DNA of 64,000 nucleotides from Nitrospirota bacterium (GTDB lineage Bacteria; Nitrospirota; Nitrospiria; 2-01-FULL-66-17): assembly GCA_049325335.1 (NCBI GenBank), contig JBMOMC010000001.1, forward strand, positions 192,001 through 256,000, read 5' to 3'. Positions 1 through 64,000 of this stretch are shown here, in pieces. Each line of letters begins with the position of its first letter. Positions within the stretch are counted from its first letter, which is position 1. The notes beneath the pieces were generated by a model. The model saw nothing but the letters and a program-made list of their open reading frames with translations. It made no database searches and was not told where the DNA came from. A program made the position numbers and the translations under genes.

Positions 1-2035
1 CGCCCCGGTACTGAATGACGTCCCGGCCCGCCGCATGTTCGATCCGGTCGGCCGCGAACTCCTCCAGCCGTGCCACCTCGGCCAGCGGCACCGCAAACCG
101 GTCGCGTCCGGACAAAGAAAACGTCAACACGGTTTGCCGTTCGGTTCCGTTGCCGGTTTTGACTTCGTCGCCGCCTTTGACCTCGTGTTTGTCCTCGCCG
201 CGTTGCAGAAGCTTGCCCTCCCTGGCGATCCCCATCACGTCCAGAATCAACGCCACTTTCCCGTCGCCGAGAATGGTGGCCCCCGCGAACACCGACAACC
301 CTTTGAGTTGCGCGTCGAGCGGCTTGACCACGATTTCTTCGCTATCGTTGACTTCGTCCACCACCAAACCGAACGACCGCCCGCCCGTGCCCAATACGAC
401 GATATTGGTCTCGCGCAGCTCGGCGTGGCGTTCGCCCTCCGCGGGCGCGGCCCGACGCGGCAGTCGAAAGAGGTGATCCAGGCGCACCAACGGCAGCAAG
501 GCGCCGCGCAGCCGGAAGAATTCGGCGCCGCGGATTTCTTCGATCCGCTCGCCCGCGTCCTCGTCCACGCCCACCAGCTCCTGCAAACTGGCCTGTGGGA
601 TCGCGAACCGTTCACCCGCCGCGGTGACCATCAACGCCGGCACGATCGCCAGGGTCAGCGGAATCTTGATCTTGAACGTGGTGCCCTGTTTGAGCCAACT
701 GGTGATCTCGATCGCGCCGCCGATTTTTTCGATGTTGGTCTTGACCACGTCCATGCCCACGCCGCGGCCCGACACATTGGTCACCTTTTCGGCGGTGGAC
801 AATCCGGCGTGGAAAATCAAACTCATGGCCTCGCGTTCGGACAGGTGGTTGGCCGTGTCCTGCGAGATCAGGCCCTTTTCCACGGCCTTGCGTTTGACCT
901 TCTCCACGTCGATGCCGCCCCCGTCGTCCGTGATTTCAATGGTGATTTGCCCGCCCTCGTGGGAGGCTTTCATGTGCAGGATGCCCTTGGCCGCCTTGCC
1001 CCGGCCCTCCCGCACCGCCGGCGTTTCGATCCCGTGGTCCACCGAGTTGCGCACAATGTGCGTCAGCGGATCCTTGATCGCCTCGAGCAACGTGCGATCC
1101 AGCTCGGTTTCCGCGCCCTCCATCACCAGCTCGATCTCCTTGCCGCTCGTCCGGGCCAAATCCCGCACCACGCGGGGGAATTTTTCCCACACGTTCCGGA
1201 TGGGCTGCATGCGGGTCTTCATCACCGCGTCCTGCAGCTCGGTGGTGATCAGGTTCACGCGCTGGGCCGTGACGATCCCCGCGGCGTCTTCCTGTTCGCG
1301 CACGCGTTGGAGCAATTGATTGCGGGCCAGCACCAGCTCTCCGACCAGGTTCATCAGCCTGTCCAACAGGCCCACGTCCACCCGGATCGAGGACTCACTC
1401 GCGTGGAGTCCTTTGTTTGGGCCGGCCGCGCTCGGGTGCTCGGATCCCTGGCCGTCGCCCTCCTTGGCTTTGGCCTCTTCCTCATGTTTGGACACGGTGG
1501 TGGTTGCCGGAGGCGCGGCGGGCACGGGCACGGCCGGCGGTTCAGGGCTCGGCGCGGGTGTCACCGGAGTGGTCGCTGCGGCGGCCGGCTCGGGGGGCGT
1601 CGCCAGCGGGGTCGGAAGGGCCGGTGGGGCGGGCGCCGGCGCGGCCGCGCCGGACGCCAACACCGCGTCCAAGGTTTGGCGAACCTCGCCGTACTCCTTG
1701 GCCGGTTCCTTGCCGGTTCCTTCCAATGTTTCCAGGATTTCTTTGATGACGTCCACCGCCCCCAGCAGCACGGTGATGCGTTCGGGGGTGACCGAGAGTT
1801 TGCGGTCGCGCATTTTCGCGAGCACGTTCTCCGCGCCATGCGCCACGTTTTCGAGTTTGGGCAGTCCGAGGAACCCGCACGTGCCTTTGATCGTGTGAAT
1901 CGTGCGGAAAATACTGGCTAATAGGCTCGTGCTGTCGGGGTCCGCTTCGAGCGCGACGAACTCCTGATCCAGGCGCCCCACGCCTTCGGCGCACTCAACA
2001 AGAAATTCCTTGAGGATACTCTCGTCTTGATCCAT
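1..2035 (-). CDS. cheA: Chemotaxis histidine kinase CheA (3' end runs off the window start)
   Basis: Absent from the ORF track; my minus-strand translation from ATG 2035 gives MDQDESILKEFLVECAEGVGRLDQEFVALE...SIFRTIHTIKGTCGFLG (Hpt His box), followed by dimerisation, HATPase (GRGVGMDVV) and CheW-like segments. Confidence 0.95.
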   Translation of the reverse strand, partial: MDQDESILKEFLVECAEGVGRLDQEFVALEADPDSTSLLASIFRTIHTIKGTCGFLGLPKLENVAHGAENVLAKMRDRKLSVTPERITVLLGAVDVIKEILETLEGTGKEPAKEYGEVRQTLDAVLASGAAAPAPAPPALPTPLATPPEPAAAATTPVTPAPSPEPPAVPVPAAPPATTTVSKHEEEAKAKEGDGQGSEHPSAAGPNKGLHASESSIRVDVGLLDRLMNLVGELVLARNQLLQRVREQEDAAGIVTAQRVNLITTELQDAVMKTRMQPIRNVWEKFPRVVRDLARTSGKEIELVMEGAETELDRTLLEAIKDPLTHIVRNSVDHGIETPAVREGRGKAAKGILHMKASHEGGQITIEITDDGGGIDVEKVKRKAVEKGLISQDTANHLSEREAMSLIFHAGLSTAEKVTNVSGRGVGMDVVKTNIEKIGGAIEITSWLKQGTTFKIKIPLTLAIVPALMVTAAGERFAIPQASLQELVGVDEDAGERIEEIRGAEFFRLRGALLPLVRLDHLFRLPRRAAPAEGERHAELRETNIVVLGTGGRSFGLVVDEVNDSEEIVVKPLDAQLKGLSVFAGATILGDGKVALILDVMGIAREGKLLQRGEDKHEVKGGDEVKTGNGTERQTVLTFSLSGRDRFAVPLAEVARLEEFAADRIEHAAGRDVIQYRG

Positions 2036-2068
2036 GGTTCGCTCCGTGCTCAGATCGGCCCTGTTCCT

Positions 2069-2096
2069 GAATCGGCAGAGCCGACTCAAATCTTTA
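2069..2096 (-). promoter_or_regulatory. Putative sigma28 (FliA) promoter of cheA
   Basis: Minus strand TAAA-N16-GCCGATTC, about 33 nt upstream of the cheA ATG; close to consensus TAAA-N15/16-GCCGATAA. Confidence 0.7.
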
Positions 2097-3419
2097 GGCG
2101 GCCCGTGCTGAGCGGATGTACACGTCCTCCCCCACCGGATCCAGTTGGTGAAACGACAGAATCTTCTGGAGGTGAGCCGGAGTCAGCTTTGTCCCGCCGG
2201 CCATCAACAACACGCCCTTACTGGTCATCAGATCCCGCGCCAACACCATGCCTTCGGCCAGGTCGCCCACCCCGACGCGCACTTCGCCGGGTTGTCGACC
2301 CGTGTCGCGACCCGCTACCACCCGGAACAAGGCTTCCACCACCACCGGATCGAAGCGCGAACCAGATTCGCGGCTCATGCACGCCAGGGCCTTGGTCAGC
2401 GGTATCCGGTTGACCACCTCGGCAGGATTCGCCAGACCTTCAAAGAAATCACACGCAGCCACCACCCGCGACGCCAGCGGAATATCATCGCCCGTGAGGC
2501 CGTCGGGGAATCCCCGACCGTCAAATCGCTCGTGGTGCGTCCGAATCACGACGGACACCGCCCGAAGCTGTTCAATGCCCTGGAGACTGGATTCCCCGAG
2601 AAAAGGATGTTTTTGCCAAAGGCTCCGGGCCAGATTGTCCATGTCGGTCTCGTGTTGCTTAAGGAGGTCATCCGGAAATCCGATCGCGCCGATATCCATC
2701 AGCAACGCCCCGATTTCACAATGGGACCGGTCCTCCTCGCTCAGGTTCATGTGCGCGGCAACTTGGGCCGCAAGCTCGGAGACCCGGCGGGCATGGCCGA
2801 CCAACGCGGGGCTCTTGAGTTCCATGATCCCCATAAACGCGCGGAGGGTCGCGGAAAAACTGACTTCCAGCCTGCGGTACAACACGGCAACATCGTGGTT
2901 CTTTTGCTCAAGCTCCGCGGTACGTTCCCGGACCTTGGCCTCCAACGCGCGTGTCGCCTCGAACATCTCCTGGTTCTGCTGCTTGACGAGGTCCGTGAGT
3001 TCACGGTTGAGCGCCATGACTTCGCACTGCCGAAGTGCCTGGCGGACCGTCAATCGCAAATCGTCGTCGTTCCAGGGCTTGGCGATGAACCGGTGGACCT
3101 CACACGCGTTGATGGCGTCCATCGCCGCTTGCATGTCCGCGTACCCGGAGAGCATCAAGCGAGCCGTCTGGGGCCGGAGTTGTTTGGCGCGCGCGAGGAA
3201 CACCGTCCCCGCCATCTCCGGCATCCGGTGATCGGAGATGATGAGGTCGATGGGCTGATTCTCAAGGAGCGCCAGGGCTTCGGCGGCGCTGGTCGTGGTG
3301 ACCACCTGGTAGGGTTCTTTTCGAAACACACGCTTGAGCGCGGAGAGGATGTTCTCTTCGTCATCCAGGCAGAGAATGGTGTGAGATTCGGTCAGTGCTG
3401 AATCGTCGCGTGGTTCCAT
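2094..3419 (-). CDS. Response regulator, REC + HD-GYP-type domain (RpfG-like, HD dyad altered)
   Basis: REC motifs LCLDDEE, ISDHRMP, FIAKPW; HD-GYP-like HHERFDGRGFPDGL; LLMDIG in place of LLHDIG. Confidence 0.9.
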   Translation of the reverse strand: MEPRDDSALTESHTILCLDDEENILSALKRVFRKEPYQVVTTTSAAEALALLENQPIDLIISDHRMPEMAGTVFLARAKQLRPQTARLMLSGYADMQAAMDAINACEVHRFIAKPWNDDDLRLTVRQALRQCEVMALNRELTDLVKQQNQEMFEATRALEAKVRERTAELEQKNHDVAVLYRRLEVSFSATLRAFMGIMELKSPALVGHARRVSELAAQVAAHMNLSEEDRSHCEIGALLMDIGAIGFPDDLLKQHETDMDNLARSLWQKHPFLGESSLQGIEQLRAVSVVIRTHHERFDGRGFPDGLTGDDIPLASRVVAACDFFEGLANPAEVVNRIPLTKALACMSRESGSRFDPVVVEALFRVVAGRDTGRQPGEVRVGVGDLAEGMVLARDLMTSKGVLLMAGGTKLTPAHLQKILSFHQLDPVGEDVYIRSARAA

Positions 3420-3471
3420 CGTACGCTCCTAGCCGTTGCCCTCTGGGTAACCCTGTTCCGCCCTACCATCT

Positions 3472-5634
3472 TCATGCCGCCTGCACTCCCGGTTGGACGT
3501 CACTAGAAGCCGGTTTGGCGCCTCCCACCGGCAAGACCACGCGAAACCGCGTGCCTCGGCCTGGTTGGCTTTCTACCTCGATCGTGCCGCCGTGGTTGTG
3601 AACAATGCCGTACGAGATCGACAGACCTAACCCCGTACCCTTGCCCACGGGTTTGGTCGTAAAAAATGGGTCAAAAATCTTCTTGAGGTGCTCCGGAGCG
3701 ATTCCACTCCCGGTATCCTCCACCTCCGCCACCACGGACTGGGCTTGCACAAAGGTCCGGACCCAAATCGTTCCCTTGTCCTTGATCGCTTGCGCCGCGT
3801 TGACCAGCAGATTGACAAACACCTGATTGAGTTGCTGCGGATACCCCAGAATTTCAGGAATATCGCCCATCTCCTTGATAATGTCGGCCTTGTATTTCAA
3901 CTCGTTCCAAACAATCGCGAGCGTGCTCTCGATCCCTTGGTTAATGTTGACCCATGCCTGTTCCTGGCGGTCGACATGAGAAAACGTCTTGAGATTCTGC
4001 ACGATCTGGCGCACCCGATCGAGACCCTCGGAGGACTGCTGTACCAGCGTGGAGAGATCCTCCAGTAAGAACCCCATGTCGACTCGCTTGACCAGCTCGC
4101 GCGTCCGCTTGGCCTCGAGTGCGGCGGCCTCCATGCTCCCGGTTTCAACCGCCGCCAACAGGGTTTCATAGCCGCCGATCACCTGCACCAGGTCCTCGGT
4201 ATACTCCGCCAGGGTCCGTAGGTTGCTGCTCACGTAGCCGATCGGGTTATTGATTTCATGCGCCACCCCGGCGGCCAACTGCCCGATCGACGCCATTTTC
4301 TCGGACTGCAGGAGATGCCCCTGGGCTTCCTTGAGTTCCGCGTAGGCCTGTTGCAGCGCCTCCTCCGACTGCTTTCGCGCCGTGATGTCCTCGGCGATCC
4401 CGGTGATCCGATACACGTGTCCGTGTTCGTCCCGAATCGGGAAGGCCCGATCCAGAATCCAGCGCACCTCCCCGGTAGGCCGCACGATCCGATACTCTTC
4501 GTGGTACGCCCCGGTCACCTGTTTGGTCGTGGCCGCCTCCAACACCCGGGACCGATCCTCCGGATGAATGGCGTCGACCCATGCCTGCGGTGAGGCTAGG
4601 AGGATGTCGCGCGGACGACCCCAAATACCGTCGCAGGTCGGACTGATGTAGAGTATTTGGTTCGTGGTGGTGTCGGTCATCCAAAACACGGCATGGATAC
4701 TTTCCGTGACCTGGCGGAACCGCTCTTCGCTTTCCTGGAGTTGCTCTAAGGCCCGCCGGTGCTCCGTAATGTCGTCGACCGTCAACAGCATCCGCGCGGC
4801 GTCATCCTCGGTGCGCTCGATCGCGGTCCCAACCACGCGCAGGACGCGCACATCACCGGCACGGTTGTACGGCATGACCACGTCGCGTTGGGCGCCCACA
4901 GCCCCCAACAACTCCGCCAGGACGTCCCACCAATGCACGCCCGGCAACACCTCTTCCAGCGGTCGGCCTCGCAAATCCTCGTGAGTCCGCCCGATGATGT
5001 CGCGGACCTTGCGATTGGATGAGAGCACCAGGAGGTCGGCCGACAGCACGAACGTGCCGATCGGCACGCTGGCCATGACCTTCTCGATCGCTCGTTTGAG
5101 TTTCTCAACGGTTTGCAGTTTCGCGTAGACATACGTGTCGACCCCAATTCCCAGGTCCAGCAACACCACCTTCATGAAGGCGCCGAACGCGTCCACCGAC
5201 ATGCCGGGTGCCGGCTCGCGCGCCGACACCTCCTGGAGCAGGCTGGAGAGATATTTGGCGTACGCGCCGATGGAATACTTGGGCGCCAGGCCGAGACTCT
5301 GATGGACCAGGCCGATACGGATCCGATCCTCGACGTACGCCTGGTCATACTCCCCGGACGTGAGGCTGTCAAAATACGCGGCCTGCGCCTGCTGGACCCG
5401 CGCGAGCAACGCAGGATCGGTCAAAAACCGCGCCGTATCCTCAAAGGCCAGCAGGTGTCCGTAAAACGGCTCCAGGAGGCGCGGCGAGGCGGCTGCCAGG
5501 TGCGGCCGCAGGTTCCGTAACGTCTCAATCTCGTTGGGCCCGAGTTCCAGGAAGGCCTTACGGCTCGCGAGCTCGGCGGCATCGAGCCCGATCCCCTTGG
5601 CAATGGATTTGACTAGCTGATCTAACAGCCCCAT
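3472..5634 (-). CDS. Globin-coupled sensor histidine kinase (protoglobin-PAS-PAS-HisKA-HATPase)
   Basis: Sensor-globin motifs PFYGHL and [19 protein letters not shown] ([20 protein letters not shown]); H-box [11 protein letters not shown]-box GKGTGLGL. Confidence 0.9.
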
Positions 5635-5655
5635 CTCACGTTCTCATCGGCCTCG

Positions 5656-7002
5656 TTACGCCGCGACATCCCGGCTGTGCGGGCCGGGCTGCTCGTCGTC
5701 GATCGGACTCCGTATCGGGAGCAGGACTCGAAAGCGCGTACCCCGACCGACGGCGCTTTCCACCTCGATCTTCCCGCCGTGCTGCTGGACGATGCCGTAC
5801 GATATCGACAAACCGAGCCCCGTACCCTTGCCCACCGGCTTGGTCGTGAAAAACGGGTCGAAGATCTTATCGAGGTGTTCCTGCGAGATCCCGCTGCCGG
5901 TATCCTCGACTTCCACGACCACGTGATCGCCCCTCACCGCCGTTCGTACCCACACGGTCCCTCTGCTCGTCATGGCCTGCGTGGCGTTTACCAACAGGTT
6001 CAAAAAGACTTGGTTCAACTGCTGCGGATGCCCTTGAATCGCTGGAAGAGGCTGCAATTCCTTGACCACCTCGGCTTTGTACTTCAATTCATTCCACGCA
6101 ATAGCCAGGGTGTTTTCGATGCCTCCGTTGATGTCCACTGACGTCAGGCCCGGTTGATCCACCCGCGAAAAATCTTTCAGGTTTTGGACGATCTGGCGGA
6201 CACGCTCGATGCCCTCCTCCGACTGCATTGTCAATTGTTTGAGATCCTCGACCAAACGCCGGGCATCCATTTGATTCCCCAGGGCTCGCCCCCGCTCCGC
6301 TTCGGCCTGGACCGCGGTCGCGTCGCCCCCAGCCACCGCCCCGAGCAACGCCTCGTATCCCGCGACTAATTGGAGCAGGTCCCCTGCGTACTCGCCGAGC
6401 ACGCGCAGGTTGGTGCCGACGAACCCGATCGGGTTATTGATCTCGTGCGCCACCCCCGCCGCCAACTGCCCCAACGAGGACAGTTTCTCCGCCTGGATCA
6501 ATTGCGCCTGGGCCATTTTGAGATCGTGATAGGCGCGCTCCGCCTCCGCCTTCGCAGCCAGCAGTTCCGATGTGCGGGCAGAGACCTTCTCTTCCAACTC
6601 GTGGACCAGGCTCCAGGCCCTGCGTATATCGCGGACAACGCCCACAATGCCACGGATGCGACGCCCGTTGTCCCGGAGTACGACGCCGTAAAAGGCGGCC
6701 CGAATGCGCTCTCCCGCCCGCGTGAGGAGGAGGACATCGCAGTGGCCCGAGTCGCCCCCGTCCGTTAGGACACCGAGGGCACGCGCGAACTCCGAGCGTT
6801 CGTCGTCGACTATGACCCCGGCCGGTCGGCCCGCCAGGTCCGACCGCGCGTACCCTAACAGTTCCTCGCCGGAATGATTGATGAACTGGATGCGGGCCTC
6901 GCTGTCCAACACCATCACCACGTCGGTCACATTGTCCATCACGCCCGCCACGAGCGCTTCGTCGTACGGAAAATATTTAAGGAGGGCGCATCCGTCGGTC
7001 AT
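5656..7002 (-). CDS. PAS-domain sensor histidine kinase
   Basis: N-terminal PAS, H-box [30 protein letters not shown]; start chosen at ATG 7002 behind GGAGG. Confidence 0.9.
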   Translation of the reverse strand: MTDGCALLKYFPYDEALVAGVMDNVTDVVMVLDSEARIQFINHSGEELLGYARSDLAGRPAGVIVDDERSEFARALGVLTDGGDSGHCDVLLLTRAGERIRAAFYGVVLRDNGRRIRGIVGVVRDIRRAWSLVHELEEKVSARTSELLAAKAEAERAYHDLKMAQAQLIQAEKLSSLGQLAAGVAHEINNPIGFVGTNLRVLGEYAGDLLQLVAGYEALLGAVAGGDATAVQAEAERGRALGNQMDARRLVEDLKQLTMQSEEGIERVRQIVQNLKDFSRVDQPGLTSVDINGGIENTLAIAWNELKYKAEVVKELQPLPAIQGHPQQLNQVFLNLLVNATQAMTSRGTVWVRTAVRGDHVVVEVEDTGSGISQEHLDKIFDPFFTTKPVGKGTGLGLSISYGIVQQHGGKIEVESAVGRGTRFRVLLPIRSPIDDEQPGPHSRDVAA

Positions 7003-7061
7003 GAGACCTCCATGTGACAATGGGGTTCCATGCCCGGGACAGCAGTCACCATCTCAACGAC

Positions 7062-7089
7062 TCATCGGCTGTCACGCTCGGGAACTTGA
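7062..7089 (-). promoter_or_regulatory. Putative sigma28 promoter for the kinase/regulator block
   Basis: Minus strand TCAA-N16-GCCGATGA just downstream of fliA; same spacing as the cheA site. Confidence 0.6.
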
Positions 7090-7112
7090 GGCGGTTCGCG
7101 GGTTCGACTGCG

Positions 7113-7853
7113 TTACGCGGCGTCACGGAACCCTCCGATCGCGCCCTGTAATCGATGAATCGCCTGCGCGTGCAGTTGGCAGACCCTCGATTCGGTGATC
7201 TTGAGCACCCGGCCGATTTCCTTCATGGTCAACTCTTCGACGTAGTACAACGAGACCACGAGCCGTTCCTTGTTCGGCAGCGCGTCGATCGCCGCGAGCA
7301 CGCGGCGACGCGAGTCCTCGGCGATCAACACCCGCAGCGGATCGGCCGCCTGAGGGTCGGCCACCGACTCCAGCGGGTCGCGGTCTTCCTCTCCCAGCGC
7401 GCCGAGGTCGTCGAGGCTCAACAGCGCCACCGAGCAGGCCTGCGCGGTAAACAGGGCGAATTGTTTGGCGTCCATGCCCAACGCGGCCGCGGTTTCCTCG
7501 TCGGTGGGCGGACGGCCCAGTCGCTTCTCCAGTGCGTCGTTCGTTTTGTGGAGCAGGCCCACTTTTTCGCGCACCGAACGCGGCACCCACGCCAGGGACC
7601 GGATCTCGTCCAACATGGCGCCCCGAATGCGCACTTCCGCGTAGGTCTTGAACTTGACCTCTTTGGTGGGGTCGAACTTGTCGATCGCGTCCATCAACCC
7701 GATCACCCCGACGTGGATGAGATCGTTGATATCCAGATACGGCGGCAGGCGAAATGAGAGTCGCTCCGCCAAAAATCGAATGACCGGCGTGAACTCGGCG
7801 ACCACCCGGTCCACGTCGGTGGACGTCCCGTACGGCGCGCCGGGGCCGATCAC
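7113..7853 (-). CDS. fliA: Flagellar sigma factor FliA (sigma28)
   Basis: DLIHVGVIGLMDAIDKFDP, FKTYAEVRIRGAMLDEIR, WVPRSVR, ITESRVCQLH; GTG start overlapping the flhG stop. Confidence 0.95.
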   Translation of the reverse strand: MIGPGAPYGTSTDVDRVVAEFTPVIRFLAERLSFRLPPYLDINDLIHVGVIGLMDAIDKFDPTKEVKFKTYAEVRIRGAMLDEIRSLAWVPRSVREKVGLLHKTNDALEKRLGRPPTDEETAAALGMDAKQFALFTAQACSVALLSLDDLGALGEEDRDPLESVADPQAADPLRVLIAEDSRRRVLAAIDALPNKERLVVSLYYVEELTMKEIGRVLKITESRVCQLHAQAIHRLQGAIGGFRDAA

Positions 7854-8692
7854 CGCGCGGGTCCTGGTTCGATCGGCCTCATCTCGACGGTCCCGTCCCA
7901 CGACGCGACGCGATGGGCCAGACTCAGAAACGCCAGGCTGGACGGCGCGTGGGGCGAGACGTCCACCACCGCGCGCTGGCGACCCACGGCCTTGCGCAGG
8001 GCCGCGTCGTCCGGAATCGCGCCCAGGTACTCGACGGTCACGCCCAAAAACCGTCCGGCCACTTCGCGCAGGGTGCGCGCGGTCTCGTGCGCCTCGTGTT
8101 CACTCCGCGCCATGTTGACCACAAGGGAAAAGCGGTGCTCCCCGTGCCGAGCCCGCAGCACCTTCATGAGCGCGTACGCGTCGGTGAGCGACGCGGGGTC
8201 GGGCGTGGCCACCACGACGATCGCCCGGGCCGCGGCGTTGAACGCGAGCACGTTCGACGAGATCCCGGCGCCGGTGTCGATCAACACCACGTCCGGCCCG
8301 TCGTCCGTCCGTTCGATCTGATCCAGCAGCGCATGGATCTGGGCCGACGAGGGGTCGCGGGGTCCGGTCCACCCCGACCCGGCCGGCAGGATCCTGACGC
8401 CCCGTGGCCCGTCCGTCACGACCTCGGCAAGCGTCTTGCGGCCATCGAACACGTCCTCCACGGTGTCGCGCGAGGACAGGCCCAACAACACGTCCACGTT
8501 CCCCAGCCCCAAATCCGCGTCCAGCACCAGGACGCGACGCCCCAGGTCCGCGAGCGCCACCGCGAGATTGGCGACCACGTTGGTCTTGCCCACCCCGCCC
8601 TTGCCGCTGGTCACCGCGACCACCGCCAGCGCGCGCGTGGTCGCGCCGCCGGGAGCGGCCGCCCACTTGCGAAGCGTGTGCGCCTGATCCAC
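7850..8692 (-). CDS. flhG: Flagellar number regulator FlhG/FleN (MinD-like ATPase)
   Basis: N-terminal DQAxxLR, TSGKGGVGKT, DADLGLGN; lies between flhF and fliA. Confidence 0.93.
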   Translation of the reverse strand: MDQAHTLRKWAAAPGGATTRALAVVAVTSGKGGVGKTNVVANLAVALADLGRRVLVLDADLGLGNVDVLLGLSSRDTVEDVFDGRKTLAEVVTDGPRGVRILPAGSGWTGPRDPSSAQIHALLDQIERTDDGPDVVLIDTGAGISSNVLAFNAAARAIVVVATPDPASLTDAYALMKVLRARHGEHRFSLVVNMARSEHEAHETARTLREVAGRFLGVTVEYLGAIPDDAALRKAVGRQRAVVDVSPHAPSSLAFLSLAHRVASWDGTVEMRPIEPGPAR

Positions 8693-8705
8693 GGGTCCCG
8701 TCCGC

Positions 8706-9929
8706 TCAGTTCGTTCCGAACACCAATTCCGCCACCCGGTGCGGCGTCGCGGTCTCGATGTCCTCGGGCACGCGTTGGCCCGTGGTCAGGTACGAGACCG
8801 GTTTTCGCGTCTTCTTGATGGTGGACACCAGGGCCCCGTAGGTCTGGGTCTCGTCGGTCTTGGAAATGAGCAGGCGGTCGATCGGAATGACGGAGAACCG
8901 ATCCACGATCGCGTCCAACTCCGACTCCTTGGTATTGGCTGCCACCACCAGATGGGTTTCCACCGGAACCCCCACCCGGGTGAGGTCCTTGAGTTCGTCC
9001 AATTGGGCGCCGCCCAAGTGGCTGCGCCCCGCGGTATCCACCAGCACCACGTCGCCGGGCGATCGGCGCGCCACGATGTCGCGCAGCTCGCGGCCCGACG
9101 CGGCCACTTCCACCGGCACGCCGATGATCTTGGCGTAAATTTTGAGCTGTTCGACCGCGCCGATGCGGTAGGTGTCCAGCGTGGCCAGGGTGACGCGGCC
9201 GTGATCGCGGAACTGATGCGCCGCCAGCTTCGCGATGGTGGTGGTTTTGCCCACCCCGGTGGGGCCCACCAGGGCGACCACCTTGGGACGGGTCCCGCCG
9301 CACTCCACCGGTCCCGCCGTCTCCACCATGCCCTGCACCAGCTCGAACAGGCACGCGCGCACCGCGTCGCGATGCCACAAGGCGTCCGCCGAGAGTTTCT
9401 GTTTGACCGCGCGGAGCAACCCCACCACGCTGTCTTGATCCAGCCCGCCCTCGCGCAGCCGATCCACCAGGCTCGTCAACGGCTCGGGCGCGCCCTGCCG
9501 CTCGCAGACTTCCTGCGCGGTCAACATCACGCCCAGCACGCCTTTCATGTCGATCCAGGTCTCTTGAATCCCGGCCATCTGCCGCAAGGGCCCGAAGGTC
9601 AGCGACCCGTGCAACGCGCTCACCGCCTCGCGGATCGCGCGCAGTTCTTTGTGCACCGCGCCGACGTCAGATGCCGGCGGCTCGGGCTGTTGCGCGGCGT
9701 ACAACGCGGACGCGAATTCCGGAGCCGGCGCCTCCACGGTCGTCGCGGTCACGGCGGGACGATCCACCGCGGCGGTCACTTCGACCATGGGCCGCCCGAA
9801 CACGCCGAACACGCCCTTGTCCTTGCGGATTTCCTTGGTGGAGAGAATGATGGCGTCCGGACCCAGATCTTCTTTGATGGCGCGGAGCGCGTCGGAGACG
9901 TTCAACGCTTCGTATTTTTTAATGTGCAT
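8706..9929 (-). CDS. flhF: Flagellar biosynthesis GTPase FlhF
   Basis: GPTGVGKTTTIAKLAA, DTYRIGAVEQL, DTAGRS, GQRVPEDI. Confidence 0.96.
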   Translation of the reverse strand: MHIKKYEALNVSDALRAIKEDLGPDAIILSTKEIRKDKGVFGVFGRPMVEVTAAVDRPAVTATTVEAPAPEFASALYAAQQPEPPASDVGAVHKELRAIREAVSALHGSLTFGPLRQMAGIQETWIDMKGVLGVMLTAQEVCERQGAPEPLTSLVDRLREGGLDQDSVVGLLRAVKQKLSADALWHRDAVRACLFELVQGMVETAGPVECGGTRPKVVALVGPTGVGKTTTIAKLAAHQFRDHGRVTLATLDTYRIGAVEQLKIYAKIIGVPVEVAASGRELRDIVARRSPGDVVLVDTAGRSHLGGAQLDELKDLTRVGVPVETHLVVAANTKESELDAIVDRFSVIPIDRLLISKTDETQTYGALVSTIKKTRKPVSYLTTGQRVPEDIETATPHRVAELVFGTN

Positions 9930-12012
9930 CAGCCGCCCTCACGGTTTCGAATGCTTGAATGCGAATCTGCGGCGCCACTTCGCCCGAGGAAATCACCCGC
10001 GCGGACGGCACCGCGCGTTCCAACAACCGGCGCACGTGCGGTCGGATCATGGGGGAGCACAACACCACCGGTTGGTGTCCCTTGACCATGATCCGCTCCA
10101 CCGCCTGCCGCACGCGCGTCACGACTTTCTGCCCCACGGTCGGGTCCAACGCCAACACCGACCCTTGCCCGCTCGGTTTGATCGCGGACGCGATCTCGTG
10201 ATCCAGTTGCGGGTCCAACGCGATGACCGGCAACGCGCCGTCGCGCGTTTGGTACTGCCGAGTGATGGTGCGGGCCAAGGCTTGGCGCACGGCCTCGGTC
10301 AAGACCTCGGGGTCCTTGCTCGCCACCGCGTGATCGGCCAAGGCTTCCAGAATGGACCGCAGATCGCGGATCGGAATGCGCTCGCGCAGCAGGTTGCCGA
10401 ACACCTTGACCACCGCGCCCAACGGCAACAAAGCCGGGACCAGTTCTTCCACCAATTTGGGGGCTTCTTTGGAGAACCGCTCCAACAACGCCTGTGTTTC
10501 CTGGCGGCCCACCAACTCGTGCGCGTGGGTTTTGATGATCTCGGTGAGATGCGTGGCGATCACCGACGCGAGGTCCACCACGGTGTATCCGGCGGCCTGC
10601 GCCCGCTCCTTGTCCGCCTCCGGCACCCACAGCGCGTCCAATCCGAAACAGGGTTCCTTGGTCGGGATCCCCGCGATACGGTGCGCGGCGTCTCCGGGCT
10701 GCATGGCTAGGCAGTGGCCCGGCAACAGTTCGCCGCGCGCCACTTCCATACCCTTGATCAACAGGACGTATTCGTTGGGTCGCAGTTTCAGGTTATCCCG
10801 GATATGAATGGCCGGGACCACGAAGCCTTGTTCCAGCGCCACTTGTTTACGGATCGCGGTGATGCGCTTGAGTAATTCCCCGCCCTTGGTTTCGTCCACC
10901 AGCCCGATCAGGCCGTACCCCACGGTCAGTTCCATCAGATCCAGGGGCGCCACCCAGTCGAGCGGCTCGGTCGAGGTCGGTTTAGCCGGGGCCGTCGCCG
11001 GGACGTGGGCCTGCGCCGACTCCTCGGCCCGCCGACTCTTCAACGCGGTGTAGCCCACCGCGGCCATGCCGGCGGCCAATGCCAGAAACGACAGGTGGGG
11101 TAACCCCGGCATCAACCCCAGCGCCAACGAAATGCCCGCCGCGCCCAGGATCGCACGGGGATGGCTCAGGATCTGACGAGCGACATCGGTCCCCAGGTTC
11201 GCATCCGACGCCGCGCGGGTGACCACGATGCCAGCCGCGGTGGAGATCATCAACGCGGGGATCTGGGCCACCAGACCTTCGCCGATGGTCAAGATCGTGT
11301 AGTTCTGGGCCGCGGTGAAAAAGCTCATGCCGTGCTGCATCACGCCGATGGCCAGACCGCCGACAATGTTGACCAGGATGATGAGGATGGCCGCGATCGC
11401 GTCGCCGCGCACGAACTTGCTGGCGCCGTCCATCGCGCCGTAAAAATCCGCTTCCTGGCCGATCGCCGCGCGCCGCTTGCGGGCTTCGTGTTCGTCGATG
11501 ATCCCGGCGTTGAGGTCCGCGTCGATGCTCATCTGTTTGCCCGGCAACGCGTCCAACATGAAGCGGGCCGCGACCTCCGCGATGCGCCCCGCGCCCTTGG
11601 TGATCACCACGAAGTTGATCACCACCAGGATCACGAACACCACGAGCCCGACCGCATAGTTGCCGCCAACCACGAACCCGCCGAACGCCTTGATCACCTG
11701 TCCCGCGGCGTCGTGCCCCTCGTTGCCGTGCAGCAAGATGAGTCGGGTCGAGGCCAGGTTCAGCGACAATCGAAACAAGGTGATCAACAGCAGCACCGAG
11801 GGAAACGCGGAAAACTCCACCGGCCGCAGCGTGTACATGGAGACAAACAGGATCACGAGCGAGAGGCTCAGACTGAGCGCAAGCAACAGATCGAGCAACA
11901 CGCGCGGCAAGGGCAGGATCATGAGCATGACGATGCCCACCACCCCCAGACTCAACGCCACGTCCCCGTGTTTGAGGTTGAACCCGCCCACCATGGTGGT
12001 GTTCGCCGCCAT
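9919..12012 (-). CDS. flhA: Flagellar export protein FlhA
   Basis: KGAGRIAEVAARFMLDALPGKQMSIDADL, FYGAMDGASKFVRGDAIA. Confidence 0.97.
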   Translation of the reverse strand: MAANTTMVGGFNLKHGDVALSLGVVGIVMLMILPLPRVLLDLLLALSLSLSLVILFVSMYTLRPVEFSAFPSVLLLITLFRLSLNLASTRLILLHGNEGHDAAGQVIKAFGGFVVGGNYAVGLVVFVILVVINFVVITKGAGRIAEVAARFMLDALPGKQMSIDADLNAGIIDEHEARKRRAAIGQEADFYGAMDGASKFVRGDAIAAILIILVNIVGGLAIGVMQHGMSFFTAAQNYTILTIGEGLVAQIPALMISTAAGIVVTRAASDANLGTDVARQILSHPRAILGAAGISLALGLMPGLPHLSFLALAAGMAAVGYTALKSRRAEESAQAHVPATAPAKPTSTEPLDWVAPLDLMELTVGYGLIGLVDETKGGELLKRITAIRKQVALEQGFVVPAIHIRDNLKLRPNEYVLLIKGMEVARGELLPGHCLAMQPGDAAHRIAGIPTKEPCFGLDALWVPEADKERAQAAGYTVVDLASVIATHLTEIIKTHAHELVGRQETQALLERFSKEAPKLVEELVPALLPLGAVVKVFGNLLRERIPIRDLRSILEALADHAVASKDPEVLTEAVRQALARTITRQYQTRDGALPVIALDPQLDHEIASAIKPSGQGSVLALDPTVGQKVVTRVRQAVERIMVKGHQPVVLCSPMIRPHVRRLLERAVPSARVISSGEVAPQIRIQAFETVRAADAH

Positions 12013-13127
12013 TACTGGTCGGTCCCGTGTTCAGGGGCCCGGCGGGACGCCATGGCCGAGGCCCCGCGCGAGGCGCGGCGGACGCGATACACGTACGCCA
12101 ACACTTCGGCCGCGGCGCGGTACAACTTGGACGGGATCGGCTCGCCCACCCCGGTTGTCTTAAATAAGGCCCGCGCCAACGGCTTGTTTTCCATGACCGG
12201 CACGCCGTGCCGCCACGCGGTTTCGCGGATGCGTTTGGCCACCAGGCCCGCGCCCTTGGCCACCACTTTGGGCGCGGCCATCTCGCCGTGCCGATAGAGC
12301 AACGCCACGGCCAGTTCGGTCGGGTTGGTCACCACGACGTCGGCCTTGGGCACCTCGGCCATCATGCGTTTGGTCGCGCGTTCGCGCTGCAACGCGCGAA
12401 TCCGGGCCTTGAGCCACGGGTCGCCTTCGGTTTCCTTCATTTCCTGTTTGATATCCTCACGGCTCATGCGCAGATTGCGCTCGAACTCCCACCGCTGGTA
12501 CCCGTAGTCCGCGGCGGCCAGGACCGCGATCACGCCGCCCGACCACAGGCCGAGCCGAAGCAACGCGGACGACATCACGCCGACCCCGGCCGACGGCTCC
12601 GCGGTCATGGCCGCGGTCAGCGCGGGCAGTTCGTCTTTCACGACCAGGTAGGAGACCCAGCCGATGACGCCGAACTTGAACAAGGTTTTGAGCGACACCG
12701 CCGCGGACTGCAGCGAGAACAGCCGCTTGAACCCGCTGAGCGGACTGATCCGCGACCATTCCGGCGCAAGCGGCGTGGCACTCCACACCAACCCCGGCTG
12801 CGCCACCACCGACACGATGCCCAACGCTGCGAACCAGGCCATCACCGGCGCGACCAATACCAACGTCGCGGAGAGGGCGTGCATCAACGCGGCGTAGACG
12901 TCCGCCTGGCTCATCGCGGCGGCCGGATTGGCGTTCAGCAACGTCGTCATCAGGGCGCGCATGTCGCGCAGCGCGGAGGGCCCCATCACGGTCAACCCGC
13001 CGACCGCGCCCAGGATCAGCGCGGCGGAGGTGATCTCCTGGCTGCGGGCGACCTGCCCTTTTTTGCGCGCGTCCTCGCGACGCTTAGGGGTCGCCCGTTC
13101 CGATCGTTCCTGTTCGTTCTCCGCCAC
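12012..13127 (-). CDS. flhB: Flagellar export protein FlhB
   Basis: ERATPKRREDARKKGQV, KETEGDP, autocleavage site VTNPTE. Confidence 0.96.
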   Translation of the reverse strand: MAENEQERSERATPKRREDARKKGQVARSQEITSAALILGAVGGLTVMGPSALRDMRALMTTLLNANPAAAMSQADVYAALMHALSATLVLVAPVMAWFAALGIVSVVAQPGLVWSATPLAPEWSRISPLSGFKRLFSLQSAAVSLKTLFKFGVIGWVSYLVVKDELPALTAAMTAEPSAGVGVMSSALLRLGLWSGGVIAVLAAADYGYQRWEFERNLRMSREDIKQEMKETEGDPWLKARIRALQRERATKRMMAEVPKADVVVTNPTELAVALLYRHGEMAAPKVVAKGAGLVAKRIRETAWRHGVPVMENKPLARALFKTTGVGEPIPSKLYRAAAEVLAYVYRVRRASRGASAMASRRAPEHGTDQ

Positions 13128-13139
13128 GACCGCGCTCCG

Positions 13140-13925
13140 TTAAGGCCCGGGGCGGGCCATGGCCCGCACCAGCCCGTTCAACGTGCCGTCCAGCGCGCGA
13201 ACCTGGTCCGCAAACAGGCCCACGAACAAGGACAGCGACGCCCCCACCACCAGCAACCCCACCCCCATCGTCACCGGGAAACTCATCAACAACACGTTCA
13301 TCTGCGGCACCACGCGACCGAGGATGCCCAGCGCCGCGCTGGCCAGCAACAACGCGGCCACCACGGGCAACGCCACCTGGAGCGCGGTGGCGAACATCCC
13401 CGACGTGAGCCGCATCAAGCCGTCGATCAATCCCGCGCCTGGGTAAAACCCCACCGCGGGCACGCGATGGAAACTCTCCGCCAGCGCGTGGAACACGAAG
13501 TGGTGGCCGTTGATCGCGAAGAACACCAGCATCGTCACCACCCCGTACAACTGGCTGATCAACGAGACCTGCCGCCCCGACGAGGGATCAAACACCATGG
13601 CCAGGCCGAACCCCATTTGCAACCCCGCCAGCTCCGCGCCCATGTCCACCGCGGCGAACACCAACCGGATCGCCAACCCGATCGCCAAGCCGATCATGGT
13701 TTCCCCGAGCAACCCGATCCCGGCCGACCACGGATCCACGGCGGTCGCGGCCGGAGCCACCACCGGCACCAAGGCCAAAGCCACCGCCACCGCGAGCCAG
13801 ACCTTGATGATGTTGGGCACGCTCAACCCGCCCACCACCGGGATCGCCGCGAGGATCGCGGCCACCCGCGCGAGGACCAACACGAATTCGGCCTCCCGCT
13901 GGATCACGACATGGAGCGCGCTCAT
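13140..13925 (-). CDS. fliR: Flagellar export protein FliR
   Basis: Hydrophobic; GLQMGFG, RVVPQMNV; gene order. Confidence 0.94.
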   Translation of the reverse strand: MSALHVVIQREAEFVLVLARVAAILAAIPVVGGLSVPNIIKVWLAVAVALALVPVVAPAATAVDPWSAGIGLLGETMIGLAIGLAIRLVFAAVDMGAELAGLQMGFGLAMVFDPSSGRQVSLISQLYGVVTMLVFFAINGHHFVFHALAESFHRVPAVGFYPGAGLIDGLMRLTSGMFATALQVALPVVAALLLASAALGILGRVVPQMNVLLMSFPVTMGVGLLVVGASLSLFVGLFADQVRALDGTLNGLVRAMARPGP

Positions 13926-13937
13926 CCGCGGCTTCCC

Positions 13938-14207
13938 CTATCTCACGTACATCGGAATGTTCCCCAGGATCGTGGTCGTAAATCCGACCATGAGTGAAAT
14001 CATCCACGGCAAAAACAACACGAACGCCAACGCCACGGCCAAAATCTTGGGCAAAAACGTGAGCGTGGCCTCGTTGATCTGGGTCACCGCCTGCAACACG
14101 CTCACCACCAGCCCCACCACCACGCTGAACACCAACGCGGGCGCGGCCAACATCAGCACCATCTCGATGGTGCGTTGCCCCATCTCCACGACGAACTCGG
14201 TGGTCAT
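13938..14207 (-). CDS. fliQ: Flagellar export protein FliQ
   Basis: LQAVTQINEATLTFLPK. Confidence 0.95.
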   Translation of the reverse strand: MTTEFVVEMGQRTIEMVLMLAAPALVFSVVVGLVVSVLQAVTQINEATLTFLPKILAVALAFVLFLPWMISLMVGFTTTILGNIPMYVR

Positions 14208-14219
14208 CGCCGCTCCGCG

Positions 14220-14996
14220 TTACGAAAAACTTCTCACTAATGATCCGACGACCAAATACCAGCCGTCGGCCAGCACGAACAAAATCAATTTGAACGGCAA
14301 CGACACCATTGCGGGCGGCAACATCATCATGCCCATCGACATCAACACGCTGGCCACCACCAAATCGATCACCAAGAACGGCAGAAAGATCAGAAATCCG
14401 ATCTGGAACGCGGTCCGTAGTTCGCTGATCATGAACGCGGGGATCACCACGTGGGTCGGGACCGCGGCGACGTCCGTCGGCGGCGGCAACTTGGCGATGT
14501 CCACGAACAGCGCTAGATCCTTTTCCCGCACCTGACGCAACATGAACTCGCGCACCGGCGCCATCGCGCGTTCCAAGGCTTGGGCCTGGGGCACCTGTTT
14601 GGCCAAATAGGGTTGCAAGGCATCTGCGTTCACCCGCTGCCACACCGGGGACATGATGAAGAAGGTGAGAAACAACGCGAGTCCGATCAACACCTGGTTC
14701 GGCGGGGTTTGCAGCGTCCCCAGGGCTTGTCGCAGGAACGCCAGCACCACGACCACGCGGATAAACGACGTCATCATGATCAGGATCGCCGGCGCCACCG
14801 ACAACACGGTGAGCAACGCGACGATCTGCAGCACCGTGGTCATCTGGCCCGGATCACCGGACCCCAGGTCGATCGTGACCGCGGCCGGACTGCCTTGCGC
14901 GTCCGCCGCGAACGCGCGGTCGGTCTCGCCCGCCATCACTAGCCCGGTCAGCGCCACAGCGGCCAGCACGCCGCGAATCGCCGAGATCCGGCTCAT
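14220..14996 (-). CDS. fliP: Flagellar export protein FliP
   Basis: MMTSFIR, TPPNQVLIGLALFLT, ISELRTAFQIGF, LVLADGW-like end; start trimmed to ATG 14996 overlapping the fliO stop. Confidence 0.95.
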   Translation of the reverse strand: MSRISAIRGVLAAVALTGLVMAGETDRAFAADAQGSPAAVTIDLGSGDPGQMTTVLQIVALLTVLSVAPAILIMMTSFIRVVVVLAFLRQALGTLQTPPNQVLIGLALFLTFFIMSPVWQRVNADALQPYLAKQVPQAQALERAMAPVREFMLRQVREKDLALFVDIAKLPPPTDVAAVPTHVVIPAFMISELRTAFQIGFLIFLPFLVIDLVVASVLMSMGMMMLPPAMVSLPFKLILFVLADGWYLVVGSLVRSFS

Positions 14997-15304
14997 AGGA
15001 GGCGCTCTCCGCCCGGCGTGCGCCGCAACTCCGGCGGCATCGCCGCGGGGTCCAACGTGGCGAGCAACGACATCTGCGTCGCGGTCACGCCCACCACCAA
15101 ATAGGTCTCCCCCACGGCCACGACCGCGATCTGCTTGCGTGAGCCCAGGGGCAACGCAGCCACCACCTGCAACGGCGAGCGCGCGCCCCAGCGCATGCCG
15201 CCCACGCCGATCCACCGCTTGGCCGCGAACGCGGTCAACGCCATCAGTCCCAGCACTGCGGCCAAGGCGCCGGTCATTTTCACCAGACTCCACCACAGGT
15301 CCAT
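14993..15304 (-). CDS. fliO: Flagellar biosynthesis protein FliO/FliZ
   Basis: Single TM segment then LPLGSRKQIAVVAVGETYLVVGVT; between fliN and fliP. Confidence 0.88.
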   Translation of the reverse strand: MDLWWSLVKMTGALAAVLGLMALTAFAAKRWIGVGGMRWGARSPLQVVAALPLGSRKQIAVVAVGETYLVVGVTATQMSLLATLDPAAMPPELRRTPGGERLL

Positions 15305-15311
15305 GGCCGTC

Positions 15312-15710
15312 TCAGCTCTTTTGCAACTGCTGGAGCCGCTCCGTGGTGCTCACGATGTCGGTCAACCGGACCCCGAACCGCTCGTTGACCACCACGACCT
15401 CGCCGCGAGCCACCAATTTGTCCCCGACCAAGACGTCCATGGGTTCCCCCGCCATCTTTTCCAGTTCAATGATCGAGCCTTGTCCAAGCTGCAGGAGATC
15501 CCGAATCACCATCTTGGCACTGCCGAGCCGGACGCTGATCTTGAGCGGGACATCCAGGAGAAAATCCAAGTTGCCCGGCTGCGCGGTGGCGGCCTGTTGC
15601 TTGAGCGGGGCCAGCGCGGCGGGCTGCGGCGCCGTCTTGGCCTGGGCCGGCATGGCCACGACCTTGGGATCCGCCTGCAACGGCTTCTCTTTGGGAACTT
15701 CATTCCCCAT
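15312..15710 (-). CDS. fliN: Flagellar motor switch protein FliN
   Basis: LDVPLKISVRLG, ARGEVVVVNERFGVR. Confidence 0.95.
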   Translation of the reverse strand: MGNEVPKEKPLQADPKVVAMPAQAKTAPQPAALAPLKQQAATAQPGNLDFLLDVPLKISVRLGSAKMVIRDLLQLGQGSIIELEKMAGEPMDVLVGDKLVARGEVVVVNERFGVRLTDIVSTTERLQQLQKS

Positions 15711-16710
15711 TGTGGTCCTCCTGGGCCTCGGTCATCACCCGGCTGATCTGCACCGCGGGTTTGCCCCGGTGTGTCCCGATCTTGCCGAGGAATTTGGGCC
15801 GTCCCTCGACGCTGACCGGCAACTCGTCGTTCACTCCTCTGTCGAGGACCACCACGTCCCCCACGGCCAACCGCCCTACGTCATTCACGTTCAACATCAC
15901 GCTCCCCAGCTCCGCCGACACGGTCGTGGTGCAGTGCTCGATCTGCTCCCGAAACCGCACGGTCCAGCTCTTGTCCACGTCGAACTGATCGGTCGAAAAC
16001 CCGCTGTACAATTTGTCGCGAATGGGTTCGATCGTCGGGTACGGCAAACAGAAAAACACGTCCCGGCTCATGTTCTGTCCCTCGCCTTCAATTTCCAACC
16101 GGAACGTCACCTTGAGCACCAGTTCGGTGGGCACCACCACCATCGCGAACTGCGGGTTGATTTCCGACCGCGCAAGCGTGACCCTCACCGGGTGCAGAGG
16201 TGCCCATGCCTTCTCTAAATCGCCTAGGAAGAGATCGAGCACTCTGGCGATGAAGCGCTGCTGGATCGGGGTAAAGTCCCGGCCCTCGGTCTTGACGTGT
16301 GTTTGACCGGTCCCTCCGAAAAAAAAATCGATCAAGAGGTAAACCAAGGTGGCGTCGAAGACCACGACCACGTGCCCTTTTAAGGGATCGACCTTCACGA
16401 TATTGATGTTGCTGGGCAACGGAATTTTTTTCATGAACTCGCCGAACTTGGTGGCTTGCACCGACACCGCGGTGAACTCGACCTGGCGCCGCAACGCAGC
16501 GGACAAGGACGCTTGGAAGAGACGCGCGAACCGTTCGTTCACGATCTCCAGGCTCGGCATCCGCCCGCGGATGATCCGTTCCTGGCTGGTGAGGTCGTAC
16601 GGCCGAGTGCCGTCGGTCGGGCCCTGCGGCTGCTCGGTCGCCACCTCCCCCGAGGCCACGCCTTTGAGCAGGGCGTCGACTTCGTCTTGGGAGAGAATCT
16701 TCTCGGCCAT
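15700..16710 (-). CDS. fliM: Flagellar motor switch protein FliM
   Basis: CheY-binding LSQDEVDALL, IIRGRMPSLE, SEINPQFA. Confidence 0.96.
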   Translation of the reverse strand: MAEKILSQDEVDALLKGVASGEVATEQPQGPTDGTRPYDLTSQERIIRGRMPSLEIVNERFARLFQASLSAALRRQVEFTAVSVQATKFGEFMKKIPLPSNINIVKVDPLKGHVVVVFDATLVYLLIDFFFGGTGQTHVKTEGRDFTPIQQRFIARVLDLFLGDLEKAWAPLHPVRVTLARSEINPQFAMVVVPTELVLKVTFRLEIEGEGQNMSRDVFFCLPYPTIEPIRDKLYSGFSTDQFDVDKSWTVRFREQIEHCTTTVSAELGSVMLNVNDVGRLAVGDVVVLDRGVNDELPVSVEGRPKFLGKIGTHRGKPAVQISRVMTEAQEDHNGE

Positions 16711-16713
16711 ACG

Positions 16714-17301
16714 TTACTGCGCCACGAAGTCCGTGAAATACGCGGCCGTCACCAGGTTCGCCTCCACCACCGAGTTGACCCGCTGCACGATTTCTTCGCG
16801 CAATTCCATCTTGCCCTCAACGGTTCGGATCGCGTCCGACGTCTTGCTGCTGAGCAAGATGAGCAGGCTGTCGCGAATCTGCGGCATCCGGTCGGTGATT
16901 TTTGGCGCCTTGCCCTCGGCCACCTGCAGCATGACGCTCACCTTCAGGTATCGAATTTCCGGCGTATCCGCGAGATTGACGATGAACTGATCCAGCTCCA
17001 ATAGCTTCCCCTCGTCTTTTGCGCCGCCCGACGCGGCGCCGTGCTCCTTGGATGGGGCTTTCTCGGGTTTGCCGTGTCCTTCCTCCGCCGTAGTCTCGGG
17101 CGCGGGGGTGTCGGCTCCCGGGTCCGCCGCGTGCTCCTCGGTCGAGCCGCCCCCCTTCATGAGGAACGCGCCGCCCACCCCGCCGAGCACGGCCGAGCCC
17201 GCCACCGCGATCGCCACGATGATCATGGGCGAACGTTTCTTTTTCGGCGGCGTGGCTTTCGCGTCTTCGCCGCCTTTGTCCTTCTCGTCTTCCGCCATCA
17301 T
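16714..17301 (-). CDS. fliL: Flagellar basal-body associated protein FliL
   Basis: N-terminal TM, FIVNLAD, PQIRD, YFTDFVAQ. Confidence 0.92.
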   Translation of the reverse strand: MMAEDEKDKGGEDAKATPPKKKRSPMIIVAIAVAGSAVLGGVGGAFLMKGGGSTEEHAADPGADTPAPETTAEEGHGKPEKAPSKEHGAASGGAKDEGKLLELDQFIVNLADTPEIRYLKVSVMLQVAEGKAPKITDRMPQIRDSLLILLSSKTSDAIRTVEGKMELREEIVQRVNSVVEANLVTAAYFTDFVAQ

Positions 17302-17356
17302 GTCCCTCCCCGCGACGGATCAATGCCGCGCGCGCATTACCAACCAACCGATTGCA

Positions 17357-18664
17357 TTAACGCTTCAGGTTGACCAGTTCCTGTAAAATATCGTCGGTCG
17401 TGGTGATCACCCGCGAGTTGGCTTGAAATCCGCGTTGGTATTCGATCATCTTGACGAACTCGTGGGCCAAATCCACGTTGGACAACTCGATGGATTCCGA
17501 CAAGATCTTGCCCAACCCCGCGGCATTGGCCACGCCGATGATGGGTTGCCCCGAGTCTGCGGACGCGCCGAACAGGTTATCGCCGAACGGGGTCAGCCCT
17601 TGCGTGTCGGTAAACCGCGCCAGCACCACCTGGCCCAACGTGCGGTTCTTGCCGTTGGTGAAGAGCCCGGTGATGAGACCGTCGGCGTTGATCGACACGC
17701 TCTGAAGCGATCCGGACCCATACCCGTCTTGAGTCTGCTGCAACAACGCGGAGGTCGACCCGAACTGCGTCACCCCGTCCAAACCGGTGCCGGCGTCGGT
17801 GGTAATGCTGTCGCCAAAGTCGAACGCGATGGTTTGTCCCTGGGTCGCGCCGCCAGTAAAGTCAAACCCGCCGCTTGCCAACGGGTAGGTGACCGCGCTT
17901 TCCGTGTCCAGTTCGCCGTCGGTGGTGAACGTCAAGGTGCCTTGCGCCTGCACCTCGGTGAGGCCGCTGGTGGAGTCGCTCTGATCCACGACAATGAAAT
18001 ACTGCCAGGTGTTGCCGGTGGCCGCCTCCGCGCTCTTGCGAAAGTACGCGGTGACCAGATGCCCGTTGCCTAACGAGTCGTAGACGGTGAGGCTGGTTGA
18101 GAAGTTTGAGGTGCCCGCAGCGTTGGCCGCACTGAAGGCCGCGGGAATCGCGACGCGGGAATCGAGGTTGGCGACCATGTCCACGGCGCTGGTCGGGAGC
18201 GGCGGGAACACGGTGGACGCCAGGTTCACGTCTCCGACCACGCCGGTCAAGTTCCCCGCGGGGTCGGCCTGTACCCCTTGGAGCGTCAATCCGTCCGCGT
18301 TTTCCACCATGCCGAATTGATTCACGTGAAACAACCCGGCGCGGCTGTAAAACTCCGTGCCCGCTGGGTCCCGCACCACGAAGAACCCGTTCCCGTCCAC
18401 CGCCATGTCCAGCGCGTTTCCAGTGGTTTCGAACGAGCCCTGCACGAATTGCGTGTGGACATCGTTAACGTAGACGCCACGGCCGATTTGCGACCCGGCG
18501 GATCCGCCGCCCAAGTTCTGCCCGATGATGTTCGCGAACGAGGCTTGGCTGTCCTTAAACCCGACGGTGTTGAGATTCGCGATGTTGTTGCTCACCACCG
18601 ACAACCCGGTCCCAAACGCATTCAATCCGCTGACCCCCGAAAACAACGACGTTAAAATCGCCAT
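17357..18664 (-). CDS. flgE: Flagellar hook protein FlgE
   Basis: SNNIANLNTVGFK, VYDSLGNGH, ELSNVDLA, QRGFQANSRVITT. Confidence 0.96.
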   Translation of the reverse strand: MAILTSLFSGVSGLNAFGTGLSVVSNNIANLNTVGFKDSQASFANIIGQNLGGGSAGSQIGRGVYVNDVHTQFVQGSFETTGNALDMAVDGNGFFVVRDPAGTEFYSRAGLFHVNQFGMVENADGLTLQGVQADPAGNLTGVVGDVNLASTVFPPLPTSAVDMVANLDSRVAIPAAFSAANAAGTSNFSTSLTVYDSLGNGHLVTAYFRKSAEAATGNTWQYFIVVDQSDSTSGLTEVQAQGTLTFTTDGELDTESAVTYPLASGGFDFTGGATQGQTIAFDFGDSITTDAGTGLDGVTQFGSTSALLQQTQDGYGSGSLQSVSINADGLITGLFTNGKNRTLGQVVLARFTDTQGLTPFGDNLFGASADSGQPIIGVANAAGLGKILSESIELSNVDLAHEFVKMIEYQRGFQANSRVITTTDDILQELVNLKR

Positions 18665-18745
18665 GTCTGGTCTCTCCTCCCCATAGTCCTTCGTTGCCCA
18701 TCCGACGCCGGCTGCGCGCCGGGCCGACTCGTCACCTCGTCTTGC

Positions 18746-19375
18746 CTACTCCGCGATCGCCAGCACGTCCGACGCGGGCACACGTTCCCCATTCACTGTC
18801 AACGACACCACCCCGTTGTCCGTGCTCACCCCGGTGACTCTCCCGACCGTAAATTGGGCGCTGCGCACCGGCTCGCTCGCCGCATTCACCGCGCCGACTT
18901 CGTACGTGTACGCGCCGTTCGGCAACAGCCGACCGTTCCCGTCACGCCCGTCCCACGACACGGTGTGCGACCCCGCGTCCTGGGCCCCGACGTCGAGCAG
19001 CCGGACGGTGGACCCCGCCGAATCCACCACGCGGATCCCCACGCGCGCCGCGGTCTCGTCCAAGCGGTAGCGCAACGACGCCGGCCGCTCGGACCCGAGC
19101 GCCACGCCGTTCCCGGACACTTGCACTTCCCGCCCCAACAACCCGGCCGCGCCGTAGGTGTTGAGCGCCGCCAGATAGTCGAGCGACGAGTCCATCCGTT
19201 GATTGAGATCCGTGGTTTGCTCCAACTGGCTGAACTGCGCGAGTTGCGTGACAAACTCCGTGTTATCCATCGGATTGAGCGGATCCTGGTACTGCAATTG
19301 GGTGGTGAGCAGCCGCAGGAACGCATGTTCTCCCATCGCCTTGAGCCCCACCGCCTGCGCGCCGTCCATCGCCAT
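18746..19375 (-). CDS. flgD: Flagellar hook capping protein FlgD
   Basis: FLRLLTTQLQYQDPLNPMDNTEFVTQLAQFSQLEQ; Ig-like WDGRD; GAGGAGG RBS. Confidence 0.94.
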   Translation of the reverse strand: MAMDGAQAVGLKAMGEHAFLRLLTTQLQYQDPLNPMDNTEFVTQLAQFSQLEQTTDLNQRMDSSLDYLAALNTYGAAGLLGREVQVSGNGVALGSERPASLRYRLDETAARVGIRVVDSAGSTVRLLDVGAQDAGSHTVSWDGRDGNGRLLPNGAYTYEVGAVNAASEPVRSAQFTVGRVTGVSTDNGVVSLTVNGERVPASDVLAIAE

Positions 19376-19415
19376 CTCGTTCCTCCTCATCACCGCGGCC
19401 TACGGCCTGCCGCGC

Positions 19416-20807
19416 TCACACATACACGTTGACCGCGTGCCGCGCTCCCGCGTCGGCCCACGCCGTCCATCTCATCGCGGCCGCGTTCGGCTCCGTCCGC
19501 GGCGTCGCCCACTCCGGCGCCCGCTCGCGTCCGGGCCATGACTCGCGCCCGAAATCCCACGAACGATTCGGCAAGTGTTGGCCCGCGTCCCCCACGCTCA
19601 CGGACAACCGATCCACGCGGAGCCCGTAGTCCGAGAGGGCTTGCCTGAGTTCGCTCTGATGTTGTTGGAAGAGATCCCGCATCAACGGATGGCTGGTCAG
19701 AATGTCCGCGCTCACGCGCTGATCCTGGACCACGACCTGCACGCGCACCGAGCCGAACTCGTCCGGTTCGAGTTGTACGCTCCACGCGTGCGCGTCGTCG
19801 CTCCGCATGGTCTGAACCCGCTCGACCAGGCCGCGCGCGACGGTTTGCATGGCGTCGACCGAGGACACCCGCGCGGACGATTCCGCCGGCACGCCCGCCT
19901 CAACCGGGGTATCGACGACCGCAGTACCCGCGGGCGACTCGATCCATTCGCCCGCGAAGCGCTCGGACGCGGACGGCCTCGTGTCCACCGCGGATCCCGG
20001 CGCCAGGCGGCGATCGCCGCCAACACCGGCGTGATGCGGCGCCTCCTGCTCGCGCCCGTTTGAGCCGAGCGGATCATCGGACCTCGATGCGGTGTGCTCG
20101 ACGATTGCTGGCACCTCACCGGCGTTGCCCGCGTCACCCGCGCTCGCGACCTTGGCTTGGGACCCAGACGATCCGTCCCCGCCCCCCGGAGCCGGCTCGT
20201 GACCCGACAGCGGAGCCGAGCGCGGAACAGCCGTTGAGTCGAGCGTTCCGCTGGACCCGACACTCACCTTGTCAACCGAGGGTTCGACCGTGTCCACCCG
20301 CTCGAACAGCGCCGCATCAACCGGTCCTTGGGTTGACGGCGTCACGGGTTTGATCAGTTCTACCGAGCGCGCGGCGTCATGACGGTCGGACGTTTCCATA
20401 CCGAACGCGCCTTTAATGTCTACGGGGATCGTGATGCCGTCGGCGACCGCGGCAGATGCCTGGGTTTCGACGACATCAGCGCCTGGGACAAGGGGCAGGA
20501 CCAGCGTGGCCGTCGTGAATGGGGCAAGCGCCGCCGTCGGCGCAACCACTGGTCCGGATTCATCCGAACCGGTGGTTGTCTGGTCCATGGTCTCAGACAA
20601 GGGCTCAGGGACGGTGTCGTTCTCCGGTTCAGTCCCCGTCACTGGATCAGAGACCGGGGACGCCTCGGCAGCGGTCGATTCAGAAACCGCGTCCCACTCG
20701 TGGGCAAACGACGATGAGGTCTTGTCGGGCGCCGCCGAGCCATTCGACTGACCCGCCCGGACCGGCTCAGGCGAACACCCCATGATGGGAAGGCCGCACC
20801 CGATCAT
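19416..20807 (-). CDS. fliK: Flagellar hook-length control protein FliK
   Basis: Long low-complexity region then C-terminal QLEPDEFGSVRV...LRQALSDYGL; upstream of flgD; start taken as the first ATG after the sigma54 site (uncertain). Confidence 0.8.
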   Translation of the reverse strand: MIGCGLPIMGCSPEPVRAGQSNGSAAPDKTSSSFAHEWDAVSESTAAEASPVSDPVTGTEPENDTVPEPLSETMDQTTTGSDESGPVVAPTAALAPFTTATLVLPLVPGADVVETQASAAVADGITIPVDIKGAFGMETSDRHDAARSVELIKPVTPSTQGPVDAALFERVDTVEPSVDKVSVGSSGTLDSTAVPRSAPLSGHEPAPGGGDGSSGSQAKVASAGDAGNAGEVPAIVEHTASRSDDPLGSNGREQEAPHHAGVGGDRRLAPGSAVDTRPSASERFAGEWIESPAGTAVVDTPVEAGVPAESSARVSSVDAMQTVARGLVERVQTMRSDDAHAWSVQLEPDEFGSVRVQVVVQDQRVSADILTSHPLMRDLFQQHQSELRQALSDYGLRVDRLSVSVGDAGQHLPNRSWDFGRESWPGRERAPEWATPRTEPNAAAMRWTAWADAGARHAVNVYV

Positions 20808-20867
20808 CTCGATATCCCGATTTTGACTACTGAACGCATAACACCCCACCGAGTCAGCGGAGGTAAT

Positions 20868-20883
20868 AGCAAGACACGTACCA
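20868..20883 (-). promoter_or_regulatory. Putative sigma54 promoter of the fliK...fliA operon
   Basis: Minus strand TGGTACGTGTCTTGCT = GG-N10-GC. Confidence 0.7.
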
Positions 20884-21290
20884 CCCGCCGTTCGGCATTC
20901 AGTGACGCTCTGGCACTCGTGAGACGCGCCGGGTGATCCGATGGTCAGGACACTAGGTCGTTCTTGCCTATCAACTCGGAAGAGTTTGCCAGCGTATGCC
21001 CGTTGAAGTTGGGACAAGACGCTCGTCAAGTCCATGACGATGGCAGTCAATCAATTGACGAACGTATACGATCGTCAACAAATGTCACACTGGAGTTCGT
21101 GGTGAGACGGCATTGCACAGCGGGATCACTGTTTCGTCTGGCGAGATGCTTGTTTACTTTCAACCCACTGATTTATTGATAGCTATATGCATCAATAACA
21201 GCTCGTGTAATCACCGCCACCTATAGTATGGAGTCTTCAACTCCTGTGGCCTTCTCGTGCCAAGCCTTGATGAAATACGAAGCAATTTCG

Positions 21291-21306
21291 TGGCATCGCT
21301 TTTGCT
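21291..21306 (+). promoter_or_regulatory. Putative sigma54 promoter of the TPR-flgBC-fliEFGHIJ operon
   Basis: TGGCATCGCTTTTGCT = GG-N10-GC, 18 nt before the ATG. Confidence 0.72.
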
Positions 21307-21324
21307 TTACGAGCACATGACGCT

Positions 21325-23289
21325 ATGGACAGCTTGTTGATCGTGCGTGGATGGATCGTCGTCGGACTGGTCCTTGGCATCATGGGGGCCGGGGAGCCGT
21401 CCCCCGTGTCGGCTGCAAACACGGCCCGGCAAGAACTGCCCCTGATTCCCGCGGGGCTGTCCGCGCAGGACCGCGCGGCGCTTCAACCGATTCTGTCCGC
21501 GGTTGAAACCGGCGAGTGGAACCAGGCCCTCCACACCACCCTGACACTCCGCCAACGACCGGAACCCCTGACCACGGCGCTCGATGAGTTCACCGCGTTT
21601 CTCGTCGGCGACCTGTACGCGCGTCGCGCGGCCGCGGGTGATGCTCGGCTCGCGCTGCGCGCGTTCGAGGACGCACGACGGACATTCCCCGATTCCGACA
21701 ACGCGGTCCGCGCCCTCTGGCGGATCGGACAAATTTATGCGGCCATGGATCTGGCCCAGGAAGCCATCGCCAGCTTTAAGCGCACCGCCGCCGGCAAGAC
21801 CCAGACGCCCTTCGCGATCTTGGCGCAACTGGACCTCGGCGACCTCTATCGCAACTGGGAGCAGTGGCCCGAGGCCGACGACGTGTATCGCAAACTCCGC
21901 GCGCTGAAGGTGCCGCCGGCCGAACGTATCCGGGCCGTGTTGGGGTCCGCGGAAATCGCGTCGCGCATGGGCCGCACGGAAGACGCGTACCGAATGTACC
22001 GGGACATTGAATCCGAAACCAGAGAAAACGCCGCGGGCCTATTCTCCTTCGCCGAAACCGCGTACCGCACCAAGCGGTACGAACAGGCCCGCAACCTGTT
22101 CCTCGCGTTTTACAACATCTATTCCCAAGATCCGTTGGCGCCGGTGGCGTATGCCTTTGTGGCGGACACGCTCCGCATCAACAAACACACCCGGAACGCG
22201 GAACTGGCCTACGACGAGATTATCGCCCGGCCCGCGGAATCACTGGGAGACAAACTCGGTCTGCTCATGGCCGCCATGGGGAAACGGCAACTGCGAGGGT
22301 GCGCGCCCATCCCCTCGGGATTCGACGACGAGCCGTGCCGCGGCAAGGACAAGACCGAACACAATCCGTTATGGGTCGCGCGCGATTTGGCTACGCAGGC
22401 GAGCGCATTGATTCGGGAACGACCGGCCGACCCCATCCTGCGTCGCCTGGTCTTTAATGTCGCCACGTCGCTGCGAGGCTACGGGTTAATCGACGACGCG
22501 CTCCAACTCCACCACGCCATCGTGCTCGGACTGCCGCCGTCCCCCATGAAGGATCGCCTCAATACGATTCTTCGCGACACCGCAGAAGCCGCGGTCCAAT
22601 TACACGTGCAGGCCCAGGACGATTTCGGCGCGGTGCGGGTATTCTACGCGTACCGATCCGCGTTTACTTCGGACGCCATGACCGGCCGGATCGGGTTGTC
22701 CATCGCCGAGAGCCACGCACGGCTCGGACTGATTGCCCAAGCCATTGAGTTGGCGGGCCCGATCGCCGCGAACCGTCCGCGATTTCAGGGTGAAGAGGCC
22801 CTATACATCCTGGCGGACGGGTATCGCCGCCGCGGCGAATACGACCGGGCCCAACTGCGTTTTGGACAGTACCTGAACCGTTATCCGGGAAGTCCCAGGT
22901 CCGCGGATGCGTTCGTGCACTGGGTTCACGTGGTAGAACGCCAAGGACCGGCCCAGGACACGTTCCTGCGGTATCAGGCGTGGATCAATCAATACGGAGG
23001 GACCGCCGGGGGCGGCCATGTCGCGTTGCGCGTGGCCGACTCCCTCGGCAACGCGGCCTATGTGGACGGCCGGTACCCGGACGCGGTCCGTTACTACCAG
23101 GCCGCGCTCTCCGCACCCGCGGAGGCAGATCGCGCGTGGGCGCAACTCCAATTCGGCAACAGTCTGCTGGCGAGCGGGCACCGCGAGCGCGGACTAGCCG
23201 CGCTCACAACCGCCGCGGCGGGTCCGCCCAATTCACTGACCGCCCGCTTTGCCGCGCTCAAGATGCAGGACGCCCTGGAGGCAAAATGA
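21325..23289 (+). CDS. Exported tetratricopeptide-repeat protein heading the flagellar operon
   Basis: N-terminal hydrophobic signal; repeated TPR-like helices (ALWRIGQIYA, ALYILADGYRRRGEYDRA, YPGSPRSADA). Confidence 0.8.
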   Translation: MDSLLIVRGWIVVGLVLGIMGAGEPSPVSAANTARQELPLIPAGLSAQDRAALQPILSAVETGEWNQALHTTLTLRQRPEPLTTALDEFTAFLVGDLYARRAAAGDARLALRAFEDARRTFPDSDNAVRALWRIGQIYAAMDLAQEAIASFKRTAAGKTQTPFAILAQLDLGDLYRNWEQWPEADDVYRKLRALKVPPAERIRAVLGSAEIASRMGRTEDAYRMYRDIESETRENAAGLFSFAETAYRTKRYEQARNLFLAFYNIYSQDPLAPVAYAFVADTLRINKHTRNAELAYDEIIARPAESLGDKLGLLMAAMGKRQLRGCAPIPSGFDDEPCRGKDKTEHNPLWVARDLATQASALIRERPADPILRRLVFNVATSLRGYGLIDDALQLHHAIVLGLPPSPMKDRLNTILRDTAEAAVQLHVQAQDDFGAVRVFYAYRSAFTSDAMTGRIGLSIAESHARLGLIAQAIELAGPIAANRPRFQGEEALYILADGYRRRGEYDRAQLRFGQYLNRYPGSPRSADAFVHWVHVVERQGPAQDTFLRYQAWINQYGGTAGGGHVALRVADSLGNAAYVDGRYPDAVRYYQAALSAPAEADRAWAQLQFGNSLLASGHRERGLAALTTAAAGPPNSLTARFAALKMQDALEAK

Positions 23290-23341
23290 GCACCGTCCCT
23301 GACACCGCCCGATCCACTTGGGGCTTTCCGGAGGAGAGAGC

Positions 23342-24790
23342 ATGACGCAAGTCGGCCAGAAACCGATCGTGGTGGTTGACGATGATCCGCAGGTCTGCGC
23401 GCTGCTCGCGTTAATGTTGCGACGCATCGGGCACACGGTGTTGTCCGCCGCGGACGGCGAAGAAGCCCTCGCCCTGATTGATCGACACCCCACGGCCTTG
23501 GTCGTGGCCGATATGTCGTTGCCGGGTATGAGCGGGATCGAGCTGTTTCACGCGGTCAAACAGCGCCGCCCCGGGCTGCCGTTCATCTTTATCTCGGGCG
23601 TCGGCACGATCGAAGGCGCAGTAGACGCCATGAAATCGGGGGGCGTGGACTTTCTGGTCAAACCGATCTCGCAGGAAACCATCGCGACCGTGGTCCGCCG
23701 GGTCTTGCACCCGCAACTCGCCGGACCCGGGCAACCGCCCGGCGCAGGAACCAAGGGCGTCTTGACCCGCGACCCCGGCATGCTCAAAACCCTCAAAATG
23801 GCGCAAACCGTGGCCGCGAGCCACGCCACGATCCTGATCGAAGGCGAAAGCGGGACCGGGAAAGAACTACTGGCCCGGTTTATCTACGAACACAGCTCGC
23901 GCGCCGACCGGCCGTTCGTGGCGATCAACTGCGCCGCGGTGCCGGAAGGGCTCATGGAAAGCGAATTGTTCGGGTACGAAAAGGGCGCGTTCACCGGCGC
24001 GGTGGCCAAAAAACCCGGTCGCTTCGAGCTCGCCCACACCGGCACGCTCTTGTTGGATGAAATCGGCGAATTACCCGTGTTCCTGCAAAGCAAACTCCTG
24101 CGCGTGCTCCAGGAACGAGAGGTCGATGTGTTGGGCGGAAAACGGCCGCTTGCGCTCGACGTGCGCGTGATCGCCAGCACCAACCGCTCGTTGTGGGAAG
24201 AGGTCAAGGCTGGGCGGTTCCGCGAGGACCTGTACTACCGGCTCAACGTGTTCCCGCTGCGTGTGCCGCCGCTGCGACAGCGGCCCGGGGATATCCCGTT
24301 GCTGGTGGAACACTTTGTCGCGCGCGCGTGTGAAGAGCACCGCAAGCCCCGGCTGGCCATCGCGCCCGACGCGATGGCCTCGCTCGCCGCCCGCGAGTGG
24401 CGCGGCAACATTCGTGAGCTGCAAAACGTGGTGGGACGGGCGGTGTTGCTGGCCGAAGACGGCGTGATCGCGCCGGAACACGTGTTCGCGGGCCAAGAGC
24501 CCCAGGCCGCGCCGTCCACCGCGTTTCGACCCGGCACCACCGTGTGGGAAGCCGAGCGGAATCTGATCCTCGCGACGCTGGAGCGCGTCGGGGGCAACCG
24601 AACCCACGCGGCCAAAATCCTCGGCATCAGCATCCGAACCTTACGCAACAAACTGCACCAGTACCGGGGCATCGCGTCCGCCGGAGCCGATCTCCATCCC
24701 GTCCCTCCTGCGGCCGGAACCGGTCGCGGGGAAACCGCCGGCGAGGCCGCCAACAACGAGTCGTGGTGGCCCCGCGTGGTAGGGTTCTGA
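23342..24790 (+). CDS. Sigma54-dependent response regulator (FleR/FlrC-like; REC-AAA+-Fis HTH)
   Basis: [55 protein letters not shown]. Confidence 0.93.
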
Positions 24791-24791
24791 C

Positions 24792-25190
24792 GTGCCCATC
24801 CACGCGTTCGACCACACCATGGGCCTGCTCGCCCGATTTCTCGACGGGAGCGCCGCCAAACACCACGCCATCGCCTCCAACCTGGCCAACCAGGATACGC
24901 CGGGCTACCGGGCGGTGGACGTCTCGTTTCAGAGCGCGTTGACCGACGCGTCGGGCGCCGCGCTCGCGCCTCTCGCCACCCAGCCGGGGCACGTGGCGGC
25001 CGCGCCAACGGCGTTTGCCGGAATCACCACGACCGCCGACGCCCACACCACGCGACTGGACGGCAACACCGTCAGCGTGGAGCACGAGATGGCCAAATTG
25101 GCGGAAAACACGTTGCTGTACCAAACCGGCGCCGAACTCTTGTCCGCAAAATTTCGTCTGCTCAAAACCGCGATCAGAGAAGGGAGATAA
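24792..25190 (+). CDS. flgB: Flagellar basal-body rod protein FlgB
   Basis: ASNLANQDTPGY, DGNTVSVEHEM. Confidence 0.94.
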   Translation: MPIHAFDHTMGLLARFLDGSAAKHHAIASNLANQDTPGYRAVDVSFQSALTDASGAALAPLATQPGHVAAAPTAFAGITTTADAHTTRLDGNTVSVEHEMAKLAENTLLYQTGAELLSAKFRLLKTAIREGR

Positions 25191-25193
25191 CCC

Positions 25194-25631
25194 ATGAGTT
25201 TTGACCACGCATTTTCCGTGTTGGCCTCGGGCCTCGAGGCCCAACGCGCGCGACTCGCCGCGGTATCCAGCAATTTGGCGAACGTGCAGACCACGCGCAC
25301 GCCCGAGGGCGGGCCGTACCGTCGTCAAGACGTGGTGTTTACCGCCGCGCCGGTGGAGCCCTCGTTCGAAGGCGCGTTGTCCTCGCAGCTTGAGGCGTTG
25401 GATCGGGGCGTGGAAGTCTCCGCGGTGGTCAAGGACCCACGGCCGTTTAAAAGCGTGTATGAACCCGGGCACCCCGACGCAAACGAGGATGGGTACGTGC
25501 AGTATCCCAACATCAATCCCATGGAAGAAATGGTCAACATGATGTCCGCGCTCCGGTCCTATGAAGCCAATGTCACGGCCGTGAACGCAACCAAGAGCAT
25601 GGCCATGAAAGCCTTGGACATCGGCCGGTAA
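25194..25631 (+). CDS. flgC: Flagellar basal-body rod protein FlgC
   Basis: GGPYRRQ, YEPGHPDA, RSYEAN. Confidence 0.96.
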   Translation: MSFDHAFSVLASGLEAQRARLAAVSSNLANVQTTRTPEGGPYRRQDVVFTAAPVEPSFEGALSSQLEALDRGVEVSAVVKDPRPFKSVYEPGHPDANEDGYVQYPNINPMEEMVNMMSALRSYEANVTAVNATKSMAMKALDIGR

Positions 25632-25657
25632 CGGGCATCGCGACAGGAGACCTCCCG

Positions 25658-25948
25658 ATGGATATTTCACGAATCGGCCCAGCCATCCCGCCTGCGACGG
25701 CGGCGCCGCCCGCGACCGCCGCGGACGGTCCCGCGTTCGGCGCCGCGTTGGCGGAATCCATCGGACGCGTCGACCACAGCTTGCAGGGAGCCGACCAGGC
25801 GATCACGGCGTTGGCCACGGGACAGTCCGACCATATCCACCAGGCCATGATCGCGGTGGAACAGGCCGGGATCAGCTTGGAGTTGATGCTCCAGATCCGC
25901 AACAAGATTATCGCCGCCTACGACGAAATCAGCCGGATGCAGATGTAG
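25658..25948 (+). CDS. fliE: Hook-basal body protein FliE
   Basis: QIRNKIIAAYDEISRMQM. Confidence 0.94.
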   Translation: MDISRIGPAIPPATAAPPATAADGPAFGAALAESIGRVDHSLQGADQAITALATGQSDHIHQAMIAVEQAGISLELMLQIRNKIIAAYDEISRMQM

Positions 25949-25973
25949 GCGCTCCGTCGCGTAAACGCGCGGC

Positions 25974-27545
25974 ATGGCCGAGGACGGGACGACGATGGCT
26001 CAAGGATTCGCCGACATGAGTTTGGGACGCAAGGTCTTCCTGCTGGTGACCTTGGCGCTCGCGATCGCCGGAATCAGCGTGGTTTGGCTGTGGCTGCAAA
26101 AGCCGAACTTGCAGGTCCTGTACACGAACCTGTCCACGGACGACGCGGGCGCGGTGACCGCCAAGCTGCGGGAAAGCCGCGTGCCGTACGAGCTCTCCGC
26201 GGACGGCACCGCCGTGTTCGTGCCGGGCGACAAGGTCCACGAGCTGCGCATGCAGCTCGCGACCGACGGCTTGCCCCAGGGCGGCGGCGTCGGGTTTGAA
26301 TTGTTCGATCGCACCTCGCTCGGTACCACCGAATTCGTGCAAAAACTCAACTATCGCCGGGCGCTGCAAGGGGAACTGGCCCGAACCATCGGGCAGTTCG
26401 TGGAAATCCTGTCGGCTCGCGTGCACCTGGTGGTCCCTGAACGGGCCTTGTTCGCCGATCAACGCGAACCGTCCCGCGCATCCGTCGTCGTCACCCTGCG
26501 GCCGGGCAAACAACTCTCCGCCAGCCAGGTCCAGGGTATCGTGCATTTGGTCGCCAGCAGCGTGGAAGGCCTCACTCCCACCGCGGTCACCGTGGTGGAC
26601 AGCCACGGCCAAATGTTGTCCCGATCCTCCGGCGGCTCGGATCAAGACACCGCGTCGGCGGGGCAACTCGATTTCCAGCGCGGGCTGGAAAAAACCATCG
26701 AAACCAAGGTCCAAACCATGCTCGAACGCGTGGTGGGAGCGGGCAAAGCCGTGGTCAGGGTTTCCAGCGTGCTGGACCTGCGGAAAGTCGAATTCACCGA
26801 GGAAAAATTCGACCCCGACACCCAGGTGGTCCGTAGCGAACAACGGACGCAAGAGAGCCGCACGGATTCCTCCACCGCCGGAACCCCGTCCGGGATTCCC
26901 GGCGTGTTGTCCAACGTGCCCCCCGCGACGCCGGGCGCCGAATCCGGAGGCGGCAGCCAAAACGCCTCATCGAAGCGCAACGAAGTGATCAACTACGAGA
27001 TCAGCAAAACCGTGAGCCGAATCGTGGAACCCACGGGCACGATCAAACAATTGTCGGTGGCAGTCCTGGTGGACGGCACGTACGAAGCCCCGCCCGACGG
27101 CGCGGACGGCCCCGGCAAATATGTTCCGCGCAGCGAGGAGGAAATGGGCAAACTCACCGAGTTGGTGAAAAAAGCCATGGGGTTCTCCGACGCGCGTCAG
27201 GATCAAGTAGAAGTCCTCAACGTGCCCTTTGAAACCGGCGCGCTCACGGACGGCGGCGAGGCGCCGTCCGAGGCCGAGTCCTCGCTCGCGCAATTCGTGC
27301 CCTACGCGCGGTATGGCACCGGCCTGGCCCTGGCGTTGATCGTCGTGCTGTTCGTGATCCGCCCGATCCTCGCCATGCTCATGGCCGCCCCCGCGGCCCC
27401 GACCGGCGCCATCGGCGTCCAGCTCCAGGAGGCCGCATTGGTTCCGGCGCAGCCCGCGGTTCGGCGCGAAGACGTGGTCGCGCTCACCAAACAGAATCCC
27501 CTGGTGGCTACGCAGGTGGTGAAAAAATGGATGAAAGAATCGTAG
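25974..27545 (+). CDS. fliF: Flagellar M-ring protein FliF
   Basis: GVGFELFD, RALQGELARTI, ARVHLV, NYEISKT, LSVAVLVDG. Confidence 0.96.
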   Translation: MAEDGTTMAQGFADMSLGRKVFLLVTLALAIAGISVVWLWLQKPNLQVLYTNLSTDDAGAVTAKLRESRVPYELSADGTAVFVPGDKVHELRMQLATDGLPQGGGVGFELFDRTSLGTTEFVQKLNYRRALQGELARTIGQFVEILSARVHLVVPERALFADQREPSRASVVVTLRPGKQLSASQVQGIVHLVASSVEGLTPTAVTVVDSHGQMLSRSSGGSDQDTASAGQLDFQRGLEKTIETKVQTMLERVVGAGKAVVRVSSVLDLRKVEFTEEKFDPDTQVVRSEQRTQESRTDSSTAGTPSGIPGVLSNVPPATPGAESGGGSQNASSKRNEVINYEISKTVSRIVEPTGTIKQLSVAVLVDGTYEAPPDGADGPGKYVPRSEEEMGKLTELVKKAMGFSDARQDQVEVLNVPFETGALTDGGEAPSEAESSLAQFVPYARYGTGLALALIVVLFVIRPILAMLMAAPAAPTGAIGVQLQEAALVPAQPAVRREDVVALTKQNPLVATQVVKKWMKES

Positions 27546-27549
27546 CTCC

Positions 27550-28551
27550 ATGGCGCGTAAGCTGACCGGTCCCGATAAAACCGCGATCCTCCTGATGACG
27601 CTGGGCGAGGATATGGCCGCCGAGGTCATGAAGACTCTCGACCCCAAGGACATTCGAAAGATCGGGGCCATGATCGCGCGGCTGACCGACGTGCCCGAAG
27701 AGGACGTGGCCCAGGTGCTGCAAGAATTCACGGATCAGGCGGGCAAGGGCATGGGGCTGAGCTTGGAAGGCAAAGACTACATCCAATCCGTCCTGACCAA
27801 AGCATTGGGCAAAGACCGGGCCACTCGTGTGCTGGAAACGCTCAGCGCCGCAGAGGAAGGCGGGTTGGAATCCCTCAAATGGATGGACCCCAAATCCATC
27901 GCGGGCCTCATCCGCGGCGAACACCCGCAAACCGTGGCGTTGATCCTCAGCAACTTGGACTCCGATCAGAGCGGACAAATCGTCCGGCATCTGCCCGCGA
28001 ACATGCGCAGCGACGTCATGCTCCGAATGGCCACGATCGAAGAGATCCCGCCCGGCGTGTTGAAGGAAGTCAGCGAGGTGTTGCAGGATGAAATGAAACG
28101 GGTCGGGACCGCCGGCGGAGTGAAAGTGGGCGGAGCCAAAATGGTCGCGGACATTCTCAACCGTTTGGACCATGCGTCGGAAGAAGCGGTCTTGACCTCC
28201 ATCGCGCAGAACAACCCGGACCTGGCCGAACAGATTCGCCAGATGATGTTCGTCTTTGAAGATTTGGCCAAACTCGACGACCGCGCCATGCAACAGGTTC
28301 TCAAAGAGATCCCCAAAGAGGCGTTGGGGCTCGCGCTCAAGGCCGCGAAAGACGAGATCAAAGACAAGTTCTTCAAAAATATGTCCAGCCGCGCGGTCGA
28401 GATCCTCAAGGAGGATATGGAGGCCAAGGGCCCGGTCAAACTCAGCGAGGTCGAAAAAGCGCAACAGTCCATCTTAAAAATCGCGCAAAAGCTGGCCGAA
28501 GAAGGCAAGATCGTGCTCGGAGGCAAGGGTGACACAGACGAACTGGTCTAA
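27550..28551 (+). CDS. fliG: Flagellar motor switch protein FliG
   Basis: EHPQTVALIL, MFVFEDL, NMSSRA, GPVKLSEVE. Confidence 0.96.
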   Translation: MARKLTGPDKTAILLMTLGEDMAAEVMKTLDPKDIRKIGAMIARLTDVPEEDVAQVLQEFTDQAGKGMGLSLEGKDYIQSVLTKALGKDRATRVLETLSAAEEGGLESLKWMDPKSIAGLIRGEHPQTVALILSNLDSDQSGQIVRHLPANMRSDVMLRMATIEEIPPGVLKEVSEVLQDEMKRVGTAGGVKVGGAKMVADILNRLDHASEEAVLTSIAQNNPDLAEQIRQMMFVFEDLAKLDDRAMQQVLKEIPKEALGLALKAAKDEIKDKFFKNMSSRAVEILKEDMEAKGPVKLSEVEKAQQSILKIAQKLAEEGKIVLGGKGDTDELV

Positions 28552-29161
28552 GATCGTCAAGGCCGACCTGGCGGAAGACTCCGCCGTCGCCGCGTACAAC
28601 CTTCGCGAAGTCTCGGGGATCCTGGCGCCTCGGCACGGCGGCGGACCGAGCGGCCGCGGCACCGGCGAGCGCAACGGGTACGAGGAGGGCTTCGCCTCGG
28701 GCCAGCGCGCGGGGCGCGACGCCGGCTTGAAGGAAACCGAAGCCGCGCGACGCGCATTGGCCGCGTTGATGACCGAACTGACCACGTTGCGCAGCGCCCT
28801 CCTGGCGCGGTACGAGCAAGAACTGGTCGGTCTGGTGTTTGCCGCGGCCGACCGAGTCTTGGGCGGGGAAGCGGCCCGCCATCCGGAACTGCCGCTGGCG
28901 TATATCCGAGAAGCCGTCGATAAATTGGGCCGCACCGATCGGATCGTGATTCGCGCGCATCCCGATGACGTGGACCGCCTGACCCGCGAGTTGGCCGCCC
29001 ATGCGCCCGACCAAGGGCCGCAATTGCGCGTGGAAGCCGACCCCTCGCTGCGCCAGGGCGAGTGCGTGGCCGAAACCCCGCAGCGCGCGGTGGACGCGCG
29101 GTGGACAAGCCAACTGGCGGCCTTGGACCACGCGGTCCGACGCGGAGACGCGCCGTCGTGA
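28529..29161 (+). CDS. fliH: Flagellar assembly protein FliH
   Basis: GxxxG repeats GYEEGFASGQRAG, IRAHPDD; between fliG and fliI. Confidence 0.88.
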   Translation: MTQTNWSKIVKADLAEDSAVAAYNLREVSGILAPRHGGGPSGRGTGERNGYEEGFASGQRAGRDAGLKETEAARRALAALMTELTTLRSALLARYEQELVGLVFAAADRVLGGEAARHPELPLAYIREAVDKLGRTDRIVIRAHPDDVDRLTRELAAHAPDQGPQLRVEADPSLRQGECVAETPQRAVDARWTSQLAALDHAVRRGDAPS

Positions 29162-30474
29162 CCGTCGAGATCGACCGCATCCGCGAGGTGATCGCCTCGA
29201 GCGACCCGCGCCCGGCCCACGGCCGCATTTCCCGCGCGGTGGGCTTGGTGCTGGAAGGATACGCGCCCGCCTGCGCGATCGGCGACGTGTGCGAAATTCG
29301 CTCGCGCCCCCAGGGTCCGTCCATCCGGGCCGAGGTCGTCGGATTTCGGGATGACAAGGCGCTGCTCATGCCGCTCGGCGACCTCACCGACATCGGCCCC
29401 GGCAGCCTGGTGGTGGACACGGGAGAACCGCCCACGGTGGCGGTCGGCGACGGGCTGCTGGGCCGCGTCATCGACGGACTCGGACGCCCCTTGGACGGCC
29501 GGCCCCCGATGGTTCCCCAGGCCGCGTATCGACTCCACGCCACCCCGCCCAACCCCATGCGTCGTCGTCGGATCAGCGCCCCGTTGGATCTCGGCATCCG
29601 CGCGATCAACGGACTGCTCACGTGCGGCAGAGGACAACGCGTCGGCGTCTTCGCGGGCAGCGGCGTGGGCAAAAGCGTGTTGTTGGGCATGATGGCCCGT
29701 TACACCGCCGCGGACGTGACCGTCATCGCGTTGGTGGGTGAACGCGGGCGCGAAGTACGGGATTTCATCGACAAGAATTTGGGCCTGGAGGGTCTCCGGC
29801 GTTCGGTCGTGGTGGTCGCCACGTCCGACCAACCCTCGTTGGTGCGCGTGCGCGGAGCCCTGACCGCCATGGCAATCGCGGAGTTTTTTCGCGACCAGGG
29901 CCGACACGTGTTGCTGATGATGGACTCGCTCACCCGCCTGGCCCACGCGCAACGCGAAATCGGTCTGGCGTCGGGCGAACCCCCGACCACCAAGGGCTAC
30001 ACCCCGTCCGTGTTCGCCCTGCTGCCCCGCTTTTTAGAGCGCGCCGGCACCGCCGACGGATCGGGAACCATCACCGGGCTGTTTACGGTCCTCGTCGAGG
30101 GGGATGACTTGACGGACCCGATTCCGGACGCGGCGCGAGCGATTCTCGACGGCCACATCATCCTGTCCCGCGAACTGGCAGCGCAAAATCAATACCCGGC
30201 CATCGACCTGCTGCGCAGCGCCAGCCGCGTCATGATCGACGTGGTCGAGGCGCGTCAACTGGACGACGCGCGTCGGCTGGCCGAGCTGCTCGCCGCATAC
30301 GACCGCGCCAAGGAACTCATTCAAATCGGCGCGTACAAACCCGGCTCGGACCCCGCGGTGGATCGCGCGCTGGCAAAATGGGACCGCATCCGGGCGTATT
30401 TTCATCAAGGGATGGACCAACGCGTGGACCTGGCGACCAGCGCGCAGGATCTCGCGCGTCTCGTGGAGAACTGA
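29158..30474 (+). CDS. fliI: Flagellum-specific ATPase FliI
   Basis: GSGVGKS, GERGREV, MDSLTR, GEPPTTKGY; GTG start coupled to the fliH stop. Confidence 0.96.
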   Translation: MTVEIDRIREVIASSDPRPAHGRISRAVGLVLEGYAPACAIGDVCEIRSRPQGPSIRAEVVGFRDDKALLMPLGDLTDIGPGSLVVDTGEPPTVAVGDGLLGRVIDGLGRPLDGRPPMVPQAAYRLHATPPNPMRRRRISAPLDLGIRAINGLLTCGRGQRVGVFAGSGVGKSVLLGMMARYTAADVTVIALVGERGREVRDFIDKNLGLEGLRRSVVVVATSDQPSLVRVRGALTAMAIAEFFRDQGRHVLLMMDSLTRLAHAQREIGLASGEPPTTKGYTPSVFALLPRFLERAGTADGSGTITGLFTVLVEGDDLTDPIPDAARAILDGHIILSRELAAQNQYPAIDLLRSASRVMIDVVEARQLDDARRLAELLAAYDRAKELIQIGAYKPGSDPAVDRALAKWDRIRAYFHQGMDQRVDLATSAQDLARLVEN

Positions 30475-30520
30475 CGCGGCCGCGGCGGGCCGCATCGGAA
30501 TCTCCAGGGAGGGAACGATC

Positions 30521-30970
30521 ATGCCGCCTACGAAACTTCACTCCGTGAGTCGTCTGCGGCAACGTCGCGTCGACGAGCTGCGGAAAGAATACGCGGAACT
30601 CCTAGACCAGCTTCACGAAGAAGAGGCTCGTGGGGACGCGATGCAGGCCCTCTTAGACCAGACCCTGCAAGCGGTCGCGCGCCAGATGCACGACGCGATC
30701 ACACCCCGGGAATTGGAGGCGTATTATCGATTCGTGGCCTACCAATCCACGGAACTTCAGGGCCACCGCTCCGCGCTCGATCAACTGCGCGCCGTGTGCG
30801 AGGAAAAACGCACGATCTTGGTCCAGGCCAAACAAGACGAGCGGGTGATCGTGGAACTCGAACGCGCCCACCACGCAAGAGAACGACGAGCCTCCGACAA
30901 ACGCGAACAACACGCGGCGGACGAATTCCTGACCCGGCGCGCCGTCATGAAGGCTCCGTCCGATGACTGA
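30521..30970 (+). CDS. fliJ: Flagellar export chaperone FliJ
   Basis: 149-aa coiled coil after fliI ending KREQHAADE. Confidence 0.82.
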   Translation: MPPTKLHSVSRLRQRRVDELRKEYAELLDQLHEEEARGDAMQALLDQTLQAVARQMHDAITPRELEAYYRFVAYQSTELQGHRSALDQLRAVCEEKRTILVQAKQDERVIVELERAHHARERRASDKREQHAADEFLTRRAVMKAPSDD

Positions 30971-31535
30971 ACCGTCCGCGACCGTGGAAACCGCACGAGC
31001 CGATGCGCTCGCGCGCCCGTGGATCGCGGCGATCTGCGTACTCGGTCTGCTGTGCGCCGGGGCGGGAGCCCCAGGCGCACCGCCCGCCGACGGCCCATCG
31101 GCGCCGGAAGCGACTGCGGACCAAGAGCCGTCCACGCCGGAAGCCTTGCTGAAAGCCATGAAGCAGCGCGAAGACGAACTCAACCAACGCGCCGATGTCC
31201 TGCACCAACAGGAGCAACGCCTCAAAATCATGGACCAGGACCTTCGGGCCATGATGGACAAATACGTGAAGCTGCGCGACGAGGCGCTGCAGAAAGCCAA
31301 ACAAGCCGCGGGCTCGGATCAGGCGAGCGACGACTCCAAATACGCCCAATTGGCCAAAGTGTACGAACAAATGGCGGCAGACGAAGCCGCGGCGCGGATC
31401 GAGAAGATGGACGAGGCCGTCGCGCTCAAGATTCTGGCCGTCGCGAAACCCAAGGCCGCCGCCAAAATTCTGATGGGCCTCCCGGCCGCCAAAGCGGCCC
31501 GCCTGAGCGAACGCCTCGCGACCGGACGCAAGTAA
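30963..31535 (+). CDS. MotE/YlxF-like flagellar protein (coiled coil + MgtE-N-like domain)
   Basis: LAKVYEQMAADEAAARIEKMD...KPKAAAKILMGL; follows fliJ. Confidence 0.75.
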   Translation: MTEPSATVETARADALARPWIAAICVLGLLCAGAGAPGAPPADGPSAPEATADQEPSTPEALLKAMKQREDELNQRADVLHQQEQRLKIMDQDLRAMMDKYVKLRDEALQKAKQAAGSDQASDDSKYAQLAKVYEQMAADEAAARIEKMDEAVALKILAVAKPKAAAKILMGLPAAKAARLSERLATGRK

Positions 31536-31574
31536 TCGGTCGTACGGGACGACCCGCCCGCCGCGCGCGGCGGG

Positions 31575-32969
31575 TCAAACGCGCAGTTTGTTTAAGCCGT
31601 TCAACGCCGCAACTTTATAGGCTTCCGCGAGCGTGGGGTAGTTGAACACGCTGTGCACGAAATACTCGATCGTGCCCTTGTGCGCAATCACGGCCTGTCC
31701 GATGTGGACCAGTTCGGTGGCGCCCTCCCCGATCACGTGCACGCCGAGCAGTTCGCGGGTCTGTTGATGAAAAATCAACTTGAGGAGGCCTTCGGTCTCC
31801 CCGATGATCTGCCCGCGCGCGATCTCGCGAAGCCGGGCCACACCGGTCTCGTACGGCACGCACTGTTCGGTCAATTCCTGCTCGGTCTTCCCGACCACGG
31901 AGATCTCCGGGATCGTGAACACGCCATACGGCAACAAATTCGGGAACGAACTCGCCGGATACCCGAACATATGGCACGCCGCGAGCCGCCCCTGGTCCAT
32001 GGAGGCGGACGCCAGACTTGGAAATCCGATCACATCCCCCGCCGCGTACACGTGCGGCACCGCGGTCTGGTAGTGCTCGTTGACCGCGATATGCCCGCTT
32101 TTTTGCTCCGGCACGCCGATGCTCGCAAGGTTCAGGCCGTCGGTCGCGGCGGTGCGACCGGCCGCGCCCAACAACGCCTCGGTGTACACCGTCTTCCCGC
32201 TCTTGAGACGGGTGCACACCTGCTCGCCGTCAACCACCTCCACCGACTCCACCTCTTCACCCAACTTGAACGTGGTTCCCATGTCGCGCATATGGAAACT
32301 TAACGCCGCGGTAATTTCCTCGTCCATGAACCGCATGAGCTGTTTGCGACGGTCCACCAACGTCACTTTCGTTCCCAGGGCCGCAAAGATACACGCGTAT
32401 TCGCACCCGATGACCCCGCCGCCCAACACCATCAGCGTCCGTGGAATCCGGTTGATCGTGAGAATCGTATCGCTGTCGAAAATCGGGGCCTCGACGCGTG
32501 GCATGTACGAGGAATGGTTGGGCCGGCTGCCGCTGGCGATCAACACGTATTCGGCGCGCAGCTCCGTCTGGCCGCCCTCGGGGCCGGTCACCGTGATTCG
32601 ATGCGAGTCCGCGAACGCGGCGCGCCCGCGGATGACCTGCACGTCGTTGCGCATCAACTGATCGGAGATGATCGCCCGTTCGTGATCGATCACCGTGTCT
32701 TTTTGATACATCAGGTCGGCGAGCGTCGTGGCCTTGTCCAGCCGGCACGACACCCCGCGCAACATGCGTTTGCGAAAGCCCTGGTAAAACATCACGGTCT
32801 CGCGCAAGGTTTTGCTGGGCAAGGTGCCGGTATACAGGCAGATGCCGCCGGGATGCGGCTCCTTCTCCACGATTGCGACCGTTTTCTTGAGCTTGGCCGC
32901 CTGTACCGCGCCCTTCTGTCCCGCCGGGCCGGCCCCGATCACGACCAAATCAAACTGACGCGCCATCAC
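31575..32969 (-). CDS. sthA: Soluble pyridine nucleotide transhydrogenase
   Basis: IGAGPAG, GGICLYTGTLPSKTLRE (second redox Cys replaced by Thr, as in SthA), FNYPTLAEAYKVAA. Confidence 0.92.
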   Translation of the reverse strand: MMARQFDLVVIGAGPAGQKGAVQAAKLKKTVAIVEKEPHPGGICLYTGTLPSKTLRETVMFYQGFRKRMLRGVSCRLDKATTLADLMYQKDTVIDHERAIISDQLMRNDVQVIRGRAAFADSHRITVTGPEGGQTELRAEYVLIASGSRPNHSSYMPRVEAPIFDSDTILTINRIPRTLMVLGGGVIGCEYACIFAALGTKVTLVDRRKQLMRFMDEEITAALSFHMRDMGTTFKLGEEVESVEVVDGEQVCTRLKSGKTVYTEALLGAAGRTAATDGLNLASIGVPEQKSGHIAVNEHYQTAVPHVYAAGDVIGFPSLASASMDQGRLAACHMFGYPASSFPNLLPYGVFTIPEISVVGKTEQELTEQCVPYETGVARLREIARGQIIGETEGLLKLIFHQQTRELLGVHVIGEGATELVHIGQAVIAHKGTIEYFVHSVFNYPTLAEAYKVAALNGLNKLRV

Positions 32970-33045
32970 GCATCCCTCGCCGCACGCTACGGTTCACGAG
33001 TATAGCATTCCATTCTCGGATAGTCGGCTTTGCGAGACACGGGGC

Positions 33046-33197
33046 AGGGGCAGAAATAGAACGGGGCACTTCGAGACAAAGACGGTGGCGTGTCCTTCGA
33101 CAAGCTCAGGACGAACGGAGGTGACATTGAACTTACAAAAACTATCCCGTTCGTGGTGAGCCTGTCGAACCACGCTCAAGACTTCTTCTGCACCCTG
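33046..33197. repeat. Nested palindromic (REP/MITE-like) intergenic element
   Basis: Inner imperfect IR GCGTGTCCTTCGACAAGCTCAGGACGAACGG (33088-33118) / CCGTTCGTGGTGAGCCTGTCGAACCACGC (33147-33175); weaker outer IR CAGGG-GCAGAA / TTCTGCACCCTG. Confidence 0.7.
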
Positions 33198-33965
33198 TTA
33201 CAGCTCGATCGCGTTGACGGACTCCGCGATGTGCGCCGGACGATAGGGAAACCGTTCGACCTCTTCGCGCCGCGTCACGCCGGTTAACACCAAAATAGTC
33301 TCCAGTCCGCTCTCGATGCCCGCGATCACGTCCGTGTCCATCCGATCCCCGACCATGATGGCGTTTTCAGAGTGCTCCTGGAGTTGGTGCAGCGCAGTGC
33401 GCATCATCAACGGGTTGGGCTTGCCCACGAAGTACGCCTGGCGACCGGTGGCCTTCTCCATGAGCGCGACCAACGCCCCGGTAGCGGGCACGATCCCGGA
33501 CTCGGTGGGACCGGTCACATCCGGATTCGTGGCGATGAACCGCGCGCCGCCCACGATCAGCCGGATGGCCTGCGTGATCCGCTGGTGATCGTAGTGCGCG
33601 GTATCTCCGACCACCACGTAGTCCGGCCGATCTTCCGTGATCACATAACCCACGTCGTGCAACGCGGCGACCAGGCCGGACTCGCCGATGACACACGCCG
33701 TGCCCTTGGGCCGCTGGCTATTGAGAAACCGCGCCGTGGCCAGCGCCGAAGTGTATATGTGTTCCGCCCCGACATTGAGCCCGATCTTCTTCAACCGGTG
33801 TTCCAGGTCTTTGGGTGTGCGCTCCGAATTGTTGGTGAGCACCAGGAACTTCCGCCCCTGCGCCGCCAACCGCTCAATAAACGCATCCGCCCCCGGCACC
33901 AACTGCGGTCCGCGAACCAGAACCCCGTCCATATCGATGAGGAAACTTTTCATCAAGCTCAGCAT
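33198..33965 (-). CDS. HAD-IIA family hydrolase (NagD-like)
   Basis: [27 protein letters not shown]. Confidence 0.92.
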
Positions 33966-34041
33966 TGTTTCACATTACGCACCAGGGGCGACAGAACATT
34001 CCCCCCATTAGAGAGGTGACCCCGGGAAGCTTGTGCCCACC

Positions 34042-34647
34042 CTAATCCACAGGACGGAACGAGAGCCCATCAACAAACGCACTAGCCTCTGGAGCGAAAA
34101 GTGGTATCGACGTACCGAGCCTTGCTCGCTGTGCGTATCCAACGTGAATTAAGACACTCGGCGCATCGGGGTGCATACAATAGACTCCGCGAGCGGCGAC
34201 CGTTCTCTTCCGAAAAAACCTACCCTCCTCACCTTGAAGTGAATAGCTCGCGCAATACGGTCCTCGGGTTTCGTCTAAATCTTCGGCATGTTCCAGCAGC
34301 CTAATATGCCCTTCTGTCCATTCCTTCTTGTGAGTATCTCGAATGTACGCCAAGAACTCCTCAGGCGAAGAGAAATCGATGAGAACTGGGAGAGGCCCCG
34401 CCCATGCAGAGGTTTCGTAGTTCTGAGCACCAGCGTCTTTCTTAAACAGCACTACAGCGTCCCATTGTCGTGCGATATACCATCCGTCTCCCGGTGGTGG
34501 GACGATTGAGAAACCGAATAATGCTAACGGGGTTGTTTGGTCGCTGACCAGGCGATGAGCCAATGAGGAAGAACATCCCACAACTCCGAAACTCAGGACG
34601 GGCAAGAAGAACCATCGTTGTAGCAATTCTAGAAGCCAACTTTTCAT
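34042..34647 (-). CDS. Hypothetical putative lipoprotein
   Basis: 201-aa ORF with hydrophobic N-terminus and VVGC lipobox-like motif; overlaps the upstream gene end; AT-richer. Confidence 0.55.
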   Translation of the reverse strand: MKSWLLELLQRWFFLPVLSFGVVGCSSSLAHRLVSDQTTPLALFGFSIVPPPGDGWYIARQWDAVVLFKKDAGAQNYETSAWAGPLPVLIDFSSPEEFLAYIRDTHKKEWTEGHIRLLEHAEDLDETRGPYCASYSLQGEEGRFFRKRTVAARGVYCMHPDAPSVLIHVGYAQRARLGTSIPLFAPEASAFVDGLSFRPVD

Positions 34648-35189
34648 GGGTCAGGTTGGGCATTTAGTCGGTCTCGCTGCTGGCTAGTCCAACCTCTCCC
34701 CACAAACGTCGACTCTTCGGATCGAAGCGAGCGGGTCGTCGCAATTTCTCTCGACCCGACTTCCTCAGAGACCCGGTCAATCTGGGATGAGAACAGTCCG
34801 CCAAAACCCGGCAAAAATCTCAAGTAATAGGTTCTCCCGGGTTTTGCAATTAACCAATACATGCTGTCACCACCTTGCCACGAGGACGAGCGTTGCGTCT
34901 GAATGACGAACCCACCGGGTTCTAAAGCCGCCGCACTGTAACCGCCATTACGCAGGTGAACCGCTCGGACACCGTTTATCGTTATCCATGGAGCAGCCGC
35001 CCCTGACGCAAATTGCGCAGGCCGATAAATGTAGAGCAATGCCTTCGATGGCTCGGGGTGCATGACGGGCTCAAACATAGAGCCGTCCGCGTTACTACTC
35101 ATCAACGCATTTGGCGACGCGCAGGACGTAAGAATAGCCGCCATCGAAATCAGCACGATACTCATCACTATCCGAAAAGCGAATCGCAT
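34644..35189 (-). CDS. DUF2846-like lipoprotein
   Basis: LTSC lipobox; ALLYIYRP...INGV..LRNGGY...PG...TYYLR pattern. Confidence 0.7.
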   Translation of the reverse strand: MRFAFRIVMSIVLISMAAILTSCASPNALMSSNADGSMFEPVMHPEPSKALLYIYRPAQFASGAAAPWITINGVRAVHLRNGGYSAAALEPGGFVIQTQRSSSWQGGDSMYWLIAKPGRTYYLRFLPGFGGLFSSQIDRVSEEVGSREIATTRSLRSEESTFVGRGWTSQQRDRLNAQPDP

Positions 35190-35227
35190 ACAGAAAATAA
35201 GGTCCGACCTATTACCGGTCCCTTGGA

Positions 35228-35737
35228 TCAGCCGCGCGCTGTTTTCAGACGTCGGCGAGGACGTTTGGCCGAGCCAATAGTCTGTTGAGCCACTTCGATT
35301 AGGGAACTGCGCGCGTCGTTGACCACCCGCTCCGTTGGGAACGCCGCGGCAACCTCCGGTTTGAGCAGCACCAGGTTGGTTCCCACACGATAGGCCTTCG
35401 CGTATTTCCTCCGAGTGCCATTCCCGAGATCCTCTCGACGGTACTCGGGACGAAGCTCATCACGTTTAGCCTTCCTCATAAATTTCCCTTTCACGCCTCG
35501 TGACCAACCGGGCACGGATGTTCGCACCTTACGGCCTCGGTCGGTGTGGGCAACGACGATCAAATGATTCGACCGAAAGACTCCGAACGTCACAGATCGC
35601 TGCTCGGTTTCTGAATGATCGGGGTCCGAGAATGTGATCGCCAACGGATCTCCGAACACCGTCGCGGCTTCATGAAACGATACACCATGTTTCTTCCTAT
35701 TTGCGGCCGCTTTTCTTTCGTCCCACTCAAATTCCAT
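35228..35737 (-). pseudogene. BrnT-family toxin fused in frame to its antitoxin by an apparent 1-nt deletion
   Basis: MEFEWDERKAAANRKKHGVSF (BrnT); the family-type C-terminus IRARLVTRREREIYEEG* lies in another frame (stop 35466-35468); antitoxin-like MRKAKRDELRPEY starts at 35479. Confidence 0.8.
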
Positions 35738-35765
35738 GACCGTGGCCCTTACTCTTCGCCGCTGG

Positions 35766-36263
35766 TCACCGGTAGTTCGTAAACTGCAGCGGTATCCCGA
35801 AGTCTTTGGCCTTCAGAAACGCGATCACGGTCTGTAGTTCGTCGCGACTCTTGCTGGTGACGCGGAGTTGGTCGCCTTGGATCTGGGCTTGGACTTTGAA
35901 TTTGGCGTCGCGGATCGCCTTGGTGATGTCTTTGGCTTTCTCGGACGCGATACCCTGGGTGATCGTGATTTTTTGGCGCACGGTGCCGGCGAGGGCGTGT
36001 TCGACCTTGCCGTAGTCCAGCGACTGAATCGAGACGCCGCGCTTGATGAGTTTGTTTTGCAGGATGTCGATTACGCTCTTGAGTTTCGCATCATCGTCCG
36101 AGAGGAGCACCAGCGCGGTCTCGTTCTCCTCCAACGTCACCTTGCTCTTGCTGCCCTTGAAATCAAACCGCTGAGTGATCTCCTTCATGGTCTGATCCAG
36201 CGCGTTTTTGACTTCCTGGATATTGACCTCGGAGACGACGTCGAACGAGTTCTGATCCGCCAT
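35766..36263 (-). CDS. yajQ: YajQ family nucleotide/c-di-GMP-binding protein
   Basis: [40 protein letters not shown]. Confidence 0.94.
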
Positions 36264-39200
36264 CACACACCTCCCGGTTCGGACGCACGATCCGCCACTG
36301 TCGGTTGTTTCGGTTCCCGATCCACCTGTTCCGCGCCTTCGACCCGATTGCCGCCGTTCTGTTGCGCGCGTTTGAGCGCGCGGTCGGCCGAGGCGAGTAC
36401 GTGGTCCGCGGTTTCGCCGTCCGCCAGGAATGTGGCCACCCCGCCGCTCACGGTGAGGCGGCCGACCCGTTCATGGCCGGACGATGTCGGCTCCATCCCC
36501 CGCGTGGCGAACGATGTTTCAGCGACCAGTCGCCGCAATTTGTCCGCCACGAACCGCGCGCCGTCCTTGGACGTCTCGGCCAGCAACACGGCGAACGTCG
36601 ACGGGCCGTAGCGGCAAATCGGATTCGCCGAACGCGTGTGCCGTCGCAACACGTCGGCCACTTCCCGCAGCAGGCGTTCTGCTCCCGACGCCCCGCCCAA
36701 CGAGGCCCGCGCGCCCGCGTCGGGCTCGAACAACACGACCGAAAACGGACGGTGCAGCCGCCACGCGCGATCGACTTCTTCGGCCAAACAATGTCGGAGA
36801 TAGCGGCTCGTGTACAGGCGGGTGGCGAGATCCACCAGTCCCGCGCGATGGGGAAGCGCGCGCTCCAAGCGGTGGCCCGCGCCGAGCAGCTCGTCTCGGA
36901 TCAACTCTCCGTTCGCCGCGGCGTGGCGCGCCTGCGCCGCCAGACGCAGCCACGTCTCCGCGGCGGTATGGTCCGGTAGGGCGAACGCCAACGGCGCGCC
37001 GCGCGCGACCGTATGGTGGGCCATCCGTTGCGCAATGCCGAACGGATCGGCCTCGCACACATCAACGATCACCAGGTCGGGTGACAATTCTCCGGCCGCG
37101 GTCGCCACGTCCTCGGACGTCGCGTGGTGTACGCCCACGCCGTCGTGGCCCAGCGCCTCCGCAAGCCGCGCGGTCGCGTCCTTGTCGGCCACGACCAGCA
37201 CCGTGGGGGGCCGACGCTTGACTGCGCGCAGGACGCCCAGGCCCCGCAACACCGCGCGCACCGCGTCCGCCGACGGCGGAGACGGGACCCCACCGACGGC
37301 GGCCGGCGCACACGCGCGCAGACCGTCCTCGGAGACCGCCAGCCAGACCACCGGCACGTCGCTCGCGTGGCGTAACGCGCTCATCGCGGCGCGCGAGGCC
37401 GGGTGATCGCCCACCTCAACCATCACGGCGAACGGCCGCGTGGGCCGCGCGCTCACGGTGGCCACATCATCGGGCGCGACGGCCTGCGCCTCGTACCCCT
37501 CGCCGTCCATGCTTTTACGGACCTGTTTCAACGTCCGCGCCGAGCCCACTACCGCGATTTTTGGCACGTTGCGCGCCACGAGCGAACGGGCGGCGGCGGT
37601 GGCCACCAGCGACTCCATCACCGCCTCCATGATGCCCGCGGGCCGCGGACGAACCGACGCGGATTCGACCGTGCGGCCGCGCGGCAACAGCACGGTGAAG
37701 CGACTGCCGAACCCCGCGCGGCTCTCGGCCCAGATCCGGCCACCCTGCAGTTCCACCAACCGCTTGGCGATGGCCAACCCCAGACCCGTGCCGGGGTGAT
37801 CCCGCGTGGGGCTCCCGTCCACCTGGTGAAACTCCTGGAAAATTCGGTCCAGATCCTCGGGGGCGATCCCGATGCCCGTGTCCTCGACGCGGATCTCGAC
37901 CGCGTCGGAGTCCACCCCGTGGTCAACGCCCTGAATCCGCACCGTCACGACGCCGCCGGGAGGGGTGAACTTGACCGCGTTCGACACCAGGTTGAGGAGC
38001 ACCTGTTTGACCAACCCCTCGTCCGCGAAGGCGATTACCGGCGCGTCGTCGAGTTCCGTGACGAGGCGCAAGTGCTGCTTGTCGATCAACGGCCCGAGCG
38101 TATCGCCCACCCGGCCGGCCAGCGGGCGGAGGTCGAACGCGCTCGCGTGCCATTCCAGTTTCCCGGCCTTGATTTTCGACAGATCGAGCACGTTGTTAAT
38201 CATGCCCAGCAGGTCGCGGCCGCTGTCCAACATGATCCGCACATACCGTTCCTGCTCCGGCGTGAGCGGGCCCGGAATACGACCCAGCAACAGCTCGGAA
38301 AACCCGATGATCGCAGTCAAAGGAATCCGCAGTTCGTGCCCGACGTTCGAGAGAAATTCGGTCTTGAGGCGATCGAGCTGCTCGAATTCCTTCACCAGGG
38401 CGCAGGCGCGTTCATATAGCCCGGCGTTCTCCAACGCGGTGCCGACCTGGCTGCCGATCGACGTCAACAGGTTCAGGTCCTGCGGCGTAAACGTCCTCGG
38501 GTCGCGACTAGCCACCGCCAACGTGCCCACCAGGTGGCCCTTGGCCATGACCGGCACGCACGCGGCGGCGCGAAATCCCTGCGCGAATAACACGGCCTCG
38601 CCCGCGTCGCCCAACCCGCCGATCGCCGCGTCGGCTGTGAGCGGCGCGCCGCGCGCGGCGACCCGGCCGGACAACCCTTCTCCTTGCGGGCAGACCGCCA
38701 ACGCCTCTAGCGCGCCCGTCGGCACGCCGCGATGCGCGCGCAAGGTCAACCCGCGCGCGTCCAGCAGCCGAATAAACGCCGCCTCCACATTCAACGCCAG
38801 CGGCAGGCGATCCAGCACGCTGCCCAAGATTTCATCGGGATCCAATGATCGGTTGACGGTCACCGCCACGGTATTGACCGCGGTCAACGCCATGGTGCGG
38901 TCCGCAACCGTTTGCTCGAGCGTGCGGTGCGACTCCGCGAGCCGAGCCGCCATCAAGTTGAAGGCCGCGGCCAGTTGCGCCAAGTCCAGTTCGGCCGGCA
39001 CGTTCAACCGATGGTCGAGGTCCCCCTCTCCGATCCGCCGCACGCCGTCGCGTAGCGCCCGAATCGGGCGCGACAAGACGCGCGACCCCCCGATGGCGAT
39101 CGCCACCGCCAATCCGACCGACACCGCATAGAGCGTCGGCCCGGTCCACGCGGGCCATTGCGCCAACCCGTGCCGCGAGGCCCACAATGTGACGGTCGCC

Positions 39201-39331
39201 GCAGTGAGCGGCGCGACCCCCGCGGTCAACATCGCGGCCACGATGGCGCCGCGATACCCGATCAACGGACGCGCGGAACGGCGACGTCCCGCGGCGGCCT
39301 CGCGCCGTGAGGGCTCAGTCACGGGATTCAA
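36263..39331 (-). CDS. Membrane hybrid sensor kinase (TM-HAMP-GAF-HisKA-HATPase-degenerate REC-degenerate GGDEF)
   Basis: HAMP (RPIRAL...AFNLMA), H-box [29 protein letters not shown] fold with RYGPSTF. Confidence 0.85.
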
Positions 39332-40169
39332 ACCCCCGAACCGCGAGCCAGAGCATCGCGACGCCGAACGCCCCCATTACGACCAAATCTTGCAGCACTT
39401 CGAAGCGATGAAACCCGATGAGCACGGACCGCAACGCGTCCACGCCGTAGGTCAACGGATTGAGGTTCACGAGCACGGACATCCACCGGGGCAACCCGTC
39501 CATCGGAAACATCGCCCCCGATAAAAAGAACATGGGCAGCGTCAAAAAATTCATGATCACGGTAAACCCTTGCATGGAGCGCATGCGCGAGGCGGCCGCG
39601 ATCCCCATCGCGGTGAGCGAGACCGAGATGTACAGCAGCAACGGCAACAACGCCAACGCGGACGTCCACGAGAACTGAATCTGCAAAAACGGCGCGAATA
39701 ATAACATCAAACACCCTTGGAGCATAGCCACCGTGCTGCCGCCCAGGGTTTTGCCCACCGCCACTGCGGCGCGGGAAATGGGCGCCACCATCACCTCTTT
39801 GAGAAATCCGATTTCTCGGTCCCAAATAATCGAGATGGCCGAAAACACCGACGTAAACAGCAACGTCATCGCGATGATGCCGGGATAGATGAACGTCAGA
39901 TAGTCGGGGACTCCGGGCGCGAATTCGCGGCCCGTGGGCTCCACGTTGAACGCGTGCGGGATCCCCTTGCCGATCCCGGTTCCCAGCAACAACAAAAACA
40001 GCGCGGGTTGGACCGTGGCGCCGATGATGCGCGGCTTGTCGCGCCAAAACTTGACCACCTCGCGCAGCCAGATCGTGTAGATCCCCGAAACGTCGTCCTT
40101 CCACCGGCCGGACGCCACGGCGTCTGACGGTTCGGCGTGGACGCCTTCCGCGCCGCCGGATCGGCTCAT
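39315..40169 (-). CDS. ABC-2 type transporter permease
   Basis: PGIIAMTLLF, WDREIGFLKEVMVAP, LSGAMFP, NPLTYGVDALR. Confidence 0.92.
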   Translation of the reverse strand: MSRSGGAEGVHAEPSDAVASGRWKDDVSGIYTIWLREVVKFWRDKPRIIGATVQPALFLLLLGTGIGKGIPHAFNVEPTGREFAPGVPDYLTFIYPGIIAMTLLFTSVFSAISIIWDREIGFLKEVMVAPISRAAVAVGKTLGGSTVAMLQGCLMLLFAPFLQIQFSWTSALALLPLLLYISVSLTAMGIAAASRMRSMQGFTVIMNFLTLPMFFLSGAMFPMDGLPRWMSVLVNLNPLTYGVDALRSVLIGFHRFEVLQDLVVMGAFGVAMLWLAVRGFESRD

Positions 40170-41119
40170 GCCGCGCCCCGCGAGCCGTCGCCTTCGCTCC
40201 GCAGGTGCCGGCCGGTCTTGTGCAAGAACACGTCTTCCAACGTCGGCCGCGTGAGATTCACACTGGTCACGTCAAAGGTTGCCTGCTTAATGAACGCGGG
40301 GAGGAACTCGTCGCCGTTGGGCACCTCGAACGCCAGTTCGCGCTCGCGCACCATCACCGGCGACAGTCCCCGGCTGTAGAGGAACTCCCGCGCGCGGTCG
40401 ATGTGGTGCGTGGTGATGGAAATTCGATCCCCGCCCGCGGCTTTCTTCAGTCCCGAAGGGGTATCGAGCGCAATCAGTTTCCCGTAGTCGATAATCGCGA
40501 TCCGGCCGCAGTGTTCGGCCTCCTCCATATAATGCGTGGTCAGAAAAATCGTGACCCCTTCCGTGTCCCGCAGTTCGTGGATGTAGTTCCAAATGAGGCA
40601 CCGGGTCTGGGGGTCCAGACCCAAGGTCGGTTCGTCCAGGAACAAGATCCGGGGGTGGTGAATCAGACCGCGCGCGATTTCCAACCGTCGTTTCATGCCC
40701 CCGGAAAAATTCTTGACCAAATCGTCGCGGCGGGTCATCAGCTCGACCATCTCCAGCATCTGGGCGATCCGTCGGGTCGCTACCTCGCGCGGCACGCGGT
40801 ACAATCGCGCGTGAAAATCCAGGTTCTCCTGCGCGGTCAACCGCTCGTCCAAGCTCGGGTCCTGGAACACCAGCCCGATGGACTTGCGGACCATGTGCGG
40901 CTGCGCGACGATGTCGAACCCGTTGAGAATCGCGGTCCCCGCGGTCGGCTGGAGCAACGTGCAGAGCATGCCGATGGTCGTAGTTTTTCCCGCGCCGTTC
41001 GGCCCCAAGAACCCGAAAACCTCCCCACGCTCCACCGTGAACGAGACATCGTCCACGGCCGTCACCGACCTTTTTTTCGTTTGAAAGATGCGCCGGAGGC
41101 GGCGCACGTCGATCATCAT
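40166..41119 (-). CDS. ABC transporter ATP-binding protein (DrrA-like)
   Basis: GPNGAGKTT, FSGGMKRRLE, LFLDEPT, TTHYMEEA. Confidence 0.94.
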   Translation of the reverse strand: MMIDVRRLRRIFQTKKRSVTAVDDVSFTVERGEVFGFLGPNGAGKTTTIGMLCTLLQPTAGTAILNGFDIVAQPHMVRKSIGLVFQDPSLDERLTAQENLDFHARLYRVPREVATRRIAQMLEMVELMTRRDDLVKNFSGGMKRRLEIARGLIHHPRILFLDEPTLGLDPQTRCLIWNYIHELRDTEGVTIFLTTHYMEEAEHCGRIAIIDYGKLIALDTPSGLKKAAGGDRISITTHHIDRAREFLYSRGLSPVMVRERELAFEVPNGDEFLPAFIKQATFDVTSVNLTRPTLEDVFLHKTGRHLRSEGDGSRGAA

Positions 41120-41173
41120 AATATTGGTGTAGCCAGTGCCTTTCGAGACATCCAGCCGCGTCTTTACGTGGCT

Positions 41174-41298
41174 GGAGCCTGTTCAGGAGGTGCCAGATGC
41201 AAGGCGCCGCGAGCACCGGAGCGGAGCGTACGTTGTAAGTACGTGAGCACCGGGTGCGCAGCGGCAACGCCGCAGATGGCACCTCCTGAACAGGCTCC
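41174..41298. mobile_element. 125-bp MITE-like element with perfect 22-bp terminal inverted repeats
   Basis: GGAGCCTGTTCAGGAGGTGCCA (41174-41195) / TGGCACCTCCTGAACAGGCTCC (41277-41298); internal palindromic core CGTACGTTGTAAGTACG; no ORF. Confidence 0.7.
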
Positions 41299-41299
41299 T

Positions 41300-41965
41300 C
41301 TACCGGAGTGTCGGGGTTTCGACGACTTCTATCCCCGCCGGTACGCTGAACGAGAACAGCGACGCCTCCAGCTTCGGGTTCACCGCCAGCTTCGAGAACA
41401 CGAACGACGACACGTTGCCGTTCTTCGGATGCAAGGCGATGGACGTCACCACGCGGCGTTGCGCGTCCACGCCCACGGTCACGTGGTCCAAATCCGCCAC
41501 CGCGCGCTTGGGTTCAAGCCGTAGTCGATACTCCGCGTCCCGCCGTGGCGACGCCGGATCCTCCCACGAGACCACGAAGTCCTGGTCCAACCGCTCCAGG
41601 GTCATCAGCAGGTGCAGGGGAATCTGGTCGTCGTTCTCCGGCGTGAGCGTGCTGACGATGACCTGTTTGTGCGCCGGAATGTAATACTGGATGCGGCCTT
41701 CGTTCACGTAAATCTGCTGGTTGCTCGGCTCGGTGTAGTCCCACCGCATCTTGCCCTTGGCCAGATACACTTTGCCCTTGGCCTGGATCGTGGTGGAAAA
41801 CCCGGTCACGGTCGTGCTCTGCGCAAAGTCCGCGGACAGGTCGGCCAAAGCGTGATACGTCTCGCGCACGCCGGAGACGACGTCGGCCGGGGTGGGCGGC
41901 GCGGCGCCGCCGAGGGTCCCAGCCGCCGCGATCGCGAGCGCCCAACGCGCCCACTGTGACCTCAT
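41300..41965 (-). CDS. lolA: Outer-membrane lipoprotein carrier LolA
   Basis: Signal peptide, ADFAQ, GKMRWDY, FSFSVPAGIEV; directly downstream of ftsK. Confidence 0.88.
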   Translation of the reverse strand: MRSQWARWALAIAAAGTLGGAAPPTPADVVSGVRETYHALADLSADFAQSTTVTGFSTTIQAKGKVYLAKGKMRWDYTEPSNQQIYVNEGRIQYYIPAHKQVIVSTLTPENDDQIPLHLLMTLERLDQDFVVSWEDPASPRRDAEYRLRLEPKRAVADLDHVTVGVDAQRRVVTSIALHPKNGNVSSFVFSKLAVNPKLEASLFSFSVPAGIEVVETPTLR

Positions 41966-44151
41966 ACCTCCGCCTCGCCCGGCACGGCGCGGCGCACCAG
42001 CACTTCGCGCGGTTTGCCACCGCTCGCGGGGCCGATGATCTGGTCTTCTTCCATCATTTCGATCATGCGGGCCGCGCGCGGATAACCCACGCGCAGGCGG
42101 CGTTGGATAAACGAAGCCGACGCTTGCCCCGTGGTCGCGACCAAGTTGATGGCCTTTTCGTACAAATCATCGCGCTCGGGGTCTTCGCCGCCCTTAAAAC
42201 CCGATGCGTCGGCCTCCTCCATTGACCATTCGTATCCGGGCGGCGCCTGCGACTTGACGAACTCCACGGTCGAGGCGATCTCCGCGTCGGACACGAACGC
42301 GCCGTGGATGCGCGCGATCCGGCCGGTCCCCGGCATCAGATAGAGCATGTCGCCGCGTCCCAGCAGTTGTTCGGCGCCGTTCGCGTCGAGGATCGTACGC
42401 GAGTCGGTCTTGGACGAGACCTGAAACGAGATGCGCGCCGGAAAATTCGCCTTGATCACCCCGGTGAGCACGTCCACGGACGGCCGCTGCGTGGCCAGGA
42501 TGAGATGGATGCCCGCGGCGCGCGCCATCTGCGCCAGTCGCATGATGGAGTCTTCCACCTCGCGCGCGGCCACCAGCATCAAGTCCGCGAGTTCGTCGAT
42601 GATCACCACGATGTACGGGAGCCGTTCCGGCGGCGTCGTGACGGAGATCTCCACGCCCGATTCCGACGACGTCACCTGCGGCTCGGCCGCGGCGGGCGAC
42701 GACGCCACCTGCTTGTTGTAGCCGTCGATGTTGCGCACGCCGGCCTCGGCCAGCAATCGATACCGCCGTTGCATTTCAGCCACCACACGCTTGAGCGCGA
42801 CCGAGGCGTCCTTGGGTTGCGTGATCACGGGCGCGAGGAGGTGCGGAATCGCGTCGTACGCGGACAACTCCAACATTTTGGGATCGATCATCAACATGCG
42901 GATATCGCGCGGCCCCCCGGCCGAGAGCAGGCTCAGGATCATGGTGTTGAGCGCCACGCTTTTACCCGACCCCGTGGCCCCGGCCACCAACAGGTGCGGC
43001 ATGGCCGCCAGATCCGTGACCACGGGTTGGCCCACCGTGTCCTTGCCCAGGGCCAGCGGCAAGCGCCCCGTGGTGTCGAGGAACTCGGGCGCGGAGAGAA
43101 TTTCCTTGAGCGCCACGGTCTCGCGCACCTGGTTGGGGATCTCGATCCCAATGGCGGATTTGCCCGGCAGCGGGGTGACGATGCGCACGCTGGGCGCTTT
43201 CATGGCCAACGCCAAATCGTCCGCGAGGTTCAGTACCTTGCTGACCTTCACGCCCGGTTCCAGCTCCACCTCGTACATGGTGATGACCGGCCCGGGGTGC
43301 ACCTCGGTCACCGCGCCCTGCACGCCGAAGTCTTGTAGTTTCTTCTCCAGCAGCCGCGAACTCATCACCAAGTCGTCTTTGCCGGTCTTGTGGGGCGCGG
43401 CCGCGGCATCGGCCAGCAACGACAAGGGCGGCACCTGATAGTTCGCATGGCCGCGCATGAAGGACAGGCTCTCCTGGCGCGCGGGCGCGGGAGGCGGTTC
43501 CGGGGCCTCGGCAATGCGCGGAGACGGAGCGGCGTCAGCCTTACGCGCCGCGGGCGCCGCATGTTTACGGCGGGTGCGGCCGCGGCGCACCGCCAGCATG
43601 CCCGTGACGCGGCCGACCACCGCCGACACCCAGGAGCCGCCGCGGCCCGTCACGTCCCGCAGCGACACCGGGAGGAACACGATCACCGCGATGATGCCCG
43701 CCGCAATGAGCACGATCAACGTGCCCCACCACGCAAACGCGCCCAATAAGAGGCCGGAGACGACCGCGCCCAGGATGCCGCCGCCGTAGATGTCTCCCTC
43801 GGGCAAATAGAGTTCGGTCACGGTCGCGATCGACACGGCCGCCAGGACGCCGAGACCCGCGCCGCGCCAGGTCCAGAGCGCGCGTTTACGCGCCATGCCT
43901 TGCCACGCGGCCAACGCCGCAACCAAGGGCAGGAGGTACGCCGCAGCGCCCCCGAATTGGAATAGGGCTTCCGACAGGTTCGCGCCGACCCGACCGGCCA
44001 AGTTGTGCACCGGATCGCGCGACGTAGAAAAGAGCGACGGGTCCGCCGAGGTGTGCGACAGGAGGCTGACGGCCAAAAACACCGACGCCGTCGCCGCGGT
44101 CACACCCAGAATTTCTTGGACCCGTTCGCGAGACATTCCAGCGACAGGCAT
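41962..44151 (-). CDS. ftsK: DNA translocase FtsK
   Basis: N-terminal TMs, PGPVITMYE, PHLLVAGATGSGKS, IDELADLM, ATQRPSVDV, gamma domain QRRLRVGYPRA. Confidence 0.97.
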   Translation of the reverse strand: MPVAGMSRERVQEILGVTAATASVFLAVSLLSHTSADPSLFSTSRDPVHNLAGRVGANLSEALFQFGGAAAYLLPLVAALAAWQGMARKRALWTWRGAGLGVLAAVSIATVTELYLPEGDIYGGGILGAVVSGLLLGAFAWWGTLIVLIAAGIIAVIVFLPVSLRDVTGRGGSWVSAVVGRVTGMLAVRRGRTRRKHAAPAARKADAAPSPRIAEAPEPPPAPARQESLSFMRGHANYQVPPLSLLADAAAAPHKTGKDDLVMSSRLLEKKLQDFGVQGAVTEVHPGPVITMYEVELEPGVKVSKVLNLADDLALAMKAPSVRIVTPLPGKSAIGIEIPNQVRETVALKEILSAPEFLDTTGRLPLALGKDTVGQPVVTDLAAMPHLLVAGATGSGKSVALNTMILSLLSAGGPRDIRMLMIDPKMLELSAYDAIPHLLAPVITQPKDASVALKRVVAEMQRRYRLLAEAGVRNIDGYNKQVASSPAAAEPQVTSSESGVEISVTTPPERLPYIVVIIDELADLMLVAAREVEDSIMRLAQMARAAGIHLILATQRPSVDVLTGVIKANFPARISFQVSSKTDSRTILDANGAEQLLGRGDMLYLMPGTGRIARIHGAFVSDAEIASTVEFVKSQAPPGYEWSMEEADASGFKGGEDPERDDLYEKAINLVATTGQASASFIQRRLRVGYPRAARMIEMMEEDQIIGPASGGKPREVLVRRAVPGEAEV

Positions 44152-44157
44152 CGGCGC

Positions 44158-44187
44158 AGTATAACAAAGGCCTTCCGCGGGTTTCAA
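44158..44187 (-). promoter_or_regulatory. Putative sigma70 promoter of ftsK
   Basis: TTGAAA-N18-TATACT with TGn extension, 6 nt before ATG 44151. Confidence 0.6.
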
Positions 44188-44212
44188 CGAACGCGCACCG
44201 CCGCAATTTTGC

Positions 44213-44242
44213 TTGACTTCACCCGCCGCCCTTCCCTATATT
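44213..44242 (+). promoter_or_regulatory. Putative sigma70 promoter of the cytochrome cluster
   Basis: TTGACT-N18-TATATT in an AT-rich divergent intergenic region. Confidence 0.6.
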
Positions 44243-44420
44243 TGGGCTTCTTTTAACCGGCGGATTTCAATTTGGAATTTCGCCCGACGGGTGCGATGCA
44301 ATTGGGAATTTTTCCCACTCCATGCGGTCTTAACCGGTAGCGTCTGAGGCGTGCCCGTCCTCAGGACCGGCAAGGTGCGTCACGGTCATGGGGTCGATCG
44401 CCCGGCGATTGACAGACAAC

Positions 44421-45218
44421 ATGAATGGCCCGCGTCGAATCGTCGTTCTCGCGGTCGTGGCGATCGCCGCCATGCCCTTGGCGATCGCGTTCGCCAACTC
44501 GATTAAAGGCTCCCGGCACGACTTGTCGGGACTGAATATGCGCGGGTACGGCACGGAGACCGGTCCCATGACCGGCGCCACGTTCAACGACTACCAAGAA
44601 GTGTGCGTGTATTGCCACACGCCGCACAACGCGGACGGCACCGCGCCCTTGTGGAACCGCGAGCTGCCGGCCCAGAGCGGGTACCTCATGTACTCGTCGC
44701 CCAATTTTGATTCCAAAGTCGATGCGCCGGACGGCATCTCCCTGGCGTGCCTGTCCTGTCACGACGGGACGGTGGCGGTGGACGCGGTGCGCAACAAACC
44801 CAAGTACCACGCCATCGTGGACGCGGGCACGCACTACAAGATGGACTTAGACGGCTCGCCGGGCAGCGACAGTTGCGGTAAGTGCCACAACCGACAAGAA
44901 GGCGCGTACGGCGGCATCGGCCGGGCGCACGACGCGTCGATTCGGTACCTGACCCGCGATCTGCGCGACGATCACCCGTTTTCGATCCCGTTCCCGTCGA
45001 TGCAACTCGACCCCGGATTTAATCAGCCCACCACGCTGAAGCCGGACGGGGGCCGCATGTTTCCCAACGGTATCCAAACCTTCGAAGGCGACAAGGTGCA
45101 ATGCGCGTCCTGCCACGACCCGCACGATCCGGATGAACGCAACGAACAGGGCCGTGACCCGTTTTTACGAACCTCGAACCGCGAAAGCGCGCTGTGTTTA
45201 ACGTGCCACGCGAAGTGA
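44421..45218 (+). CDS. Secreted OmcE-like multiheme cytochrome c, 5 CxxCH
   Basis: Signal peptide; SIKGSRHDLS, CVYCHTPH, PLWNR, CLSCHDG, extra CGKCH, DDHP, CASCHDPH, PFLR, CLTCH. Confidence 0.88.
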   Translation: MNGPRRIVVLAVVAIAAMPLAIAFANSIKGSRHDLSGLNMRGYGTETGPMTGATFNDYQEVCVYCHTPHNADGTAPLWNRELPAQSGYLMYSSPNFDSKVDAPDGISLACLSCHDGTVAVDAVRNKPKYHAIVDAGTHYKMDLDGSPGSDSCGKCHNRQEGAYGGIGRAHDASIRYLTRDLRDDHPFSIPFPSMQLDPGFNQPTTLKPDGGRMFPNGIQTFEGDKVQCASCHDPHDPDERNEQGRDPFLRTSNRESALCLTCHAK

Positions 45219-45223
45219 ACGAA

Positions 45224-46441
45224 ATGAAGATGACGAACCGGAGAGCCGGGGAACCGGAGAACCGGGGAAAGGACCGAGGGAGTGATCCGTCCGCTTTTTC
45301 ACCCCACCGCCGGTTCACCCCACCTCCCCACCGTCTCTTCGCCCACTCCCCCACTCCCCGGCTCCCCGGCTCGTCCCTTCTCGCTCTTTCGCTCCTGCTC
45401 CTCCTAACCGCCTGCGCCTCCACGCCACGGCCTGAGCCGGATTTAGTCTGGCCGTTGCCGCCGGAGACGCCGCGTATCAAGTTCGTGAAGAGCCTCTCGT
45501 CGTCCGCGGATGTCCGGCCCACGTCGTTCTCGCAACGGCTCAAATCCTCGATTATCGGGGAAGCGCAGACCGCCGCGCTGGGCAAGCCGTACGCGGTGCA
45601 CGCGGACCGCAAGGGTCGCGTGTATGTGGCGGACTCGGCATGGCGCAAGGTCTTGGTGTTCGATGAAACCGGCCAGGACTTCTTCATCCTGGGCACCGAC
45701 GGACCCGGCCTGTTGATCAATCCCCGCGGCGTCACCACCGACGCGGACGGCCGCGTGTATGTGACCGACGTGTCGCAACACCGCGTGGTGGTGTACGACG
45801 AGAAAGGCGAATTTGTACTGGCGATGGGTCTGCGCGGCCAACTGGACAAACCCGTGGGCGTGGCCGTGAACGACGCGCTCAAACGCGTGTACGTGGTCAG
45901 CACGGGCAGCACCGCCACCCAGAGCCATAAGGTCACGGTGTTCGACGCGACCAACGGCAATGTGCTCTTTGAATTCGGCGGCCGCGGCGTCGAAGACGGC
46001 AAGCTCAACTTCCCGACCAACGTGGTCACCGACGCCGAGGGCAAGGTCTACGTCATGGACTCGTTCAACTTCCGCGTGCAGATCTTCGACGCGGACGGCA
46101 AGTTCCTCTCCAAGTTCGGCGGCATCGGCACCGGGTTCGGCCAATTCTCCAAACCCAAGGGCATCGGCGTGGACAGCGAAGGCCACATCTACGTCAGCGA
46201 CGCGGCCTTCAACAACGTCCAGATTTTTGACCGGGACGGCCGATTGTTGTTGTTCTTCGGCGAAATGGGCACCCGACGCGGGCAGTTCTGGTTGCCAGCG
46301 GGACTGGCCGTGGATGGACACAATCGCATCTATGTGGCGGACCAATACAACAAGCGGATCAACATTTATCAATATCTATCCGAAGCCGACCGCACGGGCA
46401 GCGACCGGCCGCGGATGGACCAACCGTCGGTAACCAATTAG
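45224..46441 (+). CDS. NHL-repeat six-bladed beta-propeller lipoprotein
   Basis: LTAC lipobox, VWPLPPETPRI, repeated PxGV...GRVYVxD...R motifs; repeat-encoded N-terminal extension, so start uncertain. Confidence 0.9.
   Translation: MKMTNRRAGEPENRGKDRGSDPSAFSPHRRFTPPPHRLFAHSPTPRLPGSSLLALSLLLLLTACASTPRPEPDLVWPLPPETPRIKFVKSLSSSADVRPTSFSQRLKSSIIGEAQTAALGKPYAVHADRKGRVYVADSAWRKVLVFDETGQDFFILGTDGPGLLINPRGVTTDADGRVYVTDVSQHRVVVYDEKGEFVLAMGLRGQLDKPVGVAVNDALKRVYVVSTGSTATQSHKVTVFDATNGNVLFEFGGRGVEDGKLNFPTNVVTDAEGKVYVMDSFNFRVQIFDADGKFLSKFGGIGTGFGQFSKPKGIGVDSEGHIYVSDAAFNNVQIFDRDGRLLLFFGEMGTRRGQFWLPAGLAVDGHNRIYVADQYNKRINIYQYLSEADRTGSDRPRMDQPSVTN
45232..45375. repeat. 8-nt-periodic purine/pyrimidine hairpin element 1 (GACGA...TCGTC)
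   Basis: GACGAACCGGAGAGCCGGGGA left arm vs TCCCCGGCTCCCCGGCTCGTC right arm; 144 bp (multiple of 3). Confidence 0.75.
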
Positions 46442-46479
46442 GCGAGTCCGACGGTTTCACCGACCAGAAGGAGACGCGT

Positions 46480-47523
46480 ATGAAGGCAGTTCGGATCGGA
46501 GGATTCATCGCACTGGCCGCGGTCACGACCGTGGCCGTATGGGCGGCGAGCACCGCGTGGGCGGTCCATTGCGGTACGGGCAGCACGCCGAGTTGTACGG
46601 AAAACGTCCGCGAAACCAAACACAACCTTGCGGCCAACACCGACATCTTATCCACCGGTACCAGCGAGGTCTGCGTGTTCTGCCATACCCCGCACGGCGG
46701 GCGGACCGACGTGGCCGGCGGCGGCGCCCCGTTGTGGAACCGCGCATTGCCGCCTTCGGCAACGAGCGGGACCGGCGCGTTTACGGTCTATACCTCACCC
46801 AATTTCGATAATGACCTCGGCTCCGCATCCGCGGGCCCCAAGGGCGTGTCCTTGGCGTGTTTGTCCTGCCACGACGGGACCATCGCATTGGACGCCCTGA
46901 TCAATGCTCCGGGGTCCGGCGGCTTTGCCCCAGGTAACCGCAACCCCCTCAGCGGGAACTCCCCCGGAACCAGCTTAACCAGCCTGTCGTTTACCGGCCC
47001 GGGCGTGGACGGCACCGAGTCTCTTGGCGAAGGAGACCGTCCGGCTTCCCCATCCGGAGGCGGGTTTAACGGCGGGCTCAATGACTTTGTGGGCGGCGCC
47101 GGGATGGAACCGTTCCCGAACTTGAGCCGGAACTTGACCGACGATCATCCGATCTCGGTTCGTATGCCCAGCGCGGACCCGCAGTTTAACGACGCCCTGG
47201 CCGGCTCCACCACCTTGTCTGCGGGCGGCAACGTGCGATACGTCTCCCGAACCGGGGCTCAGATGCCGCCGGATAGCCGTGACCGCGTCCGGCTCTATAA
47301 CAGCGGGGGCACCAGCAGCGGGACCACTGTGGATTGGGTGGAGTGCGCCTCGTGCCACAACCCCCACACGCCCCGGACCACCTTCCTACGTCTTCCCAGC
47401 ACCCCAAGTGACGTCGGGGCTCCGGCGGACGGCAACGTCACGGTCGCGGCCGGCGCCACGCGCAACTTGAACCACGAACCGAATCAAGGAAGCTTGATCT
47501 GCCTCACGTGCCACCAGAAATAA
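46480..47523 (+). CDS. Secreted OmcE-like tetraheme cytochrome c (candidate major filament subunit)
   Basis: AAGGAG RBS; signal peptide ending AWA; TKHNL, CVFCHTPH, PLWNR, CLSCHDG, DDHP, ECASCHNPH, FLR, GSLICLTCHQK. Confidence 0.9.
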   Translation: MKAVRIGGFIALAAVTTVAVWAASTAWAVHCGTGSTPSCTENVRETKHNLAANTDILSTGTSEVCVFCHTPHGGRTDVAGGGAPLWNRALPPSATSGTGAFTVYTSPNFDNDLGSASAGPKGVSLACLSCHDGTIALDALINAPGSGGFAPGNRNPLSGNSPGTSLTSLSFTGPGVDGTESLGEGDRPASPSGGGFNGGLNDFVGGAGMEPFPNLSRNLTDDHPISVRMPSADPQFNDALAGSTTLSAGGNVRYVSRTGAQMPPDSRDRVRLYNSGGTSSGTTVDWVECASCHNPHTPRTTFLRLPSTPSDVGAPADGNVTVAAGATRNLNHEPNQGSLICLTCHQK

Positions 47524-47528
47524 CGGAG

Positions 47529-47560
47529 CGGCCGGGGTCGGCAACGGCCCCGGCCGGTTT
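47529..47560 (+). terminator. GC-rich stem-loop (terminator or 3' stabiliser) after the tetraheme gene
   Basis: CGGCCGGGGTCG-GCAA-CGGCCCCGGCCG: 12-bp stem with one G-U pair, GNRA loop, short T tail. Confidence 0.7.
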
Positions 47561-47657
47561 CGCGGTCCTTGTTCAGAGTCCATTCGCCCAGGTTTCGGCC
47601 TGGGCGAAACCGCTTCTGGCGGGCCCGTCCGCGCCATGTGGCGACGCACCGCGCACC

Positions 47658-48653
47658 GTGCGTCGGGCCGGTTCGCGACCCGCCGTCACGAACCGCGTGT
47701 TGGTCCCGACCGTGGTGCTGGCAACCGCGTGTTTTGCCGCCGCGGGTCTTGCGGCTGAGCCCCTTGCCGCCACGGTGAACGGCGTGGCCATCACGCTCGC
47801 ACAGGTGGACCGCGCGGTGGACGAGAAGGTGCCGCGTATGGCCGGGCACGGCACGTTGTCTGATGCGCGGCGCCAGGCGCTGCGGGCCGAGGCCCTGGAG
47901 GACTTGATCCAGGAAGAACTCATGGTCCAGGAAGCCAAGCGGCAAAAAATTACGATCGCCCCGGCCGCGGTGGATGAAGAAACCGCCAAGATTAAACGCC
48001 GGTTCACGGATTCCGCGCAGTACACCCGCGCCTTATCGCAATCCGGCCTGTCGGAATCCGATATCCGCGCCGGGGTGGAACGCTTTCTGCTGGTCAAACG
48101 GGTGACGGACAAGGCCGTGACGGATAAGGTCGCCGTCACCGACGCCGCGCTGAAAGCCTACTACGACGCGGACCCGTCGCGGTTCGTGCTACCGGAACAG
48201 GTCCGATACCGTCAGCTCTTGATCGCGGTTGATCCCGGCGGGAGCTCGTCGCAGTGGGAGGCGGCCAAACAACGCGCCGCGAGCCTGGCCAAGGAGGCTC
48301 GCGGGAAAAAATCATTCGCCGACCTGGCCAAGGCCCAGTCGGACGATGCCGCCACCCGCGAATCCGGCGGCGACATGGGCTGGGTCCATCGCGGCCGTTT
48401 GGAGCATGACCAAGACGCGGTAATTTTCGCCTTGCCCGTGGGCGGCGTGAGCGAGCCGGTCCGCACCCTGTACGGGTACGCGGTGTATCGCGTGGACGAG
48501 AAACAGGCGGCCAAAGCCTTGGCGTGGGAAGAGGTCAACAAACCGAGACTGGCCGAGGAACTACGTCTGGCGGAAACCACCCGCGTGCGCGCGGAGTGGC
48601 TCGCCGACCTTCGCCGCCGCGCCAAGGTGGAGGTGTCGTCCACCGCCCCATGA
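47658..48653 (+). CDS. Periplasmic SurA/PrsA-like peptidyl-prolyl isomerase chaperone (PpiC type)
   Basis: ATVNGVAIT, LIQEELMVQEA, FADLAKAQSDD...GGDMGW...VSEPVRTLYGY; start uncertain. Confidence 0.88.
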   Translation: MRRAGSRPAVTNRVLVPTVVLATACFAAAGLAAEPLAATVNGVAITLAQVDRAVDEKVPRMAGHGTLSDARRQALRAEALEDLIQEELMVQEAKRQKITIAPAAVDEETAKIKRRFTDSAQYTRALSQSGLSESDIRAGVERFLLVKRVTDKAVTDKVAVTDAALKAYYDADPSRFVLPEQVRYRQLLIAVDPGGSSSQWEAAKQRAASLAKEARGKKSFADLAKAQSDDAATRESGGDMGWVHRGRLEHDQDAVIFALPVGGVSEPVRTLYGYAVYRVDEKQAAKALAWEEVNKPRLAEELRLAETTRVRAEWLADLRRRAKVEVSSTAP

Positions 48654-50536
48654 GCGCGCGCCGCCCCATCCCGGCGCGCCGGATGAACCCTCGGCGCGCG
48701 GAGTCGCTCCACACCCGCGGCCGTGCCGCGCGGTTCGGGCCGGGCGCGTTCGCCGTAATCAGCCTCATCCTGTTCGCGGCAACACCCGCGCCCGCTATTG
48801 AGTGGCACGGGGTGGCGGAATTAACGACCCGGTGGTCGCGTTGGGACCATCGCGTGTTGAGCACGGACCTGACGCCCGCACGCACCAGCGGTCTCCAACA
48901 ACGGTATCAACTCGGCAGCTCGGGCAGCCTGTATCACCCCAACGTGGGAAGTTATATCGCCAACATTTCACTGGTTGACGACGTCGCGCGTGTCAACGAC
49001 GAAAAATCGCAGGACCTGGTCGTGAAGGATTACTACCTCGGGTTCAACTTCCTACCGCGTCAGACGCCGATTTCGCTCTACGCCCAACGCACCACCCAGG
49101 ACAACGAGGCGTTTCGGCCCGACACCTACGGGCCGGTCTCCGTCAACACCACGTACAACCTGACCTGGGACTTCCCGCTCAAGCGCCTGCCCCGTCTGCG
49201 GCTGAACCTGTCGCAGACCGACGTGCAAACCGACTCGCGCCTGGCGTCGTTGAGCAATGCAACGGGCCAAACCACCCGCGCCGCGGCGTTGGACACGGAC
49301 GGACAAGCCGGGAACACGCGTTTCTTTGCGCGGTATCAGCTCTCGGAACTCACCGGCGAAGTCGCGGACAACACCAGCCACACCATCACGGCCTCGACCG
49401 ACACCAAGGTGACGCCGGCCTTGTCCGCAGCCACCCGCGTGAACTACTCGTCCAACGTCACGACCATCGGCTCGGTCACGCCGGGCACGCTGCTACAACG
49501 CAGCGCGGGCGCCAGCGTGTTTTATCGGCCCAGCCTGCAAACGTCCTTGAGCGGAACCTACGACTACTACAAAGACCCGTTCGTCCGGCACCTGGCTCAA
49601 GGCTCCGCCGCTTTGCGGCCGCTTCAGGAGTTGGACATTTCCGCGGGGTACCGCCTGGCGCGTTTTGACCTGCGCGATTCTCTCACCGACTCGCACTACG
49701 CGTTCGCGAGCGCCAACTACCGCCCGTTCCTGGGGTTGTCGACGAACGCCACCGCCTCCATCGGCCTGACCGAGGTCAGCGGCGCCAGCGACGTACGCAG
49801 CCTGTATCAGAGTTACGGGTACGGGGCAAACTACTTAAAGACCCTCACACTGGTCACCTATCGCCTCGGGTACCAAGGCAACTACAGCGAGAACAAGCTG
49901 AACACCTCCGCCGGCACCTCGCGCGATTTGACCAATACCTTCTCCGCGGGCCTCAGCAACACGCAAACGCGCGTGGTCGCGCTCTCCGGAGACTACGCCT
50001 TGTCCCTCATTCGGCATCGCACCGCCGGGACCGACGCCTCCGATCAAGTCGACCATCGCGCGCAGGTGACGGCCACCAGCAGCGCGCCGCAGAATCTGTT
50101 TCTCACCGGAGACTTCATGGTCGTTTCCGCCCTGGCCTCCTACGCAGTCACTCAGTACCGGACGTTTTCCAACCACGTCCTGTTGCTAAGCGCCACCGAC
50201 ACGTACGAGACCGGCCGCGGCGTGGCCGCCACGGTCGGGTATACCTATGAACAACAGTCGCAACTGGATTACGACAACAAATCCACCAGCTTTATCCAGG
50301 TGCGCTGGTTGTCGTATATTGTGCGGAACGGATCGCTGGACCTGAACGCCAAGGAATCATGGGAACGCTACGCGGGCAACCAACAAGACGTCACCCGCAC
50401 CGAAGGCGGCGCCTTGTTCTCGTACTATATCGGGAAGCTGTCGCTGAGCGCGGACTACCGGCTCACGTTCGAGACGCGCACCGCGGATCGGCAACTCAAT
50501 CAGACCGCGTTTGCCAAGGCCTCGCGCTCGTTTTGA
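48650..50536 (+). CDS. Putative large outer-membrane beta-barrel protein
   Basis: Signal peptide (..APA/IEW), alternating amphipathic Y/T/S/G-rich strands throughout, no Cys, C-terminal Phe (AFAKASRSF); ATGA-coupled to the PPIase gene. Confidence 0.8.
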   Translation: MSARRPIPARRMNPRRAESLHTRGRAARFGPGAFAVISLILFAATPAPAIEWHGVAELTTRWSRWDHRVLSTDLTPARTSGLQQRYQLGSSGSLYHPNVGSYIANISLVDDVARVNDEKSQDLVVKDYYLGFNFLPRQTPISLYAQRTTQDNEAFRPDTYGPVSVNTTYNLTWDFPLKRLPRLRLNLSQTDVQTDSRLASLSNATGQTTRAAALDTDGQAGNTRFFARYQLSELTGEVADNTSHTITASTDTKVTPALSAATRVNYSSNVTTIGSVTPGTLLQRSAGASVFYRPSLQTSLSGTYDYYKDPFVRHLAQGSAALRPLQELDISAGYRLARFDLRDSLTDSHYAFASANYRPFLGLSTNATASIGLTEVSGASDVRSLYQSYGYGANYLKTLTLVTYRLGYQGNYSENKLNTSAGTSRDLTNTFSAGLSNTQTRVVALSGDYALSLIRHRTAGTDASDQVDHRAQVTATSSAPQNLFLTGDFMVVSALASYAVTQYRTFSNHVLLLSATDTYETGRGVAATVGYTYEQQSQLDYDNKSTSFIQVRWLSYIVRNGSLDLNAKESWERYAGNQQDVTRTEGGALFSYYIGKLSLSADYRLTFETRTADRQLNQTAFAKASRSF

Positions 50537-50580
50537 GGTGATGCAATGTGGAATCGCGTTGCGGTAGACTGGGAACCCCG

Positions 50581-51672
50581 ATGACGCTTCGCAACCGCTC
50601 ACCCTGGATATCCGCCGCAACGTCGGTCTGCGCCGCGCTGATGCTCGCGGCCTGCGCCGGCGCGCCGCCCGCGCCCGTTGCGCCCGTCGCGGCTCGCGTG
50701 TGGCCGCTCCCCCCGGACCCTCCGCGGATCGAATACGTCAAAGACCTTACCCAGCCCGAGGCGTCGCAAAAACGCAAGGGATTTTTCACGCGCCTGTTCG
50801 AACGCTTGGTCGGGAAAGATTCCGAAACGCCGGTTCGCATGATCCGTCCGTTCGCCCTCGTGACGAACGACGCCGGCGACCTGTTCGTCACGGACACGGG
50901 GTTGCAAGTCGTGCACCGATTCGCGGCGGACGGCGCGTACCAACAATTCTTTCGCCTGGATAAGGGACGCCGGCTGCTCTCGCCCACCGGGGTGACTCAG
51001 GACGCCGATGGGCTGTTGTACGTGGCGGATTCGCAGATGAACCGCGTGGTCGTGTTCGACCGCCGCGGCGCGTACCAACGCGAGTTCGTGGCGGATGACG
51101 ACGCGGTGCGGGTCTCGGGCATCGCGTACCACCCGGGCCGCGACGTGTTGTACGTGAGCGATGCCGGCGGACACAAAATCCTCCTGTTCGGCCGCGACGG
51201 CCGCAAGCGCTCCGAATTCGGGACGCGCGGTCCGGAGGCAGGACAATTTAACTTCCCCACGCACCTGGCGGTGGATGGGGCGGGCCGGTTGTACGTGACC
51301 GACGCCATGAATTTCCGCGTGCAAGTATTGGAACCGGACGGCCGCTGGGTGCGGTCCATCGGCCGGTTGGGCGCCACCCTGGGCAGTTTTTCCAAGCCCA
51401 AGGGCGTGGGACTGGATCAACACGGGAATGTGTACGTCGTGGACGGATTGTACGACACGGTGCAGATTTTCAATCCCGATGGGGAATTACTCATGAACTT
51501 CGGGAACGCGGGCCTTGGCGAAGGCGCGTTCTGGCTGCCCACCGGCGTGGCCGTGGACGGGCGGGACCGGATTTACGTGGCCGACACGTACAACGCCCGG
51601 GTGCAGGTGTTTCGGCTGCTGGCGGACGGAGAACAGACGAGCCGGGGAACCGGGGAGCCTGGGAACCGGTGA
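50581..51672 (+). CDS. Second NHL-repeat beta-propeller lipoprotein
   Basis: LAAC lipobox, VWPLPPDPPRI, FNFPTHL, FSKPKGVG, FWLPTGVA; paralog of 45224..46441. Confidence 0.9.
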   Translation: MTLRNRSPWISAATSVCAALMLAACAGAPPAPVAPVAARVWPLPPDPPRIEYVKDLTQPEASQKRKGFFTRLFERLVGKDSETPVRMIRPFALVTNDAGDLFVTDTGLQVVHRFAADGAYQQFFRLDKGRRLLSPTGVTQDADGLLYVADSQMNRVVVFDRRGAYQREFVADDDAVRVSGIAYHPGRDVLYVSDAGGHKILLFGRDGRKRSEFGTRGPEAGQFNFPTHLAVDGAGRLYVTDAMNFRVQVLEPDGRWVRSIGRLGATLGSFSKPKGVGLDQHGNVYVVDGLYDTVQIFNPDGELLMNFGNAGLGEGAFWLPTGVAVDGRDRIYVADTYNARVQVFRLLADGEQTSRGTGEPGNR

Positions 51673-51743
51673 AACAGATCCCGACAAATTTACGCCCCCG
51701 TTGTTCCGCTGTTTCTCCGTTTCCCCGGCTCCCCGGCTCGTCT
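51635..51743. repeat. 8-nt-periodic hairpin element 2 (AGACGA...TCGTCT)
   Basis: AGACGAGCCGGGGAACCGGGGA vs TCCCCGGCTCCCCGGCTCGTCT; spans the NHL stop codon and ends just before a GGAGG RBS. Confidence 0.78.
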
Positions 51744-51761
51744 TTTCAACTGGAGGTTGGC

Positions 51762-54700
51762 ATGACGAACGCGCGATGGCTCCGATACGTTCTGGCCGCA
51801 GGCGCAGCGGCTGCGATGACTGTCGTGGCATGGCCGCACACCGGCCACGCCCAACCCCCGCCCCCGCCGCCTCCGCCACCGAGCCAACAGGTTCTGGAAG
51901 ACATCACCAACACCAAACACAACCTGTCGTCGGTCGATCCGGCGCAATTGCTCTCTTCCGGCGTGCTCCCGCGTCCCGGCACCTCGCGCGACGCGCAGTC
52001 CACGCCGGCCGGCACCAGCGAAATCTGCGTGTTCTGCCATACCCCGCACGGCGCCAGCGTCACCGGCGGGGAGTTCAAGGCGCCGCTCTGGAACCGCAAC
52101 CTGGACTACCAAGCCTCGCGCACCTACCAACTCTACGACCAGGTCTGGAGCTTTTCCTTTGAAGGCACGCTCAATGACGCGGCGGGCCGACGGCCCACCG
52201 GGTATTCGCGCCTGTGTTTGTCCTGCCACGACGGCACCGTGGCGCTGGGCAACACGCTCAACGCGCCGGGCAGCGGCGGATACTTGGGCCAGATTCCCAT
52301 GACCGGCGCTCTCGGACCGGGAGGCACCATTCCCCGCGGCAGCGGCGACCTCACCGGCGATACGCGTCGTCTCGGATTGGATCTGCGCAACGACCACCCC
52401 ATTTCCTTCACGTTCGATTCGACTCTACTCATCCAAGACCCGGAACTGGTGGACCCCGGCCCGGCGCTGACGGCGCCGTCTAGGAAGGTCAGCGATCCCA
52501 CCCCGATCTCGCCCGCGCGGCGCTATCCGGGCAACGACACCAATACGTATGACTCGGTGCAGTGTACGTCGTGCCACAATCCGCACCAGGTCAATTACCC
52601 CAAGTTCCTGCGCGCCAACTGGTTCCACAACGAGATCAACAACCCGGACCCGACCAAGAACCACCCCACCGAACAGATCATTTGTCTGTTCTGCCACGAC
52701 AAACCCCGCTGGATTGACAACACCCATGCGATTTCCACCGCAGTCCGCAGCCAATACCCATTGGTCAACAACGACCCGTCGAACGAAAACTCGGGATATG
52801 ACTTCGACGGCAGCCATACGGTCTCGGAAGTGGCCTGCCGCAACTGCCACGACCCGCACACCATCCAAGGTGCCAAGCGCCTACACCGCGAGGGCGTGAA
52901 CGCGCAAGGCACGGACGGCATCGAAGCCACCTGTTATTTGTGCCACTCGCCCAACACCACGCCCACCGCCGTGGGCACCTTGGTGGCGGGCGACCCCACC
53001 TCCGGCGCCAACCCCAGGTTCGTCGCGGGCACGGGGCGGCCCGCGCCCGACGTCTACAGCGAATTCGCCAAAGACATCGGTATCGGGAACTGCGCGACGT
53101 TCCCTCGCTGCGGCAGCGCCATGAACCTGCAGTTCAACCAGGGCCACGAACCCGTGTTCACCGCGCGCTCCCAAGAAGGCGTGGAACTCGACAGCCCCTC
53201 ACCGCCCGCGAACAACGAAGCCGCTCCCGGCGTGAGCACGCCGGACACCGCGCACATCGAGTGCGTGGACTGCCACAACCCGCACCAGGTGGTCAGAGAC
53301 AACCGGTTGCGGGGCATCAAGGGCATCACCTACGACGCCCAGGTCATCGAGACCACTTCCGCGGACCTCAACCGGCCGTATGTCTACGAAGTCTGCTTCC
53401 GCTGTCACGGCAACAGCTACACCAATATTTTTAACGGCGATCGATACCCCGACGATACCAAATACTCATTGGGCAGCCTCAATTTTTCGTTCCGCTCGAA
53501 CCCGCAATCCGCCCCGAGCAACCCCCGATTTAGCCTGTCCGGGTTCTCGAATAAGCGATTGGAATTCGCGACGTATGGGCGGCTTGAACGCGAACGTCAA
53601 GGCGGACCCGATGCCAGCTATGTCCTTGGCGACCCGTGGCCGACGGATCCGACTCGGCGCGTGGGGCCCGGCGCTCACAAGTCTTTCCACCCCGTGGTCG
53701 CCGGCGGCCGCAACGGCACCGACGCGTTGACCAAACAACTCCAAGCATGGTCCGCCGGACGCGCGGCCCATGAGATCACGATCCAATGCACGGACTGCCA
53801 CAACAACGACTATTACAACGCCTACGGCACCAGCGGGTCACAGACCGTGGTGCAGTCCCGCTTCCTCGGTCCCATCACGGAGAGCAACACCGTGCGGCCC
53901 GGAGACGTGCGGAACCTCGGCATTGCGCAGGATTATGACGGCGAGCGGAGCCAACACCCCATTGGCCCGCATGGATCCAACTACATTCGTATTCTCCGCG
54001 CGCCCTACAATACCGACATCGCCAACTCGAACCGAAGCTTCCCTAACGACGGATTCAGTTCGTCCCATTGGGACAAGTTCCTCCTATGCTTTCAGTGCCA
54101 TGACCGCAATGCGTTTGACCCGTTCCTGAACCCCAGCGGCGTGCAGGATGCGAGCTGGACCAACTTTTTCGGCGTCCCGGGAGACCCGAATGACGGCGCG
54201 GGTGGGCAGTTCCCGCCGACCCAATTGAGTTGGGAATCCAATCTGCACATGTACCATCTGCAACGCACCGGTGCGTTGTGCCACGAATGCCACTACAACG
54301 TCCACAGCAATGTGCAGGCGCAAAACACGATCTTCGGCGACGGAACCGGGTGCATCGGCGGCACCACCGGTTGCCCGGCCGGCCTCCCGCCGGATGACGA
54401 AGACGGCGTGGCCGACGGGGTCAGCGACACGCACTTGATCAACTTCGCGCCCCCAGGGCCATCCACCTACACCGGCGCTCGCCGGTGCGACGAAAACATC
54501 ACGGGCGGAGACGTGGCGTGTATCGAAGGCGCGACCGCCAACCCCAACCCCTCCAGTACCGGCACGGAACTGTCGTCGGATCCCAAATCCAACGTGTTCT
54601 CCGGCGTCGAGGGAGTCACCGCGGACCGACCGGTCTGGTATTACACCGAAACGATCGGGGGCGATGCCCCGGGCCAACCGTACGGCGTGTTTCGGTGTAA

Positions 54701-54983
54701 TTTGCGCTGCCACGGCGTGGTGATGTCCACCTGTTATTACATGGGCAACGCCAACCGCAATTTGAACCGCCAGATGAATGTCGGTTTACCCAACGGGACG
54801 TGGTGCGCGGGAGGGCGGGACCAGATCGCGCCCATCGGCATCGGTTCGGCCCCGCCTCCGGAGATCCAACAGTTGCTGGCGGGCTTCGGACAGGGCTTGA
54901 CGTCCGGTCGATTGGAAGAGGCCGCCAAACGCGCGGTCCGGCTGGCATCGGAAACACCGGCGCGACCGGCTCACGCCCACTAA
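51762..54983 (+). CDS. Large secreted multiheme cytochrome c (11 CxxCH + 1 CxxxCH) with N-terminal OmcE-like module
   Basis: GGAGG RBS then ATG 51762; signal peptide, poly-Pro; CVFCH, CLSCH, CTSCH, CLFCH, CRNCH, CYLCH, CVDCH, CFRCH, CTDCH, CFQCH, CHECH, CNLRCH. Confidence 0.9.
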   Translation: MTNARWLRYVLAAGAAAAMTVVAWPHTGHAQPPPPPPPPPSQQVLEDITNTKHNLSSVDPAQLLSSGVLPRPGTSRDAQSTPAGTSEICVFCHTPHGASVTGGEFKAPLWNRNLDYQASRTYQLYDQVWSFSFEGTLNDAAGRRPTGYSRLCLSCHDGTVALGNTLNAPGSGGYLGQIPMTGALGPGGTIPRGSGDLTGDTRRLGLDLRNDHPISFTFDSTLLIQDPELVDPGPALTAPSRKVSDPTPISPARRYPGNDTNTYDSVQCTSCHNPHQVNYPKFLRANWFHNEINNPDPTKNHPTEQIICLFCHDKPRWIDNTHAISTAVRSQYPLVNNDPSNENSGYDFDGSHTVSEVACRNCHDPHTIQGAKRLHREGVNAQGTDGIEATCYLCHSPNTTPTAVGTLVAGDPTSGANPRFVAGTGRPAPDVYSEFAKDIGIGNCATFPRCGSAMNLQFNQGHEPVFTARSQEGVELDSPSPPANNEAAPGVSTPDTAHIECVDCHNPHQVVRDNRLRGIKGITYDAQVIETTSADLNRPYVYEVCFRCHGNSYTNIFNGDRYPDDTKYSLGSLNFSFRSNPQSAPSNPRFSLSGFSNKRLEFATYGRLERERQGGPDASYVLGDPWPTDPTRRVGPGAHKSFHPVVAGGRNGTDALTKQLQAWSAGRAAHEITIQCTDCHNNDYYNAYGTSGSQTVVQSRFLGPITESNTVRPGDVRNLGIAQDYDGERSQHPIGPHGSNYIRILRAPYNTDIANSNRSFPNDGFSSSHWDKFLLCFQCHDRNAFDPFLNPSGVQDASWTNFFGVPGDPNDGAGGQFPPTQLSWESNLHMYHLQRTGALCHECHYNVHSNVQAQNTIFGDGTGCIGGTTGCPAGLPPDDEDGVADGVSDTHLINFAPPGPSTYTGARRCDENITGGDVACIEGATANPNPSSTGTELSSDPKSNVFSGVEGVTADRPVWYYTETIGGDAPGQPYGVFRCNLRCHGVVMSTCYYMGNANRNLNRQMNVGLPNGTWCAGGRDQIAPIGIGSAPPPEIQQLLAGFGQGLTSGRLEEAAKRAVRLASETPARPAHAH

Positions 54984-54990
54984 CCGGCTC

Positions 54991-55788
54991 GTGGATAAGG
55001 GTTGGCTCGCGGTTGGCGCCGTGGTCATCGTGGTGGCGGCCGCGGCATTACTGGTGCAACACGGTCCTGGGGAACCGCCCGACGGCATGGTCGTGATTCC
55101 CGGCGGCACGTTTCATCTGGGCAGCCGCGGCGACGAGGCCAGGGTGGGGTTTGAAATCGGGGTGGATGAGATGCCGCAACACGCGGTTCGCCTGCGCTCG
55201 TTTTTCCTCGACCGGCACGAAGTCACCAACGCGCAGTACCACCGCTTCATCGCGGCCACCGGGCGTCCGAGCCCGGCCGATCCCCACGACGCCCAGTATT
55301 ACTCGTGGGTGGACGGCAAGCCGCCGGCCGGCCAGGAAGAGCATCCGGTTTGCTACGTCAATTGGGAGGAAGCGGACGCCTACTGCCGATGGGCCGGGAA
55401 ACGCCTCCCGACCGAAGCCGAATGGGAACGCGCGGCGCGCGGGGACGACAACCGTCCCTGGCCGTGGGGCACCGTCTTCGACCCCGCGCGCTGTAACGCC
55501 ATGGAAACCGACCTGCGGTGGTCCACCCCGGTCGGCAGTTTCCCGGACGGCGCCAGCCCGTACGGCGTGCTGGATTTGTGCGGCAACGTGGCCGAGTGGA
55601 CCGCGTCTTGGTACGAGCCCTACCCCGGCAACACCCTCACCCGCGGCGCCTTCGGCAAACAGATGCGCGTGGCGCGCGGCGGCGCGTGGGTGCTCACCGC
55701 CGAACCCTGGTCGCGCGCCACCAACCGCAATTTGTCGCAACCGCCGGACCTGCGGCATCGGAGTTTGGGGTTCAGGTGCGCGAAGTGA
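54991..55788 (+). CDS. FGE-sulfatase/SUMF1-fold protein 1 (N-terminal membrane anchor)
   Basis: MVVIPGGTF, HEVTNAQY, KRLPTEAEWERAARG, GNVAEW, RGGAW, GFRCAK. Confidence 0.9.
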   Translation: MDKGWLAVGAVVIVVAAAALLVQHGPGEPPDGMVVIPGGTFHLGSRGDEARVGFEIGVDEMPQHAVRLRSFFLDRHEVTNAQYHRFIAATGRPSPADPHDAQYYSWVDGKPPAGQEEHPVCYVNWEEADAYCRWAGKRLPTEAEWERAARGDDNRPWPWGTVFDPARCNAMETDLRWSTPVGSFPDGASPYGVLDLCGNVAEWTASWYEPYPGNTLTRGAFGKQMRVARGGAWVLTAEPWSRATNRNLSQPPDLRHRSLGFRCAK

Positions 55789-56720
55789 TTGAGCCGGGGA
55801 GCCGGGGAGCCGGAGAAACGGTGAAGAAGCGAGAAAAACAATCAGTCGTTGTCGAACCGATTCCCCGCGTCTCCGGCTCTCCGGCTCATCTTTCCACCGT
55901 TGCGCCGATTCCCCAGTTCCCCGGCTCCCCCCACCGTCTTTTCATCGCTCTTCTAGCTGTCGTTCTCCTCTCCTGCTCTCATCCCCCGCTCTCCCCCTCC
56001 CCGGTTCCCCCCCTCGTCTCTTCTCCCCCTCCCCCCCTCGGTCCATTAGGAATGGTGTTCATTCCCTCCGGACCATTCCTGATGGGCAGCGCGCCCAGTC
56101 CGACGCTGGCGTGGTACGAACAAGGGGTCGATGAAACGCCGCAACGTCGCGTCACCCTCAGCGCGTTTTGGATCGATCGGCACGAAGTGAGCGAAGGCGC
56201 GTACGCCGCGTTTGTCGCGTCCACTGGACATCGCGCCCCGCGCATGTGGCCCGATGGCAGGCCTCCGCATGACGATCACCCGGTTGTGGATGTGTCCTGG
56301 AACGACGCGGACGCCTACTGTCGGTGGGCCGGGAAACGCCTGCCGACCGAAGCCGAGTGGGAGAAAGCCGCGCGAGGACCCGACGGCCGCATCTGGCCGT
56401 GGGGCAATGACTACCGACCAGGCGCCGCGGTCTTGCAGGACTCCTCGCGCGGGGATACCGCCGCGTCGGGCAGCCATCCCGATGACGTGAGCCCGTACGG
56501 CGTGTACGATATGGCCGGCAACGCCATGGAGTGGACCGCGTCATGGTATGAGAAGTATCCGGGCAGCACGCTGGAGCGGCTCGATTTCGGCGAACAATAT
56601 CGCGTCCTCAAAGGCGGCGCGTGGACCACCCCCGCGTTGCCGTTCAGCCGCGCCGCCAATCGCCACGCCATCGCCCCGTTCTGGGACCACCCGCATTTCG
56701 GCTTCAGATGCGCGAAATGA
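55785..56720 (+). CDS. FGE-sulfatase/SUMF1-fold lipoprotein 2
   Basis: GTG overlapping the upstream stop (start uncertain); LLSC lipobox; RLPTEAEWEKAARG, GNAMEW, KGGAW, GFRCAK. Confidence 0.88.
   Translation: MIEPGSRGAGETVKKREKQSVVVEPIPRVSGSPAHLSTVAPIPQFPGSPHRLFIALLAVVLLSCSHPPLSPSPVPPLVSSPPPPLGPLGMVFIPSGPFLMGSAPSPTLAWYEQGVDETPQRRVTLSAFWIDRHEVSEGAYAAFVASTGHRAPRMWPDGRPPHDDHPVVDVSWNDADAYCRWAGKRLPTEAEWEKAARGPDGRIWPWGNDYRPGAAVLQDSSRGDTAASGSHPDDVSPYGVYDMAGNAMEWTASWYEKYPGSTLERLDFGEQYRVLKGGAWTTPALPFSRAANRHAIAPFWDHPHFGFRCAK
55790..55888. repeat. 8-nt-periodic hairpin element 3, followed by further pyrimidine-rich repeats to about 56040
   Basis: TGAGCCGGGGAGCCGGGGAGCCGGAGAA vs TTCCCCGCGTCTCCGGCTCTCCGGCTCA. 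Confidence 0.72.
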
Positions 56721-57154
56721 TCGAGGGGGTGAGGGGGAGAATGGGCGAGGGGGAGACCAGACCGACAAGCGGTTCTCCGAGAATAGGGAATCACCGCGAG
56801 CTGCGGGTGTATCAAGGCGCGATGGAGGCAGCGATGCGCGTGTATGAGGCGACCAAATCGTTTCCTCCGGAAGAACGGTATTCCCTGGTCGATCAGATGC
56901 GCCGTTCGTCGCGATCCGTGTGTGCTAATCTGGCTGAAGCCTGGCGCAAACGCCGTTACCCAGCGGCGTTTGTGGCGAAGCTAACCGACGCAGAGGGTGA
57001 AGCATGCGAAACGCAAGTATGGATCGACTTCGCCAAGCGATGCCGGTATCTTGATAACGTCACCTGTCGAGAGCTTGACCAGGTGTACGATCACGTACTC
57101 GCTCAGCTCGTCTGTATGATCGACGAGCCAGGGAAATGGACCATTACGAAGTAG
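56717..57154 (+). CDS. Four-helix-bundle protein (23S rRNA intervening-sequence protein family)
   Basis: RELRVYQ, TKSFPPEERYSLVDQMRRSSRSVCANLAEAWRKRRY, EACETQVW; ATGA-coupled to the upstream gene. Confidence 0.9.
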   Translation: MIEGVRGRMGEGETRPTSGSPRIGNHRELRVYQGAMEAAMRVYEATKSFPPEERYSLVDQMRRSSRSVCANLAEAWRKRRYPAAFVAKLTDAEGEACETQVWIDFAKRCRYLDNVTCRELDQVYDHVLAQLVCMIDEPGKWTITK

Positions 57155-57189
57155 CTTCCACGATGCCCCGACGGAAAGAGGACCTCCCC

Positions 57190-58008
57190 ATGCGCACATT
57201 CACCGTTTGTGGATTTGTGGCCTTTTTAGCCGTGTCCTGCTCCATTCACCCCCTCACCCCCTCACCCCCTCACCCCCTCGCCCCTCCGCCGGGTATGGTC
57301 TTAATACCCCCCGGTCCCTTCTGGATGGGTAGTGACGCCTCCGACGGGGCGCTGGGCATCGAAGTCGGCGTGGACGAAACACCTCGTCACCAGGTCCACG
57401 TGCCCGCGTACTTCATCGACAAATACGAAGTCACCAACGCGCAATACGGCGAATACGTGAAGGCCGTCGGCTCCGCGTACCAACCCGCGCCCTGGCGCGA
57501 ACGCGACGCGCTGAACAAGGAACCCAACCACCCGGTGGGCGACACGGACTACTACGATGCGGAGGCCTACTGCACCTGGGCGGGCAAGCGCCTGCCGACC
57601 GAAGCCGAGTGGGAAAAAGCCGCGCGCGGGCCGGATGGCGCGGCGTACCCCTGGGGCCCGACGTTTTCGCGCGAGCGGGCCAATACCATGGAGAGTGGCT
57701 TGGCGTGGAGCAAACCCGTAGGCAGTTACCCGCAGGGCGCGAGCGTGTACGGCGTCGAGGATCTCATTGGCAACGTGTGGGAGTGGACCAGTTCCTGGTA
57801 CGAGCGGTACCCCGGCAACACCGTGGAGCGCGCCGCGTACGGGCAGAAATACCACGTGTTGCGCGGCGGCTCCTGGGGCGCGCCGGCCGTGCCCTTTGCC
57901 CGCGCCGCCAACCGCCACGCGCCCGAGCTGTTCGCGATCAACGACCGCGACACGGACTGGCACACCGGCTACGACGTAGGCTTTCGCTGCGCGAGGGACG
58001 CGAGATAA
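57190..58008 (+). CDS. FGE-sulfatase/SUMF1-fold lipoprotein 3
   Basis: GAGGA RBS; LAVSC lipobox; YEVTNAQY, RLPTEAEWEKAARG, GNVWEW, RGGSW, GFRCARD. Confidence 0.9.
   Translation: MRTFTVCGFVAFLAVSCSIHPLTPSPPHPLAPPPGMVLIPPGPFWMGSDASDGALGIEVGVDETPRHQVHVPAYFIDKYEVTNAQYGEYVKAVGSAYQPAPWRERDALNKEPNHPVGDTDYYDAEAYCTWAGKRLPTEAEWEKAARGPDGAAYPWGPTFSRERANTMESGLAWSKPVGSYPQGASVYGVEDLIGNVWEWTSSWYERYPGNTVERAAYGQKYHVLRGGSWGAPAVPFARAANRHAPELFAINDRDTDWHTGYDVGFRCARDAR
57246..57285. repeat. Tandem repeat (TCACCCCC)x4 plus a degenerate copy, complementary to 56725-56756
   Basis: Read directly; partner arm GGGGGTGA GGGGGAGA ATGGGCGA GGGGGAGA. Confidence 0.85.
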
Positions 58009-58174
58009 ACGGACTTACGTATACTCACGGCTGACGCGTACGCTTGAGATGCTCCGGGTGGAGGGAGGTACGCCACCGTCAATGGAATGCTCGATCCTAC
58101 ATCTCGAACTGGATAACGAGTGCAAGAGAAAACTGCGAGGCCATCGAACAGCCGTGGTGAGGGCGCCGCACTCC

Positions 58175-59428
58175 CTACCCCAGAAGGTGCCAGGGCACGG
58201 CCACGATGTTCTCCGCCAGGCGGGTGACCTCACGACCGGTGTGGATGAGCAGTCCGCCGACGGCTTCGGGATACTCGTGACAGAATGCCTGTAACCCCGC
58301 GGCATCGCTATATCGCGGCGTGGCGGAGAGTTTCACTTCGATGGCCAGCAGTTTTCGCGCGTGCTCGATGACAAAATCCACCTCCTGCCCCGTGGTCGTT
58401 CGCCAGTAAAAGAGGCGCGGCCGCGGAAGCCAGGCCTGCACCGCCACGAGCAGATGGAGCAGCACCAACGTTTCGAACAGGCCGCCGGCTTCCCGCGAGG
58501 CCGACAGTGTCCGCTCCTCGTGGTGACCGGCCAAGTACGCGGCGAGTCCGGGATCGGTCCAATACAGCTTGGGAGTTTTGATCAGTCGTGTGGTCCGACT
58601 CCTGGCGAACGCCGGGATGCGGACTAGCAGGTGGGAGGCTTCCAGGAGATTGAGGTAGCGATGCACCGTGGGTTGGCTGACTCCGGTATCGCGCGAGACC
58701 TCGGTCTGATTGAGCATCTGGCCGCTACGCAGCGCCAGCGCCTCCATCACGCGCCGGAAGTCCGCCAGGGAATCGACCTGGGACAACTGACGCAGATCGC
58801 GCTCCAGGTAGGTCGCCACGTACCCCTCCCACCAACGAAGCACGGCCGCGGTGCCGGAGAGGGTCGTCAGGGCCGGCATGAATCCGCGCAACATGTGGAA
58901 CACGGGTGACTCGTCGGTGTCGATCCTCCGCTCACGCGGGAACACGCCTCGCAAGACGCCACGCAGGAGATCCGAATCAGGGCGGCCGTAAAGTTCGCCC
59001 AGCGCCATGGGCAGCAGCGTGAAATAGACGGCGCGACCGGCGAGCGTCTCGCTCACGTTCCGCATCAGCAGCAAATTGGCGGAGCCCGAGAGCACGAATC
59101 GAACCACCTGGCGCCGTCGATCCACGGCCTGTTTGACCGCCGACAAGAGCGCCGGCGACTTCTGCACTTCGTCCAACACCACGCGGTCAACGCCCGCCCA
59201 CAAGGCGGCCGGGTCCCGCTCGGCCCGGTGGAGGGCGTCGAAATCGTCCAGCGTGACATACCGCCATGTGGAGAAGGGCTCCTCGTGCCGCAGCAGCGTG
59301 CTTTTGCCGACCTGGCGGGCTCCGGTCAGAATCACCACCGGGTGATCGTCGACCGCCTGCCGCATCAACGAGGCCAGCCTCCGGGGTTGATATAATAATT
59401 CATATTGTGAATGATTATCATTCATCAA
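58175..59428 (-). CDS. AAA+ ATPase (AAA_14 + DUF4143 type)
   Basis: GARQVGKST, LDEVQK, LSGSA, ETLAGR, TYLERDLRQL, KLYWTDPGL, EVDFV..IEVK. Confidence 0.9.
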   Translation of the reverse strand: MMNDNHSQYELLYQPRRLASLMRQAVDDHPVVILTGARQVGKSTLLRHEEPFSTWRYVTLDDFDALHRAERDPAALWAGVDRVVLDEVQKSPALLSAVKQAVDRRRQVVRFVLSGSANLLLMRNVSETLAGRAVYFTLLPMALGELYGRPDSDLLRGVLRGVFPRERRIDTDESPVFHMLRGFMPALTTLSGTAAVLRWWEGYVATYLERDLRQLSQVDSLADFRRVMEALALRSGQMLNQTEVSRDTGVSQPTVHRYLNLLEASHLLVRIPAFARSRTTRLIKTPKLYWTDPGLAAYLAGHHEERTLSASREAGGLFETLVLLHLLVAVQAWLPRPRLFYWRTTTGQEVDFVIEHARKLLAIEVKLSATPRYSDAAGLQAFCHEYPEAVGGLLIHTGREVTRLAENIVAVPWHLLG

Positions 59429-59541
59429 ACGAATGATACGTCTCGGCGCTCCCTCCTGTCAATCCTGATGTCATATTCGTGTCATGTTCGCGGCCTCCAC
59501 TAGACATCGCGGGCATTCCGGCAATCATGGGGGGGTAAATG

Positions 59542-59596
59542 TTGGGGGCAGCGTCCTGTTCCGTCGTTCATTTCGGAAAAAGGACGCTGCCCCCAA
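59542..59596. repeat. Long inverted repeat downstream of the HDOD gene (terminator or REP-like)
   Basis: TTGGGGGCAGCGTCCTGTTCCG / CGGAAAAAGGACGCTGCCCCCAA. Confidence 0.7.
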
Positions 59597-59622
59597 TGAG
59601 TGCGGGCTGATGGAACGGGGGT

Positions 59623-60468
59623 TCAGCCGAACAGTGCGCGTTCGGCGTCGTACGTCTTCTTAAACGCGTCTTCGATCTGGGCGAGCGCGTCCTCGGTCAG
59701 TTTGAGTTCCACCGCGGCCGGTAACGAGAGAATGTCCACCTCCATGGGCGCGCGCACGCCGATGCCCACTTTGTCGCACAGATGGGCCGCCACATTGACG
59801 ATCGCGCCTAAGCGACGCACGTACGGGTCGTTCGGATCGAGTTTGGAAATGTCGTGGTGATAGGTCACCACGTGCTCTAATTCCGGAGAGAAGTTCCATT
59901 TCTGCAAGACCAAGCCGCCGACCTCGGCGTGGGTGAACCCGAACACCTCTCGTTCCACCTCCACCGCGTCGCGGCCCTCGTTGTACACCGTGGCCATGAC
60001 CTGAGAATAGCGCTCGGGATCCGTGTTGTTCATGACCACCCGGCCGATGTCGTGGAGTAACCCGGCCGTAAAGACCTCTTCACCTTTTTTGAGTCCGGAC
60101 ACCTTCTCCAAATGGTGGGACGCCATCGCCGAGCCCACGGAGTGATCGTGCAACATTTTTTCGGCCAGTCCGAACCGCTTGTACACGTCCTTGGTGGACG
60201 CCGCGAACACGACGTTCGACAAGGTCTGAAACCCGATGACCACGATCGCCTGGCTGATCGTGTTGATCGCGCGCCGGCATCCGTAGAACGAAGAGTTGGC
60301 GATCTTGAGCACCCGCGCGGCCAGCGCCTGATCCACCGAGATCGCCTTGTTCAACGCCTCGGCCGTGGTGTTCTCATCCGCCAGCAGGCTGACCACCCGC
60401 CCCGCGATGGCCGGCATCGTGGGCAGGTCGCAGCTCTTCATGATCAGGGTTTCAAGTTCCGTCGGCAT
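59623..60468 (-). CDS. HDOD domain protein
   Basis: LPTMPAI, DQALAARVLKIANSSFYG, AGLLHDIGR, GFTHAEVG. Confidence 0.92.
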   Translation of the reverse strand: MPTELETLIMKSCDLPTMPAIAGRVVSLLADENTTAEALNKAISVDQALAARVLKIANSSFYGCRRAINTISQAIVVIGFQTLSNVVFAASTKDVYKRFGLAEKMLHDHSVGSAMASHHLEKVSGLKKGEEVFTAGLLHDIGRVVMNNTDPERYSQVMATVYNEGRDAVEVEREVFGFTHAEVGGLVLQKWNFSPELEHVVTYHHDISKLDPNDPYVRRLGAIVNVAAHLCDKVGIGVRAPMEVDILSLPAAVELKLTEDALAQIEDAFKKTYDAERALFG

Positions 60469-60729
60469 CGTCGCTCCTCCCTGTACGGCACCACCTGGGC
60501 CAACAGCCGTTCAGTATAGCGGCAGTTCCGGACGTTGCCAAAATTTCACAGGGGTGCACGTGGTCGGACAAGGATTCCAGCCACGCGGCACCCCATATAC
60601 AGGGCCTCTAGGCCTACGCCTATTGGTCCGTTGACAGTGCCGCGGGCCTTCCTTAGAATGGCCGCTCCGGGGCTGCGTGCCCTGTTGTGTCCGCTCACTC
60701 TCAGCATCGATCACTCAAGGAGGTTCCAT

Positions 60730-62973
60730 ATGTCGCTGCAATCCGTGCAGGCGGTCTATAAAAAAATGGCCGAGGTCGCGCCCAAGGCCCGCAAGAAGTT
60801 CGGCCGTCCCCTCACGTTGGCCGAAAAAATCCTGGTCTCGCACGCGGATGATTTCGATACGCAGGTGTGGGAGCGCGGGAAGGCGCAGTTGCTGCTACGG
60901 CCCGACCGCGTGGCTATGCAGGACGCCACCGCGCAGATGGCGCTGCTGCAGTTCATGCAGGCCGGCAAGAAGCGCGTGGCCGTGCCCAGCACCGTGCACT
61001 GCGACCATTTGATCCGCGCCCAATCCGGCGCGAAGGCGGACATCGATCGCGCGATCGAAGAGAACAAAGAGGTCTACAACTTCCTCCGCTCGGCTGCGAG
61101 CAAATACGGCATCGGATTCTGGAAGCCGGGCGCCGGCATCATCCACCAGGTGGTCCTGGAAAATTACGGATTCCCCGGCGGCCTGATCATCGGCACCGAC
61201 TCGCACACCCCCAACGGCGGCGGCCTGGGCATGCTGGCGATCGGCGTGGGCGGCGCGGATGCGGGCGAAGTCATGGCCGGGCTGCCCTGGGAAGTGCTGC
61301 ATCCCAAACTGATCGGCGTGAGGCTCACCGGCCAATTGCAGGGCTGGGCGTCTGCGAAAGACGTGATCCTGTACCTGTGCGGCCTGCTCACGGTCAAGGG
61401 CGGCACCAACAAGATCATCGAATACTTCGGCCCCGGCGCAGCCACGATTTCCGCCACCGGTAAGGGCACCATCACCAACATGGGCGCGGAATTGGGTGCC
61501 ACCACCTCGATCTTCCCGTTCGACGAGAAGATGGTGGCGTACCTGAACATCACCGAGCGCGCCGACCAGGCGAAACTGGCGCAGGCCAACAAAGAATTAT
61601 TGGTGGCCGACCCGGAAGTCATGCAATCGCCCGAGAAGTATTACGACCAGATCGTCGAGATCAATCTCTCGGAGTTGGAACCGCACGTGGTGGGCCCGCA
61701 CACACCGGACCTCGCGCGCCCCGTCTCCAAACTCCCGTCCGAGGCCAAGGAAAAGAGCTACCCCATGCAGCTCACCGCCGCCCTTATCGGGAGCTGCACC
61801 AACTCCTCCTACGAAGACATCAGCCGCGCCGCGCACATCGCGCGCCAGGGGCTGAAGGCGGGGCTGAAAGCCAAGGCGCAATTTCTGGTCACCCCCGGCT
61901 CCGAGCGCATTTACCACACCATGCAGCGCGACGGGTTCATGAAAACGTTCGAAGACATGGGCGGCACCGTGCTCGCGAACGCCTGCGGCCCGTGCATCGG
62001 CCAATGGAAGCGCGAAGACGTCAAACAAGGCGAGAAGAACTCGATCATCAGCTCGTTCAACCGCAACTTCCCCGCGCGCAACGACGGCAACTCGGAAACA
62101 CTCTCGTTCCTCTCCAGCCCCGAGGTCGTGACCGCGATGGCGTTTGCCGGAACATTGGACTTTAACCCCGTGACCGGCACGCTGACGACCAAGGACGGCA
62201 GCAAGATCAAATTCGAGCCCCCGGTCGGCGAGGAGTTGCCGGCCAAGGGCTTCGCCAAGGGTGAAGAAGGCTTCATCGCCCCGGCCGAAAATGGCGACGC
62301 TGTGAAAATCGACGTGGCCCCCGGCAGCGACCGCCTAGCTCTGCTCGAACCGTTCCCGAAATGGGACGGCAAAGACTTCGCCAAACTCCCCATCCTCTTG
62401 AAGGCCAAAGGCAAGTGCACCACCGACCACATCTCCCCGGCCGGCCCGTGGCTCAAATACCGCGGCCACTTGGACAAGATCAGCGACAACATGTTCCTGG
62501 GCGCCACCAACGCCTTTACCGGCGAAGCCGGCAAAGTGACCAACGCGTTAAGCGGCGAAACCGGCAAGACACCCAGCGCCGTCGCGCGCGTCTACAAGGC
62601 CCAAGGCATCGGCTCCATCGTGATCGGCGACGAAAACTACGGCGAAGGCAGCAGCCGCGAACACGCCGCCATGTCCCCCCGATTCTTGGGCGTGAACGTG
62701 GTCATCACCAAGAGCTTTGCCCGCATCCACGAAACGAACTTGAAGAAGCAGGGCATCCTGCCCCTGACCTTCGCGAATCCCGCGGACTACGACAAGTTCG
62801 AAGAAAAAGACCGCGTGAGCATCACAGGTCTGTCGGCGTTAGCGCCTGGCAAACCCGTGGACGTAACCATCCACAAGGCCAGTGGGGACGTGAAGATCCA
62901 GGCTAACCACAGCATGACGGCGCAGCAGATTGGGTGGTTCAAGGCGGGGTCGGCGCTGAACGCCTTGGGATAA
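60730..62973 (+). CDS. Aconitate hydratase (mitochondrial-like type)
   Basis: [70 protein letters not shown]. Confidence 0.96.
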
Positions 62974-63012
62974 GCGCCTACGGACATCGTCGGGTGGACA
63001 TGGAACCGGTAG

Positions 63013-63249
63013 ATGCCAACCGTTATTAGGTCTGGCCCCTACCGGTTCTTCTTTTACGCGGACGACCACAATGAACCTCCGCACATTCATATCGAGCGAG
63101 ACGACAAGGTTGCCAAATTCTGGCTCGATCCGATACGCTTACAGAGTAGCGGCGGGTTCTCACGGGCGGACATCGCGCGGATCGAAAGACTCGTGAGGAC
63201 CAACCGAACGAAACTGATCCGGGAGTGGAATGAGTATTTCGGCCGTTGA
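63013..63249 (+). CDS. DUF4160 protein (putative toxin-antitoxin component)
   Basis: MPTV..GPYRFFFY..HNEPPHIHI..AKFWL. Confidence 0.85.
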   Translation: MPTVIRSGPYRFFFYADDHNEPPHIHIERDDKVAKFWLDPIRLQSSGGFSRADIARIERLVRTNRTKLIREWNEYFGR

Positions 63250-63574
63250 AATCGAAGTCCCCTTGGCCCAAAAGGTCACGGTCACCGACGATACGCTCTG
63301 CGTTGACCTGAGTGACGGGCGTAGCATCTCAGTCCCGTTGGCCTGGTTTCCCCGATTGCAACACGCGTCATCGACCGAACGCAAACGCTGGCGCCTAATC
63401 GGGAAAGGGCACGGCATTCACTGGGAAGACCTTGATGAAGACATCAACGTCGAAGGGTTGCTGGCAGGTTGGCCTTCCGGCGAGAGTCAACTCTCTTTCA
63501 AACGTTGGCTGGAGACCCGCACGCCTCGTCGCCCCAAGCGTTCAAACGGACACGGGAAAAGCGCCAGACGGTGA
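63230..63574 (+). CDS. DUF2442 protein (partner of DUF4160)
   Basis: LSDGRSISVPLAWFPRL...GIHWEDLDEDI. Confidence 0.87.
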   Translation: MSISAVEIEVPLAQKVTVTDDTLCVDLSDGRSISVPLAWFPRLQHASSTERKRWRLIGKGHGIHWEDLDEDINVEGLLAGWPSGESQLSFKRWLETRTPRRPKRSNGHGKSARR

Positions 63575-63706
63575 CGCGGGTGAGTCGCAATCACTGAAGT
63601 CAATAAGTCAAGTCTGACCCCGATCGGCCCCGTCGTCGTAGGCTACCGGCTGCCGCGGACCGATGGCCCGCCACGTTGAATCCATTTCGCGCCGCTTCGC
63701 ACGCGC

Positions 63707-64000
63707 ATGCTTGACGTCATCGAACTAATCATCGGGCTCCTGATCGGCGTCGCCGCGCTGTCGGCCCTCGCGCGAAAGATGCTCGTGCCCCCGGCGATCG
63801 TCCTGGTCGTCGGCGGCGCCCTGTTCGGGCTGATCCCAGGGCTGCCACCGGTGCATCTCGATCCGGACATGGTCTTTCTGTTCCTGCTGCCGCCGCTGCT
63901 CTATCCCGCGGCCCTGTTTACCTCGTGGAGGGATTTTCAGGCTAATTTGCGGACGATCTCGCTCTTGGCGGTGGGCTTGGTGCTGTTCACCACCGCCGCG
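63707..64000 (+). CDS. Na+/H+ antiporter, CPA1/NhaP family (partial, runs off the window end)
   Basis: My translation MLDVIELIIGLL...LDPDMVFLFLLPPLLYPAA..SWRDF..NLRTISLLAVGLV. Confidence 0.85.
   Translation, partial: MLDVIELIIGLLIGVAALSALARKMLVPPAIVLVVGGALFGLIPGLPPVHLDPDMVFLFLLPPLLYPAALFTSWRDFQANLRTISLLAVGLVLFTTAA

Follow-up and report, generated by a model that had tools for sequence, protein, structure and literature searches.

An OmcE-family cytochrome gene cluster of Nitrospiria, likely related to Manganitrophus PCC_1 and possibly encoding a short capped heme chain

Multiheme cytochromes, a large outer-membrane barrel and propeller lipoproteins are encoded side by side in a Nitrospirota genome, which raises the question of whether they build an extracellular heme filament of the OmcE type or some other electron path across the outer membrane. 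A sequence-only reading of the 64,000-nucleotide stretch analysed here (the window) had proposed the former, as a self-contained export and assembly pathway of 11 genes in a host that is probably not Geobacter.

Gene content and distribution of the locus

The ORF list contains 11 + strand ORFs from 44388/44421 to 58008 in the order given by that reading, and its protein classes, apart from that of the barrel, were borne out by Pfam (paired-CXXCH in three genes, NHL in two, SurA_N with rotamase, FGE-sulfatase in three and 23S_rRNA_IVP). The heme counts also agree, with 5 CxxCH in the 5-heme gene, 4 CxxCH in the 4-heme gene and 11 CxxCH plus one CxxxCH in the gene of about 12 hemes. The features are:

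44213 to 44242, + strand: match to a sigma-70-like promoter between the divergent ftsK and cytA (count at chance level)
44421 to 45218 (alternative start 44388), + strand: cytA, secreted 5-heme OmcE-type cytochrome (7TFS, E=7.8e-25)
45224 to 46441, + strand: NHL beta-propeller lipoprotein 1 (Pfam NHL; repeats; lipobox Cys at about 45413)
46480 to 47523, + strand: cytB, secreted tetraheme OmcE ortholog, UetA-like (7TFS, E=8.8e-14)
47688 (start approximate) to 48653, + strand: SurA/PpiC-type periplasmic chaperone-isomerase, UetB-like (Pfam SurA_N and Rotamase; signal peptide)
48650 to 50536, + strand: outer-membrane beta-barrel without plug domain, C-terminal Phe (AlphaFold2 pLDDT 89.9)
50581 to 51672, + strand: NHL beta-propeller lipoprotein 2 (Pfam NHL; lipobox)
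51762 to 54983, + strand: cytC, secreted 12-heme cytochrome, UetJ/OccP-like and similar to the Manganitrophus dodecaheme protein (7TFS, E=1.1e-14)
54991 to 55788, + strand: FGE-fold protein 1 with N-terminal hydrophobic anchor (PF03781, E=4.6e-60)
55785 to 56720, + strand: FGE-fold lipoprotein 2 (Cys at about 55974; octamer hairpin inserted in the 5' end)
56741 to 57154, + strand: four-helix-bundle gene, TIGR02436 / 23S_rRNA_IVP (inverted octamer arms at 56719-56756 and 57227-57287)
57190 to 58008, + strand: FGE-fold lipoprotein 3 (Pfam FGE-sulfatase; lipoprotein signal, Cys at about 57238)

Promoter matches were not above chance (2 found, 2.5 expected in shuffles), and terminator counts were likewise at chance level. 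The ordered OmcE-like signature that had been noticed in the three cytochromes turns up in exactly three stop-to-stop frames when the whole 3.25-Mb genome is scanned, each of them inside the cluster, and is therefore not a chance occurrence. Gene order is co-conserved among related loci, the closest of which carry Nitrospirae, Nitrospiria or Ca. Manganitrophaceae in their titles, in keeping with a host other than Geobacter. The system is not self-contained as had been supposed, since triheme c7 partners and CcsA/ResB maturation genes sit elsewhere in the genome. In a sample of 151 genomes from 18 Nitrospiria families, the barrel was found in 46 genomes and the cytochromes in 48, both in the same 11 families.

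The FGE-fold genes, suspected to be additions to the known kind of locus, are present in 22 of 24 loci as a Nitrospiria addition, and FGE-fold protein 1 belongs to an orthologous clade spanning families. Proteins 2 and 3 carry lipoprotein-type Cys signals and protein 1 an N-terminal hydrophobic stretch. The genome contains 12 FGE matches, several of which adjoin the bd-like oxidase and other cytochrome genes, and the FGE-fold proteins match GldK, EgtB and PvdO models weakly, all below cut-off. In FGE, a Cys pair following an RGGSW-type motif is catalytic. None of the three window proteins has this pair in the loop that follows RGG[AS]W, and FGE catalysis was therefore rejected; from their sequences, the proteins are likely to be non-catalytic accessory scaffolds. 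The four-helix gene had been counted as a component as well. Among 20 regions, however, it occupies this position only in the window and in one other (G001), and it is flanked by inverted octamer arms, hence it was rejected as a component and is regarded as a passenger. The literature searched contained nothing relevant on tandem repeats at four-helix genes. Octamer-repeat hairpins inserted in the 5' ends of the first NHL gene and the second FGE-fold gene inflate the long N-termini of both proteins.

The three cytochromes and the barrel

The proposed homology to OmcE holds for all three cytochromes (E values of 1e-13 to 1e-24 against 7TFS, together with profile alignments), and all eight OmcE heme histidines are kept in cytA, cytB and the OmcE module of cytC. 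The three fall into separate clades of the tree, which indicates specialised paralogs. The hemes of cytA comprise the four of OmcE plus an inserted fifth, and its 5 CxxCH motifs and 5 spare His are invariant in 30 of 30 sequences. It is the most conserved gene of the cluster (length CV 0.018, mean pairwise identity 0.675) and terminates as CxxCHxK-stop. The stop falls two residues past the last CxxCH in 38/38 class A sequences; class B was defined by ending at the last heme, which makes its end count circular, and it was left out as evidence. The family profile of cytB aligns with 7TFS over its full length (E=5.3e-42, positions 3-246 on residues 24-232). Its 4 CxxCH motifs are accompanied by 4 spare His, the 8 His are invariant in 42/42 sequences and aligned to those of OmcE, and the C-terminus is CxxCHxK-stop as in OmcE, in which subunits are joined via one His that ligates the heme of the neighbour. 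cytB varies in length and sequence, and 2-3 tandem copies are present in one related family.

cytC has an OmcE module at its N-terminus only (about 51918-52697; profile E=1.3e-32 on positions 4-249), with eight hemes beyond it. The last motif is CxxxCH (54696-54713) with an invariant Met at 54723, and both the His/Cys/Met residues and the CxxxCH-xxx-M end are conserved in 25/25 sequences. An AlphaFold2 model of cytC was unusable (pLDDT 33, pTM 0.25) and was discarded. Hence cytA and cytB end at an open terminal heme and the end of cytC differs, a contrast that we did not find in print. The OmcE head, the eight additional hemes and the invariant CxxxCH-xxx-M end make cytC a candidate cap or tip, although it could alternatively be a base anchor, and cytA is a candidate base or periplasm-side subunit.

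The beta-barrel of the sequence-only reading corresponds to a gene that lacks annotation, for which AlphaFold2 predicts an all-beta barrel of 30 strands. It has no Pfam or NCBIfam match, including none to the MtrB/PioB porins (PF11854), which are 26-strand barrels. No close solved fold was found (best query TM 0.46; Z of 16 with rmsd of 9-12), in searches that returned generic barrels alone and exclude no family. A homolog search gave 33 matches, none informatively named, and a representative search gave 512 unnamed relatives at E<=0.001.

The Manganitrophus counterpart and models of assembly

PCC_1 is a published candidate for Mn(II) oxidation that has been called restricted to Manganitrophaceae (Yu et al. 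2022, PMC9040806). Genes 1011434-1011443 of Ca. Manganitrophus noduliformans Mn1 match the window in gene order and heme counts and are likely to be PCC_1, an assignment made by elimination rather than by comparison of locus tags or sequences. Their order and heme counts agree with a porin and dodecaheme cluster common to all Manganitrophaceae. The 12-heme gene was found in 8/8 Manganitrophaceae genomes; Mn1 also has three MtrB-family porins, which are missing from SA1 and SB1. The window cluster is thus likely to be the counterpart of PCC_1, a match that was not found in print in the literature covered, nor was the spread of the cluster to 11 of 18 sampled Nitrospiria families. A word count found neither OmcE nor nanowire in the main text of PMC9040806, and 'PCC' is absent from the 7 supplements of the PCC_1 literature checked. 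During Mn oxidation by Manganitrophus, mRNA relative to that of the barrel was 1.9x (1.3-2.1) for the 4-heme gene, 2.2x for the 5-heme gene and 3.2x for the 12-heme gene, ratios that concern mRNA rather than protein stoichiometry in likely orthologs of another organism under one condition. The 4-heme gene lies at the 68th percentile.

The host genome encodes ATP citrate lyase, Cyc2-like and PCC3-like proteins and one bd-like oxidase. COX1, an NxrA-sized molybdoprotein, a full-length NiFe hydrogenase match and a DsrA/B-sized match were not found in it. A class-wide TIGR03479 search at E<=1e-100 proved too strict to see NxrA (2 of 151 genomes); when repeated on 5 genomes, frames of 1151-1173 aa were found in 3 of the 4 from two large families that lack the cluster, too few to generalise.

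We propose, with about even confidence, that the cluster encodes a short, capped head-to-tail heme chain that passes through the barrel and likely takes up electrons from an external donor, for example Mn(II) or Fe(II). The reasons are that in cytA and cytB the invariant spare His equal the hemes in number and the stop lies two residues past the last CxxCH, as in OmcE, that cytC has the OmcE module at its N-terminus only, that barrel and cytochromes co-occur, and that their mRNA levels in Manganitrophus are near equal. The cytochromes would be exported by Sec and loaded with heme by the CcsA/ResB proteins encoded elsewhere, and SurA and the two NHL lipoproteins would hold them and deliver them to the barrel. 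Since its fourth heme continues into eight more and ends in CxxxCH and Met, cytC should be joinable only through its OmcE head and would thus terminate the chain, most probably as its outer tip. Lengthening would come from cytB, present as one to a few units, and the length-invariant cytA would sit at the base of the chain, where the fifth heme may serve as a side exit to the periplasmic c7 trihemes. From these, electrons could pass to the bd-like oxidase and, by reverse electron flow, to rTCA carbon fixation, with the FGE-fold proteins as likely membrane-anchored scaffolds. An argument against a short chain is that self-complementary subunits would not obviously end at a single copy.

It is possible, although we think it rather unlikely, that cytB, perhaps with cytA, instead forms micrometre-long filaments secreted via the barrel, and that cytC is their tip or anchor. 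cytB bears the OmcE hallmarks over its full length, its variability and its duplication in one family are like those of many surface subunits, and the two OmcE-family proteins of solved structure (7TFS, 9YUQ) both form filaments. The large barrel and propeller lipoprotein by which published work recognises filament-capable homologs lie nearby, and others have proposed a filament family of 5-heme OmcE-like proteins. However, the Manganitrophus tetraheme mRNA, at only ~1.9x that of the barrel and below that of the 12-heme gene in 7/7 samples, argues against a long filament there, an argument that we did not find in print. For comparison, omcE of G. sulfurreducens 60473 ranks within about the 100 most highly expressed genes; for strain OSK2A on electrodes it is not listed among the highly expressed ones. 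Moreover, Geobacter omcE has a predicted transcript to itself, whereas cytB is placed in the middle of the operon, and one study disputes cytochrome filaments as physiological conduits even in Geobacter.

A classical static porin-cytochrome complex, in which one cytochrome sits in the barrel as in MtrCAB and the rest dock with no His ligation between subunits, appears improbable. The published models of Uet and PCC_1 took this form, mRNA levels are near equal and MtrB ties with others for first place in the structural comparison with the barrel (Z 16.2, rmsd 11.8, 411 aligned), but the generic fold matches and missing MtrB/PioB Pfam match of the barrel argue against it, as do the His count and bare C-terminal heme of cytA and cytB, which match polymer-type OmcE. 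Electron export to minerals, humics or partner cells, or a role as adhesin or capacitor, is very unlikely in view of expression in an aerobic Mn-oxidising culture and of a host that has autotrophic and Cyc2-like genes and in which the searches made revealed no clear enzyme for a soluble donor, even though OmcE and Occ are found in metal reducers, the cluster is also present in many lineages without an established metabolism, and such heme chains can be bidirectional. This last alternative concerns direction and is compatible with either architecture. For the short capped chain, too, the direction of electron flow is uncertain because related clusters are found in reducers (omcE in Geobacter, and occ, which is expressed during Mn(III) reduction).

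We tentatively suggest that PCC_1 might belong to the OmcE nanowire family, as a system present across most of the non-nitrifying Nitrospiria, with the cytochromes as base, shaft and tip of a polarised wire whose His/Met heme, in the 12-heme tip, oxidises metal. If so, the Nitrospirota of groundwater and marine habitats, a large and uncultured radiation, would become candidate metal- or surface-oxidising autotrophs. We know of no enzyme for Mn(II) chemolithotrophy. PCC_1 was proposed partly on its seeming uniqueness to Manganitrophaceae; if it is a cluster of the window type, this argument falls, as 11 of the 18 sampled Nitrospiria families carry the cluster, while its cytochromes gain a solved structural family and two literatures are joined. 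A 2026 structure paper names the start and the end of OmcE-type wires, and their passage across the outer membrane, as open questions. A single operon here supplies a candidate base, shaft, cap and 30-strand channel, and Manganitrophus is available as a growing culture.

Comparison with known systems

Systems of this kind have already been described as the omcE, uet and occ clusters. Among the closest is the likely PCC_1 (Ga0306812_1011434-1011443), in which 5-heme, NHL, 4-heme, SurA-like, outer-membrane, NHL, 12-heme extracellular and FGE proteins are encoded, and the Ca. Manganitrophaceae loci L022 and L056 have the same order with 27-73% identity to the window proteins. The window differs in having three FGE genes where PCC_1 has one, a full-length SurA-PPIase where those of L022 and L056 have about 190 aa, and a c7 pair that sits elsewhere in the genome, unlike in PCC_1. 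Non-catalytic lipoproteins with the PF03781 (SUMF1) fold of the window FGE proteins are known as GldK/PorK.

The uetABCDEFGHIJ cluster of Ca. Tenderia electrophaga and Gallionellaceae (10.1101/2022.05.06.490989; PMC10734462) and occA-S of Ca. Dechloromonas occultata (10.1101/695007) share with the window, in the same order, a tetraheme cytochrome, a PPIase, a large barrel, NHL repeats and an extracellular cytochrome, of 11 hemes. The barrels are homologous (hhalign P=98.85, E=3.9e-17), the match being to proteobacterial cluster barrels from loci of Uet/Occ architecture rather than to the Tenderia or Dechloromonas occultata sequences themselves. The window adds the 5-heme first gene, the twelfth, CxxxCH heme and the FGE-fold genes. 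It lacks the uetDEFG block of triheme c7 and cupredoxin genes, a c7-c7-cupredoxin-c7 counterpart of which lies elsewhere in the genome (G000:C43:132302-134405).

The omcE nanowire cluster is known from Geobacter sulfurreducens (OmcE, PDB 7TFS) and Desulfuromonas soudanensis (9YUQ), and Nitrospirota homologs and a 5-heme OmcE-like family have already been listed (Petersen et al., PMC13712944). Its tetraheme protein with 4 CxxCH and 4 His, two further multiheme cytochromes, two propeller lipoproteins and large barrel all have equivalents in the window cluster. In the window, however, the OmcE module is present in all three cytochromes, cytB has long inserts (319 aa mature, against 232 aa including the signal peptide for OmcE), and SurA and FGE-fold genes are present without a following glycosylation block. 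OmcE operons were reported to have no tip candidate and no anchor gene in the cluster (PMC13712944), and cytC is a tip candidate of the kind reported missing from them.

A conserved cluster with three OmcE-type cytochromes

The eleven genes proposed by the sequence-only reading are all there, in one orientation and in the order claimed, with a divergent ftsK on one side, a convergent AAA/DUF4143 gene on the other and a GC content close to that of the remainder of the window. Pfam and NCBIfam identify paired-CXXCH cytochromes, two NHL proteins (NHL1 and NHL2), a SurA/rotamase, three FGE-sulfatase proteins (FGE1–3) and a four-helix bundle, and give no family match for the fifth gene, the predicted outer-membrane barrel. 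The assignment of the cytochromes to OmcE was right, as the best solved relatives of the 5-heme (cytA), 4-heme (cytB) and 12-heme (cytC) proteins are each OmcE (7TFS) and D. soudanensis OmcE (9YUQ). Genome-wide, the OmcE-like motif string is confined to three frames, all inside the cluster. Elsewhere in the window, an ordinary BrnT-type toxin-antitoxin gene (35228-35737) lies within a lower-GC stretch at 34-36 kb.

A profile of 71 cytB sequences covers OmcE end to end (E=5.3e-42), and the OmcE similarity of cytC is confined to its first quarter. In Nitrospiria orthologues selected on BLAST match and number of hemes, there are four CxxCH motifs and four further invariant histidines in cytB (42/42), five of each in cytA (30/30), and in cytC eleven CxxCH, one CxxxCH and an invariant methionine four residues past the CxxxCH (25/25). 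Like OmcE, the window's cytB ends two residues beyond its last heme, as does cytA in 38 of 38 members of its class. A tree of 161 modules, which lacks the second and third cytB paralogues missed by the filter, places Nitrospiria cytB (support 1.0) and Nitrospiria cytA (0.963) in separate clades, and cytC in a third with proteobacterial large cytochromes (0.986). Length is nearly fixed in cytA (CV 0.018, identity 0.675); the values are 0.066 and 0.495 for cytB and 0.047 and 0.499 for cytC. The AlphaFold2 model of the barrel has 30 strands and no plug domain (pLDDT 89.9, pTM 0.65). Solved barrels are generic matches only; proteobacterial barrels located after SurA (33 of 37 candidates used) align with it end to end (P=98.85).

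The cluster is real and conserved. The order cytA-NHL-cytB (one to three copies)-SurA-barrel-NHL-cytC is repeated in fetched regions and in titled Nitrospirota loci, with SurA shortened or absent in some. The cytochromes are present in 31 of 41 genomes of the first search, the host's own included. In a class sample of 151 genomes the barrel occurs in 46 and the cytochromes in 48, and both are distributed over the same 11 families out of 18; searches for both came up empty in the two largest sampled families (0/60 and 0/32). Three of four genomes checked from these two families have NxrA-sized frames. Phylum-wide, searches with cytC match in 25 of 201 genomes (E<=1e-60), some of them from families outside the class. 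In two genomes of one family an insert of >10 kb splits the cluster between NHL2 and cytC (L094/L095, G029:C5; L098/L099, G034:C28), and in loci L091 and L092 an FGE gene is placed between barrel and NHL2.

FGE-fold genes, four-helix gene and octamer repeats

Of 24 Nitrospiria loci whose cytC is complete, 22 carry an FGE-fold gene within the cluster or behind it; of the remaining two, one is cut off there by the end of its contig and one lacks the gene. None of four complete loci of non-Nitrospiria type has one there. FGE1 and FGE3 belong to orthologous clades. FGE1, FGE2 and FGE3 all lack the cysteine pair of the genome's diheme-FGE proteins. Two diheme cytochrome-FGE fusions that keep this CxxxxC pair (G000:C1:346827-347768 and G000:C44:101345-102508) each adjoin a second FGE gene. 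Among fetched regions, the four-helix gene occurs at this position only in the window and in the related genome G001; G018 has a distant homologue at a different junction. Octamer tandem repeats lie at four gene junctions:

45227-45388, octamer repeats
51623-51747, octamer repeats
55783-56023, octamer repeats
56719-56756 with 57227-57287, octamer repeats

Each consists of a purine-rich arm and an inverted arm, partly within signal-peptide coding regions; at one junction the arms enclose the four-helix gene, and the other three are of the same kind. Pairs like these recur at other places in the genome (five by a stringent search); G001 and G003 also have them, and none were observed in G002 or G004. 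The repeats look like a mobile repeat element.

The Manganitrophus counterpart and a proposed chain

The nearest titled loci are from Nitrospirae, Nitrospiria and Ca. Manganitrophaceae. In Ca. Manganitrophus noduliformans Mn1, Table S6 of Yu et al. 2022 (PMC9040806) gives consecutive genes for c7, c7, 5-heme, NHL, 4-heme, SurA-like, outer-membrane, NHL, 12-heme extracellular and FGE proteins. According to that paper, all eight genomes carry the 12-heme gene, the 4-heme gene and the two NHL genes; seven of the eight carry those for the 5-heme protein, the barrel and FGE, and five carry SurA. Its authors define a PCC as a porin-dodecaheme complex and report only PCC_1 in strains SA1 and SB1, neither of which has any of the three MtrB-family porins. 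Because these strains keep only PCC_1 and lack those porins, the Mn1 series is very probably PCC_1. No paper making the PCC_1-OmcE link was found among the matches listed, in a search that covered journals other than subscription ones; the single paper with all three of the terms looked for mentions each separately in the passages covered.

The host genome, 99% complete, encodes ATP citrate lyase, CcsA/ResB, a c7-c7-cupredoxin-c7 block, a separate c7 pair and a single bd-like oxidase flanked by FGE genes; COX1 was not found in it. Its three molybdopterin matches are, by sequence and context, two NuoG and one nitrate-reductase-like gene adjoining nirB; hydrogenase matches cover 69 of 508 positions, and the NIR_SIR matches are two large proteins. 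Further candidates are:

G000:C1:122666-123940, PxFARxxxxxCxxCH protein (N-terminal heme motif)
G000:C6:94998-96140, PxFARxxxxxCxxCH protein (N-terminal heme motif)
G000:C43:87041-92946 (L106), 14-heme cytochrome, 561-aa TPR/YfiO-headed protein, membrane protein, 24-heme cytochrome

Going by motifs and by Hoover et al., the first two are presumably Cyc2-like and the third PCC3-like. Locus L109 (G000:C43:350807-357935) encodes, in tandem, two secreted proteins (1158 and 1112 aa), each with five CxxCH and no Pfam match; genes for a propeller/DUF3105 protein and a TPR protein follow, with an FGE pair opposite. In L123 (G000:C7:40584-54742) a 1640-aa multicopper oxidase adjoins BNR-propeller, heme and FGE fusion genes.

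We infer from sequence that cytC would join an OmcE-type chain through its head alone and would have to be the chain's end, because the polypeptide continues covalently beyond the module's fourth heme, whichever histidine is the inter-subunit ligand. Its many variable inserts, together with the predicted extracellular location of its relatives, suggest the tip rather than the base, and the fixed length and extra heme of cytA would suit the base. Electron uptake would be the likelier direction, given the host inventory and expression in an aerobic Mn oxidiser.

A self-contained long filament is contradicted in part, and a long nanowire is less likely than a short, capped chain of the kind proposed here. 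With the published OmcE rise of 31–34 Å, a filament would need ~300 subunits per micrometre per barrel, and a large subunit excess should be expected. Mean mRNA values in seven Mn-oxidising Manganitrophus samples are 81 (barrel), 151 (4-heme), 179 (5-heme), 252 (12-heme) and 48 (FGE); expression of the core genes tracks that of the 4-heme gene (r 0.84-0.96), and that of FGE does not follow it (r 0.24). The omcE gene of G. sulfurreducens 60473 reaches RPKM 1076-2355, among roughly the 100 top genes; it does not appear in the list for electrode-grown strain OSK2A. A static conduit with no histidine linkage is improbable, and export or some other role highly so.

Relation to known systems

Petersen et al. 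2026 (PMC13712944) report OmcE homologues in five phyla including Nitrospirota, a minimal cluster, a 5-heme OmcE-like family and OmcE operons with no tip candidate. Eddie et al., Hoover et al. and Szeinbaum et al. describe uet (10.1101/2022.05.06.490989; PMC10734462) and occ (10.1101/695007) clusters, and Eddie et al. consider polymerisation of a Uet cytochrome possible. A peat preprint places OmcE-like cytochromes in clusters of Acidobacteriota and Verrucomicrobiota, with Nitrospirota not named in the passages covered. Since OmcE, uet and occ clusters are already published, the present cluster is of a known kind and not a new one.
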